NCBI GenBank assembly: GCA_041640035.1 | Contig: JBEQBC010000006.1 | Coordinates: 1-34,657, forward strand | DNA: 34,657 bases | Origin: Candidatus Nanohaloarchaea archaeon | GTDB taxonomy: Archaea; Nanohalarchaeota; Nanosalinia; Nanosalinales; Nanosalinaceae | Direction of reading: 5' to 3' | In this document: piece after piece, positions 1-34,657 of the stretch | Numbering within the stretch: the first letter of the stretch is position 1 | Layout: the number at the start of each line of letters is the position of its first letter | The notes under the pieces: generated by a model | The model's database searches: none | Told to the model about the DNA's origin: nothing | Seen by the model: the letters and a program-made list of their open reading frames with translations, nothing else | Position numbers and translations under genes: made by a program

Positions 1-515
1 TCTGCTTCAGTGTTGATTTCTTCTGGTTGCTGTGGTAGTTCGCCGTTGTATATTTCTTCGATTACTTCTTCTGCTGTTTTCCTATCTTTCTCGTACTGCT
101 GCGGATCGATTTCCCATCCTATTTCGAAGTCTTCGTTGCCTAGATCTTGTACTGGTAGTTCCTCTGGCCGGTTGATTGTCCAGATTCCCTGGTATTCGCC
201 TTCTACTCCCTGATCAGGTGTTTCCGCTATTACATGTACTTCTTGAGAGCTGTACATTTCTGCGTCGTTTTTCTGGAAGTTTCTGGTTGCCTGTGCGAAC
301 TCTCTTTTAACGAAGTATAGCTGTCCTTCTACTGGGTATACTTCTCCTTCTACGACTTTGTTTCTTAGGTCGTTTCTTTCTGGAGTGGTGACCATGCTTT
401 GGTCGATATCGTCGATATGACCTTTGACTATTGCATCATCGATTCCTAGTTCTCCCGTGAATTTTTCAGTATCTCCACTTTGTTCGTATGTACCTTCCAC
501 GCTGTAAACCTGCAT
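1..515 (-). CDS. Hypothetical acidic protein, runs off the window edge (MQVYSVEGTYEQSGDTEKFTGELGIDD...)
   Basis: Translated by hand from the ATG at 515; open to position 3 without a stop; D/E-rich like the rest of the proteome. Not in the ORF track. Confidence 0.75.
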   Translation of the reverse strand, partial: MQVYSVEGTYEQSGDTEKFTGELGIDDAIVKGHIDDIDQSMVTTPERNDLRNKVVEGEVYPVEGQLYFVKREFAQATRNFQKNDAEMYSSQEVHVIAETPDQGVEGEYQGIWTINRPEELPVQDLGNEDFEIGWEIDPQQYEKDRKTAEEVIEEIYNGELPQQPEEINTEA

Positions 516-598
516 AATAAGCCTGTTGGTATCCGAATCTTATGTATCTGACCGGGGGAAAAAGAGAGAAAAGAGAAAGGAAGAGTACTTTTTTGGTT

Positions 599-1312
599 TC
601 ATGGCTGGTCGCTGAGTTCGTTCAGTCTGTCCATGCTTCTGATTACAGCTGCGGTGAAACCTATCTTGGCTGACAGATCCAGTACTGTGAAGAGGACGAA
701 TGACGGTGCGAACTCTATCAGTCCGAGTCCTTCGGAACTCAGTGTCCAGATAACCGGGTAGATAGCCCATAGCCATATGATGATGGTTTGAAGATCTTCG
801 TAAAGTATCCGGACTGCTTCTGGACCTTCTTCCGCTTTCTTGCTGGCTTTCCGTGTGAGGAATATGATGATTGCTATCAGGCAAGCTACTGAAACAGCCA
901 GAGGAATGAATCGTGTTGGTGCCGGCATTATGGCTGCGGCGAATCCTGTGGCTATCATCAGTACATCCAGCATTATCAGTTTGAAAGCGGTTTTATCCTT
1001 TCCTACCAGTACTGACAGTCCGAACAGGAGTAACGGTGTTGAGATACCCCATTCGAAGTATCTGAGGAAAGGTATCATCCTTCCGGATATCTCGATGAAG
1101 CCCAGTCCTGTGGACATAAGCAGGTAGGATAAAGCGGATGTCAGTGGCACGATCGACAGCACTACGATGAATGTATCTCTGTAGTCAAGGCCAAAGGATA
1201 ATCCACCGAAATCCGCATCCGATCTTATCGCGTATCTGAGAAACCAGATGAAGGTGGCCAGAAACAGAAGCCCGCCACCTAAAGCGGTGTAATCAACAAG
1301 GCTTAGATTCAT
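599..1312 (-). CDS. Microbial (type-1) rhodopsin with atypical E-S-G motif
   Basis: Seven hydrophobic helices; helix C RYFEWGISTPLLL; helix D DVLMIATG; helix F LWAIYPVIW..SEG; helix G LDLSAKIGF with the Schiff-base Lys216. Confidence 0.95.
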   Translation of the reverse strand: MNLSLVDYTALGGGLLFLATFIWFLRYAIRSDADFGGLSFGLDYRDTFIVVLSIVPLTSALSYLLMSTGLGFIEISGRMIPFLRYFEWGISTPLLLFGLSVLVGKDKTAFKLIMLDVLMIATGFAAAIMPAPTRFIPLAVSVACLIAIIIFLTRKASKKAEEGPEAVRILYEDLQTIIIWLWAIYPVIWTLSSEGLGLIEFAPSFVLFTVLDLSAKIGFTAAVIRSMDRLNELSDQP

Positions 1313-1382
1313 AAATAGCAGTTGTATTACCGGATTAAAAAGGTCATCCGTCCCACAAAGAAAACCTGTACAAGTTAGACCG

Positions 1383-1471
1383 AGGTAAAAAATACTCCAA
1401 CAGAAATTTTACCTATCCAAAATCTTGAAACTGATAAAAAGCCGTTAAAATCGATTTATATCAGTTCTCAA
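1383..1471. repeat. Two inverted repeats in the AT-rich spacer upstream of the rhodopsin
   Basis: AGGTAAAA(1383-1390)-N16-TTTTACCT(1407-1414); TTGA-AACTGATA(1425-1436)...TATCAGTT-C-TCAA(1459-1471). Confidence 0.55.
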
Positions 1472-1540
1472 ATATTTGAATTCGGTTAGTAGTTTTCTAA
1501 TTTACTTGTCGCCGATGTTAAATGTAGAAAAAGATTGGTT

Positions 1541-1849
1541 TTATCTTCCAGTGTTTTCCTCTATCCAGTCCAGGAAGTCTTGGTTGCCGTCAATCTCTGT
1601 GTATTCGATGATCGGTGTCTCATCCGAATGAATTTCGCGGACTTTGTCGATTATCTCCTGCTTGTGGCTTTCTACTGTGTATGCGTTGATGTTGTAGTAT
1701 GTTTCGTTGACTATCTCTCCTTTCCAATGGTATCGTGAGTCACCGTCCACGATAAGTGTGCCGGCTAGAAGGTTTTTCTCGAGAAGTTCGTCACATATTT
1801 TTTCGGCTTCTTTCTTGGAGGTTGCGGAGATGACAGCTTTCAGATGCAT
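1541..1849 (-). CDS. cutA: Divalent-cation tolerance protein CutA
   Basis: EAEKICDELLEKNLLAG, SRYHWKGEI, HSDETPII, GNQDFLDWI match CutA1; start moved to the ATG at 1849. Confidence 0.9.
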   Translation of the reverse strand: MHLKAVISATSKKEAEKICDELLEKNLLAGTLIVDGDSRYHWKGEIVNETYYNINAYTVESHKQEIIDKVREIHSDETPIIEYTEIDGNQDFLDWIEENTGR

Positions 1850-1880
1850 AGGATGTATTCGGATTTTCAATGTAAAAAAT

Positions 1881-1905
1881 TTGTTCACATCGTAGAAACG
1901 AACAA
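1881..1905. promoter_or_regulatory. Inverted repeat between the divergent cutA and HTH-LAGLIDADG genes (possible operator)
   Basis: TTGTTC(1881-1886)-N13-GAACAA(1900-1905), next to a TATA-like AATATAAG. Confidence 0.35.
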
Positions 1906-1938
1906 TATAAGTATTTTGTTATTAATTAGTGATAACAT

Positions 1939-3489
1939 ATGGGTCAGAGTTCTTTGAGTTCGTACGGTGCGGGAGAACCGGAAGAGCCTTTCCTCCCGAG
2001 CAATGCCGATCAACTGGTAGAGTACCTTGATGGAGACAGTGATGACTATGAACAGATCAAGCTGTATGAACATCCGGATCAGGGTCTCGGTGAGTACACG
2101 AGAAGCAGAAGAGAAGAACTCGGAATGACTCAGAGAGAACTGGCCGAACAGATTTCAGCAGGTGACAGAAACCATGTCAGCAATTGGGAAAGAGAAGTCA
2201 CGATGCCTCAAGAATACCTTGAAGTCGCAGAGGTACTTGGTATCGATCCACGATGGTTCCAGGACAAAAAGAATGGTAATGGAGGCATCTCTAACTTTGT
2301 AGAAGGCGGCCTATCTGACTCTGCGATAGAAGTTGTCGAAGGAGGGCTACTAGGCGATGGATCCCTTTCCAAAGCGGACGGTCATGCACCTCAGTACACA
2401 CAGGCATCCATGGACCGTAGATATGTCTCATGGCTGAAAGATGAACTAGGGGACCATGGAATCGCAGCTTCTGCTCTCCGTGAAGATGAAAAGAAATGGA
2501 ACAACACGCACACACTCAAAACTCTGTGCTACCCCGAGTTCGAGGAACTGGAAGAGCGCTGGTACGATGATATCGATGATGTACTGGATGAATTAGATGA
2601 TGAAGACGAACTTGAACGGATTAAGAAACGGGAGGGGCAAGGTCATGACCGGGTTAAGAGAGTGCCTGATGACTTGGAGATGACTCCTGAGAAACTTCTT
2701 CACCTGCATCTCGGAGATGGATCACTTTTGAGACAGGAAGGAACAGGCAGAGGAAGTGGTCGGCCTTGGGTAACACTATATGTGAACGGATTCCTGAGAG
2801 AAGATATTGAGAACATAGCTGATGCATTAGATGAACAGGGGATAGATACTGCTATACATAAGAACAAAGATGATTACGCCTTGAAAGTGCTTCAGGATGA
2901 TGTAGCAGATTATTACAGTTTCCTGCCGGACACACCTGAGGACTTAGAGGATGTCGAATCCAGTAAAGGTTACGAGTTCAGCAAAAAGTGGCCTCAGTAC
3001 GATGATAAATTAAAGATGGTGGCGAAATGGGATGGAGTACATGACCTAATACAGGAACACCGGCTTAACCATGAGATAAAGACCAACGACTTCAGCGATG
3101 TCATAGGCTACGGAAGCAACGGTATATCCAAGGTAGAGGATGAATCCAAGCCCCAGTTCGATACCTTCCAGACGATTGTAGATGAACTTGAGATAGATAT
3201 AGAGGGGGCATGGAACGAAATGAAAGGCGGAACAAGACAGTCTAGGTTCCATGTAACAGAAGATAACCGGTTTAATGTCAACTGGAGAGGAGAAACATTA
3301 GGACTTCCTCTTACGCCTGAAAACGCTTCCGAACTGGTCCCTGAGATGAGAGATGAGACAGGACTCAGTCAGAGAGCGCTGGCAGAAAGAACAGATGTAA
3401 GCCGTACCGGTGTTCAGGGTATAGAGTACGGTAAAACGACTCCGACACGCTGGACACTGAAGAAATTGGCCAGAGGACTTGCAGACTGA
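1939..3489 (+). CDS. XRE-HTH + LAGLIDADG_2-type endonuclease + two XRE-HTH fusion protein
   Basis: HTH aa ~50-107 (RREELGMTQRELAEQI..VSNWE); LAGLIDADG helices GGLLGD140GSL and LHLGD260GSL, with TLCYPEFEELEERWY and KRVPDDLEMTP; HTH aa ~368-422; HTH aa ~466-514 (RDETGLSQRALAERTDVSRTGVQGIEYG). Confidence 0.85.
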   Translation: MGQSSLSSYGAGEPEEPFLPSNADQLVEYLDGDSDDYEQIKLYEHPDQGLGEYTRSRREELGMTQRELAEQISAGDRNHVSNWEREVTMPQEYLEVAEVLGIDPRWFQDKKNGNGGISNFVEGGLSDSAIEVVEGGLLGDGSLSKADGHAPQYTQASMDRRYVSWLKDELGDHGIAASALREDEKKWNNTHTLKTLCYPEFEELEERWYDDIDDVLDELDDEDELERIKKREGQGHDRVKRVPDDLEMTPEKLLHLHLGDGSLLRQEGTGRGSGRPWVTLYVNGFLREDIENIADALDEQGIDTAIHKNKDDYALKVLQDDVADYYSFLPDTPEDLEDVESSKGYEFSKKWPQYDDKLKMVAKWDGVHDLIQEHRLNHEIKTNDFSDVIGYGSNGISKVEDESKPQFDTFQTIVDELEIDIEGAWNEMKGGTRQSRFHVTEDNRFNVNWRGETLGLPLTPENASELVPEMRDETGLSQRALAERTDVSRTGVQGIEYGKTTPTRWTLKKLARGLAD

Positions 3490-3502
3490 CAATAACATTT
3501 TT

Positions 3503-4141
3503 TTATTCCAGAGCTGCCGGTAGTTGGTCGAGTGTTTCAGGTAGTTCTTCATAACTTAGTTCGCCTAGTTCACGGGAGTATGATTGTTCTCCTTCTCTGT
3601 AAAGTATCTCTATCTCTGGGTAGAGACCGTTCTCTGCTGTGAAGTTTAGTATCAGTTCCTCGTTGCCTGAACTAAGTCCTATCTCGGCTTCACCTTCCTG
3701 TACCAAGCGTTCGTACTCTCTCAAGATTTCGGGCATGTCGCCCTGTACTTCCCAGTGGTCTGTTTTCCTGGTGGATTCCAGAAGCTTCTGTACATCCTCA
3801 GCTTCCGGGTAAAAAGCAGAGGTGAATGATCTTACAGCTTCTTCATAAGGTACTCTGTCAGACAATTCGATATTGTTCCTCTCGGCTTCCTCATGTCTTC
3901 CCTGCAGAAATCTTTTCATCTCTCTGTACGATTGAAAATCATATTTATCCGGTTCTTCAAGAACTCCTTCTTCGACAAGTCTTTCAATCTCTCTCGTGGT
4001 GAACCGCCGCTGATTATCAATATCATCACTGGCTGAATCTGATGCAGAGTACATTTTGAAAGGCAACAACATCATCTCGGTCTGAAAATTCAGAGAAGTC
4101 TCCATAAAAGCTGTAAACGGGTTGGATCCTTTCTTCGACAC
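3503..4141 (-). CDS. Hypothetical acidic protein
   Basis: 212-aa ORF with acidic composition; TATA-like element about 25-30 nt upstream. Confidence 0.7.
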   Translation of the reverse strand: MSKKGSNPFTAFMETSLNFQTEMMLLPFKMYSASDSASDDIDNQRRFTTREIERLVEEGVLEEPDKYDFQSYREMKRFLQGRHEEAERNNIELSDRVPYEEAVRSFTSAFYPEAEDVQKLLESTRKTDHWEVQGDMPEILREYERLVQEGEAEIGLSSGNEELILNFTAENGLYPEIEILYREGEQSYSRELGELSYEELPETLDQLPAALE

Positions 4142-4187
4142 AGATACTATATTCGGAGTTAACTGTTATCTATTTTACTATAAAATC

Positions 4188-4643
4188 TTAGTCCTTCAGA
4201 TCGTCGTATAGCTCATCGGTATCGAGATCGGGGCTTACTGCTTCGTTTCTGAATTTGTCATCTTCATCCTCACCATACTCTTCTCCGCTTACATGTTCCC
4301 AGGCTTTGATTAGTTCGTTTTTATCGTATTTATCGGTATCCATCGTGTATTCTGGTGAGTTGTTGAAGGGTTCCAGTATCTTGAGATCGCACATCAGGTT
4401 GTAGATTGTTGAGAACTTGTAGTTTTCTGTTCCTCCGAAAGCTGTTTCTTTGGTGTCTGCTTCCTCGAATATTTCGTCTCCGGTAACCCATTTGCTGTCC
4501 AAGTTACTGATCCCTGAGTCCATCACATCGATGAACTGATCGCCGTACTCGACGAAACGCCTGTAACGAACCGTCTCAGTCTCCTCTCTTCTCTCAAGTT
4601 CTTCAAGAACCTCGTCATCCATCTCTACCAAGAAACTACTCAA
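4188..4643 (-). CDS. Hypothetical acidic protein (alternative start ATG at 4622)
   Basis: D/E-rich ORF occupying a single gene slot. Confidence 0.7.
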   Translation of the reverse strand: MSSFLVEMDDEVLEELERREETETVRYRRFVEYGDQFIDVMDSGISNLDSKWVTGDEIFEEADTKETAFGGTENYKFSTIYNLMCDLKILEPFNNSPEYTMDTDKYDKNELIKAWEHVSGEEYGEDEDDKFRNEAVSPDLDTDELYDDLKD

Positions 4644-4685
4644 GAAGATTTAATATTATTTGGTGACAACACATTTACAGTTTTT

Positions 4686-5252
4686 GTGAAAGCCGACTAC
4701 AACGAAATATACGAACTGGAAGAAGAAGCATTCGAATGGCTTGACATGGCTGAAGAATTCTTCAAACACGACGGCAGCTTCAGCTACGGCGAAAAACGAA
4801 ATAACAGCGTTGCAAGAGCAGGAGAAAGATACGAGTCCATAGAAGAAGAGTACAGACAGCTTCAAAAAATGCATGAAGCAGTTCCAGAACATACTGTCGA
4901 GCCTTTAATGCCTGTATACAGTGATGGCGAAATGGTCGGTTTCTATATGGAGAGATTTGAAGGCGAGATACTGAAAGACTACCTCCTCGACCTCGGTAAC
5001 AAGGAGGACATCATGGAAGGTCTTGATCTGGTAGACGATGTTGAATCAGCGATTGAGGAGATGCATGAACAGGATGTGGTTCACGGAGACCTCACCAATA
5101 ATATCCTTTATGATGGAGAGAATTTCAAGTTCTTCGATCCTGTAGGCGTGCCGAAAACTGATGAAGCGTTTGAAGAGATGAAAGAATGGGATGAGGGAAC
5201 CCCGGAAAGACTGCGGGAATCCGCGAAGATGCCTTTCCAGGACTTTCTCTGA
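4686..5252 (+). CDS. Minimal protein-kinase-like (RIO/Bud32/Kdo-type) protein
   Basis: EEEYRQL (helix C), FYMERFEG hinge, MHEQDVVHGDLTNNIL, FKFFDP. Confidence 0.75.
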   Translation: MKADYNEIYELEEEAFEWLDMAEEFFKHDGSFSYGEKRNNSVARAGERYESIEEEYRQLQKMHEAVPEHTVEPLMPVYSDGEMVGFYMERFEGEILKDYLLDLGNKEDIMEGLDLVDDVESAIEEMHEQDVVHGDLTNNILYDGENFKFFDPVGVPKTDEAFEEMKEWDEGTPERLRESAKMPFQDFL

Positions 5253-5257
5253 TTTTT

Positions 5258-5581
5258 CTATCCTAGCATCCCACCGATGTATTCTATACCGTATCTCATG
5301 ATTGCTCCTGCCAGCCATGCGATAAGAGCGATCGCCAGTCCGAACAATCTGTCATCGTTGTAAATCCTGGCGGCGTAACCTATGAACAGGATAGCTCCGA
5401 TTATTGGGAAAGGGATTAATCCCAGTAGTATACCTATTCCCGCCAGTTTCAATGCCTGAGTCAGTCTTACATCTCTTGAAGGAGGTAAAAGCCATTTTGC
5501 GGATGCGTGTATGACTGCGACTCGGATAGCGAAAACTACGAATAGTGTAAGAATCAGGATAGAGATGTCTATAAGCGCCAT
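5258..5581 (-). CDS. Small multi-pass membrane protein
   Basis: Three to four hydrophobic segments; probable start ATG at 5581 (MALIDIS). Confidence 0.7.
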   Translation of the reverse strand: MALIDISILILTLFVVFAIRVAVIHASAKWLLPPSRDVRLTQALKLAGIGILLGLIPFPIIGAILFIGYAARIYNDDRLFGLAIALIAWLAGAIMRYGIEYIGGMLG

Positions 5582-5662
5582 AATCCATTCTGTAAATCTA
5601 GCGGTACAAAAAACCTTTCCTGGCCCGGAATTTTTATTCATCAAACAAGTCAACAGGAAATT

Positions 5663-6028
5663 ATGCTGGCAGCCTACTTGGTGATGACTCTAGGCTTCCT
5701 TTTCTTCCTCAGCCCGTTGATCATGTTCCTTACCAGTGTTGCCTCACTGGTTATCACGGTTCCTCTTTCAGTGTATGGGCTTCTGACGATGGCAGCAGCT
5801 TACACAGCGAAGGATGAGGACAAGTGGCTTCCGATAGCTTTCATCATAGCTTTCATAGGGATTGTCCTCATCGTTGGTTTTGTCGGAGGCGGTATCTTGA
5901 AGCAGAACGGTTTCCGTCCCGGAGGCATAATATCGATCCTTTCACTCGTGATCCTGATCTTCCTTGATATAAGCCTGTTCTCAATCGTGATGAAGATGGA
6001 AGTCTTCAACTACATGGATGAGGATTGA
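5663..6028 (+). CDS. Four-TM membrane protein
   Basis: Hydrophobic ORF divergent from the previous gene. Confidence 0.7.
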   Translation: MLAAYLVMTLGFLFFLSPLIMFLTSVASLVITVPLSVYGLLTMAAAYTAKDEDKWLPIAFIIAFIGIVLIVGFVGGGILKQNGFRPGGIISILSLVILIFLDISLFSIVMKMEVFNYMDED

Positions 6029-6031
6029 TTG

Positions 6032-6051
6032 GTTCGATTTTATGCGAACAG
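6032..6051 (+). promoter_or_regulatory. Palindromic site GTTCG-N8-CGAAC(AG) upstream of the TATA box of TPTPC paralog 1
   Basis: GTTCG ATTTTATG CGAACAG; the right arm starts 49 nt before ATG 6094; TTTTTATAA at 6061. Confidence 0.6.
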
Positions 6052-6093
6052 TCTAAACGGTTTTTATAATGGATACGGTCCTAAAAACTGTTT

Positions 6094-6630
6094 ATGAAGA
6101 AAACAACACTCACTCTGATCACTTTATCTCTTGTCGTTTCAGGATCTGCGGTAGTTGGGGGACCGAATCCTGACGACGGTATGGCTATCACATCTTCAGA
6201 TGGATCTGCATCTGCGTCCCAGGGCGTTAGCCCTGAAGGAACAGAATATATATCGTATTTCTCTGTGTTCAATGTCACCCAAAGCAATGAGACAGGGATA
6301 ACAGATTTCAGCTGGGAGAACGACACTGTAAGCTTTGAAGGCGTATACAGAACGCCGACACCCTGTTACGATCTTCAGCATGATGTGGACCGAAACGGTA
6401 ACAGCTACCAGTTCGATATTACTTCGAAGGAGACCGGAAACGGGACATGTGCTCAGGTAATAACCTATCAGGAGTACAGGGCGAACTTCACAGCCGATCA
6501 CGCCTACGAACTGAATGTAACTCACAGCGGAGAACAGGTAGAGGTCTTCCAGCATCCGGACCTTGGAGATGGACCTGAAAACGGATTTTTCTCCCAGCTT
6601 ATAGGCCTCATAATAGGTCTGTTTAGCTGA
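6094..6630 (+). CDS. Secreted TPTPC / C-x-QV beta-domain protein (PrcB C-terminal-like), paralog 1
   Basis: Signal peptide; VSFEGVYRTPTPCYDL...TCAQVITYQEYRANF; C-terminal GFFSQLIGLIIGLFS. Confidence 0.8.
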   Translation: MKKTTLTLITLSLVVSGSAVVGGPNPDDGMAITSSDGSASASQGVSPEGTEYISYFSVFNVTQSNETGITDFSWENDTVSFEGVYRTPTPCYDLQHDVDRNGNSYQFDITSKETGNGTCAQVITYQEYRANFTADHAYELNVTHSGEQVEVFQHPDLGDGPENGFFSQLIGLIIGLFS

Positions 6631-6694
6631 CCTGTCTTTTTCCCATTTTTCTTTTTTCTTTACATTTATAATCGAATTTTGATAATTGAACTAT

Positions 6695-7015
6695 ATGGTC
6701 GCTGAAGCAACAGTAGATTTAGTACTTGCTGCAATCGCAGTAATGACCGGAATCTTCTCTTACTACCTTTACAGAGAGATACAGGGTGACCAGGAAACGA
6801 CTATGACCAAGCTTCAGCTCCGTTCACATGAGACACTTCTAGACTTCTACATGCTGCTTGGAATGAACCTGATGATGCTTTTCGGCTGGCTGATGTACAC
6901 CTACGGAGTAGTCGTCAGCTCTGAGATGCTTCAGCTAGCAGCAAAACTTGTAGCAGCAATCTACGGAGTACTGCTTGTAGCAGTATTCTACAGATGGAAG
7001 GTGAGATTCAGATAA
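6695..7015 (+). CDS. Three-TM membrane protein A
   Basis: Hydrophobic ORF; its stop overlaps the next start (TAATG, 7013-7017). Confidence 0.75.
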   Translation: MVAEATVDLVLAAIAVMTGIFSYYLYREIQGDQETTMTKLQLRSHETLLDFYMLLGMNLMMLFGWLMYTYGVVVSSEMLQLAAKLVAAIYGVLLVAVFYRWKVRFR

Positions 7016-7344
7016 TGGAACTACAGAGCCTGATACACGGAGTAATAAGCATATTACTAACTTCCACAATAGTTTATTATCTGATCAGAACGGTCAGAAA
7101 CATCAAGGGAAGCGAACAGACAGCGCTCTCACATTTCTTCCTGATAGATGAATCCGCAGAATCATTCAAAAAACTGTTTTACAGCTCAGGAATCTACGCA
7201 ATTATCTCACTTCTCGTAGCAGCAAGAATAATCCCGGATGGCGCAGTCTACGACGCAGCAACAGTAGTACTATTCATAGGAATGCTTTACTTCGCAAGAG
7301 CAGCATTCATAGTCACATCAGGGCCAAGTGAAGAAGAAGGATAA
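7015..7344 (+). CDS. Three-TM membrane protein B (distant paralog of A)
   Basis: Coupled start; post-TM1 loop RNIKGSEQTALSHF resembles REIQGDQETTMTKL of protein A. Confidence 0.75.
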   Translation: MELQSLIHGVISILLTSTIVYYLIRTVRNIKGSEQTALSHFFLIDESAESFKKLFYSSGIYAIISLLVAARIIPDGAVYDAATVVLFIGMLYFARAAFIVTSGPSEEEG

Positions 7345-7388
7345 ATATTGGAACAGACCTTTTATTGATCGCTTGCTATTTCCTTGTT

Positions 7389-8069
7389 ATGAGAAAAGTA
7401 ATCCTGTTATCTCTACTTTTGATGGCTCTTCCTTTCATGGCTTCTTCTCATGATTATGTGGAAGACCATGTGAGATGTACAGAGAGGACTATGTGTGATG
7501 ATCCCTCCGAATACCCTGATCTGGATTACATGGATGAAGTCAATATTGAAGGCGAAGGGGAATTATGGAGTGGAACAATTGAAATAGAGAATGTTACATA
7601 TATGCATAATTTCTCAGAAAAAGTGGATGATGCAAGTTTCAGGAACAGAGATACTACAGGACCAATGGATGCGAGTTCAGATGATAAGATATTCTCATTT
7701 GATGGAGTTATGAGAGCTGATTCTATCTGTAACGAACCAGTATTTGATGTGGATGTTGAAGAATCAATCAAATACAACCTAGAAGTTAGAGAAAACGATA
7801 CATATGGCGTCAGAAGCTGTTACGACCACCCTGTCAAGGTAGAATATACTTTAACACTTGATACAGAGACCAGTGATCTAAAGGTTACGGTAAACCAGAA
7901 TAATGTAAAGGAGAGCTTTCAGACCGAAGATTATGTTGGAACACCGGAAAATCAGGGAACTCCGGAGGAGGAAGAAATAGTAAATGAACAGTCTGACAAT
8001 TCAGATGGAAAAAGCAGCAACAACGGACTAATATCAAACATAATGGGTATATTCAGCAGCATTTTCTAG
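7389..8069 (+). CDS. Secreted protein, divergent member of the TPTPC family (paralog 2)
   Basis: Signal peptide MRKVILLSLLLMALPFMASS; FSFDGVMRADSICNEP...SCYDHPVKVEY; C-terminal GLISNIMGIFSSIF. Confidence 0.75.
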   Translation: MRKVILLSLLLMALPFMASSHDYVEDHVRCTERTMCDDPSEYPDLDYMDEVNIEGEGELWSGTIEIENVTYMHNFSEKVDDASFRNRDTTGPMDASSDDKIFSFDGVMRADSICNEPVFDVDVEESIKYNLEVRENDTYGVRSCYDHPVKVEYTLTLDTETSDLKVTVNQNNVKESFQTEDYVGTPENQGTPEEEEIVNEQSDNSDGKSSNNGLISNIMGIFSSIF

Positions 8070-8075
8070 GCATCT

Positions 8076-9272
8076 TCAGTTTGATGAAACAACTTCGATT
8101 ACATCAAGATGCTCAAGTACATGATCGCTTCCGATCTGACGGTTCTCACGGCAATCGATAGCATGCAGGAATCCTTCACCTAGATCGCTGTGAATAGTGT
8201 ATGCGAAGTCTTCAGCTGTAGAACCTTCAGGTACTAGGAAGCAGTCAGGTAGTATATTTCCGTGCTCATCTCCAAGACCATCCGCTCCTCCAGGGAATAC
8301 AGCCATAACACCCAGTTCTTCGAAAAGTGCGTCTTCCAGAGCTTTCTGCACTCCCGTACCGCCGTACTTCTGCATGAAGTCTCTGATCTTCTCTAAACCT
8401 TTCTCTTTTTCTTCAGGCAAGTCATCCGTCAGTATCTCGAAGTCTTTATCTCCCGGATAGTATTCGACTACATCCTGTTCGGCTGCGTTCTTCAACGCTT
8501 TCTCTGCGTGAGCTGAGACAGGTACAAAGTCTAAGTGTTCGTATTCCGGGTCGTTCGTTATTTCGTCCCAGTTCTCCTGTGCTTTCTCTGTATCCATCTT
8601 GTTTGCTGCGATCATCATAGGCTTCGTGGCTTTCCTGATGGTGCGTGCTAGCCTCTTCTTATCTTCTTTATCCCATGTATCCGGATCCAGTTCAAGGTCT
8701 TCCTGCAGTATCAACTGTTTTATCTCGTTTTTGTTAGTCTGGAAGGCACTCATCTGTTCAGCGAGCTCTTCCTCCAGTTTCACATCTTGCGGTCCCTGCT
8801 TAGATTCGTATCTTTCAATTCCTTTCTCCAGGACTTCGAAGTACCACATATCTAGTTCTTCCTCGAGGAAGTCGATATCTTCTCTCGGGTCGTGGTTTTC
8901 TGTCGGTTCTCCTTCTATATCTGTCTCTCCGGAGAAATCTACGATGTGGATAAGTACATCGGCTTCGTTCAGATCGGTCAGGAACTTGTTTCCCAGTCCC
9001 TTACCTTCATGTGCTCCTGGGATCAGGCCGGCTACATCCACAAGCTTAACAGGTACATGCCGCGTTCCGTCATGGCAGAAACCTACTCTAGGATCACAGC
9101 TCTCGCCGAAATCAGGTGCGGCACAGTCAACCCGTACATATGCTTCTCCGACGCTTGGATCTATAGTGGTGAAGGGGTAGTTTCCTTCATCTACTGAGTC
9201 CATGGTTGCTGCGTTGAAGAATGTTGATTTGCCGACGCTGGGCTTTCCTACAAGACCGATTTTGTAAGGCAT
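8076..9272 (-). CDS. ychF: Obg-family YchF / Ygr210-type translation-associated NTPase with TGS domain
   Basis: GKPSVGKST, YPFTTIDP, DVAGLIPGAHEGKGLGNKFL, ANKMD, and C-terminal TGS (GSTAEDFAYTIHSDL). Confidence 0.93.
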   Translation of the reverse strand: MPYKIGLVGKPSVGKSTFFNAATMDSVDEGNYPFTTIDPSVGEAYVRVDCAAPDFGESCDPRVGFCHDGTRHVPVKLVDVAGLIPGAHEGKGLGNKFLTDLNEADVLIHIVDFSGETDIEGEPTENHDPREDIDFLEEELDMWYFEVLEKGIERYESKQGPQDVKLEEELAEQMSAFQTNKNEIKQLILQEDLELDPDTWDKEDKKRLARTIRKATKPMMIAANKMDTEKAQENWDEITNDPEYEHLDFVPVSAHAEKALKNAAEQDVVEYYPGDKDFEILTDDLPEEKEKGLEKIRDFMQKYGGTGVQKALEDALFEELGVMAVFPGGADGLGDEHGNILPDCFLVPEGSTAEDFAYTIHSDLGEGFLHAIDCRENRQIGSDHVLEHLDVIEVVSSN

Positions 9273-9379
9273 AATGTTTGACTATTTAAGAAGATTTTTT
9301 AACCCGACCGAGTCAGGGACTATCTGACTTGGACCAGCCTATCAGGTTTTTTATTCACGAGTGTCTAATTTTATACATT

Positions 9380-11008
9380 ATGCTTCTCTCCGAGGCTATG
9401 AACCAGGATTATGACAAAGTTCTACAGAATGCTGGAGAGGTGCAGAATATCCTGAACCAAAGAGCCAGAAAACTACTTGAGGAGGCGGAGTCTGGAAGAG
9501 CCACTACGCCAAATGTGGAGGTAAAAGTCGGTTTCAAACCTCAGTCGTACGAGAATGTTGCTGACAGTTTGCTGTTTCTGGGCGTTGCCAGAGAGTGCAT
9601 ACTCGAGAATAAGTTTAACATTATTAACCTGAATGAAGCTATCAGGTCGAAATTTAAACTGAGGCAATACGCACAAGGGGGAAAGAAAAAGCAACTTGTA
9701 GGTCGTCAAGGAACACATAACAGGGAACACGGCAATATTGCAGTCACTAAGATGCCTGAGGAAGCGGTATCTGATCTCAGGGAGAAGTACCCTGTCTTGA
9801 AACCTGTCTTCGATCAACTGGTTATGAATAATGGAGGTCTTCCTTCAATTCTCAGTCATGAATTAACTCATGCGTGTATTCATAGAAATATAGGTTCCGT
9901 GAGTGGGCAGAGGTCGCCTAAAATAGATGAGATTGATGAGGCAGCTGCGCAGTTGACAGGGGAGTTGATGGGTAAACCTGGAAGCGACCCATTAGAATAT
10001 GAGGACATGGATAGGGAGAAATTACATCTCGTAGAGAAGCTCCTGAATGATAAAGCTCAGGAAGCCACGGGAGTAGATCAGAAAATAGATATAGTCCGTG
10101 AAGAAGCAGCTAAGGCAGCGAAAAAGATACAGAGACATCCGGGCTTCGATATAATACAGGCTCTCTATCCAAAGAGAGTAGAGTTTGCCAATAAGTTCTC
10201 AAAAGCTATCAGAGAGATGGAAGGTGTGGAAAAAGAATCTGTGCAGGTACTGGAGGCCTTGGGTTTGATGGAGGGAGACCTGCAGGGAAAGCAGAGAGAA
10301 AAATATTACATCACACAGCTGGAGAACGAGAAGAATGAAGTCGTAAAGGATATTTTCCCTTCTAATGTGGAGACAGACACCGTAGATGATGAAGTAGACA
10401 AACTATTTGAGGGAGAGGAGACTACGCACTCGAAAGGGTCTAATAGCGGCTCCAGAGCTTCGGGAGGACCGAATAAATCGCTGAAATCTCTCTCAGCAGC
10501 GGCAGATCAACTTGAAAAATTAGCTGCTAATGACGACCTCACTACGGAAGAAGTCCATCAACTAGCAGAATCTATAGATAAGATAAACGCAATGCTTGAA
10601 GCATTCCAGGAAAAGAGAGAAAAGTTAAAGGAACGATATTCAATACCTGAGAAAATAGTCAATGGCAGAAGGAAAACTTCTCAGGACGAGCTTTCTCCAA
10701 ATGAGGCCTGCGAAGATATTAGTGAATTCCTGGAACTTTATCTAAACCTGATAAATGGGGGAATTAAACTCTGTGAAATAGGTATTGAAGGTCTCGAACA
10801 GCTACATGACTCCGAGGCAAAATCTGCTGAACTGATGAAAAGGTATGGGGAAGAATCAGAGTATCATAAAATTCAGGAAGCAGAGCAGGACACTGAAGAG
10901 GCCTATTCCCACCTGAAGAAATCTAAGAGGATCCTTGAAGATAGCAAAGGTAATATTCAAAGGGTCAACGAAGACTTGGAACAGGCAAAGAAAATTTTAG
11001 CGACATAA
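9380..11008 (+). CDS. HExxH zinc-metallopeptidase-like domain fused to a long helical/coiled-coil region
   Basis: ILSHELTHACIH followed by IDEAAA; heptad-rich C-terminal ~250 aa; no signal peptide or TM helix visible. Confidence 0.7.
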   Translation: MLLSEAMNQDYDKVLQNAGEVQNILNQRARKLLEEAESGRATTPNVEVKVGFKPQSYENVADSLLFLGVARECILENKFNIINLNEAIRSKFKLRQYAQGGKKKQLVGRQGTHNREHGNIAVTKMPEEAVSDLREKYPVLKPVFDQLVMNNGGLPSILSHELTHACIHRNIGSVSGQRSPKIDEIDEAAAQLTGELMGKPGSDPLEYEDMDREKLHLVEKLLNDKAQEATGVDQKIDIVREEAAKAAKKIQRHPGFDIIQALYPKRVEFANKFSKAIREMEGVEKESVQVLEALGLMEGDLQGKQREKYYITQLENEKNEVVKDIFPSNVETDTVDDEVDKLFEGEETTHSKGSNSGSRASGGPNKSLKSLSAAADQLEKLAANDDLTTEEVHQLAESIDKINAMLEAFQEKREKLKERYSIPEKIVNGRRKTSQDELSPNEACEDISEFLELYLNLINGGIKLCEIGIEGLEQLHDSEAKSAELMKRYGEESEYHKIQEAEQDTEEAYSHLKKSKRILEDSKGNIQRVNEDLEQAKKILAT

Positions 11009-11030
11009 AGAGAATGATTTTCCGAATGTA

Positions 11031-11117
11031 AATTGTTGTTATCCTAGGTCATTATCCTATAACAGACCTTAAATCGTTCTTTTGCGGGGGTTATGGAGAT
11101 CATCTAGGAGTACAATT
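11031..11117 (+). other. Intergenic imperfect hairpin (candidate structured RNA or DNA site)
   Basis: TCCTAGGT(11042-49)/ATCTAGGA(11102-09); TCC(T)ATAAC(11055-63)/GTTATGGA(11090-97); AATTGT/ACAATT flanks. Confidence 0.35.
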
Positions 11118-11157
11118 AATTCTAGACCAACGAGGGTTACTGTATTGTTAAAACTTT

Positions 11158-11171
11158 CGAGTTTGAACTCG
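11158..11171. promoter_or_regulatory. Palindrome CGAGTT-TG-AACTCG between the TATA box and start of the DUF4186-like gene
   Basis: Perfect 6-bp arms ending 5 nt before ATG 11177, downstream of TTAAAA. Confidence 0.45.
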
Positions 11172-11176
11172 TGGAT

Positions 11177-11551
11177 ATGAGAAAATTAAAACTCCCTGGA
11201 AGAGATAAAACGCGGCCTAGACTGAATGAGGCAGATATGCGCCTGATAAAGTCTGAGGGAATCGACGGGATGAAGCAGCAGGCACGCGGAATGGTTAAAA
11301 GATACCTGAAGAAGCCGAGAGGAGAAAAAGAAGTACCCTCGGCAGGAAACCCTATCTACAAGGCAATGCATGCCTGCAACTGCTCTTCACGGAGAGAGCT
11401 ATCACGAGCACATAAGATACCAGCAAACGGTGAACTATCAGAGAGGGATGTCGATTCAGTAGTTAATCTCCTGACTAGATGGATTGCACGAGAGTACAAT
11501 TTCTACAAGGAGGAACAGGATATGCAGCAGGGCCATCTCAAGGACTTTTAG
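11177..11551 (+). CDS. DUF4186-like protein
   Basis: PSAGNPIYKAMHACNCSSRRELSRAHKIPANGELSERDVDSVVNLLTRWI resembles the recalled DUF4186 pattern (GHPVF.AQHA...CR.CL..WH.IP..R.L...E...VV.....WI). Confidence 0.65.
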   Translation: MRKLKLPGRDKTRPRLNEADMRLIKSEGIDGMKQQARGMVKRYLKKPRGEKEVPSAGNPIYKAMHACNCSSRRELSRAHKIPANGELSERDVDSVVNLLTRWIAREYNFYKEEQDMQQGHLKDF

Positions 11552-11585
11552 AAACCGGTTCATCGATTTTATACCCTTTAGAAGT

Positions 11586-11607
11586 CTGTAAGATTTATAT
11601 CGAACAG
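11586..11607 (+). promoter_or_regulatory. Second copy of the imperfect CTGTTCG-N8-CGAACAG site, upstream of TPTPC paralog 3
   Basis: CTGTAAG ATTTATAT CGAACAG; the right arm starts 49 nt before ATG 11650. Confidence 0.55.
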
Positions 11608-11649
11608 TTTCCCTCTGTTTAAAAAGTATTTGAAGGATTAATTCTAGAT

Positions 11650-12297
11650 ATGAAGAGAACAGTACTACTTGCGGCTCTCCTTGCGACTTTAGTTTCAGCT
11701 TCAGCCTACACCGGTTACGATGGACCCGATGAAGGGATGCACATCATGGATAATATAGATTCTCCTTCAACTTCAATAGAGAAAAATGGAACAGACTGGC
11801 GAATGACACTTGAAGAGGTTAACTCCACGGCAGAAAACACCTCCACTGGAGTACTGAGCCACAGTTTTGAAGGAAACACCGTGAAATTCCAGGGAGTCAT
11901 CAGCACTCCTACACCTTGCCATTCCCTAAATGCGGAGGTAAGCGAAGAAGGAAGAGACTCGTATAGTATGAGTGTATCCTCCAATAAATCCAGTAACAGT
12001 ACCTGTGAACAGGTAGTTACCTACAGAAAGTACAACGCAAGCTTTGAGTACGAGAGACCTTTCAAAATAACGGTCAAACACAGCAACGGTGAAGAAGAAA
12101 CTCTTACTCATCCTGATTTCGGTCGAGAGGGAGAACCGGTGGATATACCTAGGATACAGCCCGAGCAGAAAGGTCCTATTCAAAAATTGATCGAATGGTT
12201 CAAAGATCTGTTTTCCGACGATCCGAAAAGAATCAGTATGGATAATTCAAAAGTAGAGAAAATAGATACAGAGGATATAATTATCGAGGAAGGATAA
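11650..12297 (+). CDS. Secreted TPTPC / C-x-QV protein, paralog 3
   Basis: Signal peptide; GPDEGMHI; VKFQGVISTPTPCHSL...TCEQVVTYRKYNASF...THPDFG, clearly similar to 6094..6630. Confidence 0.8.
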   Translation: MKRTVLLAALLATLVSASAYTGYDGPDEGMHIMDNIDSPSTSIEKNGTDWRMTLEEVNSTAENTSTGVLSHSFEGNTVKFQGVISTPTPCHSLNAEVSEEGRDSYSMSVSSNKSSNSTCEQVVTYRKYNASFEYERPFKITVKHSNGEEETLTHPDFGREGEPVDIPRIQPEQKGPIQKLIEWFKDLFSDDPKRISMDNSKVEKIDTEDIIIEEG

Positions 12298-12331
12298 CCC
12301 TCTCTATCCCCCTCATTTTTTCTCTTAACTC

Positions 12332-13633
12332 CTAGATAAGTTCTTCGCCTTTCAGGTGCTCAACAACTTTATCTTTGTCTAGGTTCTCTTCCTCGCCTGA
12401 ATCCATGTGCTTCATAGTGACTTCATCGTTCTCCAGGTCTCTTTCTCCGACGATCAGCACCCTTTTTGCATTCATGTCATCAGCGTATCCCAGCTGGCTT
12501 CCGAAACCTCTTCCGGCCAAGTCGGTCTCGACAGATAGCCCTTCCTTTCGAAGTCTTGTCGCATAATCAAGAGCCGTGTCTCTCACGGATTCACTGACCG
12601 AGAGAACATAGACATCTGTCTCAACTTCTCTCAAGGGGTGCCGGCCCTCCTTCTTCAGCAGTTCAATAGTAGGAGAGTAACCGAACGCGAAACCTACTGC
12701 CGGCACATCTCTATCACCGAAGTCGCCGACAAGTTCATCATAACGGCCTCCTCCGAAAAGCGCTCTCAATTCTCCTTCACTGTCGAATGCCTCAAATACC
12801 AGTCCTGTGTAGTAGGCCAGTCCTCGGACGATGGAGAGGTCGAAACGGCACATCTCAGCGACACCGTAACTTTCCAGTGCTTCACCCAGACTTTCCATTC
12901 GGTTAACTCTTTCCTGTACTTCTTCAGGAGCTTTCTGCCGTAGCTCTTCAATATTTTCCAAGATTGGACCTGAGATATCTGTTAGTTCATCTACCTGTTC
13001 TGCTTCTTCTCTTGTTAGTCCTCGATCCATAAGGTCTTCGAGGAACTCCTCTGTTTCGAGTTTCTCCTTGTCGTCAACGACTTTCATCGCTGCCTCGGTT
13101 TCCTTGATTCCATGTGCTTCAAGAATTGATTCAAGAAGGGCTCTGTCATTAATCAGGAACTTTACTCTGTCATCTAGATCCAGTTTCTTGTATATTGTTG
13201 CTGCGGCGGCGATGACTTCTGCATCTGCCTCAACTGATTCTATTCCGAAGATATCAAAGTCTGTCTGACGGAACTCTCTGTCTCGTCCCTTGGTTACATC
13301 CTCATATCTCCACCGTTTTCCGGTGTTGTACCATTTGACCGGTGTTTTCAGGTCTTTTCGTTTCTGTACAAGTCTGGCTCGTGTAGGTGTTTCCTCAGGC
13401 ACTAAGGTTATTTCGTTTTCGCCTTTGTCTGTGAAGGCGTACATCTCATCGGTTACGCTGTCTTCTTCTTTTTCTGTCCACAGTTCCTGTCTTTCGATTG
13501 TTGGCGGGTCTATCTGTCGGAATCCGAATTCCTCTGCTGTTTCTTCTACTACCTCAATAAGGTATTTCCATGTCGCCCATTCACTTGGGTATCGATCGTA
13601 TGTGCCTTTCAGGCTTTCCAAGTTAATGCTCAT
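12332..13633 (-). CDS. hisS: Histidyl-tRNA synthetase
   Basis: WRYE..KGRDREFRQTDFD, VRGLAYYTG, GGGRYD, PAVGFAFG and the anticodon-binding domain. Confidence 0.97.
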   Translation of the reverse strand: MSINLESLKGTYDRYPSEWATWKYLIEVVEETAEEFGFRQIDPPTIERQELWTEKEEDSVTDEMYAFTDKGENEITLVPEETPTRARLVQKRKDLKTPVKWYNTGKRWRYEDVTKGRDREFRQTDFDIFGIESVEADAEVIAAAATIYKKLDLDDRVKFLINDRALLESILEAHGIKETEAAMKVVDDKEKLETEEFLEDLMDRGLTREEAEQVDELTDISGPILENIEELRQKAPEEVQERVNRMESLGEALESYGVAEMCRFDLSIVRGLAYYTGLVFEAFDSEGELRALFGGGRYDELVGDFGDRDVPAVGFAFGYSPTIELLKKEGRHPLREVETDVYVLSVSESVRDTALDYATRLRKEGLSVETDLAGRGFGSQLGYADDMNAKRVLIVGERDLENDEVTMKHMDSGEEENLDKDKVVEHLKGEELI

Positions 13634-13635
13634 TC

Positions 13636-13667
13636 GAAACTCCTCCGAGTTTCTGCATGTCCAGAAA
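13636..13667 (-). promoter_or_regulatory. hisS leader: GGAGG Shine-Dalgarno sequence within competing hairpins
   Basis: Minus strand reads TTTCTG-GACATG-CAGAAA overlapping GAAACTC-GGAG-GAGTTTC; GGAGG lies 8 nt before the ATG. Confidence 0.5.
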
Positions 13668-13670
13668 ATT

Positions 13671-14483
13671 TCAAATTTTCGTACATTTTTGGTCGTCCTC
13701 TTGTTGAAAGATTCTTTCCTCTACTTTTTCAAGTCTTACCGCCTTGAAACCCAGGATATCATCATAGCTCTCATCGAAAAGAACCGGTACAAAGCTTTCA
13801 TCAGCATGTATCGAAGAATCTGATTCCGCGATTACTTCACCTTGCTCTACTTCTACAAAGTTTTCAGCCAGTACACCCAATTCCTCTGCCTCTCTTTCTT
13901 GAGTGCCGTAAACGGAGTATATCTCAGGTTGACTTCTATCTTTCTCACCTTCTATAGCATCTTCATTCACGAGGAACTGTTTCAGGATTCTGTAAGCCAT
14001 TTCAACTGATCGCTGTGTTCCTCGCGGTCCGGTTTCAACCTCCACACCACCGTAGTGATTGATTCCACATCCTGGTGTATAGCTTATCTCAACCGCTTTC
14101 TCCGTATTTGTGGATTGTAATGTTTCGACTGTTTTTTCGTCCATCCAGGTGAAAAGAGAGAAAGGTACAGGCTTGGTACTTGACTCATGCAGATCAAGGA
14201 CTTTCGGCTCTGTAAGCTCTTCCATCATCTCTGCTGCCAATCTTTCCTCGTACAAATCACTCTCAGGGTTGCCGGAGAAGCTTCTGTTGAGGTCGCAGTC
14301 GATGTACCTTTCACCTTCCTCATATGCTTTTTCGTTCGCGAATACAAACTTGACCGGTTTCAGGAATTCAGGATTTTCGCTTAGGAGTTTTTCGACTGCT
14401 TTTTTGCCTGCTGTTTCGTTGCCGTGGGTGCAGTATACTACTGCTATCTCTGGTTTTCCTTCGCCTTTTTCTGTAATTTTCAT
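13671..14483 (-). CDS. Succinylglutamate desuccinylase / aspartoacylase (AstE/AspA, M14-like) family deacylase
   Basis: THGNE, DLNRSF, LDLHES and VEVETG catalytic motifs are intact; GGTGA SD; start overlaps the GNAT stop. Confidence 0.9.
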   Translation of the reverse strand: MKITEKGEGKPEIAVVYCTHGNETAGKKAVEKLLSENPEFLKPVKFVFANEKAYEEGERYIDCDLNRSFSGNPESDLYEERLAAEMMEELTEPKVLDLHESSTKPVPFSLFTWMDEKTVETLQSTNTEKAVEISYTPGCGINHYGGVEVETGPRGTQRSVEMAYRILKQFLVNEDAIEGEKDRSQPEIYSVYGTQEREAEELGVLAENFVEVEQGEVIAESDSSIHADESFVPVLFDESYDDILGFKAVRLEKVEERIFQQEDDQKCTKI

Positions 14484-15118
14484 AGTGATTCACCTTGTGT
14501 TTCTTTCCAGAGGTAGATGCGTTCGTCTCCTCCTTCTTTTCCGACGAAGGGTACATCCTGTGTGACTGGTTCGTTGTCTTCTCCGAGCAGGAATGCCTGG
14601 AAACCCATTTTGCCGTCGAGGAAAAGTTTAGCTGTATTTGCTCCACTCCACTGTGTTCTCTGCATAGCTCGGGAGATATCTTCGTCATCACTCATCTTAT
14701 CCAGCATCCGTTCCTCAAGTTCCGTGCCGATGCCGTCACCTCTGTAGTTTGGTAGAACTCCGACCTCGTCGATCATGAAGGTCTCGCCGTCGTAGACATC
14801 CTGTTCAACTTCTGCCAGTTTCTCAGGGTACTTCTCCTCAGGGTCAACCTGGTCTGTGTCAACTCTGTATCCCCATGAGAAACCTGCGACTTTTCCGTCA
14901 TCGATAGCTAGAACTCCTTTGTAATCGAGTTCCGAGGTATCTTCCAGGAATCCGTCGGTTGTTTCGTAGTCCCAGTTTTCATCGTATGGAGAGTTTTCCT
15001 GGTTGAAGACTGTCTGGAATGTTCCGATAAGCGAGGCTCGATTAGTTTCATCGTTCAAAGGGTAACTTGTCTCGTCCTCAGAGAATCCGAACTCAACATA
15101 TTCGATATCATCACTCAC
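14480..15118 (-). CDS. GNAT-family N-acetyltransferase
   Basis: GKVAGFSWG, FMIDEVGVLPNYRGDGIGTEL (acetyl-CoA motif A), N..A....KMGF; probable GTG start at 15118 overlapping the end of the AbrB gene. Confidence 0.85.
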   Translation of the reverse strand: MSDDIEYVEFGFSEDETSYPLNDETNRASLIGTFQTVFNQENSPYDENWDYETTDGFLEDTSELDYKGVLAIDDGKVAGFSWGYRVDTDQVDPEEKYPEKLAEVEQDVYDGETFMIDEVGVLPNYRGDGIGTELEERMLDKMSDDEDISRAMQRTQWSGANTAKLFLDGKMGFQAFLLGEDNEPVTQDVPFVGKEGGDERIYLWKETQGESL

Positions 15119-15371
15119 TGAGAACCACCTCAAGAATCTCTCCATCGTAATTGAATCTCTCTATCTCTTCTTCGATCTGTGAGAGAAAGTTCAGCATCTC
15201 AGTTCTGGAATCGAAACTTTTCCTGATCTTCCGGGAGTCTGAGATCTCAAGAGTTAGTTCATCGCCTTCTCTCAGTCCTAGACTTTTCCTTATCCCTGCG
15301 GGAATGGTTATTCTTCCACGGGAATCGATCTTGCCGGAGAAACTAGTTGCGGTACATGTGAACACGGCCAC
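15111..15371 (-). CDS. AbrB/MazE/SpoVT-family DNA-binding protein
   Basis: KIDSRGRITIPAGIRKSLGLREGDELTLEI; start uncertain (GTG). Confidence 0.88.
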   Translation of the reverse strand: MAVFTCTATSFSGKIDSRGRITIPAGIRKSLGLREGDELTLEISDSRKIRKSFDSRTEMLNFLSQIEEEIERFNYDGEILEVVLSE

Positions 15372-15456
15372 CCTTCGTTGAGGAGGCCTCTGAGATATTG
15401 TTAGAGCTGTCTCTAGATTTTAAGTTGTCGAATGATTCTTGCCGTTCTGTGAACAT
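15343..15456 (-). CDS. Possible 37-aa upstream ORF (MFTERQESFDNLKSRDSSNNISEASSTKGGRVHMYRN), or frameshifted N-terminus of the AbrB gene
   Basis: Hand-translated; ATG preceded by AGGTGA; overlaps the AbrB start in another frame. Confidence 0.3.
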   Translation of the reverse strand: MFTERQESFDNLKSRDSSNNISEASSTKGGRVHMYRN

Positions 15457-15614
15457 ATTCACCTTTCATTGGTGATCAAGAACGAAGTGTCTAAAGCAGT
15501 TTTTTATAGTTTCTGTGGGAGAGCCTTGGGAAGAAAAAACAATGGTTTCTTTGGTTATTGGACCATAAAATTGAAACATCTTACTAGTAAAATAGTTCTC
15601 AGAGGTTTGATTAT

Positions 15615-16004
15615 ATGGAGACTTCAGATGTCGAGGAGTTGATAGCTGAGAAGCCTGGTATCAGCTTTACAGAACTTAAAGAGGAGACAGAGTCAGCTAA
15701 TGGCCAGCTTCAGTACCACCTCAGGAAAGCAGATGTAGAGAAGTTCGGCCGTGGATATGTAACTACTGGATACTGTGACAACTGTATGTTGAAGGAGGTC
15801 TGTAAAGGTAACTGTATGCGTTTCTTCATGCGTCAGGAATACAAGAGAAAGATACTTCAGGAGATCGGATCTAAGAGGAAACTGGATATAGCAGACGAAT
15901 TAGGTATCACTCCTTCCACCCTGAGCTACCATGTTGAGCAGCTGGAGGAAAACAATCTCCTCGAGAACGGTGAAGTAAATCCTCTAGTAGAGAAAATGCT
16001 CTAA
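15615..16004 (+). CDS. Double winged-HTH transcriptional regulator with a central four-Cys motif
   Basis: PGISFTELKEETESANGQLQYHL; CDNCMLKEVCKGNC; LDIADELGITPSTLSYHVEQLEENNL. Confidence 0.85.
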   Translation: METSDVEELIAEKPGISFTELKEETESANGQLQYHLRKADVEKFGRGYVTTGYCDNCMLKEVCKGNCMRFFMRQEYKRKILQEIGSKRKLDIADELGITPSTLSYHVEQLEENNLLENGEVNPLVEKML

Positions 16005-16453
16005 TCAGAGCTTTTCAGCAATATGAAGCCTGAAAACAGGAAGAAAATACCTGTGAAAATGATTCCAAGATCAAAAGGATTCTGAGCAAACATTTTTACA
16101 CCCCAGACATATGCAAAGCCAAGTAAAACACCATTCAGTGTCCTCAAGATATTGCTTGAATTAAATCCTTGTATATCAGTCATGTATTTCTCCAAGAATG
16201 TGGGAAAGGCCAGAAGAAAAACTGTAGAAGATGATAAACCGGTGAGAAATATGAAAGATGTGAATGCAAGCAGTAATCCTGTGTAGATTCCTGTACAGCG
16301 GGAGCATAGATGAAGATCTCTACCGAAGAGGGTTACACTGTAGCATCTATCAAAGTTCTCCTCACTGTGGTGGGACAGAATGTAAGGTGCTGTCCTTTTC
16401 AGACCTTTCTTGAACTCTTCCAGTCTATCCGTAAATGTGTTCGAACTCTTCAT
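16001..16453 (-). CDS. DUF2085-family membrane protein
   Basis: LSHH..DRCY...HLCSRCTGIYTG and SNILRTLNGVLLG. Confidence 0.8.
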   Translation of the reverse strand: MKSSNTFTDRLEEFKKGLKRTAPYILSHHSEENFDRCYSVTLFGRDLHLCSRCTGIYTGLLLAFTSFIFLTGLSSSTVFLLAFPTFLEKYMTDIQGFNSSNILRTLNGVLLGFAYVWGVKMFAQNPFDLGIIFTGIFFLFSGFILLKSSD

Positions 16454-16748
16454 CAGTCTTCGTAAGGTACATTATGCCCTCTATCAGTCCCAATAAGGCT
16501 GGTATTCCTGTCCAGCTGAAGCAAAGGTAAAGAAGTCCCTGTCCTGACTGCTCAAGATAGAACTTGTGTACTCCCAAGGTTCCCAGGAGGATTGCAAGTA
16601 TTCCTGCTGTCACACGGTCTTTACCACCCTGGATATCTGGCTTTTGCCGTACTCCACATTCAGGGCAGATTTCTGCTTCTTCATCTATGACTTCGCCGCA
16701 TGAACTGCAGTATTTCTCTCCTTCGCCTGCTTCTTCTTTCTCTGACAT
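16425..16748 (-). CDS. Zinc-ribbon + TM2 domain membrane protein
   Basis: KYCSSCGEVI..EICPECG; KDRVTAGILAILLGTLGVHKFYL; start ATG at 16748. Confidence 0.9.
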   Translation of the reverse strand: MSEKEEAGEGEKYCSSCGEVIDEEAEICPECGVRQKPDIQGGKDRVTAGILAILLGTLGVHKFYLEQSGQGLLYLCFSWTGIPALLGLIEGIMYLTKTDEEFEHIYG

Positions 16749-16874
16749 ACTTGAAACCGTTAATTCAGCTATTTTAAGTTTTTTCCTCAGTATTCTGTAT
16801 TTTATCCTACGCAACTCGTAAGCTTATTTAAAGATAAACCCGGCTATTGAGCATGTAAGGTGTAAAAAACAAAA

Positions 16875-17036
16875 ATGGCGCAGAGATTCGAAGAAGCTGA
16901 AGAAAGAGTGTTCGACAATGTCTATGTCTGCAGGAGATGTAACGCTAAGAATAAGACACAGAATCCGGAGAACACTACATGCAGAAAGTGCGGTTACAAG
17001 CACTTGAGAGCGAAGAACAAGGACTTCGCAGGATAA
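16875..17036 (+). CDS. rpl40e: 50S ribosomal protein L40e
   Basis: Hand-translated [53 protein letters not shown]; CxxCNA...CRKCGY..LR.K signature. Confidence 0.95.
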
Positions 17037-17101
17037 ATCAAATTCCCCTTGATAATAAATTTTTTCTCTATATTTTCTCAATAGATTCCCTTAGACTTCA
17101 C

Positions 17102-18298
17102 TTATTCATATCTTAGTGCTTCTGCCGGTTCTAGGTTAGCTGCTCTTCTCGCAGGAAGCACTCCTGACAAGATTCCCAGTGCTATTGAGAAGATCATAGC
17201 ACCGCCTAGGAGGCCAGGTCCAAGGTAAGGTGAGATGCTGAGGGTTGAGAACTGGGTCATGCCGAAGGCTCCAAGCCACGAAAGAGATACTCCGAATATT
17301 ACTCCTGTAAGTCCGCCCAGGAAGCCGATCACTGCGGATTCAAGCAGGAATACGAACATGATCTGTCTTTTCTGTGCGCCGATAGCCTTCATGACACCAA
17401 TCTCCCTGGTTCGCTGAGTAACTGAGGTGTACATCGTGTTCATGATTCCTACCGCTCCGACGAACAGGGAAATCGATGCTATACCAATCACAATACCGCT
17501 GACTACGCTTAGTATACTGTTGAATGATTCAAGTAGATCCTCCTCTGTTGAGACCGTGAATGTCTCTTCACCTTCCTCGACTCCTCTCTGGTTACGCATC
17601 GCTCTCTCAACATCCTCCTTTACCTCTGATGATTCACTTCCTTCATCAACCTGTGCGAAAAGCCAGTCATAACTATCTTCTCGATCCATCAGTTCTCTTG
17701 CTGGTCCCAGAGGCAGTATCATAGCGGTATCGATTGATGGATCTCCGGTAGGTTCCAGGATACCGATAACACGGTGCTTCTGACCGTCGATGTAAATATT
17801 GGATCTGATATTGATTTCATCGTCGAATACACGGTTGGCTACCTGGCTTCCCAGTACCACGCCGTACTGATCTGTGTCTCTCACCATTCTTCCGGGACCC
17901 ATCTCCATGGCCCAGCTCTCCATAACTATCTCCTGTGTATTATCCGTTGGCATACCTATTATCGGCAGGAATGTAGACTGGTCGTTGTAGGAAACCCCTG
18001 TGTTCATGAATATGGTTCCTCCGACTGCTTCCACCCCACGGACGGATCTTACGGCTATCAGATCCTGTTCGGTAAGTGCCGAGCTACCTGATCCGGAAAT
18101 ACTTCCTCCAGCGTTGATGAATATCTTGTTCCCTCCGATGGATTCGAACTCCTGTTCGATAGAGGCTTCTAGTCCCTGACCGAGAGATACAAGTGAGACG
18201 ACTGCTGTGATTCCGATGAATATACCTATCACTGTGAGTGTGGTTCTTCGTTTTCTTCGGATGATGTTTCTGAAGCTCATCTTGATGTAGTCAATCAT
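17102..18298 (-). CDS. ABC transporter permease (MacB/FtsX-like)
   Basis: RTTLTVIGIFIG, GIMNTMYTSVTQRTREIGVMKAIGA, PARRAA..PAEALRYE. Confidence 0.95.
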   Translation of the reverse strand: MIDYIKMSFRNIIRRKRRTTLTVIGIFIGITAVVSLVSLGQGLEASIEQEFESIGGNKIFINAGGSISGSGSSALTEQDLIAVRSVRGVEAVGGTIFMNTGVSYNDQSTFLPIIGMPTDNTQEIVMESWAMEMGPGRMVRDTDQYGVVLGSQVANRVFDDEINIRSNIYIDGQKHRVIGILEPTGDPSIDTAMILPLGPARELMDREDSYDWLFAQVDEGSESSEVKEDVERAMRNQRGVEEGEETFTVSTEEDLLESFNSILSVVSGIVIGIASISLFVGAVGIMNTMYTSVTQRTREIGVMKAIGAQKRQIMFVFLLESAVIGFLGGLTGVIFGVSLSWLGAFGMTQFSTLSISPYLGPGLLGGAMIFSIALGILSGVLPARRAANLEPAEALRYE

Positions 18299-19500
18299 TT
18301 TTCGTACCTCAACGCCTCCACAGGGTTCTTCTTAGCTGCTTTCCGTGCCGGGAAGAAACCTGAGATCATTCCTACAACGAAAGCGAATGTAAGTGCGCCG
18401 ATAATCAGTCCCGGGCTAGTACCTGGTGTGACCTGTATCCCTACTTGCTGCGAGATGATGCCTGAAGCTGCGAAGCTTATACCTATACCTAATATTGTTC
18501 CTAGTATTCCGCCCATCAATCCGATGATTCCGGACTCGATGAGGAATACTGTGAGTATCTGTTTTCTGGTGGCTCCGACTGCCTTCATCACACCGATTTC
18601 CTGTGTTCTCTCCGTGACTGATGTATACATCGTGTTCATGATGCCGATTCCACCGACAAGCAGGGATATTGCTCCGAGACCGACGAGGAAGCCTCGGATC
18701 AGGCTTAACTGGCTCTGGAACGAGTCGATTATATCTGAAGCAGTATTCGTTGTGAAGTCTTCTTCTCCTTCCTCAACTCCACGGGCGTTTCTCAAGCTCT
18801 GTCTGATATTTTCTTCGACTTCTCCGGGCTCGTATCCTGAGCTTATTCGGGCGGCTACACGGTCATACTCATTTTCCTTCCCGGTCACTTCCCGTGCTGC
18901 CTCCTGGTTCATCAGTATGATTTCTCCTACATTTCCGGTCGCCTCTACTAATCCGACGACCTTGTAGTCGGTGCCGTTGATTCCTAGCTGAGATCTGATG
19001 ACTACATCCCGATTGAATGTGTTCTGGGATAGTCCCTCTGATATCGCTATGTTGTATCTGTCTGCGCTTCGGAGGAATCTTCCGGCTGTTGGCTGGAAGT
19101 TCTGTGTTTCCTGTATCAGTTCCAGTCCTTCGCCAGTAGGTACGCCGATAATCGTTACATATTCGGATTGTTCTCCGTAGCTGACTCTCTGTGTTGACTG
19201 TATGATTCCTGCGACCTGTTCCACCCCTCTGGTGTTTCTGATCGCGTTCAGGTCTTCATCTTTAAGTTTGGCTGTGCTAGTTGTGAACCTTGAGGATATG
19301 CTGCTTCCTCCTGGTTCTACGAAAACCTTATCGCCTCCGAGTTCCTGGAACTGGGACTCTACACTGTTCTCAAGTCCTTGGCCGATTGAAAGAAGTGCGA
19401 CTATGGCCAGGATACCTACAAGAGTTCCAAGAATGGTGAGCCAGGAACGTTTCTTCCGGTGACTGATGTTCCTGACTGCTAGGCGGAAAAACTTGAACAT
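18295..19500 (-). CDS. ABC transporter permease (MacB/FtsX-like), tandem paralog
   Basis: RSWLTILG, GIMNTMYTSVTERTQEIGVMKAVGA, PARKAAKKNPVEALRYE. Confidence 0.95.
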   Translation of the reverse strand: MFKFFRLAVRNISHRKKRSWLTILGTLVGILAIVALLSIGQGLENSVESQFQELGGDKVFVEPGGSSISSRFTTSTAKLKDEDLNAIRNTRGVEQVAGIIQSTQRVSYGEQSEYVTIIGVPTGEGLELIQETQNFQPTAGRFLRSADRYNIAISEGLSQNTFNRDVVIRSQLGINGTDYKVVGLVEATGNVGEIILMNQEAAREVTGKENEYDRVAARISSGYEPGEVEENIRQSLRNARGVEEGEEDFTTNTASDIIDSFQSQLSLIRGFLVGLGAISLLVGGIGIMNTMYTSVTERTQEIGVMKAVGATRKQILTVFLIESGIIGLMGGILGTILGIGISFAASGIISQQVGIQVTPGTSPGLIIGALTFAFVVGMISGFFPARKAAKKNPVEALRYEK

Positions 19501-19507
19501 GGGTTAC

Positions 19508-20695
19508 TTACCTTCTTTTTCTCCAGTAGTAAACTGCTCCTGCACCGATAACCAGTACAGCTACAATCGGAAGCACTGGACTACTCGAAGATGTGCTGTA
19601 TAGTTGGCTTTCCTCTGCTGTCAGTACATTTACTTCGACATCTTCTGTGAATGTCTGTTCCTGTCCGTTTTCCTGGTATGTTACCTGTACTGGTAGAGTG
19701 ATGGAGTCTGTTCCTTCTTCTGTGTAGACTGTTGTCTCTGCTGTCTGGTAATCATCACTGCTCATGTCTCCAAGGTAGACACTTCTACCTGTACGGATTG
19801 TGTAGTCCTCTGATTCCTGTACCTCTACTTTGACGAACTTTGCTGTTCCTTCTCCACGGTTGACAAACCTGAAGTTCACTGCGCCGGTTGTTCCCGCGTT
19901 TATCTCTCCGTCATCACTTAGTCCTACTTCTACCTGTGGAGCTCCACCTACAACAATTCCTGTGGTTGCTGACTGTGTAAGGCTTGCTCCTCCCTCGTTC
20001 TCGTAGTTCATCTGGATTGGCATGCTGTAGACACCGTTTTCTGCTGATTCATCTACATTCAATTGGTAGCTAAGTGTTTCCGTCTGATCCGGTGCGATAC
20101 TGCTGATTCTCCGGGTTGATGTACCTGATACGACTACAGGGGTCTGTGCCGAAGGGTTGAGTGATAAGTCGATGTTTCTGAAATGTGCGTTCGCTGTGTT
20201 TTCGATAGTTACATTCATCTGGTTCGATGTTCCTGATGCTACATCCTCCGGGAACTGGACTTTATTGATGAGAAGTCCGTCATCATCTGCCTTCAGTTCG
20301 ACGGGTAGACGCTTGTTGTAAGTTGAGTCATCGGTTTCTACCTCGATCTTGAGGCTGTCTTCTCTCTGTACTGCGTTTGCGTCTACACGGATCTGCATCC
20401 GGAACTCGTAGCTGTCTCCGGATTCAAGTTTGGCTATACCCCATTCCTTCTTGTTGTCCGGATCTACGGAGAAAGGATATTCATCATTGAATCTTACTGA
20501 TACATTTTCGAAGTCTTCGTCAAGTGTGTTGGTTACCTTGAATCTGACTTCTGCGTACTGCCCTATTTTGAGCGGTGAGGGCTCCGCGGTCATTTTCTGA
20601 ACTGTGATTCCCTGGTTTGTGTTCTGTGCTGCTGCAAATCCTGAGAACAGGATTAGAAGTGTAAGTGCTGTTGTGAGTCGTTTCATAGTATTCAT
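19508..20695 (-). CDS. COG1361 S-layer-domain / CARDB-like membrane-anchored accessory protein
   Basis: Signal peptide, three Ig-like repeats, C-terminal TM helix followed by WRKRR; typical position in archaeal MacB-type operons. Confidence 0.85.
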   Translation of the reverse strand: MNTMKRLTTALTLLILFSGFAAAQNTNQGITVQKMTAEPSPLKIGQYAEVRFKVTNTLDEDFENVSVRFNDEYPFSVDPDNKKEWGIAKLESGDSYEFRMQIRVDANAVQREDSLKIEVETDDSTYNKRLPVELKADDDGLLINKVQFPEDVASGTSNQMNVTIENTANAHFRNIDLSLNPSAQTPVVVSGTSTRRISSIAPDQTETLSYQLNVDESAENGVYSMPIQMNYENEGGASLTQSATTGIVVGGAPQVEVGLSDDGEINAGTTGAVNFRFVNRGEGTAKFVKVEVQESEDYTIRTGRSVYLGDMSSDDYQTAETTVYTEEGTDSITLPVQVTYQENGQEQTFTEDVEVNVLTAEESQLYSTSSSSPVLPIVAVLVIGAGAVYYWRKRR

Positions 20696-20699
20696 TTTT

Positions 20700-21419
20700 T
20701 TAGTCACCTGTTACGCGTGAAGTGTATTCATAGTCGTCTTCTTTTTCTTTCCGTGTGGTTACGCCGTCCGTGATATCTACGATGTACTCTGCATACTGTG
20801 CGTCGTGTGGATCGTGTGTAACCATGATGATGGTTTTTCCTTCGTCTTCGTTGAGTTCTTTCAGCAGGTCCATTACGCTGTCTCCGGTTTCTGTATCAAG
20901 GTTTCCTGTTGGTTCGTCCGCGAGGATGATGTCCGGATCGTTGATCAGTGAGCGGGCGATAGATACTCTCTGCTGTTGTCCTCCTGACAGTTCTGAAGGC
21001 ATATGATCAAGTCTGTCGCCAAGCCCCATGCGGTCAAGTAGTTCTTTGCTTCTTTCCAGTCTTTCCTTCCTTGAACCTCCTCTGAAGAGCATAGGTAGTG
21101 CGACATTTTCCTGTGCTGTCATAGAAGGTATGAGGTTGAATTTCTGGAAAACAAATCCTACTTTTTCTGATCTAAGTAACGCGAGTTCGTCCTCTGAAAG
21201 GTCCAGAAGGTTGTTGTCGTCAAGTTCTACCCGTCCAGATGTAGGTACATCTAATGCTCCGACCATGTTCATCAAGGTGGATTTTCCTGAGCCTGAAGGC
21301 CCCATTATGGCGACAAAATCGCCGCTTTCTATCTCTAAGTTGCTTCCTCGGAGAGCTTTGACGGTGTTCTCGCCCATCTGGTATTCTTTGATTACATCTT
21401 CCAGTTCTATCAGAGCCAT
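20700..21419 (-). CDS. ABC transporter ATP-binding protein (LolD/MacB-like)
   Basis: GPSGSGKST, LSGGQQQRV, ILADEPTGNLD, VTHD. Confidence 0.97.
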   Translation of the reverse strand: MALIELEDVIKEYQMGENTVKALRGSNLEIESGDFVAIMGPSGSGKSTLMNMVGALDVPTSGRVELDDNNLLDLSEDELALLRSEKVGFVFQKFNLIPSMTAQENVALPMLFRGGSRKERLERSKELLDRMGLGDRLDHMPSELSGGQQQRVSIARSLINDPDIILADEPTGNLDTETGDSVMDLLKELNEDEGKTIIMVTHDPHDAQYAEYIVDITDGVTTRKEKEDDYEYTSRVTGD

Positions 21420-21461
21420 CTGTTACTTTGTTTAAATGGTAGGTTTATCAAGGCTTTGGAA

Positions 21462-21483
21462 AAATTCGGTTTTTACCGAATTT
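21462..21483. promoter_or_regulatory. Perfect inverted-repeat operator between divergent promoters
   Basis: AAATTCGGT-TTTT-ACCGAATTT (9-bp arms). Confidence 0.75.
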
Positions 21484-21522
21484 ACTGTTTTATATATTTC
21501 TTACCCGAAAAAACAATACATA

Positions 21523-22038
21523 ATGTCTCAAAACGAAGATCCTGTCGAAACAGTTATCCGGGCACTGGAGGATGTAGCCGAGGTATACGGCTTCCGTCAA
21601 AGCTACGCAAGGATCTACGGCACACTCTACTTCAAGACCGAACCAACCACTATGGACGAACTAGTGGAGGAGACAGGGTTCGCCAAATCAACAGTTTCAG
21701 ATGCCTTGAATGCTCTCGAAGAACTACATATGGCCTACAGCGAGAAAAAAGAAGGTCACGGTAAAACCAAGTTCTATACAGCAGAGGAAGACTTGGAAGA
21801 AGTTATGCAGAAATTCATGGAGAACCAGGCATCCCGAGAGATGGAGATAATGCTTGAAGCACTGGAAGAAGCCAAACAACAGGCAGATGAAGAAAGCACC
21901 GAATACCGGAATATAGAGAACCTACAAAGCTTCTACCAGCGATCAAAGAAATTCATGAAAGTCATGATGAAAATGCCAAAAGGAAACAAATTCTCCAAAC
22001 TAACCGACAAGATTAAGAATACACTCGGAAACAGCTGA
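21523..22038 (+). CDS. GbsR/MarR-family (MJ1563-like) transcriptional regulator
   Basis: YGFRQSYARIYGTLYFKTEPTTMDELVEETGFAKSTVSDAL; start ATG at 21523. Confidence 0.9.
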   Translation: MSQNEDPVETVIRALEDVAEVYGFRQSYARIYGTLYFKTEPTTMDELVEETGFAKSTVSDALNALEELHMAYSEKKEGHGKTKFYTAEEDLEEVMQKFMENQASREMEIMLEALEEAKQQADEESTEYRNIENLQSFYQRSKKFMKVMMKMPKGNKFSKLTDKIKNTLGNS

Positions 22039-22098
22039 AAAATCCTCCCCACTCCATTTAAAGAAATTACACTTCAACCACTAAAACACACAAGTATT

Positions 22099-22170
<72 letters not shown>

Positions 22171-22192
22171 TTCTAGCCTCATCAAAGCGAGT

Positions 22193-23302
22193 TCATAGTA
22201 GATTTAGGATAGATTCTAGGAATTCTCTTATATTGTCTATAGAGTTATTTCTATTTTTCTCGTGCCATAGGTGGCTGGTGGTATTGACTCTTCCATTTTT
22301 CATTAGCCAGTCTGGATCTTCTTCACCTATGTGTATCCGTGCTTTCCATTTCAATTCTGTTTTGTTTTCTTCTCGTGGCTCTATATCTTCTTTCGTCAGG
22401 TTATATCCAAGTACTACATCTTTTCGTAAGTTTACAGGATCTATCTCATAGCATATCTTTCCTGAACGAGTTGCGACATCTTTGAGAACAACAGTTTCCG
22501 CTTTATTGTTTTCTCCTCTGGTCGTTGATTTCAGCCAACCTTTGCCATCAAGGTTTTCCCTTAGAGTCTGGTTGGTCTTAACACCGTGTTTCAGTACGGA
22601 GTAGGCTGTATTATTTGAAGCTTTAATTTTTGCCGCTATAGTCTCTCCTTTCTGTACTTCGAAAGAAAGAATTTCTTCCTCTCCTGTACGGATTTCTCCT
22701 TGATAAACACCAGATGAGAGCGACTTTCTTTCAGTTGATTCACATTTATTGCTGCTCTTTGGTTTTACAGAGTCCTCACTAAAGTCAAAGTTGTTGTATT
22801 CACAGTAATGAGGCAGATTTTGTCCTGAGCAAAGTTTTTGAGTTATATTAGATTCGAATACTTTTTCTTCATCCTTCATCACTCTGATTTCTCGTGCAGA
22901 GTAATTGTTCGGAAAGAGGAATGTATGTGTATCAGGGTAGTATCTGTCTGTTTCTATACTCCAAGTTCCGTTTGAATACTGTTCATCTGAAACCTGAGTT
23001 TCCCAAAGTCTGAAATATTTTTCATCAACAATTTCTCCGTCTTCATTAACTAGCTGAACTTTGCCATGTGGCTCCCCGCTTATACCCCTAGTTAGAAATC
23101 CCTTGTTCTTAAGGCTCTCATTTATTCCAATATCCGTAATTTCAGGAGTTGATACATTATTAATTTTCATTTCAACTACTAGAGTGCCGTTTACAGGAGA
23201 TTGTTTAGAATCGTAGTCTACTTGAGCGATACTCAAGGCCATTGCTGAGCTTGAGAGAAAACTTAGAGAAATTACTAGTATAAACAGCTTAGATCGAAAC
23301 AT
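22193..23302 (-). CDS. Secreted multi-domain beta-rich protein
   Basis: Signal peptide ending SSAMA; several Cys residues; C-terminal amphipathic IREFLESILNLL. Confidence 0.75.
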   Translation of the reverse strand: MFRSKLFILVISLSFLSSSAMALSIAQVDYDSKQSPVNGTLVVEMKINNVSTPEITDIGINESLKNKGFLTRGISGEPHGKVQLVNEDGEIVDEKYFRLWETQVSDEQYSNGTWSIETDRYYPDTHTFLFPNNYSAREIRVMKDEEKVFESNITQKLCSGQNLPHYCEYNNFDFSEDSVKPKSSNKCESTERKSLSSGVYQGEIRTGEEEILSFEVQKGETIAAKIKASNNTAYSVLKHGVKTNQTLRENLDGKGWLKSTTRGENNKAETVVLKDVATRSGKICYEIDPVNLRKDVVLGYNLTKEDIEPREENKTELKWKARIHIGEEDPDWLMKNGRVNTTSHLWHEKNRNNSIDNIREFLESILNLL

Positions 23303-23383
23303 AAACCTAATTCAATATCTGAAATAATTAATTATTTTTCCCTTAGGCAATTCGATAAATGCTGTTTTAAGAAGAAAATAAAA

Positions 23384-23971
23384 TCAGTCGCCGTAAAACC
23401 ATGTTTCTCCTTCAGGCTTGGCGACTCTTTCCGCTTCGGCTCTTATCTGTATAGGATCAACGATGTCGTCGTACTGGGTGAGGAACTGTGAGGTGACTAG
23501 GTCGAATGAATCCTTTTTGAAAGGCAGATTTTCTGCATCTCCTGTGACTAGCTCGGTTTCTTCAGGTAGTTCTGTCTCACGCTGCATCGGCGTTTTCAGA
23601 CTGCTGTGGATTCCTCTGGCTGCGTCGTATACTGCTTTCAGATAGTCTCCACCTTCTATTTCATCCTGCACCTGATCTGCTGTTCGTTGAAGCCCGTCAG
23701 CTGCGAGCTGGAGATCGTTCATTTCTGTTCTTCTCAGGACTTCTTCGTTGATATCTACGCCAATTATCTCGAATTCCTCGACACCCCGATTGTACAGCTG
23801 GTCAGCTATTTCTTCCATGTAGGCTGCGCCTCCGCATCCGATATCGAGCACGCGGTAGGTATCATCTCCATCATAATCAATGTCTTCAAAGTCGTAGTTA
23901 TGAATGGTCCTGGATGTCGAACGGATTCCTCTTTTAGACATTATTTCATCATTCCATGGAAACCCAGTCAT
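23384..23971 (-). CDS. Class I SAM-dependent methyltransferase with internal helical insertion
   Basis: VLDIGCGG, IIGVDI, GDAENLPFKKDSFDLVTS, RVAKPEG. Confidence 0.85.
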   Translation of the reverse strand: MTGFPWNDEIMSKRGIRSTSRTIHNYDFEDIDYDGDDTYRVLDIGCGGAAYMEEIADQLYNRGVEEFEIIGVDINEEVLRRTEMNDLQLAADGLQRTADQVQDEIEGGDYLKAVYDAARGIHSSLKTPMQRETELPEETELVTGDAENLPFKKDSFDLVTSQFLTQYDDIVDPIQIRAEAERVAKPEGETWFYGD

Positions 23972-24017
23972 AATGTAATTATTGTAGAATAACAAATATA
24001 GGTTTTTTGGTTTTATA

Positions 24018-24044
24018 CCCGGAGAATACCTAGTTATTTCCGGG
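24018..24044. repeat. Intergenic hairpin / inverted repeat
   Basis: CCCGGA(G)AATA-CCTAGT-TATTTCCGGG: 10 bp with one bulge, just past the stop of 24047..24628. Confidence 0.5.
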
Positions 24045-24046
24045 AT

Positions 24047-24628
24047 TCAATGTTTTAGGTCGTTCACAGCTTCTATCCTGTTTTCAATACTGTTGTAGTA
24101 TCCTAGCGCGGAAACATTTCTAGTCTTCTTTTCTCGTTTCTTCAACCTTTTGTAGAAGTCTATGTACTTCTGTCTTTCGTAACCGTTCTCTATCTCCTTT
24201 TTCTTGGTATGTTCACTTGAGTCCCGTATGAAAATATACTCTCCTATCTCTGCTGCTATAATAGGTGTTCTTGGCGTCTCTAATACATGAAAACGGACCT
24301 CTTCATTGTTTGTCTCTATCTCGAGTCCATCCTCTATTATCCTAGTGTTCAGATCCGGGAACTCCATCCCTTCAATATTTTCCACTAAAACTATCGTATC
24401 TTTCCTGATTGACCCCCAGATTTTCTCAATCGCTAGCTCCGTCTGATCACAATCTGTAAGTGCTACGATGACTGAACGGGATTGAGGTTCCAGAATCTTA
24501 TTCATTCTCTGATCGCCGGTGCCATCACCTACACCTACCAGGATTTCATCGTTGTAGGAGTAAATCGGCGGATAATCCTGATGCACCAAATCTTTTTGCT
24601 GGAGCTCCGAGGTAAGATTCTTGACCAC
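24047..24628 (-). CDS. Hypothetical protein, possibly a degenerate metallo-beta-lactamase fold
   Basis: Ordered remnants ILVGVG, ALTDCDQTE, VLETPRTP and YIFIRD parallel the MBL motifs. Confidence 0.55.
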   Translation of the reverse strand: MVKNLTSELQQKDLVHQDYPPIYSYNDEILVGVGDGTGDQRMNKILEPQSRSVIVALTDCDQTELAIEKIWGSIRKDTIVLVENIEGMEFPDLNTRIIEDGLEIETNNEEVRFHVLETPRTPIIAAEIGEYIFIRDSSEHTKKKEIENGYERQKYIDFYKRLKKREKKTRNVSALGYYNSIENRIEAVNDLKH

Positions 24629-24753
24629 GAATTCAAATCACTTGGAGGACATATAAAAATCCTCCAATCTCACAGATATATCTGAACTGGCTAGAAGACT
24701 GGTTAAGGAGTTAAAGCTTTTCTCAAAAGGTTTAGATATAGAGTCCGTATCTC

Positions 24754-25317
24754 ATGATGGCTACTACGCATGGATTTCTGGGAGGGCTTCTGGCTTTACC
24801 CTTATTTGTACTTTATCCAGAGCTAGCTCTAGCAGCGTTTATCGCCGCATACATCGGAGGTGTTTTTCCCGATCTTGATCTTTACTACGGTCACAGAAGG
24901 CTTCTACACTACCCGATATACTACAGTATGGCAGCGCTGATTACTCTACCGTTCATGTTAGCCTCCCCAAATATAGCGACTATTTCTGCCTGGTTTTTCC
25001 TTGCAGGAGCTTCACTGCACTGTCTGAGCGATAAACTAGGTGGTAGTAAGGACTCTAGGCCGTGGAAGAACGACAGCGGTAAAGCAGTTTACTCCCATTA
25101 CCACGGAGAATGGTGGGAGCCCAAGAAATGGATCAGATACGACGGTTCACCTGAAGACTTTCTTATCATGCTTATTGCCTCTCTGCCGGCGATTTATGTA
25201 CTCAAAGGGAACTCTCTCCTAGTTGCATTAGCCTTGATAATTATATCCTTCTTATACACTTTGTTGAGGAAGAAAGGTATGGAGATTGTGCCGAATGTAT
25301 TACTCAGGTCTCAGTAG
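24754..25317 (+). CDS. Membrane-bound metal-dependent hydrolase (YdjM/DUF457-like)
   Basis: TTH, FPDLD, HRRLLH, SLHCLSD and RYDGSPED. Confidence 0.88.
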   Translation: MMATTHGFLGGLLALPLFVLYPELALAAFIAAYIGGVFPDLDLYYGHRRLLHYPIYYSMAALITLPFMLASPNIATISAWFFLAGASLHCLSDKLGGSKDSRPWKNDSGKAVYSHYHGEWWEPKKWIRYDGSPEDFLIMLIASLPAIYVLKGNSLLVALALIIISFLYTLLRKKGMEIVPNVLLRSQ

Positions 25318-25918
25318 GTTCCTTCAGTTTTTCAGTCATCTGCTGAGCCAGATCTGAAAGGTAAGCTTGACCGAATACCGCCACTATAGCTGCTCCAGCT
25401 GTGTTGAACATCATATCCTTCATCGTATCCGTCAAACCGTGCTGCGCCAACGGCATGTCTATTCCGGTTGCATGTGAGAATATATCAAGTCCGAATTCGA
25501 ACAGCTCCCATACTACGCCGAAAGCGATCACCGTCATTAATATGAATATGAACATGAAGTTTTTCGGCAGCTTTATTTTATCTGAATGAATCTCGAATGA
25601 GCGAATGAATGTGTATCCTATACCTGCGACCACTGAGGCTGATAATGCATGTGTCATGTGATCCCACCAAGGTATTGCTCCGTAAAGTCCTGAGCTTCCG
25701 GCAGCGTGCAGAAAGACTGTGGAGGTTATCCAGAGTGAGAGCCACGGGCTGAGAGCCACATGGTAGTTTTTCTCCAGTACAGCAGGCATCAGGGTTATTA
25801 GGAAACCTGCCAGACTGTTTATTACCACTTTTGAATTTCCGGTGTAGAATCCGTAGATAACCATGAAGAACAGCATGATCTGCATTATTCTTGCGATTCG
25901 TGATTTTCTTCTTTTCAT
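25304..25918 (-). CDS. YjdF/DUF2238-like membrane protein with intact acidic/His motifs
   Basis: FLHAAG..LY..IPWWDHMTH, WELFEF, DTMKDM. Confidence 0.8.
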   Translation of the reverse strand: MKRRKSRIARIMQIMLFFMVIYGFYTGNSKVVINSLAGFLITLMPAVLEKNYHVALSPWLSLWITSTVFLHAAGSSGLYGAIPWWDHMTHALSASVVAGIGYTFIRSFEIHSDKIKLPKNFMFIFILMTVIAFGVVWELFEFGLDIFSHATGIDMPLAQHGLTDTMKDMMFNTAGAAIVAVFGQAYLSDLAQQMTEKLKEPTET

Positions 25919-26505
25919 CTGCCTATCACCTTCCTGAACTTTCGTCGGAAGAACCTGTCTCTTCTCCTGAAGTAACTGTCAAACAATACACCGGCAAATA
26001 ATCCAGCTATCAGGACGCTGAAATATTCTGTCATCAGTGCCTCGTTTGTCGACAGGAATCCGGTTCCGAGCCGTGCATCTAAAATGAATCTGATGATTGA
26101 CCAGACTCCTGCGATCGCAAGAGTTGATATGACTGTGAAAATTACTGCGAAGGTGTGTGAGAACTTGGCTTTGGTGAATATGTGTAGTTCTACTGCTATG
26201 AGTAGTGCTGCTGCGGCGATCGATACATAGGTTGTTATTTCCCCTGAGAGTACCGAGAGGTTGAATGACCTCACTATTACAGGTATTGAAGCAAGTAGTA
26301 TTACCTCGAAGGGAGGCATTATCTCATAGTTTCTGTAGGATACCGCAGGAAGAACTGTCAAGATGAATACCAGACCTGAGAATATTATCCAGAGAGTATC
26401 CAGGTCTAAAAGGCTCTCTATAAACACTAAGCCTATCAGAGAGACCAGAAACCATGAAATAATCGAGTTTATTCTGGTGTCTCTCAGAAAATCATCGATA
26501 TCCAT
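25915..26505 (-). CDS. Membrane protein, degenerate paralog of the downstream DUF2238-like gene
   Basis: Same topology (LPAV..RNY...PP; AGVWSIIRF; TNEALM); 4-nt overlap; start ATG at 26505. Confidence 0.75.
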   Translation of the reverse strand: MDIDDFLRDTRINSIISWFLVSLIGLVFIESLLDLDTLWIIFSGLVFILTVLPAVSYRNYEIMPPFEVILLASIPVIVRSFNLSVLSGEITTYVSIAAAALLIAVELHIFTKAKFSHTFAVIFTVISTLAIAGVWSIIRFILDARLGTGFLSTNEALMTEYFSVLIAGLFAGVLFDSYFRRRDRFFRRKFRKVIGR

Positions 26506-26545
26506 AGGTAAATATTGACGGAGCGTATCTTTAGTTACCTTGCAT

Positions 26546-26989
26546 TCAACCAGGGAAGAAAAACGCAATAGCTAGTATCATGAAAAGGAATGAGAAGGCA
26601 GCTGCAGAAGCTCCGTACAGTAAAGCGTTTAGAGCTATTACTATTCTGCCATCGAGTTCATCTTCCTCAGAGGGATTCCAGATGTTCTTCCATGGAAGAA
26701 CTAGTCCTGCTACCAGTGCATAGAGCCATGTGACACCGACGGTTGAGAGACCTAAAAATGCGAATACACCGGTTCCGTCTATCTGTCCTCCGGAGATCAA
26801 AATTTGAGCCTCACCCACCAAAATCTGTGTCAGAGTCAGAACCAGGACGAGAACTAGGTAGTTCCGGAGCAATGTTTTTCTACCGAGTTTTTCAATCAGT
26901 CTTCTGGCCGCTGAACTGAGGTTGAGAGGTGATAGAAGTACAAGATTTGTTACCAGCAGACCGATGATAACGCCCAGTAATTGAAACAT
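26546..26989 (-). CDS. Four-TM membrane protein
   Basis: Hydrophobic ORF with a GGTGA SD. Confidence 0.7.
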   Translation of the reverse strand: MFQLLGVIIGLLVTNLVLLSPLNLSSAARRLIEKLGRKTLLRNYLVLVLVLTLTQILVGEAQILISGGQIDGTGVFAFLGLSTVGVTWLYALVAGLVLPWKNIWNPSEEDELDGRIVIALNALLYGASAAAFSFLFMILAIAFFFPG

Positions 26990-27035
26990 TATATCACCTT
27001 AGTTGGATATATACGGAATTAAAAATTTGGTTTTT

Positions 27036-28187
27036 TTAGGTTTTCTGAGCTTCTGCTACCTTGAAACCGTTCTCTTCTGCCAGTATATCTACCTTTCCGA
27101 AAATATCTTTCAATTGGTCCTCGAATTTCATGTTGCTGTTGTATACGATTACAAGCCTTCCTTTCCTGTTCAAACGGCTGTAAGACTGTTCAAACATCTC
27201 GGTCGTTACTCCTCTTCCCTGGTGTGTCGGCGGGTTGGATACGATCAGATCGAAGTTTTCGTCCTTGAAGCAGTCAAGACAGTCAGCGTGCTCCAGATGA
27301 AAATCTGATGCCTCGTTCTCCTCCATATTTTTCTCTGCATATCTTACAGCAGGACCGCTGTCATCCGATAGATAGAACTCAAGGTCTCCCTCTGAACGAC
27401 CACTCATGTATGCAGTGATTGTGCCGTAGCCTGCTGCCAGATCCAGTATGCTGCCTTTTTCAGGTAGTTCAAGGTTTTCAAGAAGTACCCTGGTTCCCTG
27501 ATCCAAGCTGCCGGATGAGAACAAACCTTCACAGGTTATGAAACTCATTTGAACATTCTTTACCTGTGCAGAGTACTTTTTCTCTATTTCAGTTCTCTCA
27601 GGTGTAAAATCGGATGTCTTCCTGTAACTGTAGACCTTCACATCTCCTTCCTGACCTGTCTTGGATACTTCGCCTTCAAAACCTGTGAGATGTTTCCTGT
27701 ACCTCTTGAAACCGGTTTTCTTCTTACCTGAAATAATCAGCTGACCATCTTCTTCCAGAAGGTTTACCAAGTTTTCCAGACGATGCTTAACGAAATCTAC
27801 TGGCTGGTAGGCCTTCGGAGTGTACACTATACAGTCGAAGGACCGGTTTATTTCATCATAGAAACCTGTTTTGATGCATTCAGTGTTCTGTATATCGTTT
27901 AGCTCCATGTTCTGTTCGGATAGTTGATGAGCTCGATCGCTGGTCTCTGCCAGTACTGTTTCGGCTTCTGGCGTCATATCGCCGAGTACTGCTCCGAGAA
28001 ATCCGTATCTTGATTCTGCTATAAGTATTTCGTTATCTTCTGCTGGTTCGACATGTTCTGCGATTGCTAGTTCTTCGTCTCTGAAGCTGTTTTTGCTTTC
28101 TATGCCGTCGGCTGATTGGAATTCGTATATTTCTTTTCCGTAGCCGGTCTGGCTTCTGATCTTCAAGCTGTACTGAGGGTTTTGCAC
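27036..28187 (-). CDS. RsmC/RlmG-like (MTS) tandem-domain methyltransferase
   Basis: GLFSSGSLDQGTRVLL, ILDLAAGYG, SNPPTHQG; degenerate N-terminal methyltransferase domain. Confidence 0.88.
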   Translation of the reverse strand: MQNPQYSLKIRSQTGYGKEIYEFQSADGIESKNSFRDEELAIAEHVEPAEDNEILIAESRYGFLGAVLGDMTPEAETVLAETSDRAHQLSEQNMELNDIQNTECIKTGFYDEINRSFDCIVYTPKAYQPVDFVKHRLENLVNLLEEDGQLIISGKKKTGFKRYRKHLTGFEGEVSKTGQEGDVKVYSYRKTSDFTPERTEIEKKYSAQVKNVQMSFITCEGLFSSGSLDQGTRVLLENLELPEKGSILDLAAGYGTITAYMSGRSEGDLEFYLSDDSGPAVRYAEKNMEENEASDFHLEHADCLDCFKDENFDLIVSNPPTHQGRGVTTEMFEQSYSRLNRKGRLVIVYNSNMKFEDQLKDIFGKVDILAEENGFKVAEAQKT

Positions 28188-28260
28188 TGTAGAGAGTACC
28201 TTTTAAACCAGTTTTTATTAAGAAAGAGGTTTGGAAGAAGAAATCGAATAGAGAGGATTT

Positions 28261-28611
28261 TTACTCTGTTTTGACTGCGGTACCTGTGACTTTGATGTTC
28301 ATCATTCCGCCCTGTGCCCCCAGTACTTCGTCTTCGATATCTACGGCTACTACTGCGTCAGCGTCAACCTTTTTGGCTTCTTCTACGAGTTCTCTAAGTG
28401 CTTCGGTCTGAGCGTTTTCCAGTGTTTTCTCCCACGATTCGCTTCGTCCCCCGAAGGTGTTTCTGATCGAGGCCATGAAGTCCTTACCCATGTGCCGGCC
28501 TTCGGTTACATTCGCCATTACCATGGAGACATGCTCCTTGATCTCGGTGTTTTGAAGTGTATGGGAAGCTGTAACGGTTATATCGGCGTCATCAAACTTG
28601 AATCCTGACAT
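28261..28611 (-). CDS. YbjQ / UPF0145 family protein
   Basis: KDFMASIRNTFGGRSESWE, ADAVVAV, VTGTAV; start ATG at 28611. Confidence 0.92.
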   Translation of the reverse strand: MSGFKFDDADITVTASHTLQNTEIKEHVSMVMANVTEGRHMGKDFMASIRNTFGGRSESWEKTLENAQTEALRELVEEAKKVDADAVVAVDIEDEVLGAQGGMMNIKVTGTAVKTE

Positions 28612-28706
28612 AATAACAGATTGTTCTGTCTTTACGGTGTTAAGTTTTTCGCTACTGTTAGTTTTCAGGCGAACAAGAATAAACAAAAATAGGAATGGTG
28701 GAGGTT

Positions 28707-28970
28707 TTATTCTGCTTCCTGCTCTTTTTCCAGCATCTCGGGCAGGTGTTCTACGATGTGGTCGACTGCTTTCTCATCGGTTGGAACTGTGAACCGTTTC
28801 TTGTACTGGGGTTCATCCTCTTCTGTGTAGTAACCTGTTGCGATCTGGATGAAGCTGTTTTCACTGCCGTCGTCCTGGATCGCTTTGTTCCTGCTTACCT
28901 CAACAAACTTTTCTCCTGGAAAATTCCCATAGTCTCGTCTTTCTTTCTCGATTGTCTCGAACTGTACCAT
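28707..28970 (-). CDS. Small protein, possible PC4/PUR-like nucleic-acid-binding fold
   Basis: Beta-strand run followed by a helix (KFVEVSR, SFIQIATGYY, YKKRFTVP, AVDHIVEHL). Confidence 0.6.
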   Translation of the reverse strand: MVQFETIEKERRDYGNFPGEKFVEVSRNKAIQDDGSENSFIQIATGYYTEEDEPQYKKRFTVPTDEKAVDHIVEHLPEMLEKEQEAE

Positions 28971-29033
28971 AATTCTGTTCAACCGGAGTGATTCTTTATA
29001 TATCCGTCAAAAACAGTGATTAAATATAGAGTT

Positions 29034-29696
29034 ATGAGGCTTCCAGAGGATGTTGAACTGAGTGTACATGAGTATGCTGCGGCTTTCATCTTTGGAGCGC
29101 TCGGAGTTATAACATCCTACGGATTTCTGAATATCAACGGACGGCTAGCAGTTCATTTCAACTCTGCAGGTATACCTGATAACTTCATGCCTCTAATACC
29201 AGGTCTTTCACTGATACCAGTGCTTGCAGTCCTGCTATACATACTTTTGAAACATCTACCGGAGATTGACCCTCTGGGTGAGAACTACAGAAGCTTTGAG
29301 AGAAGTCTAGAACATTTCACACTGGCGATTATCGGCCTGCTTACATATATTCAAGGGCTTATCGTTGCCTGGAATACAGGAGCGGTTTTCAACATGTCGT
29401 TGGCAGTTACGCCTGCTGTAGCTGTGATATACTATCTGGCAGGTGTCCTGATGGATGACGCGGAGAAGAACTGGTTTATCGGGATCAGAAATCCGTGGAC
29501 ACTGAATAATGACTATGTCTGGGAGAGAACCCACCGGAAAGCAGCGCCGATGTTCAAAGTATCCGGAGCTCTTGCACTACTTGCGATTCCGTTCCAGGAT
29601 CTCGGAGTACTGTTCTTGGCTGTACCGGTAATCACATCAGCATTATTCCTCAACGCCTACTCATACTGGCTTTACACGGTCAAAGAGGAAGAATAA
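29034..29696 (+). CDS. DUF1648 + SdpI/YhfL family membrane protein
   Basis: AVHFNSAGIPD, IDPLGENY, NWFIGIRNPWTL..VWERTHR. Confidence 0.9.
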   Translation: MRLPEDVELSVHEYAAAFIFGALGVITSYGFLNINGRLAVHFNSAGIPDNFMPLIPGLSLIPVLAVLLYILLKHLPEIDPLGENYRSFERSLEHFTLAIIGLLTYIQGLIVAWNTGAVFNMSLAVTPAVAVIYYLAGVLMDDAEKNWFIGIRNPWTLNNDYVWERTHRKAAPMFKVSGALALLAIPFQDLGVLFLAVPVITSALFLNAYSYWLYTVKEEE

Positions 29697-29721
29697 ATAA
29701 TTTCAGAAACATTGTTTCACT

Positions 29722-30450
29722 ATGGATGAAAATTTTGACCTGGCTGAAGCATCCCTTCCATACGAAGTCAGGCACTCGCTCTGGGATCCAGATAAAGTTG
29801 AAGAACAGCTGGACAAAAGAGGACTGTACAGTCCTGACTCAGTATATCTGTTCTCAGTTCCTGGAAGCGAGGAAGATGTACATATGGCTCAGGTCGAACA
29901 GCTACTAGATGATATCGATGAACCAGATACAGTTTACTTCAATGAAGATAACCGTGAAACAGTAGCTCCTGCACTGGAACAAATGAGTGATGCAGAACAG
30001 GTGCCGATCAGTTATCCTGAAGATACCAGTAGGAGAGCAGACTTCCAGGCCTTAAACGAGTACTTTGAACCGGAGGAAACATTTCTGGGTGTCGCCGTAG
30101 ATTATGCAGTTCCGAGAAACCATAGGGAAGCAGCTGCTAATCTGGAGGGCTGGAACGGACCTGAGAACGGTTTTCCATTCGAAGTTGAAGATGAGACAGA
30201 AAAAGGAAGTTCTCCATGGATGTACCTGGTCGACAGGTTGAACACCCGGATCCATGGCAGTGTCACTCCTGATTTCACCGACAGGGTCGATATGAAGGAC
30301 GGAGAACATTTCATCGTCGGAACTACATATAGCGAGGATTTCTCGGACTACAGCAAGAAGTTTGGCTTTGGTTCACAGTCTGAACTGGTTCGATCCGTTG
30401 TTCCACAGAGAGCCAAAGATACATTGAAAGATCTCGTAGACGAGTTCTAA
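29722..30450 (+). CDS. Hypothetical acidic protein (faint DUF218/YdcF-like segment)
   Basis: 242-aa ORF; EDTSRRADF...LGVAVDYAVPR weakly echoes E..S..T.EN...LVTS.YH.PR. Confidence 0.65.
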   Translation: MDENFDLAEASLPYEVRHSLWDPDKVEEQLDKRGLYSPDSVYLFSVPGSEEDVHMAQVEQLLDDIDEPDTVYFNEDNRETVAPALEQMSDAEQVPISYPEDTSRRADFQALNEYFEPEETFLGVAVDYAVPRNHREAAANLEGWNGPENGFPFEVEDETEKGSSPWMYLVDRLNTRIHGSVTPDFTDRVDMKDGEHFIVGTTYSEDFSDYSKKFGFGSQSELVRSVVPQRAKDTLKDLVDEF

Positions 30451-30953
30451 TTATCTTCTTTGAGTTTATCCACTTTAGGCTTGGCGTGCATACGACAGTA
30501 GACATCGTAAGGATGTTTCTCAAAGTAATCCTGATGTTTCTCCTCAGCAGTGCAGAAATTATCTAGCTCTTTGACTTCGGTAACGATTTCATCTTCGTAA
30601 TCGGATCTTACAGACTCTATGAAATCCTGAACTACCTGCTTCTGCTCTTCTCCCTGGTATAGAATTACTGATCGGTACTGTGATCCTTCATCAGGTCCCT
30701 GACGATTTTCAGTTGTCGGATCGTGTATCTTGAAGAACTTCTGAAGAATCTCATTCAATTCAATAACTGATTCTTCGTATTCAATTTTGATGACTTCTGC
30801 ATGGCCTGTTTCACCTGTACATACCTCTTCATAGGTAGGATCCTCTGTATGACCTCCTGAGTATCCTGAGGTAACTTTCTCTACTCCTTCAACTTCCTTG
30901 AATGCGGCCTCTGTACACCAGAAACATCCTCCGCCGAGAACTACTTCTTCCAT
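30447..30953 (-). CDS. msrA: Peptide-methionine (S)-S-oxide reductase MsrA
   Basis: GGGCFWCTE, PTYEEVCTGETGHAE, HDPT, AEEKHQDY, resolving YC. Confidence 0.97.
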   Translation of the reverse strand: MEEVVLGGGCFWCTEAAFKEVEGVEKVTSGYSGGHTEDPTYEEVCTGETGHAEVIKIEYEESVIELNEILQKFFKIHDPTTENRQGPDEGSQYRSVILYQGEEQKQVVQDFIESVRSDYEDEIVTEVKELDNFCTAEEKHQDYFEKHPYDVYCRMHAKPKVDKLKEDN

Positions 30954-30977
30954 GTGTTATGATTTAACTATCCAGTT

Positions 30978-31478
30978 TTATTGATATGCCGGGTCGTCCT
31001 CAGTTGGTTTGAATCTGTTGACGCTTTCCCAGCTATCCTCTAACTGGTGTGGCGGCCATGGATCTGTAAGAACTTCGAAAGCCCATTCCTGATACTGATC
31101 TTTCCCGTACCTTCTGGCTTCATCGTCTGCATCACTCCAGTAGAGGTCTACCAGTCCCTGTGCCTGTGCACCTACTCTTACCTGTCTTTCTTCATCTAGG
31201 AAGGCTGTAGCGACGGCCAATTCTACTTCATCTTCTCCTACATATCCGCTGTCTAGTATTCTTCGTGCCTGTTCTCCGTATACATTTGCAGCCATCTCAG
31301 CAAGTGCATCTATACCTTCATCCGGTAGATGTGATAGATGAGCGTTTTCCTCCAGGTTTTTCACAAGAACATCTGTGTAGAATTCTTCTACCTGTTCGAT
31401 AGCATGATCTTCAACTGCTTCTCTGTAGAACTCCTGCCATTGTTCCAGAAATTCCTGTTCAGTCATTTCATCAGTCAT
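30978..31478 (-). CDS. Hypothetical acidic helical protein
   Basis: D/E-rich ORF; probable start ATG at 31478. Confidence 0.7.
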   Translation of the reverse strand: MTDEMTEQEFLEQWQEFYREAVEDHAIEQVEEFYTDVLVKNLEENAHLSHLPDEGIDALAEMAANVYGEQARRILDSGYVGEDEVELAVATAFLDEERQVRVGAQAQGLVDLYWSDADDEARRYGKDQYQEWAFEVLTDPWPPHQLEDSWESVNRFKPTEDDPAYQ

Positions 31479-31540
31479 ACCAACTAGATGTACCACACAA
31501 CATTTAATTATTTACCGTTAAGTGACGAAATTGTTAACTT

Positions 31541-32323
31541 ATGGATTTGAAGGGTCTCAAAGAAAAGTTTCTGGAACCTGAAAACGAGTTCCTGGAGGAA
31601 GAGATGGATTCACCAGAGTCAGAGACATTGGGAGGAAGCCTGACAAACGACCTGGTGGATACACAGGTCGGAACAGTGCTGAAAAGATTCAATCAGCGAC
31701 CAGGAATGGCTTATATCCAGATGCTTGGAAGAGTGCCAGCAGGTAAACTGGATTTCCAGGATCGGGATTCCCGTATAGAGAACGAGGAAGAGTTCAGAGA
31801 GTTTATATCTGAATACGATGTCGAGATGCCCGAGATAATAGGTTCGGAAGATGGCTTCGTTGAATATGAAAGAGTAGACGGCCAAGATCTCAACACATAC
31901 CTGAACCAGGCAGAGCAAGACGAAGCTGTCGAGATGGGAGAACAGGTCGGTGAATTCCTCGGCTATATACATGAGAACGACGGAGCAGTAACTGATCTGC
32001 GGATAAACAATTTTATGATAGACTATGAGGGAGATCTTAACTTCGTGGATGCAGAGTACTTTTCATCCGAAGCAACCGGCTGGGAGAAACAGATGGACAT
32101 AATCACACTGGTATCAAGTCTCAGACAGGTCGATGAAGAAGCCTACAGAAGCTTCCGCAAAGGATTTGAAGAAAAATACGGAGAAAAAGTTAAATCTTAC
32201 TCCACTGGTATCTCGTCTCTTACATCGCTTGCTCACTCCGCTCTGATCGAAAGAGAGCCGGAAAGAGTTAGAAATGCCGCTTCCAGTATATCAGGTGATA
32301 TAGCTGAGTACAGAGAAGAATAG
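31541..32323 (+). CDS. Bud32/Kdo-like protein-kinase-fold protein
   Basis: VLKRF, IENEEEF, YERVDG, IHENDGAVTDLRINNFM, FVDAE. Confidence 0.8.
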   Translation: MDLKGLKEKFLEPENEFLEEEMDSPESETLGGSLTNDLVDTQVGTVLKRFNQRPGMAYIQMLGRVPAGKLDFQDRDSRIENEEEFREFISEYDVEMPEIIGSEDGFVEYERVDGQDLNTYLNQAEQDEAVEMGEQVGEFLGYIHENDGAVTDLRINNFMIDYEGDLNFVDAEYFSSEATGWEKQMDIITLVSSLRQVDEEAYRSFRKGFEEKYGEKVKSYSTGISSLTSLAHSALIEREPERVRNAASSISGDIAEYREE

Positions 32324-32324
32324 T

Positions 32325-32696
32325 TTATTCTTCAGATTCGAATTCCAGTGATACTCCGTTTATACAGTATCTCTTACCGGTCTTATCCTGCGGTCCATCA
32401 TCGAATACATGTCCTAGATGTGCTTCACAGTTGCTGCATACGACTTCCGTCCGAGTTCTAATCCAGCCATCGTCATCTCTTTTATCGATTACATCTTCGT
32501 CTACTACATCCCAGAAACTTGGCCAGCCCGTACCTGAATCATACTTCTTATCAGTTGTAAATAGTTCCTGACCGCATTTTTTGCATCTGAAAACTCCGTC
32601 CTCTTCTACATCCAGTAGGTCTGATGAGAACCTTGGCTCGGTTCCACATTTCTCGATTACCTCTCGCTCCTCATCAGAAAGATCGGTTTCACTCAT
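32325..32696 (-). CDS. msrB: Peptide-methionine (R)-S-oxide reductase MsrB
   Basis: GTEPRF, CKKC, KYDSGTGWPSF, RTEVVCSNCEAHLGHVFDDGP, RYCING. Confidence 0.97.
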   Translation of the reverse strand: MSETDLSDEEREVIEKCGTEPRFSSDLLDVEEDGVFRCKKCGQELFTTDKKYDSGTGWPSFWDVVDEDVIDKRDDDGWIRTRTEVVCSNCEAHLGHVFDDGPQDKTGKRYCINGVSLEFESEE

Positions 32697-32753
32697 AAAC
32701 ACAGATTTGGTGAATCAGTCTAAAGAAACTTGCTGTGGAGAAAAAAACAAGTT

Positions 32754-32984
32754 ATGAACACAGAGCTAAAACCGAAGAAGATACTGAAAGATCTTGGTCT
32801 CAGAATAGGCGGTGCTGCTGGAGCAGTAGGGCTTATATTCGGACTTGCTTACATCGGAAACAACGATATACTGGGACTTGGAGACCTGCTCGACAGCTCA
32901 GGCGGACTACTCCTCGGAACCATGATCGTGATGGAGATATTTTTCTTCACAGCTATCACAGCAGGGTACATCTACAGCAACTAA
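32754..32984 (+). CDS. Small two-TM membrane protein
   Basis: Two hydrophobic helices; ATG at 32754. Confidence 0.6.
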   Translation: MNTELKPKKILKDLGLRIGGAAGAVGLIFGLAYIGNNDILGLGDLLDSSGGLLLGTMIVMEIFFFTAITAGYIYSN

Positions 32985-33041
32985 GCGTGAAGTAACCAGC
33001 CCTCTATTAATTACACATTCAACAAAGAATCAAATGTAGAA

Positions 33042-33578
33042 ATGGATATTGGAGACGGATTTCAGAAAAAAGCTTCTCTCGGACTGATACTGGTCATTTC
33101 GATAGGAGCCGGACTGATGTTGAACAGTTACACTTCAGGCGGTAATCAAGTTGACACGGTAGACTGGAGAAGTTACAACTTAACCGAGGTCGAGTCAGGA
33201 GAAGAGTTCACCATCGAGTCTCTTGAGAAGCCTTTACTTATTGAAAGCTTCGCAGTCTGGTGTCCAACCTGTACGAGACAGCAGCAGGAGATCAAAAAGC
33301 TGCACGAGAACAGCAATATAACTTCAGTATCGCTTGATGTGGATCCAAATGAAGATCAATCACAGATACTGGAGCATAAACAGAACAATAACTTTGACTG
33401 GAGGTACGCGATTTCGCCGACAGAACTGACACGGACCCTAGCATCCGAGTTCGGAAACTCTGTAGCGAACCCACCTTCAGCACCGGTAATACTGGTATGT
33501 GAAAACGAAAGCAGAAGAATGGAGAACGGTGTAAAAACAAGTTCCAAACTTATGAACGAAGTAGAAGAGGGATGTTAA
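33042..33578 (+). CDS. Membrane-anchored TlpA/ResA-like thioredoxin
   Basis: N-terminal TM helix, FAVWCPTC, SLDVDPNED, PPSAP. Confidence 0.9.
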   Translation: MDIGDGFQKKASLGLILVISIGAGLMLNSYTSGGNQVDTVDWRSYNLTEVESGEEFTIESLEKPLLIESFAVWCPTCTRQQQEIKKLHENSNITSVSLDVDPNEDQSQILEHKQNNNFDWRYAISPTELTRTLASEFGNSVANPPSAPVILVCENESRRMENGVKTSSKLMNEVEEGC

Positions 33579-33582
33579 CAGA

Positions 33583-34254
33583 ATGGTACAGGAGTTCATC
33601 AGTTCATTTCTGCTTGGATTGGCAACACCATTAACGGCTGCCTGTGTACTACCTCTCTACCCCGGATTTCTCTCGTATCTATCCAGACAGTTTGACGGCG
33701 ATCAGAGCAGGAAAACTTATGCCTTGTTCGGTGGAGTAGTTGTCGCAGGAGTAATCTCGTTCATGCTGTCGATAGGACTGCTTTTCTCCACAGTGATTCA
33801 GGTATCTCTCACCACGGTAACACAGATCATCTCACCTATCGCCTTCGGCTTTCTTGGAGCAATCAGCTTGGCCATGATATTTAACTTGGACTTCCAGAGC
33901 TATCTACCGGTCATGGATAGCCCTGAGTTCGATAATCCTTTGAAGAACGCTTTCGGATTCGGTTTCTTCTTCGGAGCTATCGTTCTTCCATGCAACCCAG
34001 GCTACATCACTGTATTCCTCGCAAGAGCTACACTTTTCAGCAATCCTGTTTCAGGTATGATGAACTTCCTGTTATTCGGTCTGGGAATAGGTTTTCCGCT
34101 CCTGGCGTTCTCACTGCTGTCCTCAGGTAAAAGCAAGCAGATAATAAACCTGATGAAGTCACATGAGAAGAGGATAAACCAGGGAACAGGCCTGATAATG
34201 CTGACAGTATCAGTTTACTACCTAGTATATGTGTTCAAGGTACTGCCAGTCTAG
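33583..34254 (+). CDS. ccdA: CcdA/DsbD-type transmembrane electron transporter
   Basis: TAACVLPLYPGFLSY and VLPCNPG; six TM helices. Confidence 0.9.
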   Translation: MVQEFISSFLLGLATPLTAACVLPLYPGFLSYLSRQFDGDQSRKTYALFGGVVVAGVISFMLSIGLLFSTVIQVSLTTVTQIISPIAFGFLGAISLAMIFNLDFQSYLPVMDSPEFDNPLKNAFGFGFFFGAIVLPCNPGYITVFLARATLFSNPVSGMMNFLLFGLGIGFPLLAFSLLSSGKSKQIINLMKSHEKRINQGTGLIMLTVSVYYLVYVFKVLPV

Positions 34255-34657
34255 TTCCAAACTCGTTCAACAAAACCTGCTCTTCCGCTCGCCTGCTTGT
34301 AAGCCCTGTACTGCACACTGTTCTTCATAGAGTAGTTCTGATGCCTGTCCGCCGCAACATAGAACTCGGTCGCATTAAGGACTTCAGTGACAATTTCTTC
34401 ATCGAATCTTCCGCTCTCACTTATATTCTCCTTTGATTCTCTGGCGAGACGGTGTTGTCTGTCGGTATGTGTGTAGATAGCGGTAGTGTACTGATATCCG
34501 CGGTCTGAGAACTGGCCGCCGGAATCAGTAGGGTCGATGCTGGTCCAGTAGATATCAAGCATCTCTTTGTAAGAGATCACTGATGGATAGTACTTGACTC
34601 TTACCGCTTCCCTGTGCTCAGTTTCTCCGGTAACAACTAGATCGTACTCCGCGGTTT
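34251..34657 (-). CDS. msrA: Second MsrA, 5' end outside the window
   Basis: Frame is open to the window edge: TAEYDLVVTGETEHREAVRVKY..IDPTDSGGQFSDRGYQYTTAIY..FYVAADRHQNY. Confidence 0.92.
   Translation of the reverse strand, partial: TAEYDLVVTGETEHREAVRVKYYPSVISYKEMLDIYWTSIDPTDSGGQFSDRGYQYTTAIYTHTDRQHRLARESKENISESGRFDEEIVTEVLNATEFYVAADRHQNYSMKNSVQYRAYKQASGRAGFVERVWN

Follow-up and report, generated by a model that had tools for sequence, protein, structure and literature searches.

A Nanohaloarchaeal Rhodopsin with an E-S-G Motif, from a Rare and Apparently Unstudied Branch, as a Candidate Proton Pump

The rhodopsin gene and its genomic context

The window analyzed here, that is, the whole stretch of 34,657 nucleotides at the start of contig JBEQBC010000006.1 of a Candidatus Nanohaloarchaea archaeon, carries on its minus strand a rhodopsin gene (599..1312), which according to the open reading frame list and its translation runs in one intact frame from an ATG start through 237 codons to a TGA stop (599-601) and encodes a protein of 237 aa, P0001. 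The protein matched the profile PF01036 with 135.4 bits (cut-off 24.6; E 2.6e-39), and this was the sole PF01036 match of the whole genome; a search of NCBIfam gave no family matching P0001, and the ESM Atlas returned only generic PF01036 clusters, at 0.92. [quoted passage not shown] By its profile match, its seven helices, and its helix-G lysine, P0001 is a type-1 (microbial) rhodopsin, and it is predicted to bind retinal. A TATA-like element, TTTTTAAT (1334..1341, minus strand), noticed on inspection of the sequence at 22-29 nt upstream of the ATG, is a possible archaeal promoter, which would give rise to a leaderless transcript. When sequencing runs were searched with the gene, no RNA run was listed, and the sole full match was a metagenome from a hypersaline lake, possibly the source itself, so that this match was uninformative on the expression of the gene.

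The upstream neighbor on the same strand encodes a CutA1-family protein of 115 aa (1541..1888, minus strand; Pfam PF03091, E 1.2e-17), which is given here as context only. As the initial annotation had stated, neither a transducer gene nor a retinal-synthesis gene adjoins the rhodopsin gene in the window. We compared this neighborhood with those of related rhodopsin genes at four loci (L003, L004, L005, and L030). A CutA1 gene next to the rhodopsin gene was seen at none of the four, the downstream 171-aa open reading frame of the window had no counterpart beside the L003 rhodopsin gene, and no neighbor was common to the window and these loci, save for DUF7504 genes at L004, L005, and L030. DUF7504 is a KaiC-like family, for which the background rate in genomes of the class is 0-3 matches per roughly 1 Mb. 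DUF7504 genes flank the rhodopsin gene on both sides at L004, a divergent copy lies 74 bp upstream of the rhodopsin gene at L030, and a copy next to a photolyase gene lies ~1 kb from the rhodopsin gene at L005. These four rhodopsin-adjacent proteins were 29-35% identical with 30 invariant columns, and no Walker A motif of the GxxGxGKT type was seen when the four aligned copies were read by eye. DUF7504 was absent beside the rhodopsin gene both in the window and at L003, which is its closest relative among the compared loci; the sole DUF7504 match of the genome itself covered profile positions 84-179 only and lay on another contig, and a comparable partial match was also found in rhodopsin-less kin. 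A complex prediction for the L030 rhodopsin and its DUF7504 neighbor scored 0.15 against a mark of 0.32, which is evidence neither way. In addition, the MCP-signaling domain PF00015 had no match in the genome, which is 89% complete, the control being positive in 8 of 14 genomes.

With regard to retinal supply, neither Blh, CCD, or any other known carotenoid-cleaving enzyme nor a CrtI-type gene was found in the genome, which holds phytoene-synthase-like and lycopene-cyclase genes. The rhodopsin gene is not in or near a crtY-blh cluster, whereas in four genomes (G024, G055, G056, and G060) such a cluster holds or neighbors the xenorhodopsin gene. The earlier suggestion that the protein may use retinal derived from the host stood only in part: it fits the missing Blh and CCD genes, but of the 12 genomes of the class with a xenorhodopsin, 7 likewise lack Blh, and carotenoid genes are present.

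Active-site residues and the E-(S/T)-G clade

Residues were assigned by codon-by-codon reading and by alignment to solved chains and 151 relatives (a 152-protein alignment), and equivalent positions are given in BR numbering. The anchors RY.DW...TTP and D..AK of P0001 aligned unambiguously in the HMMER alignments, and BR positions 82/85/89/96/212/216 correspond to R84/E87/S91/G98/D212/K216 (RESGDK). Glu87 (codon GAA, 1052..1054, minus strand, as are all codons below) occupies the position of BR Asp85, the Schiff-base counterion and proton acceptor, and Glu is found there in 16 of the 17 rows of the clade described below. Ser91 (TCA, 1040..1042) lies at the position of BR Thr89, where 15 of the 17 clade rows have Ser or Thr and the two EGG rows have Gly, and Gly98 (GGA, 1019..1021) lies at that of BR Asp96, the cytoplasmic proton donor; Gly is fixed at this donor position in 16 of the 17 rows, without drift among hydrophobic residues. 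Arg84 (AGA, 1061..1063) corresponds to BR Arg82, and the D212-L-S-A-K216 stretch of helix G (665..679) holds the second counterion, D212, and the retinal-binding lysine, K216. Ser204 (TCA, 701..703) aligned with BR Glu204, which is part of the proton-release group; Ser at this position was found in 10 of the 13 core rows of the clade versus 1% of 87 other rhodopsins. Further equivalents are D116 (BR D115), M119 (M118), and P137/L138 (W137/W138), whereas W182, Y185, P186, W189, and E194 of BR are all kept; the T46 position is Leu, and helix B (residues 44-67) contains no Glu and no His. Thus, every residue named in the initial annotation, E87/S91/G98 included, was confirmed. The same annotation had proposed an altered ring pocket: the W137/W138 change is real, but it carries less weight than was claimed, Phe, Tyr, and Leu being common at the W138 position in the other rhodopsins surveyed.

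In the 13-row alignment A1, whose members are 31-83% identical to P0001, R84, W88, W182, D212, and K216 were invariant, E87, T92, M119, and Y185 were conserved in at least 90%, and D116, P186, and W189, read in the 152-protein alignment, were each kept in 11 of the 13 rows. Because Glu at position 85 was retained among relatives just 31-43% identical, Glu87 is more than a chance substitution, and the conservation pattern argues that the carboxylate at the acceptor position is under selection.

An exhaustive search and a careful 61-row tree placed P0001 in a 17-row clade (UFBoot 98/SH-aLRT 93), which was also obtained in a quick tree of 117 rows (SH-aLRT 97) and has the motif R-E-(S/T)-G-D-K at BR positions 82/85/89/96/212/216. 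In the careful tree, the named haloarchaeal BRs (99/85), the distant xenorhodopsins (100/99), and a DTY/DTF clade (100/99), called sensory-type by motif alone, were each separate from it, and the DTG rows grouped with the DTS and xenorhodopsin side. The profile of the clade gave 284-330 bits for clade members and no more than 170 for even the best BRs. One member, P0012, departs from the motif, with Val in place of Glu at 85 and Ser in place of Gly at 96, and one relative that is 66% identical to P0001 carries the name "bacteriorhodopsin" at NCBI. The nearest named or solved relatives by sequence were haloarchaeal proton pumps, and HwMR of Haloquadratum walsbyi scored about equally.

A 13-row core of the clade, P0001 included, is further marked by a conserved A-B loop insertion and by the predominance of Ser at the E204 position. 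The insertion together with Asp46 (residues 35-46, FGGLSFGLDYRD; 1175..1210, minus strand) has the motif F-(S/T)-x-G-x-x-Y-x-D. The conserved insertion itself is six residues long and lies on the cytoplasmic side; S39, G41, Y44, and D46 were kept in 11-13 of the 13 core rows, and the inserted columns were gaps in 97-100% of the 87 other rhodopsins. In the model, this loop connects helices 8-30 and 44-67, with Asp46 beginning helix B, and the PDB profile matches to the clade start only from position 46.

The phylogeny and the survey of the E-S-G motif, both of which had been called for earlier, thus showed that the orthologues keep Glu, and no characterized clade with this motif was found. No published description of the E-(S/T)-G clade was found, although catalogues such as that of 3,022 ion-pumping rhodopsins (PMC7979833) might include members; "ETG" or "ESG" was not found in the literature as a microbial rhodopsin motif, and the nanohaloarchaeal rhodopsin literature examined mentioned only xenorhodopsins or generic rhodopsins. 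Viral contigs gave 32 pattern matches, with no relative of P0001 among them. These results suggest that the E-(S/T)-G clade is a small and rare branch of the rhodopsins, phylogenetically separate and apparently unstudied. Of 70 genomes surveyed in the same class, 12 carried a xenorhodopsin, in every case with Pro at the D212 position, and four carried the E-(S/T)-G type, one of whose copies (in G004) is split over two reading frames; both types were found together in none.

Comparison with known rhodopsins and proposed function

P0001 shares with the haloarchaeal BR-type pumps (BR, archaerhodopsins, cruxrhodopsin, deltarhodopsin, and HmBRI) the seven-helix fold with the B-C hairpin, the equivalents of R82, Y83, W86, T90, D115, M118, W182, Y185, P186, W189, E194, D212, and K216, and a cytoplasmic RPE motif in the E-F loop, at about 29-38% identity. 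It is set apart from them by Glu for D85, Ser for T89, Gly for D96, Ser for E204, and Pro/Leu for W137/W138, by the A-B loop insertion, and by its own clade. Its combination of a carboxylate acceptor and Gly at the donor position recalls the DTG-type bacterial rhodopsins, which pump protons without a carboxylic donor, and the BR D96G mutant; the BR D85E mutant, too, reportedly still pumps protons. However, the DTG rhodopsins have Asp at position 85 and lie elsewhere in the tree, and the two BR mutants are artificial. Like P0001, sensory rhodopsins I and II have no carboxylic donor, and SRII was as similar in structure as BR, but P0001 has ESG instead of DTY or DTF and no Htr/MCP gene was found in its genome. 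Anion pumps (TSA, NTQ, and TSD) need an uncharged position 85, where P0001 has Glu87. In channelrhodopsins, Glu at the D85 position is the rule, as in P0001, but the glutamates of their pore-lining helix 2 are missing from it.

Xenorhodopsins, which are the class's other type of rhodopsin, occur in the same host group, and the nanohaloarchaeal NsXeR is reported to be an inward proton pump (PMC5609834, PMC3198991). The motif is given as RDTDDK for BR and as WDSAPK for NsXeR (PMC5609834). Xenorhodopsins have (W/F)-D-S-A-P-K together with the helix-B His of a His-Asp acceptor pair, whereas P0001 has R-E-S-G-D-K without that His. A xenorhodopsin identity was therefore rejected (no Trp82, no Pro212, and no helix-B His), and the identity of a host-derived BR was rejected by the tree, which bears out the initial annotation that the protein is neither. 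HwMR (PDB 9jws, 8xhw) was the best single-sequence match of P0001 among solved structures (107.6 bits, E 7.3e-30), and both proteins combine a scaffold of the haloarchaeal type with a carboxylate at the D85 position. HwMR is reported to use light to carry Mg2+ inward, the residue at the D85 position being one Mg2+ binding site and T216 a second (PMC12078690). Where HwMR has D-T-D, with Asp at its D84 site, Thr216 before the Lys, and D95, P0001 has E-S-G, with Glu87, Ala215, and Gly98, and orthology with HwMR was rejected as T216 and D95 are not kept. Under the clade profile, HwMR (159.9 bits) was no closer than ordinary pumps (159.0 for 6kfq and 158.4 for the BR-I chains).

We tentatively propose, at a likelihood that falls a little short of even, that P0001 uses light to pump protons outward, with Glu87 as the acceptor and no carboxylic donor; here we infer the ion, the direction, and the kinetics from the sequence. 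Light would isomerize all-trans retinal on Lys216, and the Schiff-base proton would pass to Glu87, which together with Arg84, Asp212, Tyr63, Tyr185, and Trp88 would make up a complex resembling that of BR. With Ser at position 204, the Glu194/Glu204 release pair would be incomplete when the proton exits to the extracellular side. Gly98 and Leu at the T46 position leave no internal carboxylic donor for reprotonation of the Schiff base, whose new proton would come from the cytoplasm. Without such a donor, a slow and pH-dependent cycle would be expected, as in DTG-type pumps. In favor of a pump, R84, W88, D212, K216, E87, T92, and Y185 are conserved in the clade, a set that is the extracellular active site of outward pumps; haloarchaeal proton pumps are the nearest named and solved relatives; and the lack of an MCP domain match in the genome and of an adjacent transducer argues against phototaxis signaling. 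The distribution of the two types, 12 and 4 of 70 genomes and never both, likewise fits two alternative ion-moving rhodopsins. Against it, P0012 with Val85 cannot use a Glu acceptor and suits a sensor better, Leu at the T46 position is as in sensory rhodopsins, the conserved cytoplasmic A-B insertion is unusual for a pump and may be a docking surface, the KaiC-like DUF7504 neighbor at three related loci hints at signaling, and the genome yielded no enzyme that would form retinal. Furthermore, HwMR is reported to have the full DTD motif yet not to pump protons (PMC12078690), so function calls based on motifs are fallible.

The main rival explanation, which is possible but which we regard as doubtful, is that P0001 is a photosensor or regulator whose light-induced motion at the cytoplasmic face is sensed by a partner other than Htr/MCP, either soluble or in the membrane; in a variant of it, the A-B insertion could be the contact surface and the DUF7504 neighbor the partner in some lineages. 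Such a role would agree with an insertion that is clade-specific, conserved, and cytoplasmic, with the adjacency of DUF7504 at L004, L030, and L005 despite its low background rate, with the missing cytoplasmic donor, and with P0012, which has no acceptor carboxylate. However, no DUF7504 gene lies beside the rhodopsin gene in the window or at L003, the match in the genome itself is partial, on another contig, and present also in rhodopsin-less kin, no Htr/MCP domain was found in the genome, and the full counterion complex is conserved, which a sensor would not strictly require. A transport activity of another kind, whether an inward H+ pump replacing xenorhodopsin, a light-driven or light-gated transporter of cations (divalent ones included), or a channel, appears improbable to us. 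The replacement of xenorhodopsin by the E-(S/T)-G type, the top single-sequence match to HwMR, the "divalent ion tolerance" gene CutA1 directly upstream, and the channelrhodopsin-like Glu at the D85 position all point toward it; on the other side, T216 and D95 of HwMR are replaced by Ala215 and Gly98, the affinity to HwMR is lost under the clade profile, the xenorhodopsin hallmarks are missing, residues 44-67 hold no Glu such as those of channelrhodopsin helix 2, and the CutA1 adjacency was seen at none of the four compared loci.

It is very unlikely that P0001 is an ordinary BR acquired from a haloarchaeal host with an inconsequential, conservative Asp-to-Glu change, as the NCBI name of its 66%-identical relative and the haloarchaeal BRs among its nearest named proteins might suggest, since its identity to BRs is only about 35-38%, the clade profile and the tree separate it from them, and D96, E204, and W137/W138 are all changed in addition to the clade-specific insertion. 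We give just as little credence to the idea of a relic that has lost retinal binding or expression. The broken relative in G004 and the failure to find Blh, CCD, or CrtI-type genes in the genome would fit such a relic, but the P0001 frame is intact and its model confident, Lys216 is invariant in A1, as are W88, W182, and D212 of the pocket, with M119 and Y185 nearly so, and rhodopsin genes without blh are common, as the xenorhodopsin genomes of the class illustrate. Beyond the proposed proton pump, the E-(S/T)-G rhodopsins might constitute a new functional class, so far confined to the Nanohaloarchaeota, either of receptors that couple through the A-B insertion to cytoplasmic partners (DUF7504 in several lineages) or of pumps that take the place of xenorhodopsin and are without precedent in the ion moved or in its direction; we consider this conceivable, if rather unlikely.

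Implications for nanohaloarchaeal rhodopsins

With its Glu counterion and its fixed donor-site Gly, the E-(S/T)-G clade is a naturally occurring BR-like scaffold and could serve as a direct test bed for the effect of the length of the acceptor side chain on color, pKa, and pumping. New rhodopsin motif families have repeatedly yielded new functions or useful properties, as exemplified by xenorhodopsin and HwMR. Across the 70 class genomes, the nanohaloarchaeal symbionts carry two mutually exclusive rhodopsin types, and an E-(S/T)-G type without a crtY-blh cluster bears on whether retinal or carotenoids are taken up from the haloarchaeal host. The DUF7504 neighbor, if functional, would indicate an undescribed route of light signaling, and the receptor reading, if true, would mean that a module leading from a rhodopsin to a KaiC-like protein conveys light signals in an archaeal symbiont without chemotaxis machinery.

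The rhodopsin gene and its active site

The gene of the rhodopsin P0001 (599-1312 of the window, minus strand) is an intact 237-codon open reading frame that begins with ATG and ends with TGA. The product matched Pfam Bac_rhodopsin (E 2.6e-39; 135.4 bits, the cut-off being 24.6) and was the sole match to this family within the genome G000, an assembly of 978,572 bases in 24 contigs that is 89.3% complete and of which the window is the entire contig C6. The remainder of this contig is ordinary chromosome, with genes for an Obg-like GTPase, histidyl-tRNA synthetase, an ABC transporter with FtsX permeases, tRNA-Thr, and methyltransferases. A stretch resembling a TATA box, TTTTTAAT, is located 22-29 nt ahead of the ATG and would be compatible with the gene having its own promoter and a leaderless transcript. 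An AlphaFold2 model (103-row alignment as input; mean pLDDT 94.8, pTM 0.91) contained a B-C beta hairpin in addition to seven helices. [quoted passage not shown]

Every residue listed in the initial annotation was confirmed by codon reading, by a 152-protein MAFFT alignment, and by HMMER alignments with solved chains. The BR residues R82, D85, T89, and D96 correspond to R84, E87, S91, and G98 of P0001; D115 and M118 to D116 and M119; W137/W138 to P137/L138; and E204 to S204, while W182, Y185, P186, W189, E194, D212, and K216 are all retained. Positions follow the BR numbering, for which the alignment anchors were unambiguous.

A separate clade of Glu-type rhodopsins

Close relatives of P0001 were only two, P0002 (83% identity) and P0003 (66%), the word-index search having returned three proteins, the query included, out of 1454 candidates; P0003 is named 'MAG: bacteriorhodopsin [Candidatus Nanohaloarchaea archaeon]' at NCBI. 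An exhaustive phmmer search with P0001 against 1.84 billion representatives gave 687 matches at E<=1e-3 and only 9 at E<=1e-30. Glu was found at position 85 in 22 of the 152 aligned proteins, of which 15 were the nearest relatives of P0001 (ETG in 8, ESG in 5, and EGG in 2) and the other 7 were dispersed (ETD in 2, P0096 and P0110; ETI, ETN, ETS, ESM, and EGD in 1 each). In a quick IQ-TREE analysis of 117 rows, with proteins <200 or >300 aa left out and four xenorhodopsins added, P0001 fell within a 16-row clade (SH-aLRT 97). A second, more careful analysis, of 61 chosen rows (LG+C20+F+G4 PMSF), recovered a 17-row E-type clade, with UFBoot 98 and SH-aLRT 93, apart from three named haloarchaeal BRs (99/85), a DTY/DTF clade (100/99), and the xenorhodopsins (100/99), which upheld the earlier proposal that the protein is neither a BR nor a xenorhodopsin. 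The deeper placement of the E-type clade was weakly supported (76/80).

P0001 is thus a member of a clade rather than a one-off. Glu at 85 and Gly at 96 were each present in 16 of the 17 rows, the exception being P0012, with Val and Ser, respectively; D212 and K216 were found in all 17 and R82 in 14, with His in the two EGG rows and Lys in P0092. P0012 also has Asn at the D115 position and is thus without a carboxylate acceptor. A sister pair of the core clade, P0028 and P0070, has His at the R82 position, E-G-G, and no A-B loop insertion. A 13-member profile scored the retrieved members at 284-330 bits, compared with <=170 bits for the best haloarchaeal BRs. When the 13 core rows were compared with 87 other rhodopsins, the signature residues were F17, F86, E87, G98, S204, and I217; a cytoplasmic A-B loop insertion in the core rows bears S39, G41, and Y44, in columns gapped in 97-100% of the 87 others, and Asp46 stands where other rhodopsins have Arg or Lys. 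The clade profile aligned to solved chains from position 46 on, not before.

All 10 clusters looked up were singletons of one contig apiece. The clade members P0005 and P0153, from different sub-branches, were each reported on a 13,617-base contig and could be paralogues that share it. Two contigs of 24% GC (L031:3818-4708 and L032:3-647) encode an E-T-D rhodopsin with a Lys/Asn-rich N-terminus, which belongs to a different Glu-type lineage. In the openly available articles searched, supplementary tables aside, no description was found of an ETG or ESG rhodopsin or of a non-xenorhodopsin type in Nanohaloarchaeota, although members may be listed in a catalogue; the articles examined speak of xenorhodopsins or of unspecified rhodopsins.

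Distribution, gene neighborhoods, and retinal supply

A pattern scan of one genome per species for 185,579 species gave six matches, three of them encoding relatives: L003 in G038 (a MAG of Candidatus Nanohaloarchaea archaeon, of the same family as G000), and L004 in G014 and L005 in G004, both of the same order. A metagenome scan added a further ESG member, L030, on a 357-kb contig of 41% GC that carries ribosomal protein genes. The E-type rhodopsin of G004 (L005:7928-8640, equal to G004:C5:59089-59575) is broken over two reading frames with a garbled helix-B region; this copy is a pseudogene, or else it was misassembled. PF01036 matched in 16 of 70 genomes of the class; four (G000, G038, G014, and G004) carry the E-type rhodopsin, and the remaining 12 all have (W/F)-D-S-A-P-K, which is the xenorhodopsin motif, WDSAPK in the nanohaloarchaeal NsXeR (PMC5609834). 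None of the 70 genomes carried both types; related genomes do not count as independent cases, and much of the set is incompletely assembled, so that this mutual exclusivity is suggestive only.

Directly upstream of the P0001 gene on the same strand is a gene of the CutA1 'divalent ion tolerance' family (1541-1888), an adjacency found in none of the related loci, followed by a plus-strand gene (1939-3489) for a 516-aa HTH-LAGLIDADG-HTH protein, in which hmmscan placed HTH_3 in two stretches, with residues 469-514 scoring best, along with a LAGLIDADG_2 domain of the endonuclease family, whose best stretch is 131-211. The window and L003 rhodopsin genes share no neighbors, and neither has an adjoining DUF7504 gene. 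Genes for DUF7504 (KaiC-like, about 185 aa), all on the minus strand, lie beside the E-type rhodopsin in three loci: on either side of it in L004 (931-1500 and 2276-2824), 74 bp upstream and divergent in L030 (5318-5875), and about 1 kb away in L005 (6627-7190), there next to a DNA photolyase gene (5003-6418). DUF7504 is scarce in the class, with 0-3 matches in each genome of about 1 Mb and any at all in 29/70, which makes a chance origin of the three adjacencies unlikely. In the alignment of the four neighboring DUF7504 proteins, 30 columns are invariant and no GxxGxGKT-type Walker A motif was read. The single match in G000 covers profile positions 84-179 only, on another contig, and rhodopsin-less kin have matches of equal extent.

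In G000 there was no match to Blh/Brp (PF15461; the same model matches 7/70 class genomes), RPE65/CCD (PF03055; control matched in 2/14), or the CrtI-type amino-oxidase (PF01593; control matched in 14/14). A squalene/phytoene synthase (C8:16702-17586; E 4.7e-46; control matched in 8/14) and a lycopene-cyclase domain in two adjoining small membrane ORFs (C11:16542-17155; L024:5465-6162; control matched in 3/14) were present; thus, with desaturase, Blh, and CCD undetected, the carotenoid pathway is partial. Among the 12 xenorhodopsin genomes, Blh was detected in 5; four of these have the rhodopsin gene 1-4 kb from blh, which a cyclase-domain gene adjoins (clusters within 1-5 kb at G060:C6:2553-5034, G055:C7:465129-467609, G056:C48:10655-15918, and G024:C46:3-5606). 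Among the 4 E-type genomes it was detected in 0. The other seven xenorhodopsin genomes, including a single-contig assembly rated 98% complete, also lack Blh, so its absence is not peculiar to E-type carriers. It is plausible that retinal for P0001 is taken up from the host or the environment.

Candidate functions of P0001

The cytoplasmic half of P0001 is without a carboxylic donor, with Gly98 fixed and Leu at the T46 position, and the proton-release pair is incomplete, E194 being retained and S204 replacing E204. This Leu is sensor-like and, together with the DUF7504 neighbors, the Val85 of P0012, and the insertion conserved in the cytoplasmic loop, would point to a sensor, a role that we consider rather unlikely for P0001; no MCP/Htr domain was found in G000. 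Movement of a different ion, or in a different direction, appears more doubtful still. The top single-sequence PDB match of P0001 is the Haloquadratum walsbyi middle rhodopsin (HwMR), which has a full DTD motif yet is reported to transport Mg2+ inward rather than to pump protons (PMC12078690), and the E-type rhodopsin takes the place of the xenorhodopsin in its hosts. However, T216 and D95 of HwMR are Ala and Gly in P0001, and by the clade profile HwMR is no nearer than ordinary pumps.

The extracellular half of P0001 holds a full proton-acceptor site of the BR type, in which Glu stands in for Asp (R84, Y63, W88, E87, S91, T92, Y185, and D212); the site is conserved across the E-type clade. 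Such an acceptor site, combined with the lack of a cytoplasmic donor, matches outward proton pumps that work without a donor: pumping is retained in the D85E variant of BR, and rhodopsins with DTG pump although D96 is missing. Thus, we tentatively favor, from residue patterns, that P0001 could be a donor-less outward proton pump in which Glu87 would serve in the acceptor site.
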